Assembly: GCF_036365525.1 (NCBI RefSeq) | Contig: NC_090394.1 | Span: 15,748,528-15,812,527, forward strand | Reading direction: 5' to 3' | DNA from: Heterodontus francisci | Taxonomy: Eukaryota | DNA: 64,000 nt | In this document: positions 1-64,000 of the stretch, piece by piece | Numbering within the stretch: the stretch's first letter is position 1 | Layout: every line of letters starts with the position of its first letter | Position numbers and translations under genes: made by a program | The notes under the pieces: generated by a model | Database searches by the model: none | What the model was told of the DNA's origin: nothing | Seen by the model: only the letters and a program-made list of their open reading frames with translations

Positions 1-59
1 CATTACACCTCCTTCGATTACATAGGAAGGTGCCATCGGAAGGGGGCGAGGTGTCGGGG

Positions 60-770
60 GTAATGTAGGAGTGTAGTGGAGGTAGCTGTGGGAGACAGTG
101 GGCTAATAATGAATATTAGTGCACAATCTATCCCCAGAGATAGAGACAGAAAAGTCGAGGAAGGGAAGTGTCAGAGATGGACCAGGGTGTTGCGGAGGGA
201 ACGACCCCTTTGGAATGTTGACAGGGGAGGGGAGGGCAAGATGCATTTGGGTGGTGGCATCACGCTGGAGGTGGTGGAAATGGCGGAGGATGATCCTTTG
301 GATGTGGAGGCTGGTGGGGTGAAAAGTGAGGACAAGGGAACCCTGTCGCGGTTCTGGGAGGGAGGGGAAGGGGTGAGGGCAGCAGTGCGGGAAATGGGCC
401 GGACACGGTTGTAGGCCGTCAACCATACTGGGGGGGGGCGGGAAATCCTCGGTTGAAGAAAAAGATATAGATCATAGATCATATCAGAAGCGCTGTTGTG
501 GAAGGGCGCATCATTGGAGCAGATAGATCCGTTGGAGATGGAGAAACTGGGAGAATGGATTGGAGTCCTTACAGCAGACAAGGTATGAAGGAGTGTAGTG
601 GAGGTAGCTGTGGGAGACAGTGGGCTAATAATGAATATTAGTGGACAATCTATCCCCAGAGATAGAGACAGAAAAGTCGAGGAAGGGAAGTGTCAGAGAT
701 GGACCATGTAAAGGTGAAAAAAGGGTGAAAATTGGAATTAAAGTTGATAAAGTTTTCCAGTTCGGATTAA
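60..770 (-). mobile_element. Penelope-like element fragment (RT C-terminus/linker) with an internal 118-bp duplication
   Basis: Minus-strand peptides LPFLDFSVSISGDRL and PSPPLSTFQRGRSLRNTLVH match the larger element at 31337-34720 (LFLDFSVSISGDRL, PSPPLSAFRRSHSLCDTLIH). 67-184 equals 589-706 with one mismatch. Confidence 0.75.
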
Positions 771-919
771 GGAGATGATTGATGTGGAGAGAAGAAGCCA
801 CAAGTTATCTTTGCTCTCCAGAATGATCCTGGTGCAGCAGGTGGTTCTGGCAGAAGACAATAGCTGGTAGTGTTTGGTCCAGCCAGATTTCGGACAGCTC
901 ACTAACCAGAGTGCCCTGG

Positions 920-3900
920 ATTTTTTTTTATTCTTTCAGGGATGTGGGTGTCGCTGGCCAGGCCAGCATTTATTGCCCATCCCTAATTGCCCTTGAGAAG
1001 GTGGTGTTGAGCTGCCTTCTTGAACCGCTGCAGTCGATTTGGGGTCAGTATACCCACAGTGCTGTTAGGAAGGGAGTTCCAGGATTTTGACTCAGCGACA
1101 GTGAAGGAACGGCAATATAGTTCCAAGTCAGGATGGTGTGCAACTTGGAGGGGAACTTGCAGGTGGTGGTGTTCCCATGCATTTGCTGCCCTTGTCCTTC
1201 TAGTTGGTAGAGGTCGCGGGTTTGGAAGGTGCTGTCGAAGGAGCCTTGGTGCATTGCTGCAGTGCATCTTGTAGATGGTACACACTGCTACCACTGTGCG
1301 TCGGTGGTGGAGGGAGTGAATGTTTGTAGATGGGGTGCCAATCAAGCAGGCTGCTTTGTCCTGGATGGTGTTGAGCTTCTTGAGTGTTGTTGGAGCTGCA
1401 CCCATCCAGACAAGTGGAGAGTATTCCGTCACACTCCTGACTGATGCCTTGTAGATGGTGGACAGGCTTTGGGGAGTCAGGAGGTGAGTTACTTGCCTCA
1501 GGATTCCTAGCCTCTGACCTGCTCTTGTAGCCATGGTATTTATATGGTTACTCCAGTTCAGTTTCTGGTCAATGGTAACCCCTAGGATGTTGATAGTGGG
1601 GGATTCAGTGATGGTAATGCCATTGAATGTCAAGGGGAGATGGTTAGATTCTCTCTTGTTGGAGATGGTCATTGCTTGGCACTTGTGTGGTGCGAATGTT
1701 ACTTGCCACTTATCAGCCCAAGCCTGGATATTGTCCAGGTCTTGCTACATTTTTACACAGACTGCTTCAGTATCTGAGGAGTCACAAATGGTGCTGAACA
1801 TTGTGCAATCATCAGCGAACATCCCCACTTCTGACCTTATGATTGAAGGTAGGTCATTGATGAAGCAGCTGAAGATGGTTGGGCCAAGGACATTACCCTG
1901 GAGGAACTCCTGCAATGATGTTCTGGAGCTCAGATGATTGACCACCAACAACCACAACCATCTTCCTTTGCGCTAGGTATGACTCCAGCCAGCGGAGGGT
2001 TTTCCCCCTGATTCCCATGGACTTCAGTTTTGCTAGGGCTCCTTGATGCCGTACTGAGTCAAATGCTGCCTTGATGTCAAGGGCAGTCGCTCTCACCTCA
2101 CCTCTTGACATCAGCTCTTTTGTCCAAGGCTGTAATGAGGTCAGGAGCTGAGTGGCCCTGGCAGAACCCAAACTGAGCGTCCCAGAGGCAGGTTATTGCT
2201 AAACAAGTGCCGCTTGATGGCACCGTTGATGACACCTTCCATCACTTTACTGATGATTGAAAGTAGGCTGATGAGGCGGTAATTGGCCGGGTTGGACTTG
2301 TCCTGCTTTTTGTGTACAGGACATACCTGGGCAATTTTCCACAGTGCAGGGTTGATGCCAGTGTTGCAGCTGTACTGGAACAGCTTGGCTAGGGCCGCGG
2401 AAAGTTCTGGAGCACAGGTCTTCAATACTATTGCTAGAATATTGTCAGGGCCCATAGCTTTTGCAGTATCCAGTGCCTTCAGTCGTTTCTTGATATCACG
2501 TGGAGTGAATCGAATTGGCTGAAGTCTGGCATCTGCGATGCTGTGGACTTCAGGAGGAGGCCGAGATGGATCATCAACTCGGCACTTCTGGCTGAAGATT
2601 GTTGCAAATGCTTCAGCCTTATCTTTCGCACTGATTTGCTGGGTTCCCCCATCATTGAGGATGGGGATATTTGTGGAGCCACCTCCTCCAGTTAGTTGTT
2701 TAATTGTCCACCACCATTCACGGCTGGATGTGGCAGGACTGCAGAGCTTAGATCTAATCCGTTGGTTATGAGATCACTTCGCTCTGTCTATTACGTGCTC
2801 CTTACGCAGTTTGGCACGCAGATAGTCCTGTGTTGTAGCTTCACCAGGTTGACACCTTATTTTGAGGTATGCCTGGTGCTGCTCCTGGCATGCCCTCCTG
2901 CACTCTTTATTGAACCAGAGTTGGTCTCCTGGCTTGATGGTAATGGTAGAGTGGGGGATATGCCGGGCCATGAGGTTACAGATTGTGGTTGAGTACAATT
3001 CTGCTGCTGCTGATGGCCCACAGCGCCTCATGGACGCACGGTGGTAGTGCAACACAACACGATGGATGGTGTCCTCAATGTGAAGGCAGGACTTCGTCTC
3101 CACAAGGACTGCGCGGTGGTCACTCCTATCAATAGTCATGGACAAAAGCATCTGCGGCAGGCAGATTGGTGAGGACGAGGTCAAGTCTGTTCTTCCCTCT
3201 TGTTGGTTCCCTCACCACCTGCCGCAGACCCAGTCTAGCAGCCAAGTCCTTTAGGACTTGGCCAGCTCGGTCAGTAGTGGGGCTACCGAGCCACTCTTGG
3301 TGATGGACATTGAAGTCCCCCATCCAGAGTACATTTTGTGTCCTTGCCACCCTCAGTGCTTCCTCCAAGTGGTGTTCAACATGGAGGAGTACTGAGTCAT
3401 CAGCTGAGAGAGGGCGGTAGGTGGTAATCAGTAGGAGGTTACCTTGCCCATGTTTGACCTGATGCCATGAGACTTCATGAGGTCCGGAGTCGATGTTGAG
3501 GACTCCAAGGGCAACTCCTTCCCTACTGTATACCACTGTGCCACCATCTCTGTCGGTGGGACAGGACATACCTGGGGATGGTGATGGCAGTGTCTGGGAC
3601 AGTGTCTATAAGGTATGATTCCATGAGTATGACTATGTCAGGCTGCTGCTTGACTAGTCTGTGGGACACCTCTCCCAACTTTGGCACAAGCCCCCAGATG
3701 TTAGTAAGGAGGACTTTGCAGAGTCGACAGGGCTGGGTTTGCCGTTGTCGTTTCCGGTGCCTAGGTCGATGCCGGGTGGTCCGTCCGGTTTCATTCCTTT
3801 TTCTTGACTTCGTAGCGGTTCGGTACAACTGAGTGGCTTGCTAGGCCATTTCAGAGGGCATGTATGAGTTAACCACATTGCTATGGGTCTGGAGTCACAT

Positions 3901-4147
3901 GTAGGCCAGACCAAGTAAGGACAGCAGATTTCCTTCCCTAAAGGACATCAGTGAACCAGATGGGTTTTTACAACAATCGACAATGGTTTCATGGCCATCA
4001 TTAGACTAGCTTTTAATTCCAGATTTATTAATTGAATTCAAATTCCACCTTCTGCTGTGATGGGATTCAAACCCATGTCCCCAGAGAAATACCCTGGGTC
4101 TCTGGGTTACTAGTCCAGTGAATATACCACTACGCCACTGCCTACCC
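920..4147 (-). mobile_element. Near full-length, frameshifted CR1/L2-group LINE (APE endonuclease + RT, no ORF1) with a tRNA-like 5' head
   Basis: Endonuclease motifs KVLLTNIWGL, DIVILMESYL, MGDFNVHH, DLVLTN, SDH. RT motifs NYRLISLLSIISKVME, ALDIKAAFD, FADD. A-rich 3' tail near 920-935. A box at 4137-4127 and B box at 4073-4063. Exact clade not determined. Confidence 0.85.
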
Positions 4148-4672
4148 TGCATAATTCCTGCATGCCCTTCCCCTTTCCTTAACCCTATCTTGTTAATTGT
4201 GGTCCCTTCAGCTTCTTTGCTATGTCTCTGTGGTTTGACTCAAACCTGTGTCCCACTACTGAAGCTGCCCTGCCCTTGCCACAATCCAGCTCTGCTGTTT
4301 CGTCGAGATACTTAATTGTCGACTCTAGTGACTGTTGCTACACAGTGCTATTCACCTTACAGCCCATTCCCACAACATGGACTGAGCAGTCAGCTACTTT
4401 CCTATTACGCTTGGACCTGAATCTCTGCCATCACTGATCAGGCAGCCTGACGTGGGCCAGCATGATTGCATGTGGCAGTTCTTCTAACCTGCATAGGTGA
4501 AGCTGCATGTCATTTTCTACACAGACCTAAACGTGGTTACATTTTCACAATGATTCCAAAACCAATACAATCAGGGTGGAGGAGAGGAACCTTGTTACTC
4601 CCACAAACTAAATAAAAATCTAGCTCAGGTCATGCCATTTTAAGAACTACTGATCCAGATAGAAATTCAGCA

Positions 4673-4988
4673 GGCACAGTGGTTAGCACCGCAGCCTCAC
4701 AGCTCCAGGGATCCGGGTTCGATTCTGGGTACTGTCTGTGTGGAGTTTGCAAGTTCTCCCTGTGTCTGCGTGGGTTTTCGACGGGTGCTCCAGTTTCCTT
4801 CCACATCCAAAGACTTGCAGGTGATAGGTAAATTGGCCATTGTAAATTGCCCCTAGTGTAGGGAGGTGATAGGGAATATGGGATTACTGTAGGGTTAGTA
4901 TAAATGGGTGGTTGTTGGTCGGCACAGACTCGGTGAGCCGAAGGGCCAGTTTCAGTGCTGTATCTCTAAACTAAACTAAACTAAACTA
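4673..4988 (+). mobile_element. HE1/V-SINE-like tRNA-derived SINE, copy 1
   Basis: CAGTGGTTAGCAC head, GGTTCGATTC B box, V-domain-like TCTCCCTGTGTCTGCGTGGGTTT, CR1-like tail and (CTAAA)n end. Confidence 0.88.
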
Positions 4989-6053
4989 GATAAAAGCAGA
5001 TAATTCTTTTTTTCATGGCAATCCATTGCCTTCAGTGCTTTGGGATGGACTGTTCATATAAGCTGCTACAAAATAAAAAGAGCTTTGGACCATCAGAGAG
5101 AAACTAGCTGTAACAGAAACTGAGGAACAGAGCAGTCCTGAATCTAAAAGTATAAGGAAATCATATCCTTTGAAGCACGAAGGGATTGTCTAAATGATCA
5201 TAATGGAATCCAAAATTTTGCATGATGCAACACCACCTATCCTTCAATAGAAGCATTACCTGACCCTTCCTTCCTTCTCCTTATTAAGTCAATGTTGCAG
5301 CCGCTTCCAAAGGCGCAGACTACTATCCATGCCCACCCCCAGAGGAATCCAAGCCCAACAGAAATACTACCTGCTGAGCCACCACTCCCTCCCCTTCTAG
5401 TTCCCTCTTCCCCTCCTCGCTCCTCTACCCATACTAATCTTCCTACTATCCTCGACCACGCCCCTCCTCGCCCATCCTTTTCTCTCTTACTTCTCCACCC
5501 CATTATACTCCTTCCCCCTCCCATCCCTCTTGATACCTCTCTTTTTCATCACATATGGTTCTCTCTTGCCTTGCATGGCCCTATTATTCTCCCTTCTTCC
5601 AACTTGTTGAACAGGAGTACTGCCTTAGTTTTGAGTACCCATTTGCAACCGCATAGGAGATAGACTAGTAGATATATAATTGTTACAAATGTATCAGCTA
5701 CCATTCCTATTCCTGCGTCCTTTTATGTTCATACATTCACGAAATGCGAGCGTCACTGGCAAGGTCTGCATTTATTGGCCATGCCTAATTGGCCTTGAGA
5801 AGGTGAATGACTCCTCCTGGAAGTTTATGACTTTGGGCGATGACAGAGTTGTACTCCATGACAGAACAACTCACGATCACTCACTGTCCTGGCTGAAAGT
5901 ATGGTCGCATGGATGAGGCACTAAAGGATTAACAGAACTCAGGGAACCATAGTCCAGCATGGGTTACTGCCTTCAGAACAAAAGGGAGCTTGAGGGAGAA
6001 ACAATAAAGGGAAATCTGATTAAAAGGCAAAATAAATAAAAGGGAGTATTTAC

Positions 6054-6171
6054 CTCATCTTCCTTCCATTCAGAGAAGTCAATCTTAAAAGAAGGAAGTG
6101 AGAACTGCTGGCTCACCCCTCTCTTGTAATGGATGGTCTCAGATTGCATAGAAGGATGCTTCGATGTATAT
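6054..6171 (-). CDS. MGRN1: MGRN1 coding exon 5 (118 bp)
   Basis: (V)YTSKHPSMQSETIHYKRGVSQQFSLPSFKIDFSEWKEDE. Acceptor TTTTAG|A, donor GAG|GTAAAT; phase 2 in, phase 0 out. Confidence 0.95.
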
Positions 6172-6699
6172 CTAAAATAAACAAAAAGCAAAAAATGTAA
6201 TAATAGCTTTCTCCTAACTAATAACACAAAGGTTCAGACATCTAATGCTATCACTGACTAACTTCATACTACATACAGAAATTTGTGCTAAACAGCATTG
6301 AATTAAAATAGGTAGCAAGCAGTTCAACAGGAGTTCCTGCTGGTGAGTATCCTTTCTGGCCCCAGGTGGCAACTGGGAGATATCAAAGTTGAAAAACACA
6401 ATGCCAGATGGATGCTGCTGTGGTACAGCTGGAGCCATCCAAATCCTGAAAGAATATACGTTTGCAGAATTCTTTAAGGGGCTACTTACTGACATTAGGT
6501 AAGTAGCTTTCTGCAAAAAGAAGTGATGCAAAATAAGTAGCTATCAAAGGAAACAAAAACAAAACAAAAATCAAAACGGTGAACATGATCATAAAGCTTT
6601 GACATTAAATGGATTTTGATGAATGATAATTTTCTTTAATCCACTGGCTGGAGATCTGAATTTATATATATTTTTAAAAAGACATTTTTAAAAGACAAG

Positions 6700-7560
6700 C
6701 TGCCAGAAAAGTCATCCTTTCAGCTTAAGGTGATCACCTAGTTTGCTACACTGTATTCTACATTGCAAAGGGCTGTGAGGAGAGACACAAAATGTCTGCT
6801 CAGTCCTCAGCAAGAATCAAGATCCAGGAAGTTTAAAGGAACTACCTGTTCTCTCAGCAAGCAGAGAAATACTGCTAACTGCTATGTTTGAATGAGTGAG
6901 TGACTGTCATGTGACAAGCTCCTCCCCATCTGTGGTTTTAAGTTGTTGTTTTTCTCTGCAGCAGAGAAGTAACTGGACTCTGACATGAGCATACCCTAAG
7001 TGGGGCTTCCCCCTCTCTCTGCCATTCCAGCTCGAAAGCTTTCAAATTCTGCCGGTTGACTGACCATCTTTGCATTGTCCGGCTACAATCTGAAACCCTG
7101 CTGGAGGAAATCATCCGCATTGCTATCTCCAAGAGACTCAATGAACCAATCATCTACCTCTTCAAACTAAAAGCCTCAGGACCACAGAATTCAGCTAGAA
7201 GCCAGCCAAATCACAAAACGCCACAGACTGAATACACTTTTGTTTTATAAACTCTAACTCAACCAATCTACCTTTCCCCACTCTGTAACCTGTTTGTGTA
7301 TGCGTAAACCTCCAGTATGTGTGAGAGACTGAAAGTTGGCATGTTGTTTATCATTTTATTAGTTCGGTTTAGCTACAATAAAGTTAACCTCTTTCTTTGT
7401 TAATTCAAGAAAACCTGTCAGATTGGCTCTTAGCAAGTAAGTAACCAAACACCTACTAAATTAGCCAGTACATCCACTTTAAGAAAGAATTAAACCAGTG
7501 TGCTCCAACAAGGAGACTGAAAACAGGGAAGCCCTTCAACCCCCCCCCCCCCCCCCCCTC
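6700..7560 (+). mobile_element. Decayed LTR fragment related to the Gypsy LTR at 11529-12376
   Basis: 7375-7540 aligns by eye with 12178-12360 (ACCTCTTTCTT, AAACCTGTC, TACATCC, AACAAGGAGA). Left boundary uncertain. Confidence 0.55.
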
Positions 7561-7597
7561 ATGCAATATGGGTAAAAACGCCAGATGTTACCTCCAC

Positions 7598-7975
7598 TGC
7601 AACAACAACTTGCATTTATATAGCACTTTTAATGTCATGAAACATCCCAAGGTGCTTCACATGAGCATTATCAAACAAAATTCAACACCCAGCCACATAA
7701 AGAGCTATTAGGCCAGATGACAGTAAGCTTGGAGAAAGAAAGGTTTTGAAGAGCCTTGTAAAGGGAGGAGAGAGAGAAAGGCAGATAAGTTTAAAGAGGG
7801 AATTCCAGAGCTTAGGGCTTTGGCAGCAGAAAGCACTATGATTATCAGGGATGTGCAAGAGGCCAGGATTCAAGAAACACCGATATCTCAGAGGGCTGTG
7901 GGGCTGAAGGAGATGAGAGACTGGAAGGGGTGAGGCCATGAAGGGATTTGAAATCAAGGATAAGATGGAGGCATT
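7598..7975 (-). mobile_element. L2-type LINE 3' fragment
   Basis: Typical L2 3' end (CTATATAAATGCAAGTTGTTG on minus) and PKLWNSL peptide. Confidence 0.65.
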
Positions 7976-8284
7976 CCCAATCTATCCCCCTTAGCACAGA
8001 TAGAGGAAAGAGAGGGGGAGCCCCACTTAGGGTCTGCTCATGTCAAGAGTCCAGTTGCTTCTCTTCTGCTCATCCGCTGTTGAAACCCTCATCCATGCCT
8101 TTGTTATGCCTAGACTTGACTATTCCAAAGCATTCCTGGCTAGCCTCCCATATTCCACCCTCCATAAACTTGAAATCATCAAGACTCTGCTGCCCTTGTC
8201 CTTTCACCCATCATTCCTGTGCTTATTGATCCAAGACTGGTTCTCGGTTAAGCAATGTTTCAATTTTAAATCCCCAGTTTGAAT

Positions 8285-9878
8285 GCTTAAAGTGGTGGAT
8301 GGGGTGCCAATGAATCAGGCTGCTTTATCCTGGATGGTGTTGAGCTTTTTGAGTGTTGTTGGAGCTGCACTCAGACAGGGAAGTGGAGAGTATTCTATCA
8401 CACTCCTAACTTATGTCTTGTAGATGGACAGGCTTTGGGGAGTCAGATGGTGAGTTACGCGCCGCAAAATTCCCAGCCTCTGAACTGCTTTTGTAGCCAC
8501 AGCATTTATGTGGCTGGTCCAGTTAAGTTTCTGGTTAATGGTAACCTCCAGGATGTTGATGGCAGGGTATTCAACGATGGTAATGCCGCTGAATGTCAAG
8601 GGAAGATGGTCAGATTCTCTCTTCTTGGCGCTAGTCATTACCCGACATATCACCTGGCACGAATGTTATCAGGCCAAGACTGAATGTTGTCCAGGTCTTG
8701 CTGCATACAAGCACAGAATGCTTCAATATCTGAGGAATTACGAAAGGGGATGAACACTGTGCAATCATCAGCACTCATCCCCATATCTGAACATAACCTA
8801 AGAAATAGGAGCAGGAGTAGACCATATGGCCCCTTGAACCTGCTCCACCATTCTATATGATCATGTCTGACCTTAGGATGGAAGGGATGCCCCTGATAAA
8901 GCAGGTGAAGATGGATGGGCCTGGGACACTGGTCCTGAGGAATGCCTGCAGCAATGTCCTGGGGTTCAAATAACTCCAACAACCACAACCATCTCCCTTT
9001 CTGATGGGTATGACTCCAACCAGTGGCGAGCTCCCCCCATCCCGATTCCCATTGACTCCAGTTTTACTACGCTTCCTTGATGCCACAGTCAACTGTTGCC
9101 TTGATGTCAAGTGCAGTCACTCACTCCTCACTGCTAGAATTCAGCTCTTTTGCCCATATTTGGACCAAAGCTATAATGAGGTTTGGAGCTGAGCGACTCT
9201 GCTGGAACCCAAATTGAGCATCGGTGAGCAGATTATTGCTGAGTTAGTGACGCTTGATAGCACTATCAATAACACCTTCCATCACTTTGCTGATGATCAA
9301 GAGGAGACTGATGAGCTGGTAATTGGCCGGATTAGATCTTTAGTTTAGTTTAGTTTAGAGATACAGCACTGAAACAGGCCCTTCGGCCCACCGAGTCTGT
9401 GCCGACCATCAACCATCCATTTATACTAATCCTACACTAATTCCATATTCCTACCACATCCCCACCTGTCCCTATATTTCCCTACCACCTACCTATGCTA
9501 GGGGCAATTTATAATGACCAATTAACCTATCAACCAGCAAGTCTTTGGCATGTGGGAGGAAACCGGAGCACCCGGAGGAAACCCACGCAGACACAGGGAG
9601 AACTTGCAAACTCCACACAGGCAGTACCCAGTATTGAACCCGGGTCGCTGGAGCTGTGAGGCTGCGGTGCTAACCACTGCGCCGCCTTTCTGTCCTGCTT
9701 TTTCTGGACAGTACATACCTGGGCAATGTTCCACATTGTCAGGTAGATACCAGTGTTGTAGCTGTACTGCAACAGCTTGGCAAGGGGCATGGCTAGTTCT
9801 GGAGTACAAGTCTTCAGCACCACAGCCAGGATGTTGTCAAGTCCTTTGCTGTATCCAGTGCCTTCAGCCGTTTCTTGA
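8285..9878 (-). mobile_element. Second, older RT-region copy of the 920-4147 LINE family, interrupted by a CR1 3' tail (~8790-8870) and a SINE
   Basis: Colinear homology to ~1320-2495; peptides HLPLTFSGITIVEYPAINILEVTINQKLNW and DNILAVVLKTCTPELAMPLAKL. Confidence 0.85.
9339..9686 (-). mobile_element. HE1/V-SINE-like SINE, copy 2, nested in a LINE
   Basis: Reverse complement of the SINE consensus seen in the other copies; (TTTAG)n at 9339-9358; LINE sequence resumes on both sides. Confidence 0.9.
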
Positions 9879-10000
9879 GGAAGAAGTAGAGAAAACATAA
9901 TAGAATTTACGAGCTGCAGTTAGAATCTTAAGTGTCCAGATTCCATTATCCGCCCTGGCCACGATCTCAAGTTGAACCGGATACTTCACAACCTCACTAC

Positions 10001-10854
10001 TGTTACAACCAGGTGAGGAAGAGGTCTCGGGTTCCCTTTCAGCCTTCACCTGCTCTTACTGTAATAGGGTTTAATTTTAAACATGCCGTGTTTTTAGCGC
10101 CCCCTTGGTGAATTCTTTTTCACCGCTTTTCAATTATAAGGCAAAGAAACCAGCACAACAGGTTTTCTCAGGTTTAGAGAAGCAAAGTGAAATTTTATTA
10201 AACTTAAACTCTAATTCAGTTAACGCCTACAGATACACGACGCACCCACGCTAGCATGCATACGCAACACACACATGCAAATAGGGACAGAAAAGAGAAG
10301 AAAAATAAAGTGGAAAAGTTTGAGGCAATATCTGAAGAGGGTTTTTGTTACTGCGCTTCGAGCTTGCAGTAGAGTCCTTGATTGAAGGTAGATCTTGCTT
10401 TTCGTTGGGGCCCAGTATTCTTCTTCAACCTTGTTTGCTGCAGGAGACTTTTCTCTCTTGGGGTTCATGTGTCTTCAGTGGGTTTTGGAGTTCCATGAGA
10501 AAGAGATGGGAGCAGACAGACAGGAGAGTTCTTCTTCAGTCCAAGAGCATTCTGCTTTCTGCAGGCTCTCAGTTCAAACTGCACAATTCAGAAACCCCCA
10601 GGTTGCCACTCAGGTTAGTCATGTGACTAACTGGTCTGACCATGTCTAAGCTCTGTGTATTGTATCATCTTAGCAGGGAATGGAATGCGCTTCCCTGCCT
10701 TCAATGTCTGTTAGTATGTAAATGTTTCTTTCCAGCCAAGGTCTGGCATGCCTTGTAACAAGCCTTCTCTTCTTCCCAGCAACAATTTGAAATTTACTGT
10801 CCATGTGGTGAAATTAATATGCCTCATTCTTGGCAGGTGGGGGCCTGCACGACA
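10001..10854 (-). mobile_element. Solo LTR (Gypsy-type)
   Basis: On minus begins TGTCGTG and ends GTAACA. Shares GCCAA(GA)ATGAGGC..TTAATT near its start and the terminal structure with the LTR at 11529-12376. AATAAA present. No clean TSD. Confidence 0.65.
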
Positions 10855-11809
10855 CCATCCTATTCAATCCTGAGCTGAGGTTCTGACCTCACATGTCCTT
10901 CATCACAAAGACCAGCTACTTCCAATTCCATAACATCACCCACCTCTACCCCTGCAACAGCCCATCTGCTGCTGAAAATTTCATCCGTGCTGTTGTCACT
11001 TCCAGCCTCAAATGCTCTCCTGGCTGGCTTCCCATTCCCCTTCAGCTCATTCAAAACTAATCCATATTCTGTCATGCATAAAGCCCTGCTCACTTACCAC
11101 ATGTCAAGAGTGGATCCCAGCACCCCCCTTAGTGCTGCCAATTTAAAATGATCTTTCATGGCTTGGATGTCCCTGTCAGTGGCAAAGCTGTGCCTTACGC
11201 CACTGACGGCACAAAAAAATACGAACTCACATGGTTTGTAGTTTGCAAGGAAAACTTCTTTTTCTTCCCGCAGCAGAGCCTACCATCAGGACAAGAAGCA
11301 TGCGCTTCCAGCACGGTGCACTGTCAGGGAAGCCATGCCCTCTTTTGACATCACAACCTTGAGGTCTGTGTTTAGTTCAATGAAAGGTAAGTTTTCATAA
11401 ATTTTATTATTAAGCAAGGATTGCATTTGGAGAAAAGTAATATCAGGAGATAAATATATGATACAAATCAGCAAAATTAAAATGTTTGACTCTTTGGGAA
11501 TTGAAATAAATTCTTATTTGATGGTGGCTGTCAAGAAAACATGCTATGCCAAATGAGGCTTCTTAATTCATCGGCTGGAAATCCACATTTAACTTTGAAA
11601 AAGGAAAGCTGGGATCCTACATTTAACTTTTAAAAAGCTGGCAGCCAAGATGGCCACCACGATTTGCATTGAAATACCTCAAATTCCAGGACATCAAATT
11701 GGAGAAGCACGTTTAACGAGGTCCTATCCAGGACTATCCCTCATCACTCTAACGTGTCTGTGTGTGTGTGCGTGTGACAAAGAGAGAAAGAAAGAAAGTG
11801 GAACTATAT

Positions 11810-12007
11810 CACCGTTCCTTCACTGTCGCTGGGTCAAAATTCCTGGAACCCCTTCCCTAATAGCACTGTGGGTGTACCTACACCCCAAGGACTGCAGTGG
11901 TTCAAGAAGGCAGCTACCCACCACCTTCTCAAGGGCAATTCGGGATGGGTAACAAATGCTGGCCTAGCCAGTGACGTCCACATCCCATGAACGAATAAAA
12001 AGAAAAG
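11810..12007 (+). mobile_element. 3' fragment of the 920-4147 LINE family inserted in the 5' LTR
   Basis: Matches the reverse complement of ~925-1112, ending CATCCCATGAACGAATAAAA. Confidence 0.85.
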
Positions 12008-12078
12008 TTTTATTATTTTATCTAGATTGCGTTTAGATTTTTTTTTTTTTTTTTTTAAGTACAACAAACTCACCTCTT

Positions 12079-12177
12079 CTGATGAAAGGTCACTGACCTG
12101 AAACGTTAACTTTGCTTCTCTCTCCACAGATGCTGCCAGACCTGCTGAGTATTTCCAGCACCTTTTGGTTTTATATT
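12079..12177 (+). mobile_element. 99-bp Penelope-terminus insertion with 13-bp TSD and hammerhead-like core
   Basis: AAACTCACCTCTT flanks both sides (12066-12078, 12178-12190). Insert matches the Penelope terminus at 31340-31453 and starts CTGATGA-AAGGTCACTGACCT-GAAACGTTAAC. Confidence 0.75.
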
Positions 12178-12382
12178 AAACTCACCTCTTTCTTGTTTAA
12201 ACTCAAAAAACCTGTCCAATTGGTTCCTTTTTCTGATCACAGCAAAGGTAAAAGATAAAATACTCACTGAAATGGTAAATACATCCGATGTTTAAAAAGG
12301 AATAAACTTTGTTGCAGTCAAACAAGGAGAAGGACAAGAGGGGAGCCTTGTGGCCCCTCCTTATTTGATCTTAACAGAAATT

Positions 12383-12400
12383 TGAGGGCTTATCTGGGAT
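12383..12400 (+). promoter_or_regulatory. Degenerate tRNA-Pro primer binding site
   Basis: TGAGGGCTTATCTGGGAT matches 14/18 of TGGGGGCTCGTCCGGGAT, 6 bp after the LTR end TTAACA (12376). Confidence 0.7.
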
Positions 12401-15400
12401 CGTTACCCAAAGACAAACGAGAAATTGAAAGTGGGAAACCAAATTGATCCCCATCAAAAATTCAAAGACTTTAATACAGCTTTTCTTGTTAATACTCTAG
12501 TAGTGAAAACCACATGTCCACATTCGAGGCCAGTACCTTCCTAAACCAGAGTGAAGTAACTTGGGACAGTTTAACTGCCCTATGTGTTGAAGAGTTGAGG
12601 AATGTAGTGGGGCAATTAGGGATTACTATCTACCCAAAGGCTAGGAAACCCGAAACATTAGCTAAAGTACAACTATAACTGAGGAGACTAGAATTAGAAT
12701 TAGAATTCCAGACGGAGAAAGATCAGAGAGAGTATCAGGAAAGAGAAAAATAAAAAGCTTTCCAGAGCGAAAGAGGAGACAGAGTGTCAGGAAAGGGAAA
12801 AAGAGCTTTCCAAAGGGAGTTAAGGCAGCTTGAATTAACTAGGGGAAGACCCAATATAACCAAGTGAAGGCATGGCTAGTGAAGAAGTTACCTCTAGCTC
12901 AGTATCGAGTGCTAAGCTCTGAAAGTTCTCTCAGTTCCTACCAAGGTTCAACAAAAGGGACATGGAAGCATTTTTCAAGTTTGCAAAACAGCCGATAGAG
13001 AGCTAGATACTGTCATTGCAAAGCAAGCCAACAGGAAAAGCCCACGAGGTTTATTCACTGTTGCCAGATGAGAGTTCATCAGACTATGCGATGACTAAAA
13101 ATGCTATCCTGGCCCCTATGAGCTAGTTACGGAGCAGGACCGCCAAAAATTCAGCCCACATATGAAAACCTTGGAGAGGTGATCCTTCTTGAGAAGTTCA
13201 AAAACTCTCTTCCCTTTCCATTAAAATTCACATGGAGGAACAAATTGTTCCAAGAGCCAGGCAGGCCACGTCCTGGCTGATGAATTTATGTTTGTACACA
13301 AATCCTTACCCCAAGAGAAACCCTTCCCTAGTCACCCCCAAAACCCAAAAATGATAAAAAGGTGAGAGAGTGATGGGAGCATGAACAGCCATGGGCAAGA
13401 AGGGAAAGCTGGATACACAGGGGGCCCTCCTCAGGCTAAAACTGATGATGCTGAGAGCAGGAGTGACGTCCGAAAACCTCTGTTTCCATTGTATCAAGGC
13501 AGGCCACCTTCGAGCTGACTGCTGGAAGTTATGGGAAAATCTGTAGGATAAATCAGGGCACACCAGACCCATGCGGGAAAGAGGGCCCTGATGGAAAGCA
13601 CAGCAGATCAGGCTGTGGCTTTCACTGTGGCAGTAGGATTCAGTAAATCTACAGCTGAGAGCGTGGGAAAACTTAAAATCCCCAAAAGTTACCAGGATTT
13701 TGTGTCCCAAGGAAAAGTGACCCCATACCTCTCACGTGAGGAAAGCAAGTCCATTGTTATCCTTTGGGATACAGGGGCTACCCAATCCCTTTTGCTGGAA
13801 AAAGGCATGACCTTTCCCCCAGAGTGCATTGCTGGTGAATGGTATCGAAGGGCTGTGTATGCCCCTACCATTATACCGGGTGCACCTGGAGTGTGATCTT
13901 GTTTCAGGACTGGTAACCGTGGGGATTGTCCCTAGTTTACCTGTGGACAGGGTCGACCTGCTCCTGGGTAATGATCTGGGTGGGGAAAGAGGTGGTAGCT
14001 TCCCCAGTAGTTTTAGAGAGACCGAAAGAGGTCAGGGAGACAGAGCAGTTGGAGGAGAAGGTCCCCGGCACTTTCCCTGACTGTGCTGACTCGGTCCGTG
14101 GCCAAACAAGCTCCATCAGAGGAGGTTGAACTGGCACTGCAGATGAATGACTCTACTGTCTGGTTATCTGAAACCTTCTTTGGGAAGTCAGAGGACCCAA
14201 AGGATTTGTTAAACAGGTCTTCCTTGGTCGAGGCTCAGCAAGCTGACCCAGTGTTAAAAATGTTAGCACAGACTGCCCAAACGGAAGCTGAAGCAGAGGG
14301 AGTTCCAGAGTGCTTATAGTTAAAGAATGAAGTGCTGACGAGGAAGTGGCGATCTCCTCACAGACCTGCTAACGAAGAGCGGACAGTGGTTCACCAGATA
14401 GTGGTACCACTGAGATACGGTTAGGAAATACTAAGAGTAGCCCACGACCTTCCAATGGCTGGACATGTCTGTATACGAGAAACCCAAGTCCGCATAAAAA
14501 CAGCATTTTGACTGACCAAAACTCCACAAAGATGTGATGGAGTTCTGTAAAACCTGTCACATTAGCCAGGTTGTGGGGAAGCCCCAACCTGCAATAAAAC
14601 CTGCACCCCTAATTCCCATACCAGCTTTTGGGGAACCCTTCAGCAGAGTGCTGGTGGATTGTGTGGGACACCTGCCGAAAACAAAAGGGTGCTACCAGGA
14701 TTATGTCACTATTATGGATGTGGCTATGAATTTCAGGTCTAGATAAGTCATGGGTAATCTGGGCAGAGCCCAGCTCAAGTCTACAGCCTACCACCCACAG
14801 TCACAAGGGGCTTTGGAACAGTCCCACTAGACCCTAAAGACAATGATCAAGGTATACTGTTATAAGTAAACCCATGACTGGGACAAAGGGCTGGGATTTC
14901 CCCTATTTGCCACCAGGGACTCATCCAATGAGTCCACCGGTTTTAGTCTCGTTGAATTAGTTAACGGACCCAAGGTGAGAGATGCTCTTAAACTGACCAA
15001 GGAGAGATTTTTGGGACACAGGGATGAGCCTTCCATGTTACAGGAGGGCTGGGAGGAGTCCCAAATCGAACCCCCTACTTTCCAGTTAGCCAACACCAAA
15101 ATGCTAGAAAAATTAGAAGCCACACTCTCCTATTTAAAGGAAAAGCAAAAAATGGCTGCTCACAACATTTACAGAAATCTGCAGGAACAAGGAAAGTTCC
15201 CAAAGGGGAAAGCCAAAAGTGAGGGAGATGCCTCACCTAGTTGAAGAGTCACAGGGGAGAGTCGTGAAAGCTGGACAGACCCTTGCAAGCAGCAATGTCC
15301 CTTGAGAACATAAAGTGAGGTCAGTGTGGATCTACTTGCTGAACAATCCGATGATCAGGTCCTAAATCCAAAGCTAATCACATCTAACAATTAAGGTTCA

Positions 15401-16724
15401 GGGCTCAGCAAGAACGAGGGCCCGGAGGAAATCTCAGACACCTAACAGGGGCTAAAACACAATTTATTACCCACTATCATTATAGAGATAAGAATTATCA
15501 ATGTGCTGGAACCTGAATGGTTAAAGCCAGGTGTTGTAGAAACTGCAGTTAAGGAGTTAAAACTTGACAGACATGAAACCTTGCCACCAGCAGTAACGGA
15601 AAACAAGCTTCACCAACAGCCACATGTTTATTGAGCTGAATATTCCCAGAGTACTACAGGTTGATGCGAGAGAAACTCTAACCCCATTTGACAACGTATA
15701 ACCCAAAAGAAATACAATTTTTTTTAAATGGTTCTTCATCCGAAGGAAGGCTGATGACAAAACTCCAAAAAAAATTAAACCAGAACCTGGCTAGGGCAGT
15801 GTGAGTTTGAGAAGTGAGTGTTTTTTTCCCCCATGGCCATGTGATGAAATGTTCCTGTTGTCACATTTCATTCCGCGTGGTGCGGCGGCATCAAGAAAAC
15901 ATGCTATGCCAAATGAGGATTTTTAATTCATCGGTTGGAAATCTACATTAAAAAAGAAAAACTGGAATCACACAGTTAACTTGTAAAAAACTGTCAGCCA
16001 AGATGGACACCACAATTTGCATTGAAATACCTCACATTGCAGGACATCGAATTGGAGATGAATGTCTAACGAGGTCCCATCCAGGACAATGCTTCGTGAA
16101 TTTTGAAGCAGCTAACTGCTTCACTTCTAATGGCAAAACATTCAAAGCCATCTTGGAACATTAACAGTGAATGAGAAACACGAGGGCAGCTGGGGAGAGC
16201 CAGCGGAATCATAAAGAACATTCTTATTGCTAATTAGAACAGCATACAGCCTTCATCTACCCTCCCTGTTTGCTGACTTGCGCCTGTGCTTATGAGCCCC
16301 AACACAAAGCGTGTAAAAATACACACAATTTGTGGGAAAATAAGCAAAGTTCTCACAATAATGGCCCCTGCTGCATTAAAACTAGGAACGGCAGAACCAT
16401 CAGCATCGGCTCCCATTGGGGTGCACCGCAACTTCCGGGTTTCGGAGTAAGTCAGGTTGCCAGACGATGCAGTGCTATTGTGGCCCTCAATAGCGTGAAC
16501 CTCTCGGCGTCTGCCACTGTTGGAACCGTAAGATCTGAGCCCATGGTGTTTAAATTCCTTCATAGCCTTGGGGATGATACCTCCATTTCTGTATTCTTCT
16601 CGAACCTTACAACCATCCCAGAACACCCCGTTCCTAGAATTGTGTTTCTTTTATGCATCCCTCATGCCTTTCTTTCCACCAGTGCCTTCCTCCATCCAGG
16701 CCCCTTATTCCTGAATTACACCTC

Positions 16725-19700
16725 AAGCCTGAGGCAGAGGACCACGTGGATAGCACATTTAGGGAGGTTAGGAGCATGCAGGCAGAGAGGGAATGGGTGA
16801 ATGCCAGGCAGACTAAGAGAACCAGGCAGGCAGTGCAGGAGTTCCCTGAGTCTATCTTACGTGCTAATCGATTTTCCATTTTGGATACTGGTGAGAGTAA
16901 TGGTTCCTCGGGGGAGTACAGCCAGAACAAAGTTTAAGGCACCACGTGGGGCTCCACTGCACAGGAGGGGAGTAGGAAGAGTGGAAGAGCAATAGTGATA
17001 GGGGATTCGATAGTCAGGGGATCAGACAGACGTTTCTGTGACAGTAAACGTGATTCCAGGATGGTGTGTTGCCTCCCTGGTGCCAGGGTTAAGGATGTCA
17101 TGGAGTGGCTGCAGGACCTCCTTCTGGGGGGAGGGTGAATAGCCAGGTCATGGTCCACATTGGTACCAATGACATAGGTAGGAAGCGGGATGAGGTCCTG
17201 AAAGCAGATTTTAGGGAGTTAAGAAGGAAATTAAAATGCAGGACCTCAAAAGCAGTAATCTCAGGATTACTCCCAGTGCCACATGCTAGTGAGCATAGAA
17301 ATGGGAGGACTGATCGATCGAATACGTGGCTGGATAATTGGTGTAGGAGGGAGAGCAGGGACCCGGGTTCGATTCTGGGTACTGCCTGTGTGGAGTTTGC
17401 AAGTTCTCCCTGTGTCTGCGTGGGTTTTCTCCGGGTGCTCCGGTTTCCTCCCACAAGCCTAAAGACTTGCAGGTTGGTAGGTAAATTGGCCATTATAAAT
17501 TGTCACTAGTATAGGTAGGTGGTAGGGAAATATAGGGACAGGTGGGGATGTTTGGTAGGAATATGGGATTAGTGTAGGATTAGTATAAATGGGTGGTTGA
17601 TGGTCGGCACAGACTCGGTGGGCCGAAGGGCCTGTTTCAGTGCTGTATCTCTAATCTAAAAAATCTAAAGCATCACATCCCTGAGGCATTGGGACCAGTT
17701 CTGCAGCAGGTGGGGCCTGGACAAGATGGATGGGCTACACCTTAACAGGATCGGAACTAACATCCTCGCAGGGAGATTTGCTAGTGCTGTTGGGGAGGGG
17801 TTTAACTAGCTTATCAAGGGGGTGGGAACCTGAGGGATAGCTCAAATTGGAATGAAGTAAAGCTGGTAACAGGAGGTAGAAAAGTAGCAAGTGACATTAG
17901 AAGGCAGGCGAAACAAAGGCGAGCATCAACTAGGCTTAGAAAGCAGAACGTCAAGGCGGCAAGGTTAAGGGCACTCTACCTTGCATTTGCAACTAGGTAG
18001 ATAATTTAAAGACCCAAATAGAGGTAAATGGGTATGATCTAATTGCCATAATGGAAACATGGCGACAGGGTGACCAATACTGGGAACGGAACATTCAAGG
18101 ATATTCGACATATAGGAAGGACAGGCAAAAAGGAAAAGGAAATGGTGTTGTGCTGATAATAAGGGATGGGCTCAGTACATTAGTGAGGAAGGATCTCCGA
18201 CCAGAAGAACAAAATGTGGAATCTGTTTGGGTAGAGCTAAGAAACAGCAAGGGGCAGCAAACATTGTTTGAAATTATTTATAAGCCACCAAACAGTAGTG
18301 GTAGTGTGGGGCCTGGTATTACTCAGGAGATTAGAGAAGCATGGGTAATACAGTAATCATGGGTGACCTCAATCTGCACATAGACTGGGTAAACCTAATG
18401 AACACGAACGCTGTGAAGGACGAGTTTCTGGAGTGTGTTAGGAATGTTTTTTTTTTAAGAGCAGTATGTTGAGGAACCGACTAGAGAACAGACTATTTTA
18501 GATTTAGTATTACGTAATGAGAAAGGGTTAATTAAAATTCTTGTTGTAAAAGAACCTTTAGGGATGAGTGACCATAATATGATAGAATTTTACATTATGT
18601 TTGAAAGTGAGGTAGTTTAATCTGAAGCCAGGGTGTGAAATTTGAACAAAGGAAATGATGAAGGTATGAGGGGCAAATTGGCTGATGTGGATTGGGAAAA
18701 TACATTAAAGGTATGACAGTACATAAGCAATGGATAGTCTTTCAAGAAATATAACATAGTTTACAGCAACTATACATTCCTTCAAGGCACAAAAGCCACA
18801 AAAGTAAAGGCAGTCAACCGTGGATAACAAAGGAAGTTAAGGATTGTATAAGAGTAAAAGAAAAAGCCTATAAAGTTGCCAGAAATATTAGTAAACCTGA
18901 GTGGGAGGATTTTAGAATACAGAAAAGGAGGACCAAGAAACTGATAAATAAAGGGAGAACAGAATATGAATGCAAGCTAGCAAAAAATATAAAAACAGGC
19001 TGTAAAAGCTTCTATAGGTAAGTAAAAAGGAAACTTTTGGCTAAGACAAATGTGGGTCCATTACAGACAGAGTCAGGAGAATTTATAATGGGAATAGAGA
19101 AATGGCAGAGAAGCTAAATGATTACTTTGTGTCAGTCTTCACTGAGGAAGATACAAGAAATCTCCCAGAATTAGAGATCGAAGGGATTAGGGGGAATGAG
19201 GAATTGAAGGAAATTAGTATTTGCAAGAAGGTTGTATTGGAGAAATTAATGGGGCTGAAGGTTGATACATCCCCAGGACCAAATATTCTACATCCCAGAG
19301 TGTTGAAAGAGGTCGCTATGGAGATATTGGTGATCATCTTCCAAAATTCTATTGATTCTGGAGCGGTTCCTGCAGATTGGAAGGTCACAAATGTCACCCC
19401 ACTATTTAAGAAGGGAGGGAGGGAAAAACAGGGAATTACAGACCAGTTCGCCTTACAGCAGTCGTTAGGAAAGCGCCAGAATCTATTCTAAAGGATGTGA
19501 TAAATGGACACTTGGATAATAACAATCTGATTGGGCATAGTCAATATGGATTTGTGAATGGGAAATCATGTTTGATGAACCTGAGTGAGTTTTTTGAGGA
19601 TGTTCCTGACAGAATTGATAAAGGGGAGTCAGTGGAAGTGGCATACTTGGATTTTCAGAAGGCGTTTGATAAAGTCCCCCACAGGAGGTTGGTTAGCAAA

Positions 19701-20800
19701 ATTAAAGCACATGGGATAGGAGGTAAAATATACTGGCACGGATTAAGGATTGGTTAACAGGCAGAAAGCAGAGAGTAAGAATAAACGGGTCAATCTCGCG
19801 TTGGCAGGCTGTCACCAGTGGGGTACCGCAGGAATCAGTGCTTGGGCCCCAGCTGTTCACAATATATCAATGATTTGGATGTGGGGACCAAATATAGTAT
19901 TTCCAAGTTCGTGGATGGCACAAAGCTAGGTGGGAATGTGTGTTGTGAGGAAGATGCAAAGTGGCTTCAAGGGGATTTGGAAAGACTTGGTGAGTGGGCA
20001 AGAACGTGGCAGATGGAATATACTTTGGAAAAATGTGAGGTTATCCACTTTGGTAGGAGGAACAGATGTGCAGAATATTTCTTGAATGGTAAGAGATTAG
20101 AAAGTGTAGATGTACAAAGGGACCTGGGTGTCATGGTCACTAAGTCACAGAAAGCTAACATGCGGGTGCAGCAAGCAATTAAGGCGGCTAATGGTATGTT
20201 AGCCTTTATCGCAAGAGGATTTGAGTACAGGAGTAGTGAAGTCTTGCTTTAATTGTATAGAACCTTGGTTAGACTGCACCTGGAGTAGTGTGTGCAATTT
20301 TGGTCCCCTTACCTTAGGATGGATATTATTGCCATAGAGGGAGTACAACAAAGGTTCACCAGACTTGTTCCCGGGATGGTTAGATTGTCCTATGAAGAGA
20401 GATTGGGCAAACTGGGCCTGTATTCTCTATAGTTTAGAAGAATGAGATGTGATCTCATTGAAACCTACAAAATACTTAAAGGGATAGACAGGGTAGATAC
20501 AGCTAAGATATTTCCCCTGGTTGGAGAATCTAGAACCAGAAGACAATTTCAAAATAAGTGGGAAACCACTTAGGACAGAGGTGAGGAGCAATTTCTTTAG
20601 TCAGAGGGTTGTGACTAATGAAGCTGTCATTGAGTATGTTTAAAACAAAGATTGAGAGATTTTTAAATACAAATGACATAAGGGGATATGGGGATATGAG
20701 GATAGTGTGGGGAAAAAGGCACTGAAGTGAAAGATCACCCATGATTGCATTGAATGGCGGGGCAGACTCGATGGGCTGAATGGCCTTCTCCTATGTTCTG
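16725..20800 (+). mobile_element. CR1 (HER1-like) LINE: ORF1 SGNH-esterase plus degenerate ORF2 and 3' tail
   Basis: VIGDSIVRG near 16995, VHIGTNDIG, endonuclease YKPPNS, RT KSCLMNL, YLDFQKAFDKVPH, SKFVDGTKL; tail GATGGGCTGAATGGCC near 20770. Confidence 0.9.
17356..17669 (+). mobile_element. HE1/V-SINE-like SINE, copy 3 (5'-truncated), inside CR1 ORF1
   Basis: Starts just before the B box, ends CTAATCTAAAAAATCTAAA; CR1 ORF1 resumes afterwards. Confidence 0.9.
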
Positions 20801-21049
20801 AAACTCCTCTGCCTCTCTTTGACTAAGCTTTTGGTCACCTCTCCTAATTGCTTGACCCAATCAGTTCTATTATCAATGGGACCAAGTTCCTAGTGGCAAG
20901 AATAAATTGGACTGTAGAGAAGACCTTAAACCAATAAGGGGAGGGGGGGGGGGGGGGGGGGGTCGTTGTTGGTGGGGATGAGGAAAAGAGGTCAGTGGAA
21001 ATAACCTAAAGGCAAGAAACAAGGATAACGCAAAGGTCAGACAATAAAA

Positions 21050-21440
21050 GAGAGGAGGCTGAGGGGTGACTTAATTGAGGTGTACAAAATTATGAGGGGC
21101 CTAGACATAGTAGTCAGGAAGGACCTGTTTCCGCTAGCAGAGAGGTCAATTACCAGAGGGCACAGATTTAAGGTGGTTGGTAGAAGGATTAAAGGGAACA
21201 TGACAAAAAACTTTGCCACCCAGAGGGTGGTGGGTGTCTGGAATTCACTGCCCAGATCAGTGGTGTGGGCAGAAACCCTCAACTCATTTCAAATGTACCT
21301 GCACCTGAAGTGCTGTAACCTGCAAGGCTACGGACCAGGTGCTAGAAGATGGGATTAGATTGCGCAGCTAGTTTTTCCAGCTGGCACGGACACGATGGGC
21401 TGAATGGCTTCTTTTTGTGCTATAACTTGTCTATGGCTCT
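21050..21440 (+). mobile_element. CR1 3' fragment
   Basis: RRLRGDLIEVYKIMRG..TRGHRFK..QRVVGVWNSLP and CR1 tail. Confidence 0.85.
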
Positions 21441-21942
21441 AGAGTTCTATAAGTGATTGAGACAGCAAGTACTCCAGGAACAAAAAGGACTACAGAAAAT
21501 AATAATGCTACTTTTTAAAAATAAAGCAGGGGTGATGAACATTAAGAACATATTAAAATTCCTAAATAGCAGTGTATACAGCATCAGCAACAAAAAGTGC
21601 AATAAGTCAAAAATGACAGAAAAACATCAGGGCATAAGGGCAGAGTGGGGACAGTTAGCCAAATAAGAGTTCTGAACACATATGCAGTTGTGATAAGAAA
21701 TAAAACAAATGAGTTAGATGCACAAATTTAGTTCAAAGGATATGATATAGCAACGATTACAGAGGCCTGCCTACAAGCCAGGCTTGACTGGGAACTAAAC
21801 ATTCCAGGCTATAGGATTTTTGGAATGCAAAGGGTAAATTGGGAAAGAACGAGGTGCAGCAATATTGATAAAAGATCCAATTACAGCAGTAATGGTCATT
21901 CGGTAATGAAAATGCTATGGGTAGAACAAAGGAACAGTAAAG

Positions 21943-23845
21943 ATAGAATCACAGAATTGTTACAGTGCAGGAGGCCATTTGGCTCATTGTGTCGGTACCA
22001 GCTCTCCATAAGAGCAATTCACTCAGTTCCATTCCCCTGCCTTCTCCCCGTAACCCTGCATATTCTTCCTTTTCATATAACTGTCTAATTCCCTTTTGAA
22101 TGCTTCCATTGAACCTGCCTCCACCACGTTCTCAGGCAGCGCATTCCAGACCCTAACCATTCTCTGCCTGAAAAAACTTTTCCTCATGTCAGTTTTGCTT
22201 CTCTTACCAAATACTTTAAATCTGTGCCCTCTCATTCTCGATCCTTTCACGAGTGGAAATAGTTTCTCTCTATCTACTCTGTCCAGACCTCTCATGATTT
22301 GGAATACCTCCATCAAATCACCTCAGCCATCTCTTCTTCAAGGAAAACAGTCCTAACTTCTCCAATCTATCTTAATAACTGAAGTTCTTCATCCTTGGAA
22401 CCATTCTCGTGAATCTTTTCTGCATTCTCTCCAATGCCCTCACGTCTTTCCTAAAGTGTGGCGCCCAGAACTGGAAGCAATGCTCCAGCTGACGAATGTC
22501 TTATACAAGTTCATCTTAACTTCCTTGTTCTTGTACTCTATGCCCCTATTAATAAAGCCCAGGATACTGCGTGCTTTATTAACTGCTTTCTGAACCTGTC
22601 CTGCCACCTTCAATGACTTGTGCACATATACACCGAGGTTCTTCTGCTCCTGCACCCCCTTTAGAATTGTACCCTTTATATTATCTCTCCATATTCTTCC
22701 TACAAAAATGAATCACTTCACATTTCTCTGCATTGAATTCCATCTGCCACCTGTCTGCCCATTCCACTAACTTGTCTATATCCTTTCAGAGTTCTACATG
22801 ATCCTCCTCACAGTTCACAAAGCTTCCACAGTTCTGCAAACTTTGAAATTGTGCCCTGTACACCAAGGTCTAGGTCATTAATATGCGTCAGGAAAAGCAA
22901 GGGTCCCAACACTGACCCCTGGGGAACTCCACTACATACCTTCCTCCAGCCCGAAAAACATCCATTAACCACTATTCTCTGTTTCCTGTCACTTAGTCAA
23001 TTCCATATCCACGTTGCTACCGTCCCTTTTATTCCACGAGCCATAAGCTTGCTCACAAGTCTATTGTGTGGCACTGTATCAAAAGCCTTTTGAAAGTCCA
23101 TGTACACCACATTAACAGCATTATCCTCATCAACCCTCTGTTACCTCCTCAAAAAACTCCAGCAAGTTAGTTAAACGTGATTTTCCCTTAAGAAATCTAT
23201 GCTGGCTTTCCTTAATTAACTCGCATTTGTCCACATGACTTAATTTTGTCCTGAATTATTTTTTCTAGAAGTTTCCCCACCACCGAAGTTAAACTGGCTG
23301 GCCTATAGTTGCTGGGTTTATCTTTACACCATTTTTGGAACAAGGCTGTAACGTTTTACAATTCTCCAGTCCTCTGGCACCACTCCAGAGTCTAAGGAAG
23401 ACTGAAAAATTATGGCCAGTGCCTCCGCGATTTCCACTCTCACTTCCCTCAGTCTCCTTGGATGCATCTCATCTGGTCCTGTTATTTTATCCACTTTAAG
23501 TACAGACAGCCTATCTAATACATCCTCTTCATCAATTTTAAACCCCTCTAGTGTCTGACTTACCGCCTCTTTCACCATTGCCTGAGTTGTATCTTCTTCC
23601 TTGGTAAAGACAGATGCAAAATATTCATTTAATACCTCAGCTATGCCCTCTGCCTCCATGAGTAAATCCCCTTTCTGGTCCCTAATCGGCCCAATTCCTC
23701 CTTTTACCACCCTTTTGCTATTTATATGCCTATAGAAAACATTAGGATTTCCTTTAATGCTCACTGCCAGTCTCTTTTCATGCTCACTCTTTGCTTCTCC
23801 TATTTGTTTTTTCACTTCCCCTCTGGACCTTCTATTTTCTCCCTG
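21943..23845 (-). mobile_element. CR1 ORF2 RT-to-3' end, inserted in an older plus-strand CR1 endonuclease fragment (~21640-21940 and ~23850-24240)
   Basis: AEVLNEYFASVFTKE, GPDEMHPR, GVPQGSVLGP, RGHRFK. Flanks carry DIATITEA and MGDFNF on the plus strand. Confidence 0.85.
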
Positions 23846-24239
23846 GCATCTCTGTCATAAGACTCTGATAGAAGTTGCCTCCAAACCTGACAGTAGTGAT
23901 GCAATAGAGGGTTGTATAAGTACAGAGATAAGGGAAGAATGTATCAGAAGTTATCTGGTTTTAATGGGAGATTTTAACTTTCACCTGGACTGCTAGAAAT
24001 AGGGCTGCTCAAACAGTAAAGGCAACAAATTCCAAGAATGTATTCTGGGCAGTTTCATAGAACATGGAAACTGGCCTTATTAGATTTAGTGATGAGAAAG
24101 AAATGAGAATTAGTTAATAATGACAGTACAGGAACATCTTGAAAAAGCCACCATATTAGGTTTGAGAGACAGGACAGCCAAGTTGGCAATGCAACAAAGG
24201 TAAACCTCAAAGAAATGAGAAATAAAATAACCGCAGTAG

Positions 24240-25085
24240 GAACATAAGAACACGAGCAGGCATTTAGCCACTCGAGCCTGTTTTGCCATTCAATGAAATC
24301 GTGGCTAATACATGACCTAACTCCACATATCGGCCTTTCTACTCTACCCCTTAATACCTTGGGATAATGAAATTCTAACAATCTCAGATTTAAAATTTAC
24401 AATTGATCTAGCATCAACTGCCATTTGTGGAAGAGTTTCAAACTTCTACCACCTTTTGAGAGTGGAAGGGTTTCTTGATTTCACTCTTGAAAGGTCTGGC
24501 TCTAATTTTTAGACTCTGCGCCCTAGTCCTCCCAACCAGTGGAAATAGATTCTAACTACCATTTGTTCCCCTTAATATCTTGAAAACGTCAATCAAATCA
24601 CTCTCTAACCGTCTAAATTCCAGGGTTTCAGACGGTTGTATAACCTCTCCTCATAATTTAACCCTCAGAGTCCAGGTATCATTTTGGTAAACCTACATTC
24701 CTTCCATGGCCAATTTATCCCTCCCAAAGTGTGGTGCCCAGAACTGTTTGCAGTACTGCAGGTGTGGTCTCACCAGGGCTTTGTATAGCTGAAGCATGAC
24801 TTCTAACCGCTTGTATTCTACTCCTCTAGATATAAAGGCCAGCATTCCATTAGACTATTTGACTACTTTCTGTACATGTTCATATCTTGGAACCTCCACT
24901 GTTTCTAGCATTTCATCATTTAGAATGCACCCTGTTCTATCCTTTTTAGGTACAAAGTGGATGATCTCACATTTGCTTACATTGAAATCTATTTGCCATA
25001 GTTTTGCCCATTCACTTAATCTATCAATATCTCTTTGTAATTTAATGCTTCCATTTACACTTCTTACAATGCTACCTATCTTTGT
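24240..25085 (-). mobile_element. CR1 3' fragment
   Basis: LQRDIDRLSEWAKLWQIDFNVSKCEIIHF and CR1 tail near 24240-24290. Confidence 0.8.
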
Positions 25086-25404
25086 GAAAGCAGAGAGGAG
25101 TAACTGAAAACCCAGTAACAAAGTGGGTCTCTCTCTCTCCCCAGTAAAGATCAAGAGAAGACCCAGCTGCAACTGGTAAAGCCCCTCAAGCCTACAGATC
25201 GCCACAGCCAGTAACTACAGGACAAGGATCGAACCCCTCTTCTGTCTTCAGGAGCCCTGAGAAAAGCAAGCCCACCACCGTGCACATGACCCAGCGAGGA
25301 TTTCATGAATACAACTTCAGCTGAGGCCTTGAGATTTAAAATTCCATTTATTCCAGACTCTACTCCAACCACCAAATCTGTTTTCCCTCTGTAATCTATT
25401 TATG

Positions 25405-26482
25405 ATTTTCCAAACTATCCCTAGATTCTACAACAGTCCCAGTAGATTGGGAGTTAGCAAATGTAACACTGCTATTCAAGAAAGGAGGGAAGAGAGAAAA
25501 CAGGGAACCACCGGCCAGTTAGCCTAACATCAGTCACTGGGAAAATGCTGGAATCTACTAAGGAGTATTAATAATGCAGTCAGAAAATTATAGCACGATC
25601 AGACAGAGTCAACATGGTTTTACGAATGGGAAATGGTGTTTGACAAATTTATTAGAGTTTTTTTTGAGGAGGTAAATAGTATGGCAGATAAATGGGAGGC
25701 AACAGATGTATTATACTTGGATTTCCAAAAGGCATTCAATAAGGTGCCAAACAAAAGTTTAATATGCTCATGAAGTCAGGGCAATATTCGCATGGACGGA
25801 GGGTTGGTTATCGGACGAGAGGCCCGCTACCCGACCCGAACCCGACGACACATGTCGGGTTTGGGTCAGGTCGGGCCCAACGTCCGGGGCCGGCTTTCGG
25901 GCTCGGCTCGGGTCGGGCCGAGTCCAGATCGAGTCAGGTCAGGTCGGGCTGGACTCACGCGGTAAGTGCGCTGCCGGTAAGTATTAAAAATAAAAAATAA
26001 AAATTTACTTGAGCTGGGAGTCTGGGACGAAACTGAGTCTGCGCAGTGAGCGAGTGACGTCACTATGACGTCTTGCGCATGCGCTGCAGCTTCTTGCAGG
26101 TTCGGTGTCAGGAAGGTAAGTAAACGGATGGTCGGGTCGGGCAGAGTAGTGGCGGGTTCGGGTTGGGTTCGGGGCAAAATCGGAGGGACTCAGGCCAGGT
26201 CAGGCTCGGGCCCGCTGTGGTTCGGTCGGGTTCTTTTTCCCAACCTAAAGCAGGCCTCTATATCGGACAGTAGGCAGAGAGTAGGGATAAATGAGGCATT
26301 TTCAAGTTGGCAGGCTGTAACTAGCAGAGTGCCGCACAGATCAATGCTGGGGCCTCAGCTATTTACAATCTATATTAATTACATAAACGAAGAGACAGAG
26401 AGTAATGTATCTAAGTTTGCTGACAATGCAAAGCTAGGTGGGGAAGTCAGCTGTGAGGAGGACACAAAGAGGTTGCAAAGAC
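25405..26482 (+). mobile_element. CR1 RT fragment split by a hAT MITE
   Basis: LFKKGG, SQHGF, YLDFQKAFNKVP before the MITE; RQRVGINE..LGPQLFTIYIN..SKFADNAKLG after it. Confidence 0.8.
25817..26260 (+). mobile_element. Non-autonomous hAT-type DNA transposon (MITE), 444 bp
   Basis: Perfect 8-bp TSD TATCGGAC (25809-25816, 26261-26268); imperfect 12-bp TIRs GAGAGGCCCGCT / AGCAGGCCTCTA; many subterminal CCCGA/TCGGG repeats. Confidence 0.88.
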
Positions 26483-26876
26483 AGGATAAATGTACCCCTT
26501 CTTCAGTCCATCTGTTTGTCTAGCCCCATGCCCTGCAATTTTCATCTTAAACAGTTCTGCCTCTCCACCTTTAAGACCCTCCTTAAATCCCACTTCTCTG
26601 ACTAAGTTTCTGGTCAGCCTTTCTAATACTCCGTTTATTTATCGAATTACATCTCAGTGAAGTGCTTTGGGGCATTTTTCTGCATTAAAAAAAAAGGTGC
26701 TATATAAATGCAGAGCACATGTCTGTGCGGATTGGGTTTAATGTAGTTTTTTTGATATATTATATATAGTTAACTCATACCCTACAAACTTTAAAATAAT
26801 TAAGATTTTAAAACTAATAATACAGTAAAATTTTAAATGTTTACTGATATTTGAAAACTAGAAATAATTAACTTAC

Positions 26877-27023
26877 ACTGCCATGCCACTCTGGAACTCC
26901 TCTGTTGCCTGGCAGTAGATTGTTATAGCGACACGTGCATCAGCATCGAAGGTGAACTCCACACTGTATAGCACTTTTGGTTCAGCATTCTCTTCAGTTG
27001 GACTGTCAGCTTCATCTTTATAC
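26877..27023 (-). CDS. MGRN1: MGRN1 coding exon 4 (147 bp)
   Basis: (R)YKDEADSPTEENAEPKVLYSVEFTFDADARVAITIYCQATEEFQSGMA(V). Acceptor TTTACAG|G, donor GT|GTAAGT; phase 2 in and out. Confidence 0.95.
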
Positions 27024-27519
27024 CTGTAAAGAGAATAAATATAAATATATACACAAACCCCACCCCCCCCCATCAGATATTATCTACTGTTCATTACAAT
27101 TATATAAGTATTGTTAAGTGACACTGTGTCCAGTGATGCTCTCAAAACAAGACTTTTAAAAAAAATTAAGTTTCAGTACTTTTTCTTAGAGGAAAAATAA
27201 ATGAAGTTTTGTTTACATAAAGTACTGTGCCCTATCTACCCTCACCCACTTGCAACAAAAGAGCATTGGCATTCTTTTCAATAGTATACTTAATGTCAGT
27301 GTCATAAGTTTGCAAAAGTAACCTTCATCTCGATTTATTTCTAGTGTACCCATCAAATACATGTTCAATCTAACTGGCTACATTACCTACAAGCATATGC
27401 AAAGTCACTTGGTAAAGTCACTTAGTCAGAATTTAAAAAAAAGTTATACATATTCCCATCCAAACCCAAGGAACGTATGATGGAGTGATAGAAACCCCTG
27501 AAGCTACTCGTAATAGCTC

Positions 27520-27810
27520 ATCATTAAACCAAAGCCCTATCTATCTGTTTAGGTGGCCAAAAAGGATCGAATGGCATGATTTGAAAAAAGAAGTGGAGTT
27601 CTCCCCATTTGCTCAGTAATATTCCTTCTTCAAGCAACACCACCAAAATGGATTATCTGATTGTTTATCTCACTTGCTGTATTGTGGAAGCTTACCGAGT
27701 GCAAAAAGCTTGCTGCATTCGACTACGAAACAGAGACTACATTTTAAGAGCAATTGAAAACTGCTTTGGGAGATCCAGAGAAGGAAGATGCAATACAATG
27801 CAAATTCTCT
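27520..27810 (+). mobile_element. Old Deu-SINE-like remnant
   Basis: Degenerate match to the reverse complement of 41317-41640 (TTAAACC..AGGTGG..GATC..ATGGCA..GAGTTCTCCCC..GATTATCTG). Confidence 0.55.
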
Positions 27811-28832
27811 CTTACTTTACACTGAACAGCACAAAAAAGATGCCCCACAATGAAATATGAACAGAAGATATACTTTGGATTAGAAAACAAATGCCAAATT
27901 TCAATCACAATGTATATGGTCAGTATTTATGATTAATGAGTCATTGTAGAAATTTTTATTCATCTTTGCACAGGCATGCTTTTCAATAAAATGGTTCATT
28001 GTGTTATGAAGGTTAATGATAGAGCTGCTTACATACACACTGGGGAACCTACATAAATCTAATTAGTTGTAGACTACTAACATATATAAAATGGGCTAGA
28101 TTAACAATTAAAACCATGCTACCAAAATTGGGCTAAGCATTTTATTTACTTAGAATTGCGGAATTGGTGTTATAAAATGTTTTAAGAGCCCCAAGAGGCA
28201 CACTAATTCCTTCAGGACAGGCAAGAAGGCATAAATTTATCTTAAATACTTACAGTTTGCCCATCAAGAGGTCCTTCTATTTAAAATGTTATAACTTGGC
28301 AGCCCAGCTCTAAAGAATTGTGGCCTGTAATTTGGCCTCCGATATAAATAGTGACAATAAAAACTAAAGCCTTCTTGCCAACCCTCTACACAACACACCC
28401 CTCCACAGAAAGCTAACAGGAACCTAGAAATAGCCTAGACATCACCAACACCATTAGCCTGGAAAGTGTCTTCTTGTCCTAATCTGATGATACCAGAAAA
28501 CTTCCTTCAGTTTGTTAGCTTTCTCCTATTTGACACAATACAGCACTCTCAGAATCATTGGTTATAAATGGTTTCTGAGTTTGGTCTATTAGCAGACTAT
28601 GCCATGTCATCCTCAAGGTTAAGGTTGTCCAACAGACTGATCTAGCTCACCCAATAATTATTTCAACTCCAAGTTAGGTTTTGCCTCTATGATCAAGCAA
28701 CCATTTGTTTTCCTAATTGCAAGCTAGTGTAGACCTACATATCCACTGTCTTGAAAGGCATACATTTGTATTAATTTCATGCAAGATTTTGGCCAGCAAT
28801 AGGTCAAGGAATGGCACATTCTAGCTACAAGC

Positions 28833-29085
28833 TTTCTTCTTTCTTTGGCCTCCTTGTCTCGAGAGACAATGGGTAAGCGCCTAGAGGTGGTCAGTGGTTT
28901 GTGAAACAGTGCCTGGAGTGGCTATAAAGGCCAATTCTAGAGAGTGACAGACTCTTCCATGGGCACTGCATATAAAATTGGTTGTCGGGGCTGTTACACA
29001 GTTGGCTCTCTCCTTGAACTTCTGTCATTTTTCCTGCCAACTGCTAAGTCTCTTCGACTCGCCAATCTTTAGCCCCACCTTTATA
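28833..29085 (-). mobile_element. RTE LINE 3' fragment
   Basis: Highly similar to 41641-41885, including the (GAA)n tail. Confidence 0.85.
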
Positions 29086-29619
29086 AGGCTACAAGCTACA
29101 AAACTATTACTCAAGATCATAACACCAAACATATTGCACCTACACAAACTCAAATTCCATAACTCCCAGAAGAATAATTGCTGAAGGAGGCCCTATCCAG
29201 AAAAATACACTATTGCACATGTTCTAGTTGTGTCTCTGCAACCAACCATTTGGACAACGATGAACAGCATAACTGACTTTATAATCCCTATGAACCGAGC
29301 CTCATGCTTGTCAACCCTACCAACTAGAAAGCAACCTCTGCTCCCCTTTAGCGTGCAGATTAGCACTCTCAGTGTTAGCTGACAGATGATGCATTCCAGA
29401 AGAAGTAGCGTAACACGTCCCACAATAAACATATAGCATTGGTGAAATACAACATTCTCAGAATCCAGAAACTACCAAGCAATCCATGGTTCAACATACC
29501 ATAGCTCCTGGCAGCTTAAAATAAATGCCAAGTACTGCTGGGTTCCTTGTACTGCTGACAATTACACATGTCGGCAGAGCCTTTTCTGAAGCATAAAAAT
29601 GCATACAAGACCTTTGAAA

Positions 29620-31330
29620 TGCATTTTCTTCAAAAGGAATGATGAGGGCCAAAAATACACTACTCCAGATGGAATCTGCCCTCTATAACAGAGCATCAAT
29701 TAACTTCCGAATTCCAACCCCCTCAAGAAAAAGGCCAATATTTCATTAACCTTATGGATCATTTTCAGTACCTGTGCACTATCCTTGAGTGATTTCTGTA
29801 CATAAATAACTTGCTGCCACAGCCCAAGTCTCTCACCATTCAGAAAATATTATGATTTGTCTTTCTCAGATTCGCACTTCTTTGCACTGAACTCTGTCGT
29901 AGCTTTACCCACTCACTTAGTCTGTCTATGTCCGTTTTTAACTTCTTGCTTCCATCTATACAACCTCTAGTGCCTCATTTAGTGTCATATGCAAACTAGG
30001 ATATTCAACCCTCTATTCTTTCATCCAGGTGATTGATATATATGGAACAAGCTGAGGCTCCAGTACAAATCACTGCAAAACACCAGTTGTCACATCCTGC
30101 CAATGAGAGTACCCTTTATCCTCACTCTGTCTATCTCCCAACCAATTACCAACCCATGTCACACAATTACCTACAATTCCATGTGCTCTATTCTTTGCTA
30201 GCAATCTTAAGTGAATTATCAAATATCTTCTATAAGTTCATATAGACAACACCCATGGACACTAGTGACCTCAAAAACTCAACTTGAATAGTCAGACATG
30301 ATCAACCCTCAGAAATCCATACTGACTCTCACTGATCAGTTTATACTGGTCCAAGTGCTCAGTCACTCTGTCCCTGATGATGGATTCCACTCACTTTCCC
30401 AGAACTGACTTTAAACAAGGCTGGAATTGTGTGCTTTCTCCCTCCCTCCCTTCTTAATGAATGGAGATATATTTGCAATTTTCTAGTCCAAGGGCACAAT
30501 TCCAGAATATAAAGCACTTTGGACAATTCTGAAAAACATATCTGCAATTTCCTCCTTTATTTTGAGACCCTGGGATGGAAACCATCAGGTCCTAGAGATT
30601 TGTCTGTTAAATATTTTCTGCATTACCATTTCTTTTATTGTATTAAATTGACTAAGTTCTTCCCCTGACTGAGTTTCAGCTTCCCTAGTACCACTGGTAA
30701 TTTCTTTTCTTCACTGCAAAAATAGATACAAAGTACTCAATTAACAAATCTGCCATTTCCTTATTATCCAATATAGCCTCACCTGCAGCCATCTTTAATG
30801 GGTCTGCACACCTCTTTACCACTCGCTTCCTCTTAACATATTTATAAAACTTTGACAACTAGTTTGAAATTCCATACAAGGTTTTTTTTTAAATATTCTT
30901 TTTGTACCTCATTAGTTTCTTTGTATCCCTTTGTTGCTTTTTGTGGCGCTCTCAGTCTGCTGGATTACCCCTTTTCTTGCATTTATGCAAGCCTTTTCTT
31001 TTAGATGGATATGGTCTCTTGCCTCATTTGTTGACCACGGTTGCTTAGCTGCAAAAGTGGGACTTCTCATTTATTTTATGTACTGGTTTTGTATTGTACC
31101 AAATAATTCTTTGAATACTTCCCACTCAGTCTGTCTGCAGGTTTCACTCATGAACAGCTCGGCCCAGTTTACCACAAGCAATTCATTTCTCATCCCTTTG
31201 TAGTTTGACTGAATCAAGTTTAAAACTTTGGGTTGCGACTCTCTTCAACCACTGAAATTCAACACCAAATTCAAATATATTATGTTCACTATTTGCAAGA
31301 TGTTCCCTTCCCATCAGATTATTAACTAAT
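29620..31330 (-). mobile_element. Old, heavily decayed CR1 ORF2 remnant
   Basis: Residual CR1-like stretches such as SLGPDGFHPRV near 30570-30600 and LLIEYFVSIF near 30720-30750. Confidence 0.55.
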
Positions 31331-31454
31331 TATGAAACAAAAGCAAAATACTGCAGATGCTGGAAATCTGAAAACATAAAAGGCTGGAAATATTCAGGAC
31401 AGGCAGCATCTGTGGAGTGAGAGAAACAGAGTTAATGTTTCATCAGAACTGGAA

Positions 31455-31905
31455 CATACAAACAAGCAGGAGTAGGCTATTCAGCCCCTTGAGTCTGCTC
31501 CACCATTTGTAAGATCATGGCTGATCTGTTTGTGGACACAATTCCACTTTCCTGCCTACCCCCACTCCCCCGATACCCTTTGACTCCCTTGTTTGTCAAG
31601 AATCTGTCTACCTCTGCCTTAAAAACATTCAATGACCCCGCCCCAACACTCCCTGGGGAAGAGAGTTCCACAGACTCACGTCCTTCAGAAAAAAAAATTC
31701 TCCTCATCTCTATCTTAAATGGGAGACCCCTTATTTTTAAACTGTGCCCCCTAGTTTTCGTCTCTCCCACAAGGGGAAACCTCCTTTCAACATCCACCCT
31801 GTCAAGTCCCCTCAGGATCTTATGTATTTCAATAAGTTCACTTCTCATCCTTATGAACTCCAATGAATACAAACCCAACCTGTCCAACCCTCTCATCCCA
31901 GGAAT
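31455..31905 (-). mobile_element. CR1 3' fragment nested in the Penelope element
   Basis: LDRLGLYSLEF..TRGHSLKIRG and CR1 tail. Confidence 0.85.
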
Positions 31906-32294
31906 CAGTTGAGTGAGCCTTCTCTAAAAAAGTTAGATATATAACAGGTTTAAAAGCAAGTACAGAGGCAAGGAAAGTAGGAAGTAGAGTAAAAGAACAA
32001 AAGGGAGGTCTGTGATAGGGTGGAAGATAGGAGATATTAAATGACAAGACAGATAATGGTGCAAGGCAAAAGGGGGTGGTAATGGAACAAGTAAAGAAAC
32101 AAAAAGGTGCATCAAGAGGAAGTGTGAATGGGACAATGCAAAATCATTAGCAACAGACCCATTCAAAAACAGAACAGAAGAGGAGCACTGGTTATGATCT
32201 GAAATTGCTAAATGCAACGTTGAGTACGGAAGACTGTAAAGATAGCGCTGTAAAGTGCCTAATCGAAAGTTGAGGTGCTGTCCCTCATGCTTCA

Positions 32295-32620
32295 TGGGCC
32301 TAGATAGAGTAGACAGGAAGGACCCATTTCCAACAGCAGAGAGGTCAATTACCAGGGGGCACAGATTTGTGACTGGTAGAAGGATTAGAGGGGATGTGAG
32401 GAAAAATGTTTTCACCCAGAGGGTGGTGGGTGTTTGGAATTCGCTGCCCAGATCGGTGGTGGAGGCAGAAACCCTCAACTCATTTAAAATGTTGAAGTGC
32501 TGTAGCCTGCAAGGCTACGGACCAGGTGCTGGGAGGTGGGATCAGATTGGGCAGCTAGTTTTTTCAGCCAGCACGGACACGATGGGCTGAATGGCCTCTT
32601 TCTGTGCCGTAACTTTATGG
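32295..32620 (+). mobile_element. CR1 3' fragment nested in the Penelope element
   Basis: Same subfamily as 21050-21440 (GLDRVDRKD..FTQRVVGVWNSLP). Confidence 0.85.
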
Positions 32621-34721
32621 TTCAATATGAGGACAGTAACCAAGTGGGAGTGGAGCAGAGATTTAACATAACAGTTGACTGAAAGTTTGGGGTCATGCTT
32701 GCAAACTGAATGGAGTTGCTCCACAAAGCGGTCACCCAATTTGCATTTAGTCTCCCCGGTGTAGAAGGGACCACATCATGAGCAGCGAATACAGCAACTT
32801 AATTGAAAAGTTCAAGTAAATCCCGGTTTCACCTGGAAGGAGTGTTTGGGGCCTTGGACAGAGAAAAGGGAGGGGTAAAAAGGGCAGGCGGAGCATTTCC
32901 TACACTTTCATGGAAAGGTGGCATGGGAAGGCAAGGGGTTGTTGGGGGGCAGGGTGACTGAGAGTGGATCAAGGTGTCGCAGAGGGAATGGCTCCTTCGG
33001 AATGCTGAAAGGGGAGGTGAGGGGAAGGGAAGATAAGATACACTTGGTAGTGGCAACACGTTGGAGGTGGCGGAAATGCAGGTGATATGCTGAATGTGGA
33101 GGCTGGGGAGATGGAAGGCGAGGCCAAGGGGACCCCTATCATGCTTATGGCGCGGGTTTTCGGGGGATGTGGGAGGAACCGGGGGGGGGGGAAGGTGAGA
33201 GCAGAACGGGAAATGGAACGAACACGTGCCCTGTCAGCCATAGTGGGAGGGGAAATCCTCAGTTAAGAAAAAAGGAAGACATATCGGAAGTGCTGATATG
33301 GAAGGTTGCATCATCAGAACAGATGTGAAGAAGTCAAAGAAACTGGGAGAATGGAATAGAGTCCTTACAGGAAGCAAAGTGTGAGGAAGTGAAGTCGAGG
33401 TAACTATGAAAGTCAGTGGGTTTATGGTGGATAGCCTATCCCCAGAAATGGAGACCGAGAAGTCGAGGAAGAGAAGAGTCAGAGATGGATCATGTGAAGT
33501 TGAGAGAAGGGTGAAAACTGGAAGCAAAGTTGATGAAAATATCCAATTCAGGATGAGAGCAGGAAATAGCACCAAAACACTCATCGATGTACAGGAAACA
33601 GCGGTGAGGGAGGGGACCAGAGTAGGACTGGAATAAAGAATATTCCACAGATCCCATAAAAAGGCAGGCATAGCTAGGACCCATATGGGTTCCCACAGTA
33701 ATGCCTTTTATTTGGACGAGGTGAGTGGTCAAAGGAGAGGTTGGTCAATGTGAGAACAAGTACAGATGGGGAGTGGTTAGACCTCTGTTCAGGGAAGAAA
33801 CGGAGGGCCCTCAGAACATCTTAGTGGGAGACGGAGGTGTAGAGCGATTGAACATCCATGGTGAAAAGGACACAGTCAGGGACAGGAAACTGGAAACTTA
33901 AAGTGGCAGAAGGTGTCAAGGGGAGGAAAAAAAAAGTTGAGATAGGAAGAAATCAATTTTGTGGGGCAAGACTAAAATGAAACGATGGGTGTACCAGGGC
34001 TGTCCTGCTTTTGGATCTTGGAAAGGAGGTAGAAGTGAGCTGTACAGGATTAGGGGACTCTGAAGTTGGAGACCTTGAAAGGAAGATCTCCAGGAGAGAT
34101 TGGGTCAGTAACAGTCTTGGAAACAATGGCATGATGTTTGGCAGTGGATTCATAGTCCAGGAGGAGATAGGAGGAGGAGGAGGAGGAGGAGAATTGGCCT
34201 TCTACCTCTGCTAGGTAGAGGTCTGCATGCCAAACAGCAGCAGCACCATCCTTGTCAACAGGTTCAATGACAATGTTAGGGTTGGACCCAAGACAAGGAA
34301 GTGCTGCAATTTCCAAGGGAGATTGGTTAGAGGAGCAGAGAAAGTGAGACGGCCAATGTCACAACAGTAGTGCTCAATGAAAAGATCTCAAAAGGGTATG
34401 AGACCAGAGGGAAAATATTGGAGATAGGAAAATGGGCCTGCTGTGTAGGACAGGCGAAGACTCTAGGCCAAATGTGGGCGTGCAGGCAAAGCTAATGAAA
34501 GAAGAGCTCAGCATCATGCTGGGCTTGAAATTCATTGAGGTGGGGCATAAGAGGATGAAGCTGAGGCCGTTGCTAAGGACAGATCATTCAAGGTCAGAGA
34601 GGGGAAGGTCACAGGGTACAGTGAAAACATGGCAAGGGGCGAGACTGGAACAAGGGATGGGTTCAGAGGAAAGTGAAGGGGTAAAAAGATCCGGAGGGGC
34701 ACTGATATCCAGGAGTTAGGA

Positions 34722-35088
34722 GGGGAGACGGTGGCGGTGTAGTGGTAACGTCACTGAACTTGTAATCCAGCAGCCCAAGCTAATTCCCTGGTGACACAGG
34801 TTCAAATCTCATCATGGCAGCTGGCGGAATTTAAGTTCAATTAATTAATATTAAAATTCTGGAATTGAAAGTGAGTCTCAGTTTCATTGCACTATTACTA
34901 TCAATTATCCTTTAGGGAAAGAAATCTGCTGTCCTTATCTGGTCTGGCCTACATGTGACTCCAAACCCACAGTAATGTGGTTGACTCTTAAACTGCCATC
35001 TGAAATGGACTAGCAAGCCACTCAGTTGTCAAGGGCAATTAGGGATGGGTAACAAATGCTGGCCTTGCCAGTAACATCGACATCCCAT
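34722..35088 (+). mobile_element. tRNA-headed non-autonomous element built from both ends of the 920-4147 LINE
   Basis: 5' part matches LINE 4147-3825, then at 35029/35030 (CTCAGTTGT|CAAGGGCAATT) continues as LINE 995-935. Confidence 0.85.
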
Positions 35089-35099
35089 TTGTTTGTTAC

Positions 35100-36130
35100 T
35101 CGTCAATAAATCCAGTTATGATCTGTTCCCTTGTTTGTTCTAAAATATATTATGCTTCCCCAAATACATTCTAGAAATTCATTGCTTTTACTAGAGCTGT
35201 TTTGTTTCGCCTAGTCTGTGTGAAAATTAAAATCTCCCTCTATAATCACATTTTTTCCCCCTAATCTCCATATTTAAACATCCCCCTCACTACACTAGTA
35301 TCAGGAGATCTGTTTAAAAAAATACACTCCTACAGTATTGCATCCTTTGTTGTTCATGAATTCTACCCATGGCGTATCCACTGTCTAATCACCCTTACCA
35401 GAATCACTTCTTTCTATTGCTGAAATTGTGTCTTTTCATCAAGGTTATTACTCCCTGCCCTTTCCCAATTTGTTGGTCCTTTCCAAAGATCCTATAACCT
35501 GCAATATTCAGCTTCCAATCATTCTCAGGTTGTAACCAGATCTCTGTAATGGTTACTATATTGGACTTCTTGTTCTAAATATGGCACTTTTAACCATACC
35601 TTTTGACTGTGTGTGGATTTTCCCCTCCCGTTCTCCCTAACTGGTTAAAGCTTGCCCCACTGACCTAATTACATTTGGTGCAAGGGCACAGGTACCCCTC
35701 TGGTTAGTTAAGGCCATCTCTAGCCCTAAAAGTGGTCCCATTGCCCCAAGAATCTGAAATCTTCCTTTTTCTCCTTCCAGCCATGAGCTGACAATCCTAA
35801 TCTTTCTTTCCCTGCCCAGTCCAACACTTGGCATTGGGAGTAATCCAGAAATTATTGCCCTGGAGGTTCTGCTCCTTAATCCAGAGTTTAGCTCTTGTAA
35901 ATCCATTGTAAATCTCAAGCCTATTCCTATCAACATCATTGGTTCTCACATGAACCACAACCTCCTGGTTACTCCACCTCCCATCCCAGGTCCTTTTGTA
36001 TTTGCTTCAAGATGTAGCAAACCCTGACATCCCGTAAGCAACATACCATTCAAGTCGCTGGATCATGTCTACAAAATAAATAATCTACCCCAAACTGAAG
36101 AATCCCCCCACCATCACCACTTGCCTATTC
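35100..36130 (-). mobile_element. Old CR1 ORF1 esterase and endonuclease start remnant
   Basis: VGDSS near 36100, SRTSRAIISGLLP, VTITEIWLQ near 35540. Confidence 0.65.
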
Positions 36131-37189
36131 TTACTACCTGTATTCCTTCCTCCACGGGCAAACACTTGCCTTGTAGCTGTTCATTGTCATCCTCCTCTGT
36201 TTCTCTTTTTGTACAGTTTAGGCAAATCTTAAGACAAATCCAGCTATATTTTCCACCCTCAGCTGTCAACAATGTGAAGTAACTCAAATGTAGTTTTCAA
36301 ACATAGAAATCATTCCTACGTCATATATGCCTAAAACATATCCACTGAGCATTTTAAATTCTAATGTATTTTATAGGTATAACAAGGGCAACATTCCAGT
36401 GTTCAAAGTAGTGCCTCTAGACTTTCCCTTTGAAAACAACATCATTAAAGATGTAAAATATTAACCTAGCTGGCTTGAAACAGGTCACATTTTAATGGAC
36501 AGCAATGTGCTAAACTTCGGTCAATGTTTTTCTATCCATGGGGTATGAATTACAATTTCAGTTCACTTAATTTCATACCTTTTAAGAACTTGCACACCAT
36601 TGTTCACATAGAACGCAACAAAAACTCACACAGGCCAACTTCAATTGTGTATAGCTTTTAATTTCATTTCACCTCTGTAAGAATGTTGCTTTCTATTATG
36701 TTCAGTGAGATAGGCCACAGGTTAATATAGTGCATGTAACATTGGAAAATAGAGCATCTCTGTTCTAACACACAAGTGTTACCGACTGATAAATTTTTAA
36801 GGAATAGTGAAAACAATCAACAAGAATGTTTAAGGCAGTTAGCTATAGTACGCCACCGGTAGCTTTTCAGAAGCATTGGGCTGTGACTTTTCCACTACTC
36901 TCCAAGAGAAAGTTCTGTGCATGTTCTCCCAGCAACTACGTCTTTACATTAAGACAGTGGTAAATGACGTATCCTTCTTTATTACACTGAAAATACTCAA
37001 AAGTGCACGAAGTACAATGCACTGCCCGAGTTCTTCTTACAAACTGACCTCATCCTAAATTGGACTTCATGCTATTCAATTCAGTATACTCATATCAGTC
37101 CAAAACGACTACTGCCATTTTTGAGCCATTGCACACTGAAGCAAAAGCGATATTCAGTAAATCAATAGTCAAGCGTTCTGTTCAATCCA

Positions 37190-38030
37190 CAGAATTATTA
37201 CACAGAAGGCCAATCAGCCCATCGGGTCTGCACCAGCTCTCCAAATGAGCAATTCACTTAGTGCCATTTCCCCCACCTTCTCCTTGTAACCCTGCACATT
37301 CTTCCTTTTTAGATAATAGTTTAATTCCCTTTTGAATGCCTCGATTGAACCTGCCTCCACACACACTCAAGCACTACATTCCAGACTTCAGCCACTCGCT
37401 GCATGAAAAGGTTTTTCCTCATGTCGCCATTGAGTGAAATCTGTGCCCTCTCATTCTCGATCCTCTGTCCAGACCCATGATTTTGAATACCTCTATCAAA
37501 TCACCTCTCAGCCTCCTCTTCTAAGGAAAACAGTCCCAACTTCTTCAATCTATCTTCATAACTGAAATTCCTCATCCCTGAAACCATTCTCGTGAATCTT
37601 TTCTGCACTCTCTCCAATGCTTTCCCATCTTTCATAAAGTGTGGTGCCCAGAACTGGACATAATACTCCACCGGAGGTCAAACTAGCGTCTCATACAAGT
37701 TCATCATAACCTCCTCGCTCCTGTACTTTATGCCCCTATTAATAAAGCCTAAGATACTGTATACTTTACTAACTGCTCTCTCAACCTGTCCTGCCACCTT
37801 CAATGACTTACGCACAGATACATCCAGGTCCCTCTGCTCCTGCACCCCCTTTAGAATTGTACCCTTTATCTCATTGTCTCTCCATGTTCTTCCTACCAAA
37901 ATGAATCACTTCACATTTCTCCACCTCGAACTTCATCTGCCACTTGTCCACCTATTCCACCAACGTGTCTATGTCCTTTTGAAGTTCTACACTATTGTCC
38001 TCACGGTTCACAATGCTTCAAAGTTTCATA
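37190..38030 (-). mobile_element. CR1 3' fragment
   Basis: ILKGVQEQRDL..SILGFINRGI; closely similar to 21950-22830. Confidence 0.85.
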
Positions 38031-38935
38031 TCAACATTTTAATTAACAATATGATTCTTACCATTTTTACTGGCATTATCATTTTTACAAGTCTTGATTC
38101 AATTATCTTACACAACGTAAACTATAGTATCAAGGAAGCCACTCCAATAACAGAAGCAACAATTCGACTTCAATTATGAATTTTGAAATCATAATCAGAA
38201 TTAAGTCAAAAAAGGGGAAGAAAGCAATCTAATTATTAAAAGAAAACATCTGTTTCTTTTGCTTAGGGCTAGTGGAAAAATGTGTCCCCAGATGCTGTTA
38301 ACAGTAGCTCGACAGGAAGGTATAGGGAGAATATATATCTTAAATCTGGAGTAAGGTGGTGAATTAGAAGACTGATATAATTGAACTTCAAGGATGATTG
38401 AAAGATTTAGGTGAGTGGATTCCTGAAGTACCAATTTATTTGGGAGAAAGGACCTCGCCTGATCTAGCCATTTTCCTATCGTGGTTCACACTTCAAATAC
38501 AAATTACTTTTCTTTCTCCTCCTATACTCCCAGTTCCCTCCCGACACCGGTCTTACTACTTCTTTCCCTATCTTCAATATCTATCATTGTAATACTGCTT
38601 CCAATGTTCTAATGCATGCCATGTGTTTGTCCTTTGAAACACCTTGGGACATCCTGTTCCTTTAAAGGTACTATGTAATTGCAAGTTGTGGTTATGTTAG
38701 GGAAATTAATTTCATTTAAAATAAAATGCAAATAAACTTGATTTCTGTCAAGATTTACTGACCATGATACAATACATTTCAACATGCATATGCAAACTTT
38801 ATGTGGAAACCCTTAAATGCATGAAAGTCCCTATACTGCAAGTAGCTTTGAACTTAGCAATCTCCACTCCTGATTATTTGAGAGGGTAACTTTATTTCTA
38901 AAAGTTACATTTCCATTAGATTTTTTCTGCTTATT

Positions 38936-39254
38936 GCGGCGCAGTGGTTAGCACCGCAGCCTCACAGCTCCAGGGATCTGGGTTCGATTCTGGGTACTGC
39001 CTGTGCGGAGTTTGCAAGTTCTCCCTGTGACCGCGTGGGTTTTTGCCGGGTGCTTCAGTTTCCTCCCACAGCCAAAGACTTGCAGGTGATAGGTAAATTG
39101 GCCATTGTAAGTTGCCCCTAGTGTAGATAGGTGATAGGGAATATGGGATTACTGTAGGGTTAGTATAAATGGGTGGTTGTTGGTTGGCACAGACTCAGTG
39201 GGCCGAAGGGCCTGTTTCAGTGCTGTATCTCTAAAATAAAAAAATAAAATAAAT
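38936..39254 (+). mobile_element. HE1/V-SINE-like SINE, copy 4
   Basis: GGCGCAGTGGTTAGCAC head, B box, V-domain-like core, (TAAAA)n tail. Confidence 0.9.
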
Positions 39255-39701
39255 ATCCGTAAAGTCAAAATATATTCAGGTTGCTTATGTAAAAGCTGTA
39301 GCAGCAGTGTAAGGTGCCATGGTATGATAAATATGAGCTCACATGGCAATTTTCCACTTCTTCAGCTCCCAGAAAGTCTCCCTGGGGGTAATATCAAATA
39401 GATAATCAGTTTAGCGAGGAAAACAACCAATTAAGTCAACTGTACTGCCCATGTATACTGACAGAAGCCTACATTAAGTCTAGGAAACCCGACTACTTCA
39501 GTCAAAAGAATGGTGCATTAAGAATGTGGGGATGGGAGAAATATGTAGCTTGTTTAATAATTTGAAACAATGTAATTATTTGTTTTACAGCACAGAATAA
39601 TCAAGTCATGATCAAACTATACCATGATCAAACGAAACTATAACAGACATTGCTAACATTTAGCATCAATTTTTTTCCTAGCATTTTGTACAGGCATTTA
39701 C

Positions 39702-39790
39702 CTGACCAAGCGAAGAGAGTCTTTTCGAATATTGACCAAACTGCGTAAGGTCTTCACAGGCTCGTGAGCAGCTGGCGTCACGTATGGAAA
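39702..39790 (-). CDS. MGRN1: MGRN1 coding exon 3 (89 bp); absent from ORF track
   Basis: Manual translation FPYVTPAAHEPVKTLRSLVNIRKDSLRLV(R). Acceptor TCTTAG|TTT, donor AG|GTAAAT; phase 0 in, phase 2 out, fitting the neighbouring exons. Confidence 0.95.
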
Positions 39791-40234
39791 CTAAGATTTA
39801 AAAAATGTCGTATCAATAGACAAACCCAACAGTGTAAAGCAAAAACATAAAATTCAAGATAATAAAGAAAACTGTTGGGGGTATCTAGTTATAGGTTGCA
39901 TGGATTTTCCGCCTCCTGTCTATAGGGAAGGAAGAAAAATTCTGCAGGCACAGCATCACAAAATCAATAATCTCATTTGACAAATGCAAGTTTAGATAGA
40001 TGCGTATCAAGTAAGGCTCTGTTTATACCACTGTTTATAAACGTCATTTAGGCCAAAGGCAGAAAAGCTGGGCAGTGCAGTAAAATAATAATCTCTACAC
40101 ATGTCCAAAATGCAAATTTTATTAGCTTTTAATTTTAGCTTACTAATGCAGAAAATCAATGAAAAGCATCTGTTTTCCAGAACTGTGCAAGTAAAAATTA
40201 GCACATTACAAACAAATAAAGTAAGAGAACTTCA

Positions 40235-40920
40235 ATAAAGGTAGTGCATTCGATATTTTGTATATAGATTTTTGAAAAGCTTTTGATAAAGTTTTACATA
40301 ACAGATTCGTTGGCAAAATTAAAGTCCATGGGATTAAAGGGCAGTGGCAGTGTGCACACAAAATTGGCCAAGGGGCAAAAAGCAGAGTGTTGTGGTGAAG
40401 AGTTGTTTTTCAGACTGGAGGGAAGCAGATAGTGTTATCCCCCAAGGGTCAGGATTAGGACCACACCTCTGTCTGATATAATGACCGAGCCTTGGGCATA
40501 ACTTCATAGTTTGCAGATGACACAAAATTCAAATGTAAAAACTGTGAGGAACACAGGAGCAGACTTTCAAGAGGGCACAGACAGACTGGTGAAAAAGGTA
40601 GAACACAGCAGATGAAATTTAATGCAGAGAATTGAGAAGTAATGCATTTTGGAAAGAAGAATGAGGAGAGGCAATATAAACTGAATAGTACAATTTTGAA
40701 GGGGATGAAGGAACAGAGACCTGGGGATTTACATACACGTCTTTGAAGGCAGCTTGACAAGTTGTTATGGCTGTTAAAAAACGCATATCAGATCCTGGGC
40801 TTTATAAATAGAGGCATAGAAGAAAAGCAAGGAAATTCAGCTAAACCTTTAAAAATCAATGATTAGGCCGCAGCTGGAATATTGTGCCCAATTCTGGGCA
40901 CCACAATTCAGGAAGGGATA
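40235..40920 (+). mobile_element. CR1 RT fragment
   Basis: YIDF*KAFDKV, IPQGSGLGP, FADDTK. Confidence 0.75.
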
Positions 40921-41316
40921 TCATTGTCATTTCCTAAGCAAAGGAAATAAATAAATTATTGTGCAATTCCATTACACACTCATGCCTTACTAGAAACGGT
41001 GGAACTGTACATGCAAATGGAGAGCAGCAGACTCATTGATATTCGGTGTTGAGATACCATTCAGCAATGGCAGCTAAGGCAAGGAACAGAACTCAGTTTC
41101 AGCCTTGGCATGAAAAGCACTTGTTATTGCCCCCAGTGTAATAAATTGACAATGATGCCGTTAGTTCAAAATACAAATGGTTTGCAAGCTGGAAGTGGTT
41201 AGCATTTTACTACGTTTTACCATTTTGAGTAGGTCCAAAATATTACATATATAATTTTGTAAAATCACATGGCATAAATGCTGAAAGGAATGCTCACTGC
41301 TGTACTGCAGTATTAA

Positions 41317-41640
41317 ACAAAGACTTGCATTTATACAACACCCTTCATGACTACAGGATGTCCCAAAAACACTTTACAGCCAATGAAGTACAAAGAACTG
41401 CAGTCACTGCTGTAAAAAAAAAGCATCAAATCTGCGCACAGCAAAATCCCAAAAACAGAAATGTGATAAATGAACAGTTAACCTGTTTTAGTGATTTGAT
41501 TGAGGGATAAACATTGCTAAGAATTCCCTTGCTCTTCTTCGAAATAGCATTATGGGATCTTTTGCGTTCACCTGAGATGGCAGATGGGGCCTCGGTTTAA
41601 CATCTCTTGTGGAAGGGCAGCACCTCCACCCGCACAGCAC
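41317..41640 (-). mobile_element. Deu-SINE (SacSINE1/AmnSINE-like)
   Basis: Minus strand GGAGGTGC..GTTAAACCGAGGCCCC..CAGGTG..AAAAGATCCCAT..TATTTCGAAGAAGAGCAAGGGA matches the recalled Deu domain; L2-like tail TATAAATGCAAGT. Confidence 0.75.
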
Positions 41641-44298
41641 TTCTTCTTCTTTGGCCTCCTTGTCTCGAGAGACAATGGGTAAGCGCCTAGAGGTGATCAG
41701 TGGTTTGTGGAGCAGCGCCTGGAGTGGCTATAAAGGCCAATTCTAGAGTGACAGACTCTTCCACAGGTGCTGCAGATAAAATTGGTTCTCAGGACTGTTA
41801 TGCAGTTGGTTCTCTCCTTGCATTTGTCTTTTTTCCTACCAACTGCTAAGTCTCTTCGACTCGCCACTCTTTAGCCCCGCCTTTATGGCTGTCCGCCAGC
41901 TCTGGCGATCACTGGCAACTGACTCCCACGACTTGTGGTTAATGTCAAAGGACTTTATGTCATGTTTGCAGACATCTTTAAAGCAGAGACATGGATGGCG
42001 GTTGGTCTGATACCAGTGACAAGCTCGCTGTACAATGCATCCTTGGGGATCCTGCCATCTTCCATGCGGCTCACATGACCAAGCCCATCTCAAGCACCGC
42101 TGGCTCAGTAGGATGTATATGCTGGGGATGTTGCCCACTTCGAAGACTTCTGCGTTGGAGATACGGTCCTGCCACCTGATGCCAAGGATTCTCCGGAGGC
42201 AGCAAAGATGGAATGAGTTGAGACGTCACTCTTGGCTTACATACGTTGTCCAGGCCTCGCTGTCGTAGAGCAAGGTACCGAGGACACAGGTTTGAAACAC
42301 TCGGACTTTTGTGTTCCATGTCAGTGCACCATTTTCCCACACCCTCTTGACCAGTCTAGACATAGCAGCAGACAACAAGCCTTTCCCATGCGCTTGTTGA
42401 TTTCTGCATCGAGAGACAGGTTACTGGTGATAGCTGAGCCTAGGTAGGTGAACTCTTGAACCATTTCCAGAGCGCGCTCGTCGATATTGATGGATGGAGC
42501 ATTTCTGACGTCCTGTCCCGTGATGTTCGTTTTCTTGAGGCTGATAGTTAGGCCAAATTCATTGCAGACAGCCGCAATCCTGTCAATGAGTCTCTGCAGA
42601 CACTCTTCTGTGTGGGATGTTAATGCAGCATCATCAGCAAAGAGGAGTTCCCTGATGAGGACTTTCTGTACTTTGGTCCGCTCTATGACAGGCAAGGTTG
42701 AACAACCTGCCATCTGATCTTGTGTGGAGGAAAATTCCTTCTTCTGAAGACTTGAATGCATGTGAGAGCAGCAGGGAGATTATGATCCCAAACAGCGTAG
42801 GTGCAAGAACACAGCCCTGTTTCACGCCACTCAGGATAGGAAAGGGGTCTGATGAGGCACCGCTATGCTGAATTGTGCCTTTCATATTGTCATAGAATGA
42901 GGTGATAATATACTTAGTAGCTTTGGTGGACATCCAATCTTTGCTAGTAGTCTGAAGAGACCACGTTTGCTGATAAGGTCAAAGGCTTTGGTGAGATCAA
43001 TGAAAGCAACGCAGAGGGGCATCTGTTGCTCACGGCATTTCTCCTGTAGCATGTCAATGGTGGATCTCTCTGCTTGAAAGCCACACTGTGCCTCAGGGTA
43101 GACATGCTCAGCCAGCTTCTGGAGTCTGTTTAAAACAACATGAACAAAGACTTTTCCCACTATGCTGAGCAGGGAGATTCCACAGTAGTTGTTGCAGTCA
43201 CCGCCGTCACCCTTGTTCTTATAGAGGGTGATGATATTGGCATCGCACATGTCCTGTGGTACTGCTCCCTCTTCCCAGCACAGGTAAAGCAGTTCATGGA
43301 GTGCTGAGAGTATAGCAGGCTTGGCACTCTTGATTATTTCAGGGGTAATGCAGTCCTTTCCAGGAACCTTTCCACTGGCTAGAGAATCAATGTCCTCACT
43401 GAGTTCCGATTTTGTTGGCTGTTCATCCAGCTCATCCATGACTGGCAGAGACTGGGCTGCATTGAGGGCAGTATCAGTGACAACATTCTCCCTGGAGTAC
43501 AGTTCTAGGTAGTGCTCTACCCAGCTATCCATTTGCTTGCATTAGTCAGGTATCGTTTCCCCTGATTTAGACTTGAGGGGGGCGATCTTCTTGATGGTTG
43601 GCCCAAAAGCTCTCTTAATGTCATCATCCATTCCTCTGATGTTTCCGGTGTCTGAGACCAGCTGAATACGACTGCATAGGCGTTGCCAGTAATCATTTGC
43701 ACAGCGCCTGGCTGTTCTTTGTGCAGCGCTTCTGGCTACTATAAGTGCTACGGATGTTAACTCGCTTGGGGATTTCCTGTAGTTCAATAGTGCAATGCGC
43801 TTAGCGGCTATGACAGGTTCCAGCTCTTCAAAGTGAGATTGAAACCAGTCTGCATTCTGCTTCTCACATTTGCCAAAGGTGGCAATTGCTGAATCATAGA
43901 TGGCATCTCTGATGTGGGCCCACTTCATCTCTGCATTCCCTGTAGGAGTGTTTTGAAGGGCTTTTACGAGTGAATTTAGAAACTTATGTAACAGCTGTGG
44001 ATAGGAAATTCTGTTAGTGTTGATGCGCAGGCATCACTCTGCTTGGAGTGATGTAGCTTCTTTAGTTTGAGTCTAACTTTGCTGCACACCAGGGAGTGGT
44101 CAGTGTTGCAGTCCACACTGCGGAAGCTGCGTGTGATTTGGACACTGTTTATAGAGACTCACCTTGTGACGATGAGGTCCAGCTGGTGCCAATGACGTGA
44201 TCTTGGGTGTCTCCATGAAACCTGGTGAGAGGGCTTAGCATGAACGAACGAGTTGGTGATGCAGAGGTTGTGATAGGTACACAACTCCAGCAGTCTCA
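41641..44298 (-). mobile_element. RTE-clade LINE, 5'-truncated, degenerate
   Basis: SWRHPRSRHWHQLDLIVTR, DHSLV, NNYCGISLLSIVGKVF, EAQCGF, AFIDLTKAFD, GVKQGCVLAPTLF, LLFADDAAL; (GAA)n tail at 41641. Confidence 0.9.
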
Positions 44299-44709
44299 GT
44301 GGTAAAACTACTACAATTGGCCTCAACAACCTAGACTAAGAGGAGGAAGGAAATCTGTTGGGGCTCCACTCCTGATTGCTATCCAATGACACCTGGTGAA
44401 AAGTGCTTGTGTATGGATATCAGTTGAATAGCCTGCCAATTCACCATCTGGGTTCACATTTGAATAAAAGTCACTTAAGTGGAATATCAGTGTGGCTGGC
44501 AACAGTTATACTGTATGCCAATATGAATCAGCAGCTGAAGAACAGGGGAGAATTTCCTTTTTTTTAAAAAAATGAACTTCACAATTTCTCCCAGTACTTC
44601 ATAAATTCATGCCCAGTCCAACTTTACTGAACTCGCAATGGTGGTGACAAACAGGAACCAAATCATCTGAATTTTATTAATTACCCAGTTGTTCCCATTT
44701 TCTACTGCA

Positions 44710-45057
44710 GGGCGGCACAGTGGCGCAGTGGTTAGCACTGCAGCCTCACAGCTCCAGGGACCCGGGTTCGATTCCGGGTACTGCCTGTGTGGAGCTTGCA
44801 AGTTCTCCCTGTGTCTGCGTGGGTTTTCTCCGGGTGCTCCGGTTTCCTCCCACAAGCCAAAAGACTTGCAGGTTGGTAGGTAAATTGGCCATTATAAATT
44901 GTCACTAGTATAGGTAGGTGGTAAGGAAATATAGGGATGTTTGGTAGGAATATGGGATTAGTGTAGGATTAGTATAAATGGGTGGTTGATGGTCGGCACA
45001 GACTCGGTGGGCTGAAGGGCCTGTTTCAGTGCTGTATCTCTAATCTAATCTAAAAAA
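44710..45057 (+). mobile_element. HE1/V-SINE-like SINE, copy 5
   Basis: Full head GGGCGGCACAGTGGCGCAGTGG, B box GGTTCGATTCC, (CTAAT)n tail. Confidence 0.92.
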
Positions 45058-45929
45058 TGTATAAATCATCCTCAATAGACTTCAACTGTTCAAATACATT
45101 GAAATGAATAAATTGGTAGGAAAACATCCTATATAAAAAGGTAGGCATAAAACAAATGCACAGTAACTGCTGGTACTATCTTTTTAAAGAAACTTGAAAT
45201 TTCTAATGTGCTTCCATGATGACTCAGACTGTAAACTTCTGAAATCCAATCACAGAGCAAAGATGAAAAACCGTCCTTCAGATACTACTGATAACCTGTT
45301 TTTTGTCTGGAAATAAGAATGGGAGGCTCATTCATTGCGTCAGTGATTTACACTATGAGTTTGCCAACACTTCCCTGTTGTAGTTGGCAGTAAACATGAA
45401 AATTACTGAACTCACAAGCAATGAGTACTCAAATTATGAACAGGCTTCTGAAAGCAGCAAAATCATTACCTCCAATACTAAGCAAATGCACAGACACTGG
45501 AAACAAAAGAGGCAAACAAATGTGACTGCTGTCAGACTGAGCAGCTGAAGTACCCCTGCTTCCCTTTCTATAGAAAATGAGTCAGTTTTGCCACTACGCA
45601 TCTGTACAAAGCTTCCCCAATCATTGGAAAAGTTGCAGGGTTCAAACTAAGTAACGATAATGGAACAATTTTAACAACTGTTCTTACCACTTGTGTATAT
45701 TCAATTATAATTATTCACCTACAGTGACAAGATAAATGCTCATTGCCAGGAACTGCCACTTTTCAATTGCTGCCGCACACCTGCCTCCACAACATTAAAG
45801 CCTTCTCTGGTACATCATCAGGTTGTTTCCACTCCTACCTGTTCCAATGAAGCCAGCACATCTTCCAAAATAGCTTCTCATTCCACCCCAGATTATCAGC
45901 ATTGATATGGCCGAAAACTCCATTCCTGG

Positions 45930-46790
45930 TTCTTTCCTTTTCTCTATCTTTATGCTGTCCCTTGGTGACATCATTTGCAGACGTGGGGTTAGATTTCAAA
46001 CATACTGATGACATTTACCAGCTGACAGCAAAAATTTCCTTCAGTCAAGGAATGTAAAATTAAAACCATCCCATTCAACTTGTGCCAAAAATTCAACTGT
46101 CAATTCTTTTCCTCAACTCCACCCCTATCACTGGTAGCTCATTCAGGCTAAGCCCAATGGTAAGTATTTTGGCACCCTATTCAATCTCCACCAAAATCAC
46201 CTCCAAGTATAATCCATCTTCATTCCTACCTTACTCACTGATGCCACTGAAACACTTACCCATGTCTTGTCACCTACAGACTCTTCCGGGCTTCACAAAG
46301 TCCATCCTTAAAAAAAAACTCCTCCAAAATCTCTGCCCAATATCCTTTCTTAACACAACTTCAAATTACCCTGTCAGGTTTAATCTTCATCAGCTATCCT
46401 TCAACACAATCTCAAAATCCTTCTCATCATTCACAAGTCCTTCCATGGCCTCTCTCCACCATATTTTTGTAACTTGCTCCAGCTCCATGTTCCTATACGC
46501 ACCCATTATTCTTTTGGCTCTGGCTTCGTTTTCATCACCCTCTGAACCTCATTTGGTCACAGAGCATTCAGTTTTCTTGACTCCATTCAGGTACTCTCCC
46601 TAAAACCCACCACCTTGACACCTACCTCTCTCCTTCAAAAGCCTTCTCAATACCTCTCTCTTCAATTATGCCCTTGTTCACCATAATCCTTCTCCCACCA
46701 CTGCTCAGTGTTTGTTTCTATTTGCCCCTCTGAGCACCATGAAATGTTTTATTATAGTAAAAGCACTATACAAGTGCAAGCTTTTGTTGT
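45930..46790 (+). mobile_element. Old L2 LINE fragment
   Basis: LFSIFMLSLGDIICRRGVRFQTYTDD-like RT remnant near 45940-46020 and L2-like 3' end CTATACAAGTGCAAG. Confidence 0.55.
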
Positions 46791-46993
46791 TGGTTATGAG
46801 TCTGTATTTATTTGTATTTGGAATGAAACTGGAAGGAAAGGATTTAATTCTTTAATTTAAAGATGAAAAGAGAAGTGGATTCAAACAACAATGTCCTCTT
46901 GTTAGTACAGTGACCCACAAGTTTACTATAGTACATATTTGGCACTGTTAGTTAGTTGCATCAGTTTAATGGTTGGTACTGAATATACAATAC

Positions 46994-47112
46994 CTGTACA
47001 GGGCGGTTTCCCAAGAAATTCAAGTCCATATTCTCACCAAACAGGTATCCCTCAGGATGTGGTGTATCAAACTTCTCACCACCCATGAAGAAATGACTTG
47101 CAAAGTAATTCC
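46994..47112 (-). CDS. MGRN1: MGRN1 coding exon 2 (119 bp)
   Basis: Translates (G)NYFASHFFMGGEKFDTPHPEGYLFGENMDLNFLGNRPVQ, recognised as the MGRN1 N-terminal region and closer to MGRN1 than to paralog RNF157. Acceptor TTCCAG|GG, donor CAG|GTATTG; phase 1 in, phase 0 out. Confidence 0.95.
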
Positions 47113-49284
47113 CTGGAATATCAAACAGTAATCTATTTATTAACAGCACTGTATGAGAAATGAAGTGGAGATAACATTTAATATAATTAATGTAATCGCT
47201 GATATTATTAAATACAAAGTTTTTTCACTTCAGAAATAATTATATTTAAACAACTGCATTATGATATAAATGGGCTGATTCATGCAAAACTCCCAAGATT
47301 GGCTGTTATGGAAACAAGGATTAAACAAATTCATCTATAAAAACGTTTTGAAGCATCCATCACACTTTGTGTGTAATTTCAGATGCCACACTTTGAAGTA
47401 TTGAGTAATTTCATATTTTTTCCCCGAGGTGAAGCCAAAAAGCACTCTGATGTGCAAACATCTCTTACCAAATAGCAATTAAACCAGATTGAACTCTCTT
47501 TATTTGCAGCAATTACACTTTATGGTCTTAAGCATGCAGACAAACTTAAATGCAGCTGCACCTTAGCAGCAGAAGACTACATTGGAGCATTATACCATGT
47601 AATTGCCTGTCATAAAATAGTCAGCTGACTTACTACGCACACCACCACAGGAAAATAACTGATCTTTATAATAAAATTTCAATCAATTACATCCTGCCTG
47701 CTTGTCATTCTTTTCCTTCCTTTTAAATCAGTTAAGTACCCTTACTCTTCCTCATTTGTAGTTTCAGTTTTTCTCCTTTCCGATTAGCTACTTGAGACTT
47801 AAATTTACCAAATATATTGTGCAAAACTTTCCTCTTCGTTCTAATGTTCTGACCAAAAATATTCCAGCAAATAACTAAAATACAGCCACAATGAGGGATC
47901 CTCTTCAAACTATTCCATTCTCCTATAAATATACAATACATTTAAAAGAAAATTAAAAATTCACAATATTACCTTGGTTTCAGCCATGATCTAGTTGAAT
48001 GGCACGACAGGCTCAAGTGGCCGACTCCTGCTCCCATTTCCTATGTTTCAACAACTCGTTTTGCCTCCTTCAACATCCCTGCCCCCCCCCTCCCCCCCCA
48101 CTTCTCAAACATTAAGCATCCAGATATATCCTGCACTATACAAAAAGAATCTTATCCAGCCAGCTGTCTCCTCACCTTTGGGGGCTTAATGTGTCTTCAT
48201 GTAAACCAACAAAATGCCCACGTGCAGCAGTCTCCAATGTGGATGACTATATTTCCCAAGTCACCACTTTTAGCCATAGTTCCAACACATGTACTTTAAC
48301 TATTTATTTCAGCAGCACTTTAACTTTTGGAATGGGGTCTGAGAGTCAAAGATCAATACTGCTGGGTCTGGGGGGGAAGGAGGTGGGAATAAAAGGGAGA
48401 AAGACCCTGAAACTGAGGGGGAAGGAGTGGAACAGAGAACTTTTTGAGGGGGAAAGGGAAAAGGGCAGAAAACTAGCTAAGGATTAGGATCAGAGACATG
48501 CTTGGGGAGAGGGCAGTGAGAGAGAGAGAGAAATTATAGACAGAGAGACCTTTTTCGAGGTCTAACTTGAAAGTAGTTTGAACCAGCCCCCCCACACCCC
48601 ACCCCCAACGCTGGCTTTTGGGCAGGTTGCATGGCCACTCCTCTATTTTGAGCAAATTTCAGGCATAGGTTGAAGGCTGGCCTCAAAAGTATCCTCCAGC
48701 TCACTGTGGACACCATTACAGGAAATCCTGTAAAGCTTGACTGCATTGAACATTTCAAAAGATTTTTTTAAACACAAAATCAGTATCATTCAGCATGGAC
48801 GTATTTTATTTAAACCTAGCAATGAAATTTTAAAAAGCCATTTGATTCAACCTACTGAGTTATGCAAAATAGACATTACTATGCTGGAAATCAGACACAA
48901 TAAAATATCGTATAAAAATTGGTTGCTACTGCTGTAATTGATCATTTTGCAGGTCTCCGGCAGTCATCTTTTATAGCTGTCACCTTTCTGTTCCTAACTC
49001 AACATTGAGAAAATACCCACTTCAAGGGTGAAAAGGTTGGGTTACAGATAGCAATATTATTTAGGATTCTTTTGGCTTGCAAATTATATCAATATTCTAT
49101 TTCTTAAATATTGTATCAAATGATCAAATAGAAAAAAAGTGAAACTGGTGCATGGAGAATTTAATGCCAGGTAAGGAACTGTCCAAGGCATTTAAAAAAA
49201 ATTCTCGATATATGCCTTACGGAAATGCTTGTTAGTAGCCCTCATACTTGTGAACTTGTATCAAACACCGGGACTTAAACATTG

Positions 49285-49565
49285 CATTGATGGAGGTGTC
49301 ATCCATCAAATTAACCATGCATCATGCACCTGTTTCAAGCCAATGTTCACTGATCTTATGGCACTGTGCAAAGAGCAGGGAGTTCTCTTCGTATCCTAGA
49401 CAACATTTTTCCTTCAACTAATATCAAAAGCAGATTTAGTGGTTCTTCATCTTATTGCTGTTTGTGGAATCTTGCTAAGTGGAGAATGATTGCCACATCA
49501 CTTTTCCCCAAAGTAATTCACTGTGTTTAAAGTGCTTTGATACATTTCTGAGAACTGTTAGAAAC
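49285..49565 (+). mobile_element. Old Deu-SINE-like remnant
   Basis: GGAGGTG..ATGGCACT..AAGAGCAGGGAGTTCTC..ATTGCTGTTTGTGG; degenerate match to 41317-41640. Confidence 0.55.
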
Positions 49566-49626
49566 TGTTATGCCGGTCTTTATGTACCAAATTGGGAGGC
49601 ATAAGGACACTGTTAAATTATGAGGT

Positions 49627-50287
49627 TTTTTTATTCATTTGTGGGATGTGGACGTTGCTGGCTAGGCCAGCATTTATTGCCCATCCTCAACTGCCCTTGA
49701 GAAAGTGGTGGTGAGTTGCCTTCTCGAACCGCTGCAGTCCTTGGGGCGTAGGTTAAAGGCCGGCTACCCGACCCGAACCAGACAGGACCCGACAGTGTCA
49801 GGTTCAGGTCGGGTTGCACTTCCAGGTCCGGCATTTGGGCTTGGGCCGGGTCAGACACGCTCCATCACAGATAAGTGGCTCCAATGTTAATTTAATTTTT
49901 GGACTAGAAAGGTGGTTTTGTTAGTTATTTTAAGCTTGTGCAGATCAGTAACAAAGTGAAAAACGGAAGGTAAGTTAACTGATGGTCGGGTCGGGACAGG
50001 CGCGGGAAAAAAATGGAAGGACTCGGCCCGGGTCGGGCTCGGGTCAGATGTGGTTCTGTCGGGCTCGGGTCGGGTTTTTTTTTTTGCAGACCCAAGCAGG
50101 CCTTCAGTGTCGGTACACGTATTAGGAAGAGAGTTCCAGGTTTTTGATCCAGTGACAGTGAAGGAACGGCGATATAGTTCCAATCAGGATGGTGTGTGGC
50201 TTGCAGGGGAACTTGCAGGTGGTGGTGTTCCCATGCATCTGCTGCCCTTGTCCTTCTAGGTGGTAGAGGTCACGGGTTTGGAAGGTA
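49627..50287 (-). mobile_element. 3' fragment of the 920-4147 LINE family, split by a hAT MITE
   Basis: Matches 922-1230 on both sides of the MITE. Confidence 0.85.
49754..50106 (+). mobile_element. Second hAT MITE copy, 353 bp
   Basis: Ends TAAAGGCCGGCT / AGCAGGCCTTCA; 8-bp flanks GCGTAGGT and GTGTCGGT (6/8 identical); same CCCGA/TCGGG repeats as 25817-26260. Confidence 0.8.
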
Positions 50288-51390
50288 CTTCCAATTATCT
50301 TGTTAAGACACCATCAGATTACACAAGCACAGCTCTAAATTCAATATATACTGTTATATACTGTATATAAACTATTAAGAAAACAGTAGTAGCACTGCAC
50401 ATTGTATGTACCAAGTATAAAAGTGGTTACATATTTTTATTTATGAGTTCTGTTGTTAATTCAGGTTTGATAACTGGCCTTTTATTTGCAGTAGAAGCTC
50501 AGGGTATAATCAAGGAATATCGATCGACCTGTCACCCTCCCGCATGTATCTGATCCACTAATTACTGGAATGGAGAGAAGGGCATCAGTGAGCGGTACTC
50601 CTACTCGCATGTTCCACTCTTACCATCCTGTTTGATGAGGTTATTAAAGGAAAGTCCCTACATCTATGACAAATTTGTAACAAAACCCCAAAAATGGATG
50701 GTGGATTCAGTATATTTTTTTCTGTCCACCTCATCACTATAATATTATGTAACGACTGAAAGGTCTTGTAACTGGGCCAATTGGGTTAAATAATCTATCA
50801 TTTTTGTTGGGTTTTCCCATGAAAAACGTCTAGGCACCAAAGACATCTGAGACTAGGGATTAAAATTTGCACCAAATGGCTGTAAAGTGCAACACGTAAG
50901 AAAGCAGCTGAAATAATTTGCAGTCAGGTATGGAACTAAGGTTATACAGAAAATGTTGATCAAATACACCTCAGGATACAGACTCTCCTGGACTGCTGAG
51001 CTCTAAAGAGAGGAGGAATGAGAAAAAGAATGAATTATCTGAAAGGCAGATCATGAATGAATAATAAATGTTATGAACTGCAAGCTACAGTTACACTGCT
51101 CACTTGCACTATGAATTTGGAGGAAGGCTGAATTCTGCACATGCGGAGTGATATACACCCGCCTTCGACCTCCAATGAGATTTTTAATAAATCAAAACAG
51201 CTGGTAGTACAGTCAGTTCTTTTCAATCACTGGATGGCAGAGCTTGCTTTTTAATTTTTAAGTTATGTTTGGGGCTTGCTTCACTCTGGCTGCTTTTTCA
51301 CATCAAGTACAGTTACTCATGTTAGACCAGCTCTGCCAGATGGTTTTATTCCCAGCAAAACATCCAGCAAAGATGTGCTTATATCCATTA

Positions 51391-51720
51391 TTTTACTCGT
51401 TTGTGGGATGCGGGCATCCTTAATTGCTAATTTCAGAGGGCATTTAAGAGTCAACCACATTGCTGTTGGTCTGGAGTCACATGCAGGCCAGACCAGGTAA
51501 GGACAGCAGATTTCCTTCCCTAAAGGACATTAGTAAACCAGATGGGTTTTTACAGCAATCGACAATGGTTTCATGGTCACTATTTGACTAGCTTTTTAAT
51601 TCCAGATTTTATTAACTGGAATTAAAATGTCATGATCTGCCGTGGTGGGATTCGAACCCATGTCCCCAGAGCACTGGATTACCAGTACAGTGACATTACC
51701 ACTACGCCACCACCTACCCC
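51391..51720 (-). mobile_element. Second tRNA-headed non-autonomous derivative of the 920-4147 LINE
   Basis: TGGCGTAGTGG A box, perfect GGTTCGAATCC B box near 51648-51658, body matching LINE 4147-3850, then a shortened LINE 3' tail. Confidence 0.85.
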
Positions 51721-51814
51721 ATACCGTGGTTTGTCACTGCGGCAGTGTGAAAGGAAATGAAGCACAGTGCCAGTGCTGTAGTCTAAAAGCAATATAAAAG
51801 ATTATATAAATAAG

Positions 51815-54800
51815 AGGTTGTGGTACACATCGGTACCAATGACATAGGCAAGAAGAGTGATGAGGTCCTGCAGGGGGAGTTTAGGGAGTTAGGTAGTAAG
51901 TTAAAAGACAGGACCTCGAGGGTTGTAATATCTGGATTACTCCCTGTGCCACATGCCAGTGAGGCTAGAAATAGGAAGATAGTGCAGCTAAACACGTGGC
52001 TGAGCAGCTGGTGTAGGAGGGAGGGTTTCAGATATCTGGACCATTGGGCTCTCTTCAGGGACAGATGGGACCTGTACAAGAAGGACGGGTTGCATCTAAA
52101 CTGGAGGGGCACTAATATCCTGGCTGCAAGGTTTACTAGCATCACTCGGGAGGGTTTAAACTAGTGTGGCAGGGGGGCGGGAACCAGAGCAGTAAGACAG
52201 CTAGTGAAATAAATGAGGAGGACATAGTAAATAAGGCCAGTAGGACTAAGAGGAAAAGCAGGCAGGGAGATGCTGCTGAGCACAGCGGGACTGGTGGTCT
52301 GAAGTGCATTTGTTTCAATGCGAGAAGTATAACAGGTAAGGCAGATGAACTTAGAGCTTGGATTAGTACTTGGAAATATGATGTTGTTGCTATTACAGAG
52401 ACTTGGTTGAGGGAAGGGCAGGATTGGCAGCTAAATGTTCCAGGCATTAGAAGCTTCAGGCGGGATAGAGGGGGATGTAAAAGGGGTGGGGGAGTTGCAT
52501 TACTGGTTAAGGAGAATATCACAGCTGTACTGCGGGAGGACACCTCGGAGGGCTCATGCAGCGAGGCAATATGGGTAGGGCTCAGGAATAGGAAGGGTGC
52601 AGTCACGATGTTGGGGGTTTACTACAGGCCTCCCAACAGCCAGCGGGAGGTAGAGGAGCAGATATGTAGACAGATTTTGGAAAGATGTAAAGGTAACAGG
52701 GTTGTGGTGGTGGGTGATTTTAACTTCCCCAATATTGACTGGGACTCACTTAGTGCTAGGGGCTTGGATGGGGCAGAATTTGTGAGGAGCATCCAGGAGG
52801 GCTTCTTGAAACAGTATGTAGATAGTCCAACTAGGGATGGGGCCATTCTGGACCTGGTATTGGGGAATGAGCCCGGCCAGGTGGTCGAAGTTTCAGTGGG
52901 GGAGCATTTCGGGAGCAGTGACCATAATTCCATAAGTTTTAAGGTACTTGTGGATAAGGATAAGAGTAGTCCTCGGGTGAAGGTGCTAAATTGGGGGAAG
53001 GCTAATTATAACAATATTAGGCAGGACCTGAAGAATTTAGATTGGGGGCGGCTGTTTGAGGGTAAATCAACATCTGACATGTGGGAGTCTTTCAAACGTC
53101 AGCTGATTAGAATCCAGGACCAGCATGTTCCTGTGAGGAAGAAAGACAAGTTTGGCAAGTTTTGGGAAGTTTGGATAACATGGGATATTGTGAGCCGAGT
53201 CAAAAAGAAAGAAGAAGCATTTGTAAGGGCTGGAAGGCTAGGAACAGATGAAGCACTTGAGGAATATAAAGACAGTAGGAAGGAACTTAAGCAAGGAGTT
53301 AGGAGGGCTAAAAGGGGTCATGAAAAGTCATTGGCAAACAGGATTAAGGAAAATCCCAAGGCTTTTTATACATATATAAAGAGCAAGAGGGTAACCAGGG
53401 AAAGGGTTGGCCCACTCAAGGACAGAGATGGGAATCTATGTGTGGAGCCACAGGAATTGGGCGAGGTGCTAAATGAGTACTTTGCATCAGTATTCACCAA
53501 AGAGAAGGACTTGGTGGATGATGAGCCTAGGGAAGGGAGTGCAGATAGTCTCAGTCATCTCATTATCAAAAAGGAGGTGGTGTTGGGTGTCTTGCAAAGC
53601 ATTAAGGTAGATAAGTCCCCAGGGCCTGATGGGATCTACCCTAGAATACTGAGGGAGGCAAGGGAAGAAATTGCTGGGGCCTTGACAGAAATCTTTGCAT
53701 CCTCATTGGCTACAGGTGAGGTCCCTGAGGACTGGAGAATAGCCAATGTTGTTCCTTTGTTTAAGAAGGGTGGCAAGGATAATCCAGGAAATTATAGGCT
53801 GGTGAGCCTTACGTCATTGGTAGGGAAACGATTAGAGAGGATTACTCGGGACAGGATTTCCTCCCATTTGGAAACAAACGAACTTATTAGCGAGAGATAG
53901 CATGGTTTTGTGAAGGGGAGGTCGTGTCTTACTAATTTGATTGAGTTTTTTGAGGAAGTGACAAAGATGATTGATGAAGGAAGGGCAGTGGATGTTATCT
54001 ATATGGACTTTAGTAAAGCCTTTGACAAGGTCCCGCATGGCAGACTGGTACAGAAGGTGAAGTCACACGGGATCAGAGGTGAGCTGGCAAGATGGATACA
54101 GAACTGGCTCGGTCATAGAAGACAGAGGGTATCAGTGGATGGGTGTTTTTCTGAATGGAGGGATGTGACTAGTGGTGTTCCGCAGGGATCAGTGCTGGGA
54201 CCTTTGCTCTTTGTAGTATATATAAATGATTTGGAGGAAAACGCAGCTGGTCTGATTAGTAAGTTTGCGGACGACACAAAGGTTGGTGGAATTGCGGATA
54301 ATGATGAGGATTGTCAGAGGATACAGCAGGATACAGATCGGTTGGAGACTTGGGCGGAGAAACGGCAGATGGAGTTTAATCCGACAAATGTGAGGTAATG
54401 CATTTTGGAAGGTCTAATGCAGGTGGGAGGTATACAGTAAATGACAGAACCCTTAGGAGTATTGACAGGCAGAGAGATCTGGGCGTACAGGTCCACAGGT
54501 CACTGAAAGTGGTAACGCAGGTGGATAAGGTAGTCAAGAAGGCATACGGCATGCTTGCCTTCATCGGTCGGGGCATAGAGTATAAAAATTGGCAAGTCAT
54601 GTTGCTGCTGTTCAGAACTTTAGTTAGGCCACACTTAGAATATTGCATGCAACTCTGGTCGCCACAGTACCAGAAGGACGTGGAGGCTTTGGAGAGGGTA
54701 CAGAGGAGGTTTACCAGGATGTTGCCTGGTCTGGAGGGCATTAGCTATGAGGAGAGGTTGGAAAAACCCGGATTGTTTTCACTGGGAGGTGGAGGGGCGA

Positions 54801-55517
54801 CATGATAGAGGTTTACAAAGTTATGAGCGCATGGACAGAGTGGATAGTCAGAAGCTTTTTCCCAGGGTGGAAGAGTCAGTTACTAGGGGACATAGGTTTA
54901 AGGTGCGAGGGGCAAAGTTTAGAGGGGATGTGCGAGGCAAGTTTTTTTTTACACAGAGGGTGGTGAGTGCTTGGAACTTGCTGCCAGGGGAGGTGGTGGA
55001 AGCAGATACGATAGCGACGTTTATGAGACATCTTGACAAATATATGAATAGGAAGGGAATAGAGGGATATGGGCCCCGGAAGTGGCGGCACAGTGGTTAG
55101 CACCGCAGCCTCACAGCTCCAGCGACCCGGGTTCAATTCTGGGTACTGCCTGTGTGGAGTTTGCAAGTTCTCCCTGTGTCTGCGTGGGTTTCCTCCGGGT
55201 GCTCCGGTTTCCTCCCACATGCCAAAGATTTGCAGGTTGATAGGTAAATTGGCAATTATAAATTGCCTCTAGTATAGGTAGGAGATAGGGAAATATAGGG
55301 ACAGGTGGGGATGTGGTAGGAATATGGAATTAGCGTAGGATTAGTATAAATGGGTGGTTGATGGTCGGCGCAGACTCGGTGGGCCGAAGGGCCTGTTTCA
55401 GTGCTGTATCTCTAAATTTAAAAAAAGTGCAGACGGTGTTAGTTTAGGCAGGCATCAAGATCGGCGCAGGCTTGGAGGGCCGAATGGCCTGTTCCTGTGC
55501 TGTACTGTTCTTTGTTA
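51815..55517 (+). mobile_element. Young CR1 LINE: 5'-truncated ORF1 esterase, near-intact ORF2 (APE + RT), 3' UTR
   Basis: 578-aa open frame 52164-53900 (CFNARSI, AITETWL, YRPPN, GDFN, SDHN); stop in SER*HGF, then in-frame YMDFSKAFDKVPH, GVPQGSVLGP, KFADDTK; frameshifts near 54380 and 54790; tail GGGCCGAATGGCCTGTTCCTGTGCTGT. Confidence 0.93.
55084..55426 (+). mobile_element. HE1/V-SINE-like SINE, copy 6, in the CR1 3' UTR
   Basis: Consensus SINE sequence flanked by repeated AAGTG; CR1 UTR resumes at ~55427. Confidence 0.92.
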
Positions 55518-55894
55518 CAGTCCTGTCTCAAAACTTTGCTCAGTGGAGTGGGGGAGGGGAATGCCACAAAACAAAATTATCATTCTCCACTGTTATTTAA
55601 AACACAAAATAACATTCCTGTAATGGAAAATAACTAGCAGTTCAGGGAAGTTCCAATAACACTGGGAATTGATTGTAAACATTTTACACATTACTGCACA
55701 GATTTGAAAGCATCTGCCAAACACAAACAACAGCTGCCACATTTTCGCAGACTGCAGCAAAACTCCTCACAAATGTCACTTAAAATGCCAACAGCTTTTA
55801 AACTAAGCCGGCTTTGGTGATTACCCATGGCATGTGGAAGAGTAATGTACCGTCGTGCCTTTCCTTTTTACGTAAAAAAAAATACAGTGGCGTT

Positions 55895-57445
55895 TGCGAG
55901 GAGAGGTCACCAGGACTGGATGGGATGTATCCGAGGATAGAGGGAAGTAAGGGTGGAAATTGGGGAGGCACTGGCCATAATCATTCAATTCTCATTAGAT
56001 ACAGGGGTGGTGCCAGATGACTGGAGAATTACAAACATTACACCCTTGATCAAAAAAAGGGCATAAGGATAAGTGCAGCAACTACAGGCCAGTCAGTTTA
56101 ACCTCGGTGGTGGAAAATCATTTAAAATTATAATCTCGGATAAAATTAAGCGTCATTTGAACAAACATGGATTAATTAAGGAAAGCCAGCATGGATTTGT
56201 TAAAGACAAATCATGTTTAACTAACTTGATTGAGTTCTTTTGACAAGGTAACTGAGAGGGTTGATGAGGGTAATACTGTTGATGTGGTGTACATGGACTT
56301 CCAAAGGGCATTTGATAAAAGTGCCACGTAATAGGCTTGTCAGCAAAGTTGAAGCCCCAGGAATAAAAGGGACAATAGCAGCATGGATACAAAGTTGGCT
56401 GCAAGACAGGAAACAGTAATGGTGAATGTCTGATTTCCAGGCTGGAAGAAAGTATATTGTAGGGTTCCCTACAGGTCAGTACTAGGACCACTGCTTTTCC
56501 TGATCTATATTAATAATCTAGACGGGTACAATTTCAAAATCTGCAGATGACACAAAACTTGGAAGTATTGTGAAATGTGAGGAGGATAGTGATAGACTTC
56601 AAGCGGGCGCAGACAGGCTGGTGTAATTGGAGGATTCACAGCAGATGAAAATTAATACCGAGAAGTGTGAAGTGATATATTCTAGGACAAAGAACGAGGA
56701 GCGACAATATAAAATTAAAAGTACAATTCTAAAGACACTGCAGGAAGAGAGAGACCTGGGCTATATGTACACAAACTGTTGGAAGATGGCAGGGCAGGTT
56801 AAGAAAGTGGTTAAAAAAGCAGACAGGTTCCTGGCCTTTATAAATAGAGGCATAGAGTACAAAAGCAAAGTAGAAATGGTGAACCTTTAGAAAAATACTG
56901 GTTTGGCTTCAACTGAGTATTGTGTCCAGTTCTGAGCACTGCACTTTAGGAAGGATGTGAAGGCTTTAGAGAGGTACAGAAAAGATTTACGGGAATGGTT
57001 CCAGTGATGAGAAACTTCAGTTATGTGGACAGATTGGAGAAACTGGGACTATTCTCCAGAAGGTTGAGAGGAGATTTGATAGAGGTGTTCAAAATCATGA
57101 AGGTCTGGACTGAGTATATAAGGAGAAACTGTTCCCATTGGCAGAAGTGTCGAGAACCAAAGGACACGTATTTAAGTTGAATGGTAAAAGAACCAACAGC
57201 AACACAAGTTAAAAACTTTTTTTTTTTTACACAGCAAGCAGTTAGGATCTGGAATCCACTGCCTGAGAGTATGGAGGCAGAATCAATTGTGGTTTTCAAA
57301 AGGGAATTGGATTATCTGAAGAGAAAAAATTGCAGGGCTACAGGGAAAGGACGGAGGAGTGGGTCGAGCTGAGTTCTTCTTGCAAAGAGCTGTATTGACT
57401 CGATAGGCCAAATGACCTCCTGTGTTGTAACCATTCCATGATTCC
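55895..57445 (+). mobile_element. CR1 RT-to-3' end, degenerate
   Basis: SPGLDGMYPR, NYRPVSLTS, SQHGF, YMDFQRAFDK, SADDTKL, RRLRGDLIEVFKIM. Confidence 0.85.
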
Positions 57446-57497
57446 ATGTTGCCAGGAATGGAGACATTTCGCTATTAGGAAAGACTGGACAGGTTAT

Positions 57498-57848
57498 GGG
57501 CGGCACAGTGGCGCAGTGGTTAGCACCGCAGCCTCACAGTTCCAGGGACCCGGGTTCGATTCCGGGTACTGCCTGTGTGGAGCTTGCAAGTTCTCCCTGT
57601 GTCTGCGTGGGTTTTCTCCGGGTGCTCCGGTTTCCTCCCACAAGCCAAAAGACTTGCAGGTTGATAGGTAAATTGGCCATTATAAATTGTCACTAGTATA
57701 GGTAGTTGGTAGGGAAATATAGGGACAGGTGGGGATGTTTGGTAGGAATATGGGATTAGTGTAGGATTAGTATAAATGGGTGGTTGATGTTCGGCACAGA
57801 CTCGGTGGGCTGAAGGGCCTGTTTCAGTGCTGTATCTCTAATCTAATC
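57498..57848 (+). mobile_element. HE1/V-SINE-like SINE, copy 7, in a CR1 3' fragment (~57460-58070)
   Basis: Full head, B box, (CTAAT)n tail; AGGTTA repeated on both flanks. Confidence 0.92.
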
Positions 57849-58075
57849 AAGGTTAGGGTAGTCTTCTTTGTAACAGAAGAGGCTAAGGGGAGATTTAATT
57901 GAGGTGTATAAAATTATGAGGGGCCGAGAAAGAGTGGATAGGATGGGCCTATCCCAGTTAGCAGAAAGGTTAATAAGCAGGGGCCACAGATTTAATGTAA
58001 TTGGTACAAGGATTAGAGGGCTGTTGAGGAGAAACCTTTTAAACGCAAAGATCTGGAACTCACTGCCTGATAATA

Positions 58076-58235
58076 CTTCTTTGGCCTCCTTATCTCGAGA
58101 GACAATGGATAAGCGCCTGGAGGTGGTCAGTGGTTTGTGAAGCAGCGCCTGGAGTGGCTATAACGGCCAATTCTAGAGTGACAGGCTCTTCCACAGGTGC
58201 TGCAGAAAAATTTGTTTGTCGAGGCTGTTACATAC
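58076..58235 (-). mobile_element. RTE LINE 3' fragment
   Basis: Matches 41645-41805. Confidence 0.8.
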
Positions 58236-58239
58236 AGTA

Positions 58240-58700
58240 GAAGCAGAAACCCTCGTAGAAGAATCTATAACTAGGGAGCATAGTTTCAGAATATAGGGTA
58301 GCCCATTTAAGACAGAGATGAGAAGGAATTTATTTTCTGAATTTTTGGAACTCTCTACTTCAGACAGCTCTAGCAGGTTATTCATTGAATATATTCAAGG
58401 CGGAGATAGATTTTTGAACTACAGGCAGGTTTAAGGGTTATGGGGAACAGGAAGGAAAGTGAAGTTGAGGCCAAGATCAGATCAGCCATGATTTTATTGA
58501 ATAGCGAAGGAGGCTAGAGGGGCCAATTGGACTACTCCTGCTATTTCTTATGCTCTTAAACCCTCACCATATTTTTAAAAATACTCAAATTTGCACTTTG
58601 AAGTGCTGAAAACTACAGACCAGGAGCTGGAAAGTGGGATTAGGCTAAATAATTTTTCATCTGCTGGCACAAGGCCAAATGGCCTGTTCCTGCTCTATGT
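58240..58700 (+). mobile_element. Adjacent CR1 3' fragments
   Basis: TREHSFRI..FKTEMRRN remnant and two CR1-type tails near 58520-58555 and 58670-58700. Confidence 0.65.
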
Positions 58701-60065
58701 ATATATACATATAATTTCTCTGCCATCAGTGCAAGTCTGACAAGACCAATTCCTGTCTGCTTAGCCACCATTACAATATGTATATTGAAACTTTATAAAA
58801 TGATTAATATCAATAGAAAACAAGCTCCCAGTTCAACTTGATTAATGCAAATATCAATTATATATCGGTCTTAATGTGCTTGAATACAGTGAGATACCAT
58901 GACCAGATTACTGCAATAAACTGATGTGACATATGCATTAAGATTTCAGCTGTATAATAAATTCAAGGAAATAAATACAGCAAATCAAAAGTACTGCACC
59001 CCCACCTACATCATAGGTTTTCCAACTATGCTCCAAGGACCATAAGGGGCCCCATCAGGGAATTTAAGACGACGTTTCTGTATTTTAGCCAGTACCTGTA
59101 AGGTATTTCTTTTGTTGTATATTAATTTTAAAACATTTCTGTATTGATGGCACTTTTTTTGGGTGGCCAAAATCCCCAAAAGTTTGGGGATTGTCACTAT
59201 TTGCAGGGATCAGCCACATAGAAAAAAATTTTCAAACCTGCCACCTAAATAGGAGCTAGAAATGTGTGTTCAGATATTTTAATAACTATTTGATAATAGG
59301 CAGCATCAATCCGATGTGGAGTATTCTGAAACCCAAGAAAAATCTTCAGCATTTAAATGGCTAAAACATGTTTGATACAATTTTAAAATTTACCATATTG
59401 AAAACCAATGGATTTTGATCATGCTTCATTGATTCAGTATTTAGCGTGCTCTACCAGGGGATTTTTCTCTATTTGCAATTCAATGAACGAGCTATCGAGA
59501 ACTTGAAAAATTGCCAGTAAACAATCATAATCTCTTTTGTAAATGCTATTGGGATTTCAAATGCAATTCCCATTTCCATGTGTTTTTAATTAAAGGTCTG
59601 TTATGAGCTGCATTAATCAGCTCAACATAGTATGCGAGAAAAAAAAGCCATCGCTGAAAGCAGGAATTTTCATTCTGCTTCAGTCACTTAAAACATTTTC
59701 TTACAATAAATTGTTAAGTATTTTTATGGGGAGTACTATATTAAACTAGGTCCCAGATGCACTGATATTTCTGTTGATACACAGCAACTTCCTGAAGCCT
59801 AGAAAATGTAAAAGTAAGTAGAATGGGGCAAGCTGATTTTGTGCATGCCCGATCATGGTTGTCTTTAACACTAACAAAACTGTCATCACCAGGGAGACCA
59901 GAAAACCCAAACATCAATACCAGGATTTCAGCTTTGTAGTCAACAGGCTAGCAGTAAAATATTCAAAGATTCTGCCATATAGATTTTATATTATTGAAGA
60001 GGCTGCAATCAATCTTCCATTTAATACCATTTTGAAAATAGAAGCTGGTCACTTACACTTACAAT

Positions 60066-60555
60066 AGCTTGCATTTATATAGGGCCTTTAATGCACTCAT
60101 AACACTCCTATGAACTCGTTGGGTGTATCAAAAGAATTTGACATTGAGTCACATAAGGAAATAATAGGATAGGTGAGCAACAGCTTTGTCAAAGAGGTAG
60201 ATTTTAAAGGAGCTTCCTAAAAGAGGAGTGAGATAGGCGGACAGTCTAAGGAGGCTTAGGGCCGAGGAAGCTGAAGTTGTAACCGCCAATAGTGAAACAA
60301 TTAAAATTGGGGATGCACATGACAGTATTGGAGGAGTGTAGAGACGCTTGAAGGTGGTAGGGCTCAAGGAGGAGTCAGAGTTAGGGAAGGGTGACAGCAT
60401 GGAGGGATTTGAAAACATAGAGGAGAATTTTCAAATAAGGCATGTCAGACTGGGAGCCAATAGAGGTCAGTGAGCACAAGGGTAATGGGCAATAGGGAAT
60501 TGGTACGAGTTAGGATGCTGGCAACAGAAGTTTGGATGAGCTCAAGTTTATCAAG
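60066..60555 (-). mobile_element. L2 3' fragment
   Basis: CTATATAAATGCAAG terminus on minus; similar to 7598-7975. Confidence 0.6.
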
Positions 60556-62877
60556 AGTTTATGCACTCAGCAACAGCACTCCTGACATCAAACCTTTAAA
60601 AACATACTACAAAATACCCTTCTCTTTCCTATTAATTTTATCTTACATTTGAGTGTTCTTTCTCTTTTCCAAATTTATTCCCTCCTGAAGACACTGGTCT
60701 GTGCTAGTGTGTGGGCGCCAACAATTCTACCTGAACATTTCATGCTTAACAGACCAAAACTTTTGCCAAGTTATTCACGTTGCAGCTTCTTCCTATCCTC
60801 ATCGTGTCCGTGGATTGGATGTGCAGTTTCCAGCACTGATTCGTGTACAGCAATCAGGGTGGAAACCCTCGCTGCTTTTATTTTTCCCTGGTCGCACCCA
60901 CGTGGCTGCATAAAATGACATTTCCTGGCCACAATACAGATGATTGGATAATTGTCTTGTCTATCACACCCGACTTCAAGTGATGGATTAATCTTACACA
61001 CATGATTTGTTTGTAACTAACCTCCACTTACTGCACTTTGCTGGAGAATACACAATACCTTTAACCGGAGCAGTTGCTGCAGTTTTGGTCATGTATGAAT
61101 TCTGTTTTCTGTAGTTCACAAAGATTCTGTTTAAATAGACTCACTAAATAGATACTTATTTGCTTTGTTTTTCGCTGAGTAAATAAACTTTGTTTGCTGT
61201 AAGATATACCTGCTTGCTCCAAGTCTTGCCATATATCCTGTCCCAACGCTTCTTGCCCTGCCTCCAACTCCTTGGTTAACATAGTGGTCACACCCTCAAA
61301 GCTGCCCTGGCTGAGATCACCAACCCAGAACAGCAACTGGGCGTAGAATCTTAATTGTCTATGTACCCTAATGCCACATCAGGTAGCACATTTACCCACT
61401 CATCTACAAGGAAATCTGGTTTCTGACAGTTAACATATAATGTGCACATTACCAGATCTAGCTAGTTTTCTGTGCCAAAATGGTCTGCTTAATGTAACCT
61501 AACGTTTCTCCTAATACATTACTATAATCTTCCAACATTTTATCAGATACTAAATAGTGATAATTGGACTCATCCTTCTGAAATATATTTTGAAGTTGAA
61601 AATTTATTCAATACAAGTCAAATTTAGAATATTTGACAGCAAGTGAGCTAACAAAGACTCAGCAGACAAGGTTGCAAAATCATTCAAAAAGCAGTCAGAC
61701 AAAATAGTGGAAAGTACCAGACATGCATATGTCACATAACTGAAAATATTTTAACGCAAGCTCCTTTGATTTCATCGATGGGGAGGGGGAATAAAAACCT
61801 ATTAGAGTCTTAACTGGTTACAATGGGAAGAAACGGCTGGTGCTTTGGCTGACAAGCCTACTGTTTCTGTTCCTAAAGTACTGTAGAATCTAATTCTGGC
61901 CCCAAAATACAATAAGAACATTTCTTACCTCCAGAATATTTCTCCATTCCATTTGACACACAATCTCCCATCCTTAATTGTTAAAAGCTTTACAGCTTGA
62001 ATCAAGTTACGCCAAGCAAATGCTGAGAGATCCGTTTCATGATCAATAGGGCAAAAAGTAAAATAAGGTTTCCAAACAGGAGTCAAACAGCTCTCCTATT
62101 CCTCTACACTAGTTATTAGCATTTTGCAATCTTCAATGGTAATTTTCATTAGGTGTTGATGAAAAATTCCACGTTAATAATTAAACTCCAGCCTATTAAT
62201 ATTCCTAATGTTGTAGTGTTGAAAACAATTCAGCCACTCATTACCCCTCAAGTCCTTGAGATTTTGATGTAAAATTTAACAAACTGCCATTTAAAAGAAA
62301 CAGCAGAGTAGAAAGGCATTTTTCAAATTGCTTGAAATACTAATGGGACTCCCCAAATGGCAGTGTTTATCTAGAAAGCAGCTCAACAGTATAAACCAGG
62401 AAGGTGTCAGATTCAAAGCCCCCGTACTGAATTAGCTGATACTACCTGACCTGCTGAGCAGGTTTTATTTCTGAGTTAGTTATCTCAGTCAGGCTGGCAG
62501 TAGGGAGACTACAATTGGGTTTGAGCCCTAGGGTGGAACAGAGGGAGTGGTGGGGGGGAAGCGAGGAGATTGTGTGCACATGCAAGGTTTTATAAGTAGA
62601 AAACAAAAGTAAGGTAAAGCATAACTTTGAGGAAGCTACTAGAAAATTGTACGCTATTATATTGCATGGGTTAATTACTTAGCAAATATAACACATTACT
62701 TGTGACAAACAGCACTTTGCAATTTGAAATTCTGCGATAATTTGATTTATATTTTGTAACGTACCGAAAACGGTTATAACAGCTGCATACCTTTTGTCTG
62801 AATCTATCCAATCAGATTCCTGTCCAACCGCTGCCCTGAAACAGCCCCAATCAAAATCATAAATGACAACCCCATGA

Positions 62878-62968
62878 CTGAGGAAAGGTCTGAAACATTA
62901 ACTCTGTTCCTCTCTGCATAGATATTGCCTGGCCCACTGAGTATTTCCAGTGTTCTCTGTTTTTATTT
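62878..62968 (+). mobile_element. Decayed Penelope-terminus fragment
   Basis: CTGAGGAAAGGTCTGAAACATTAACTCTG..GAGTATTTCCAG, homologous to 12079-12177. Confidence 0.65.
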
Positions 62969-62974
62969 GGCTCC

Positions 62975-63700
62975 TCTCCCTACCTTGGCACTGCTATCTT
63001 CAGAGTCCCCCAAGGATCTATACTTGGTCCCTACCTCACCCACATCTTACTCCTTGATGTCATCGTAGGAAGGAATGGAGTCAACTTCCATAACTACAGT
63101 GACGACACCCATCTCTACCTCTCCATCACCTCTCTCAACCCATGCACTATCTCAGTGCTGTCTGACTGCTTAGTCTTACATGAGCCCCAAATTCCTCCAA
63201 TTCAAAGTCGGGAAGACCAAAACCATCTGTAGCCCTTACCACAATCTCGATATCATCTGCATTGATTTCATCCTGTTCCCCAGTCATGGCTCAGGTTGAA
63301 TCAGACAGTTGGTAATATTGATCCTGCAGTAAATTTCTGACCCGATATCCACTCCATCTCAAAAACTGCCCACTTATACCTAACACTGACCACCTTGCCT
63401 CTATCATAGCTCATCTGTAACAAATTCTCATGCATGCCTCTATCATCTCCAGCCAACCATTTCAAAGGTCTCCAGACTGACTGACTGACCCCCTCCACCA
63501 CCCCCCTCCCATTTTACACACTCCAATTTATCCAAAACTCTGCTATTCGTATCCTAAGCTGCATCAAGACCCACACATCCATCACTCCTCATTAGCTCCT
63601 GGTCCCCCAATACCTCAAATTTAAAATTTTCATTCTTGTGTTTAAGTTTTTTCATGGCATCATCTCTCTCAATCTCTACAACCACCTGCAGTCCAACAAC
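62975..63700 (+). mobile_element. L2 RT fragment
   Basis: RVPQGSILGP, NFHNYSDDTHLYLS, LQFKVGKTK. Confidence 0.7.
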
Positions 63701-63711
63701 CACCCCACCAA

Positions 63712-64000
63712 AACCATAGAAAAGTTACGGCACAGAGAGGCGGCCATTCAGCCCATTGTATCCGTGCCAGATAAAAAAAAAAATCTAGCTGCCCAATCTA
63801 ATTCCACCTTCCAGCACCTGGTCCATAGCCTTGCAGGTTATAGCATTTCAAGTGCATGTCCAGGTACCTTTTAAATGAGTTGAGGGTTCCTACCTGCACC
63901 ACCGATCCAGGCAGCGAATTCCAGACACCCACCCCCCTCTGGTGAAAACATTTTTATGTCCCCTCTAATCCTTCTACCAATCACCTTAAATCTGTAAACT
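63712..64000 (-). mobile_element. CR1 3' end running off the window
   Basis: Reverse complement resembles 21165-21440 and 32365-32620. Confidence 0.8.

Follow-up and report, generated by a model that had tools for sequence, protein, structure and literature searches.

The DNA analysed here is a window of 64,000 nucleotides from Heterodontus francisci (GCF_036365525.1, NC_090394.1, 15,748,528-15,812,527), and all positions are given within it unless stated otherwise. On its minus strand, at 921-4147, lies a full-length but decayed copy of an elasmobranch Zenon LINE, which differs by 3.8% from the majority sequence of its family and has no target-site duplication. Read from 4147 to 921, it opens with GGGTAGGCAG and is made up of a tRNA-like head, a linker, a 137-nt body, an endonuclease-reverse transcriptase frame, a short 3' UTR and the poly(A) tail carried by the shark LINE. 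The head (4053-4147) is derived from tRNA-Thr(AGT), and its variable arm carries a 20-nt insert. It holds a Pol III A box (4127-4137), a remnant of the anticodon loop (AGT; 4107-4113) that is the same as the tRNA-Thr loop, and a B box (4063-4073) decayed here by a C>T change at a CpG. The conserved body (3825-3961) ends where the frame of ORF2 begins. ORF2 (983-3840) consists of an Arg-rich leader, an APE-type endonuclease (3132-3710; PF03372 and PF14529) and a reverse transcriptase (1570-2307; PF00078, mapped from copy L131), the bounds of both domains being approximate. All three models match the natural copy L131, and pieces of the domains match in the window. The 3' tail (921-996), which is common to the SINE forms, comprises the end of ORF2, a predicted stem-loop, a short (TGAA)-like repeat and poly(A).

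An earlier note on this DNA had described a complete endonuclease and reverse transcriptase ORF2 with no room for an ORF1. ORF2 is complete in span and open over 975 codons in the family majority, but in the window it is broken by five frameshifts (3553, 3134, 2188, 2126 and 1901), a 45-nt deletion at 3037 and two in-frame stops (2776 and 1747), the longest open frame being 253 aa. With these lesions and the decayed B box, the window copy is dead. As about 305 nt stand ahead of the ORF2 frame, there is indeed no room for ORF1.

Other repeats surround the element. Older copies of the LINE, about 77-83% identical, lie at 8295-9878 (minus strand) and just left of the window (L070, 1-2420), and the latter retains the tRNA head. 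A different tRNA-type SINE with a (CTAAA)n tail, perhaps HE1-like, is found at about 4670-4990 (plus strand). The repeat left of the element contains a local duplication of about 110 nt (61-180 and 591-700, plus strand), with two frames that have no Pfam match. A tRNA-like call by ARAGORN at 44714-44786 (plus strand), whose anticodon is not clear, is probably a SINE head.

Head, body and ORF2 as one mobile unit

The sequence across the body-to-ORF2 junction has 10,622 exact matches in the genome, and that across the body-to-tail junction of the SINE form has 5,083; the reversed controls gave none. When the head and ORF were used together as a query, which favours such copies, all 39 other loci began at the same base, within a few nucleotides, and their flanks were unrelated. 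A query of endonuclease DNA only is free to find any 5' end. Of the 29 copies picked in this way, 18 extend to the head, while the remaining 11 are 5'-truncated, ten inside the linker or body and one at the ORF start. Neither an ORF1 nor another kind of 5' end was present among these 29 copies, and no two of their upstream flanks were alike. Similarly, 25 of 29 copies picked by the head alone run on into ORF2, and the other four carry internal deletions. Among the first 40 LINE-junction matches on contig C1, 29 contain at least 1.5 kb of the ORF and 28 extend to the head (25/37 after removal of three duplicated loci). Contigs from sequencing runs of other organisms also bridge the body-to-ORF junction; being contigs, they give no start, strand or level.

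Head, 137-nt body, ORF2 and poly(A) tail are mobile as one unit, and that the head-to-ORF junction is a trait of the family can hardly be doubted. The earlier note had asked for a count of independent loci; the junction is family-wide, with unrelated flanks, and not confined to one locus. It had also named two findings that would speak against it, a junction unique to this locus and longer, ORF1-bearing copies with another 5' UTR, and neither was seen. A hidden ORF1, of which the element would be a truncated view, was rejected on the endonuclease-picked copies. No consistent target-site duplication was found in 37 full elements. Insertions at L037, L043 and L055 appear to be blunt-ended, in some cases with microhomology of a few bases to the head, and at L033, L048, L091 and L138 a short repeat of the first bases of the head stands immediately upstream.

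The family majority was built from the 25 full-length copies among 40, the rest having large indels or no tail. It is 3,298 nt long with a single open frame of 975 codons, and its copies are 3.3% away from it. Two further layers were reached from the older copy adjoining the window and picked from 39 loci by a tree. The middle layer (13 copies, 98.8% identical) and the old layer (17 copies, 92.1%) both possess the head and ORF2; the three layers are related to one another and not independent, and the old-layer majority is noisy and contains two stops. Between the old and the young layer, pN/pS in ORF2 is 0.28-0.30; by region, the endonuclease has 0.25, the remainder 0.28 and the 42-codon leader about 1. 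Judged by these ratios, ORF2 is under purifying selection between the two layers. The autonomous LINE family with a tRNA-derived head that the earlier note proposed is thus upheld by more than 10,000 junction copies, three age layers and selection on ORF2. Pieces of ORF2 also occur inside shark gene models of unrelated proteins (P0001, P0014, P0025, P0035 and P0037). These are probably annotation errors, and some may be exonisation.

The tRNA-derived head, the conserved body and the SINE forms

The Rfam tRNA model matches 4053-4141 weakly (19.9 bits with a gathering threshold of 29, E 0.41). The family head, when compared with a tRNA-Thr(AGT) gene of the same genome, scores 66.3, with none of 500 shuffles exceeding 47.2. 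Both boxes had been located correctly before, but the B box quoted then is the decayed form; 16 of the 25 full-length copies have GTTCGAATCCC. The A and B boxes are retained in the three layers although the head drifts to 77% identity. By eye, both are also present in the six published consensuses, from five species, in the available part of PMC13343379, the HypSab B box being short of one base.

The first capture of such a head is likely, as had been supposed, since invertebrate relatives and the Zenon elements of hagfish and coelacanth show none; the donor SINE was not found. Among 16 metagenome loci of relatives, Rfam gave no tRNA head, and a box pattern run over 80 relative loci turned up a single A/B pair (L239), which Rfam did not confirm. 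In the hagfish and coelacanth Zenon sequences, as far as available, no head was seen by eye in the first 400 nt. With the relatives lacking it, the first capture probably brought a SINE head onto a LINE, the opposite direction to the later births of SINEs.

Between the LINE layers the body is 96-99% identical, and it has hardly changed in the SINE form, the older SINE family included. It may let ribosomes enter or proteins bind. For copy L132, the body gave no better fold than its shuffled versions (z +0.66); the body varies too little for a covariation test, and no known ribozyme or IRES family in Rfam matches it at E up to 5. MER131 was considered as a candidate for the body and not adopted. 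A comparison with the alignments of UCON3, Deu and Meta in the available part of the PMC7245038 supplement, made by eye only, gave no likeness.

The short forms, consisting of head, body and tail, have at least eight different breakpoint pairs, which indicates that the LINE repeatedly sheds SINEs by internal deletion. At 31-34 of 34 diagnostic sites, the heads of four young deletions and of the L047 SINE are of the young type; thus, the LINE keeps producing SINEs. The majority of the older SINE family (28 loci, copies 10.6% away from it) is mixed, with 12 young and 16 old sites. Two older SINE forms of the family lie in the window at 34722-35088 (plus strand) and 51430-51719 (minus strand), the former of which seeded the older SINE majority.

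The polymerase and the start of translation

We consider the element, with a probability of roughly 60%, to be a 3.3-kb single-ORF Zenon of sharks and rays whose tRNA-Thr head would have it transcribed end to end by Pol III, that is, a Pol III-transcribed autonomous LINE. The reading is drawn from sequence, from the boxes and from the scarcity of T-runs on the coding strand. Vertebrate Pol III terminates at runs of at least four T, so that avoidance of such runs is what a Pol III template would be expected to show, without proving one. The earlier note had held that the T4 near 3144 would stop Pol III. This T4 (3144-3147, minus strand), the sole internal sense T4 of the window copy, is a private C>T change where the family has TTCT; as a barrier it was rejected, for the family avoids T-runs. 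Sense T4 is absent from the majorities of the young, middle and old layers, which have 12-15 A4, and T3 runs number 5-8 per layer against about 22 expected from base content. Single, unselected copies have 21 T4 in 97 kb (0.22/kb). In the same genome, 31 other LINE segments have 171 in 36 kb (4.7/kb), and five RTE-like segments have 12 in 7.1 kb (1.7/kb), two short ones being without T4. None of 80 metagenome loci of relatives, most of them richer in T, is free of T4. The controls of this genome include CR1-like ORF2 remnants at 52284-55052 (plus strand), 19045-20619 (plus) and 22068-23824 (minus), and an ORF2 remnant at 41700-43859 (minus); the latter and its kind we take to be RTE-like from DUF6451.

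The absence of T4 was rejected as a stand-alone proof. It also arises when dinucleotides (306 of 2000) or codons (424 of 5000) are shuffled, two controls that keep the depletion of TT and against which it is not significant, and in 36 of 3000 sequences of a third control. As zero T4 is weak alone, controls within the genome and across species were put in its place. At T/C synonymous sites, the share of T drops with the length of the run that a T would create (155/333, 46/147, 4/38 and 0/2), while in pooled relatives it is flat at 0.66-0.70. The log odds for synonymous T-runs are -1.77 in the family (p 3e-5), -1.61 in the old layer, and -1.13 and -1.80 in the natural copies L131 and L132. The 64 relatives with a long frame have a mean of -0.03 (sd 0.43, minimum -0.93), and RTE-like frames have -0.08 and 0.11. 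Graded avoidance is also seen in one of the relatives, L285 (log odds -0.93). The A/G control gives -0.48 and is similar to that of RTE-like frames. Sites that permit a T4 amount to 2.1 per 1000 codons, ten times rarer than in the relatives, each of the 64 having at least 21. That an AATAAA at positions 119 and 343 is tolerated in all layers also speaks for Pol III.

On the Pol III reading, TFIIIC would bind the boxes and Pol III would start about 10 nt upstream of the A box. It would read through the 3.3 kb because there is no internal terminator and would terminate in the flank, where the next T-run occurs. Transcripts of Pol III have no cap. On such an RNA, ribosomes would have to enter internally, beyond eight upstream AUGs, for which the conserved body is a candidate. 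The ORF2 protein would then bind the 3' stem-loop and insert the element by target-primed reverse transcription; both the binding of the 3' end and this mode of insertion are established for LINEs.

A Pol II element, whose tRNA-like 5' end came from a SINE and was kept as an RNA structure or Pol II promoter, is a less probable account, though one to be taken seriously. LINEs are regarded as being transcribed by Pol II (PMC10886601 and PMC5786205, both available in part), as stated for non-LTR retrotransposons generally in the former, which also puts the known mobile elements of Pol III under about 1.3 kb by reason of its processivity. All LINE layers have an AATAAA about 45 nt ahead of the 3' end, the head (77%) has diverged faster than the body (96%), and a capped RNA is easier to translate. 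T-runs would then be avoided for RNA stability or to remove U-rich elements that would activate internal AATAAA. Against it, LINEs of the same genome, including the ORF1-less RTE-like ones, keep their T4 and show no graded avoidance, and sharks and rays alike retain both boxes and the distance between them. The sharply defined 5' end lies where a tRNA-type promoter would put the start. As eight AUGs precede either candidate start of translation, cap-dependent scanning is not simple either.

Under the Pol III reading, the start of translation needs an explanation of its own. Close relatives open with Met and 20-36 basic residues; the shark frame has the Arg-rich leader but no Met. The first in-frame Met of ORF2 is codon 285, downstream of the endonuclease, and by its predicted translation ORF2 is without a usable in-frame AUG ahead of that domain. 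Two candidates lie upstream. One is an ATG-GCC-TAG mini-frame (3841-3849, minus strand), in frame with ORF2 in this genome. The other is the conserved ATG of a 46-codon upstream frame (3654-3794, minus strand), which stands at -1 to ORF2 and overlaps the basic leader. The AUG at 3794 is found in 142 of 165 copies and in all six published consensuses (PMC13343379, available in part), and its distance to the endonuclease fits the Met of close relatives; it is absent from the old-layer majority. For a -1 shift, the search for a canonical slippery site and a spaced hairpin was negative.

As seen by eye in the available part of that source, both AUGs and the TAG are present in all six consensuses, with spacers of 46, 46, 46, 42, 45 and 38 nt. 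In three of the six, the first AUG and the leader are in different frames; both dogfish ones have a further in-frame stop, and in the ray consensus the second AUG holds the same -1 offset to the endonuclease; automated consensuses may, however, err in A-runs. Read-through of the UAG from the ATG at 3849, initially preferred, was lowered on account of the three out-of-frame consensuses, which favour the second AUG with a -1 shift. The route that we tentatively prefer, at somewhat less than even odds, starts at AUG 3794 and enters the Arg-rich leader by a -1 shift. An AUG-independent entry at the end of the body would be less likely, and read-through of the AUG-GCC-UAG stop less likely still. 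Around the TAG (3833-3851, minus strand) there is a hairpin whose 7-nt loop resembles an anticodon loop (C-U-AGC-A-A), which may be chance.

The labour could also be split, with Pol III making the RNA that is copied and the protein coming from other RNAs, either Pol II read-through of genic copies or a minority lineage with ATG-GCC-GAG, in which the stop is a sense codon. Most full-length copies would then act as long SINEs. The uncapped nature of Pol III RNA agrees with this proposal. By hand count, the third codon of the mini-frame is TAG in 70 and GAG in 15 of the first 100 LINE-junction matches, while GAG occurs in two of the first 100 SINE-junction matches. Some young G-type copies also share a linked second change at position 1982 (6/20 against 0/89). 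On the other side, GAG-type copies are scattered on a poorly resolved tree (17 changes against 18.2 in shuffles, a comparison of weak power). Other CCTA(G) sites have a similar excess of T>G; over family positions 305, 909, 1818, 2184 and 2331 it reaches 6-12%, against a mean of 0.7% over 667 T sites, and this context-dependent hotspot partly accounts for the GAG form. With no support from the tree, a dedicated GAG helper lineage was rejected. The TAG in all published consensuses, their out-of-frame leaders and the further stops of the dogfish also speak against the split, as does the selection on ORF2 between two layers whose majority is TAG. Overall, we think it improbable. Lastly, a chance SINE insertion beside a 5'-truncated LINE, or a longer ORF1-bearing element seen in truncated form, could appeal to the abundance of the same-head SINE, but is refuted to the point of a negligible chance by the junction counts with their empty reversed controls, the single kind of 5' end among endonuclease-picked copies and the like build of the published consensuses (PMC13343379, available in part).

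The Pol III reading can be extended into a history, to which we would give slightly better than an even chance. An autonomous coding retrotransposon would have lived on Pol III since before the split of sharks and rays: a SINE head replaced its promoter, terminators were purged, translation of its uncapped 3.3-kb RNA does without a normal start codon, and each deletion yields a finished SINE. If true, the usual account of the origin of SINEs would be reversed. The divide between LINEs and SINEs rests on Pol III being taken as a maker of short, non-coding RNA. The family would lend itself as a natural test of long transcription by Pol III and of the translation of uncapped RNA, and the role of a conserved SINE body could be assayed directly ahead of its own ORF. 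It would also offer a one-step route from LINE to SINE. Its junction copies number more than 10,000 in one genome, and it has relatives among both sharks and rays.

Relation to known elements

The elasmobranch Zenon family is already catalogued (Stuart 2026; PMC13343379, available in part), where Zenon is without ORF1 as a rule and has poly(A) tails. The earlier note was right that ORF1 is absent but took this as unusual for the CR1/L2 group, whereas it is the rule for Zenon. The shark element has the features of Zenon, which belongs to the CR1 group: APE and RT in one ORF, no ORF1, poly(A) and a match to the published elasmobranch consensuses. Five of these were matched by a motif search and six agree by eye over the first 400 nt, the stretch that the comparison covers, without the ORF; five of the six are 3.24-3.31 kb long. 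CarCar_, RhiTyp_, ScyCan_, HypSab_ and SquAca_Zenon have the same head, body, ATG-GCC-TAG, downstream ATG and poly(A), and no ORF1. In the available main text of that paper, the words "tRNA", "polymerase III" and "start codon" appear nowhere, and the part available does not describe a Pol III promoter, T-run avoidance, a missing start or derived SINEs. The family is known; its build, a LINE enzyme with a SINE promoter, a terminator-free coding strand and no normal start, is undescribed. Our searches found no publication that describes a shark LINE with a tRNA head or Pol III transcription, though the same searching also missed PMC13343379, and Repbase or Dfam entries may already record the head.

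In a quick RT tree of 92 of 297 hits, in which no labelled Zenon protein was included, the element falls in a clade of 52 rows (SH-aLRT 95) that also holds a moth protein, apart from the CR1-like (L090 branch) and RTE-like RT of this genome. The closest full-length proteins outside sharks are 37-42% identical and mostly lie on contigs of 3-4 kb; no relative was found on viral contigs. Canonical vertebrate CR1 has an esterase ORF1 and a microsatellite tail (PMC13343379, available in part), unlike the shark element with its poly(A), lack of ORF1 and separate branch. From the RTE clade it is set apart by an RT far from the RTE-like frames of this genome; its 37 full elements also have no target-site duplication. 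As for SINE2, the tRNA-derived head with A and B boxes is present, while at 3.3 kb and 975 codons under selection the element is neither short nor non-coding, as only its deleted derivatives are.

Lepidopteran Zenon (PMC6740152, available in part) is similar in its length of about 3.3 kb, single ORF, poly(A) and repeated birth of short, internally deleted elements. Persaeus, a deleted moth Zenon from the same source, is without tRNA homology or a Pol III promoter, whereas the shark deletions are ready-made tRNA SINEs. The layout of the shark short form, in turn, is that of the tRNA-derived SINEs with a LINE body and tail described by Kojima (2018; PMC5786205, available in part). In that model, the head is added onto a deleted LINE, and the donors are only RTE and Vingi. 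As the autonomous shark LINE is already headed, a single deletion suffices. A possible precedent for a LINE with a tRNA-like sequence is RTE-1_DAn with its kin, of the RTE clade in Drosophila; the available part of PMC5786205 does not give the position and function of that sequence, and a brief literature search found no dedicated paper on RTE-1_DAn. Retroelements with a captured Pol III promoter, as here, are the TRIMp3 elements Cassandra, Helenus and Ajax (PMC10886601, available in part). Unlike the shark LINE, these are non-coding, of the LTR type and only 0.3-1.3 kb long.
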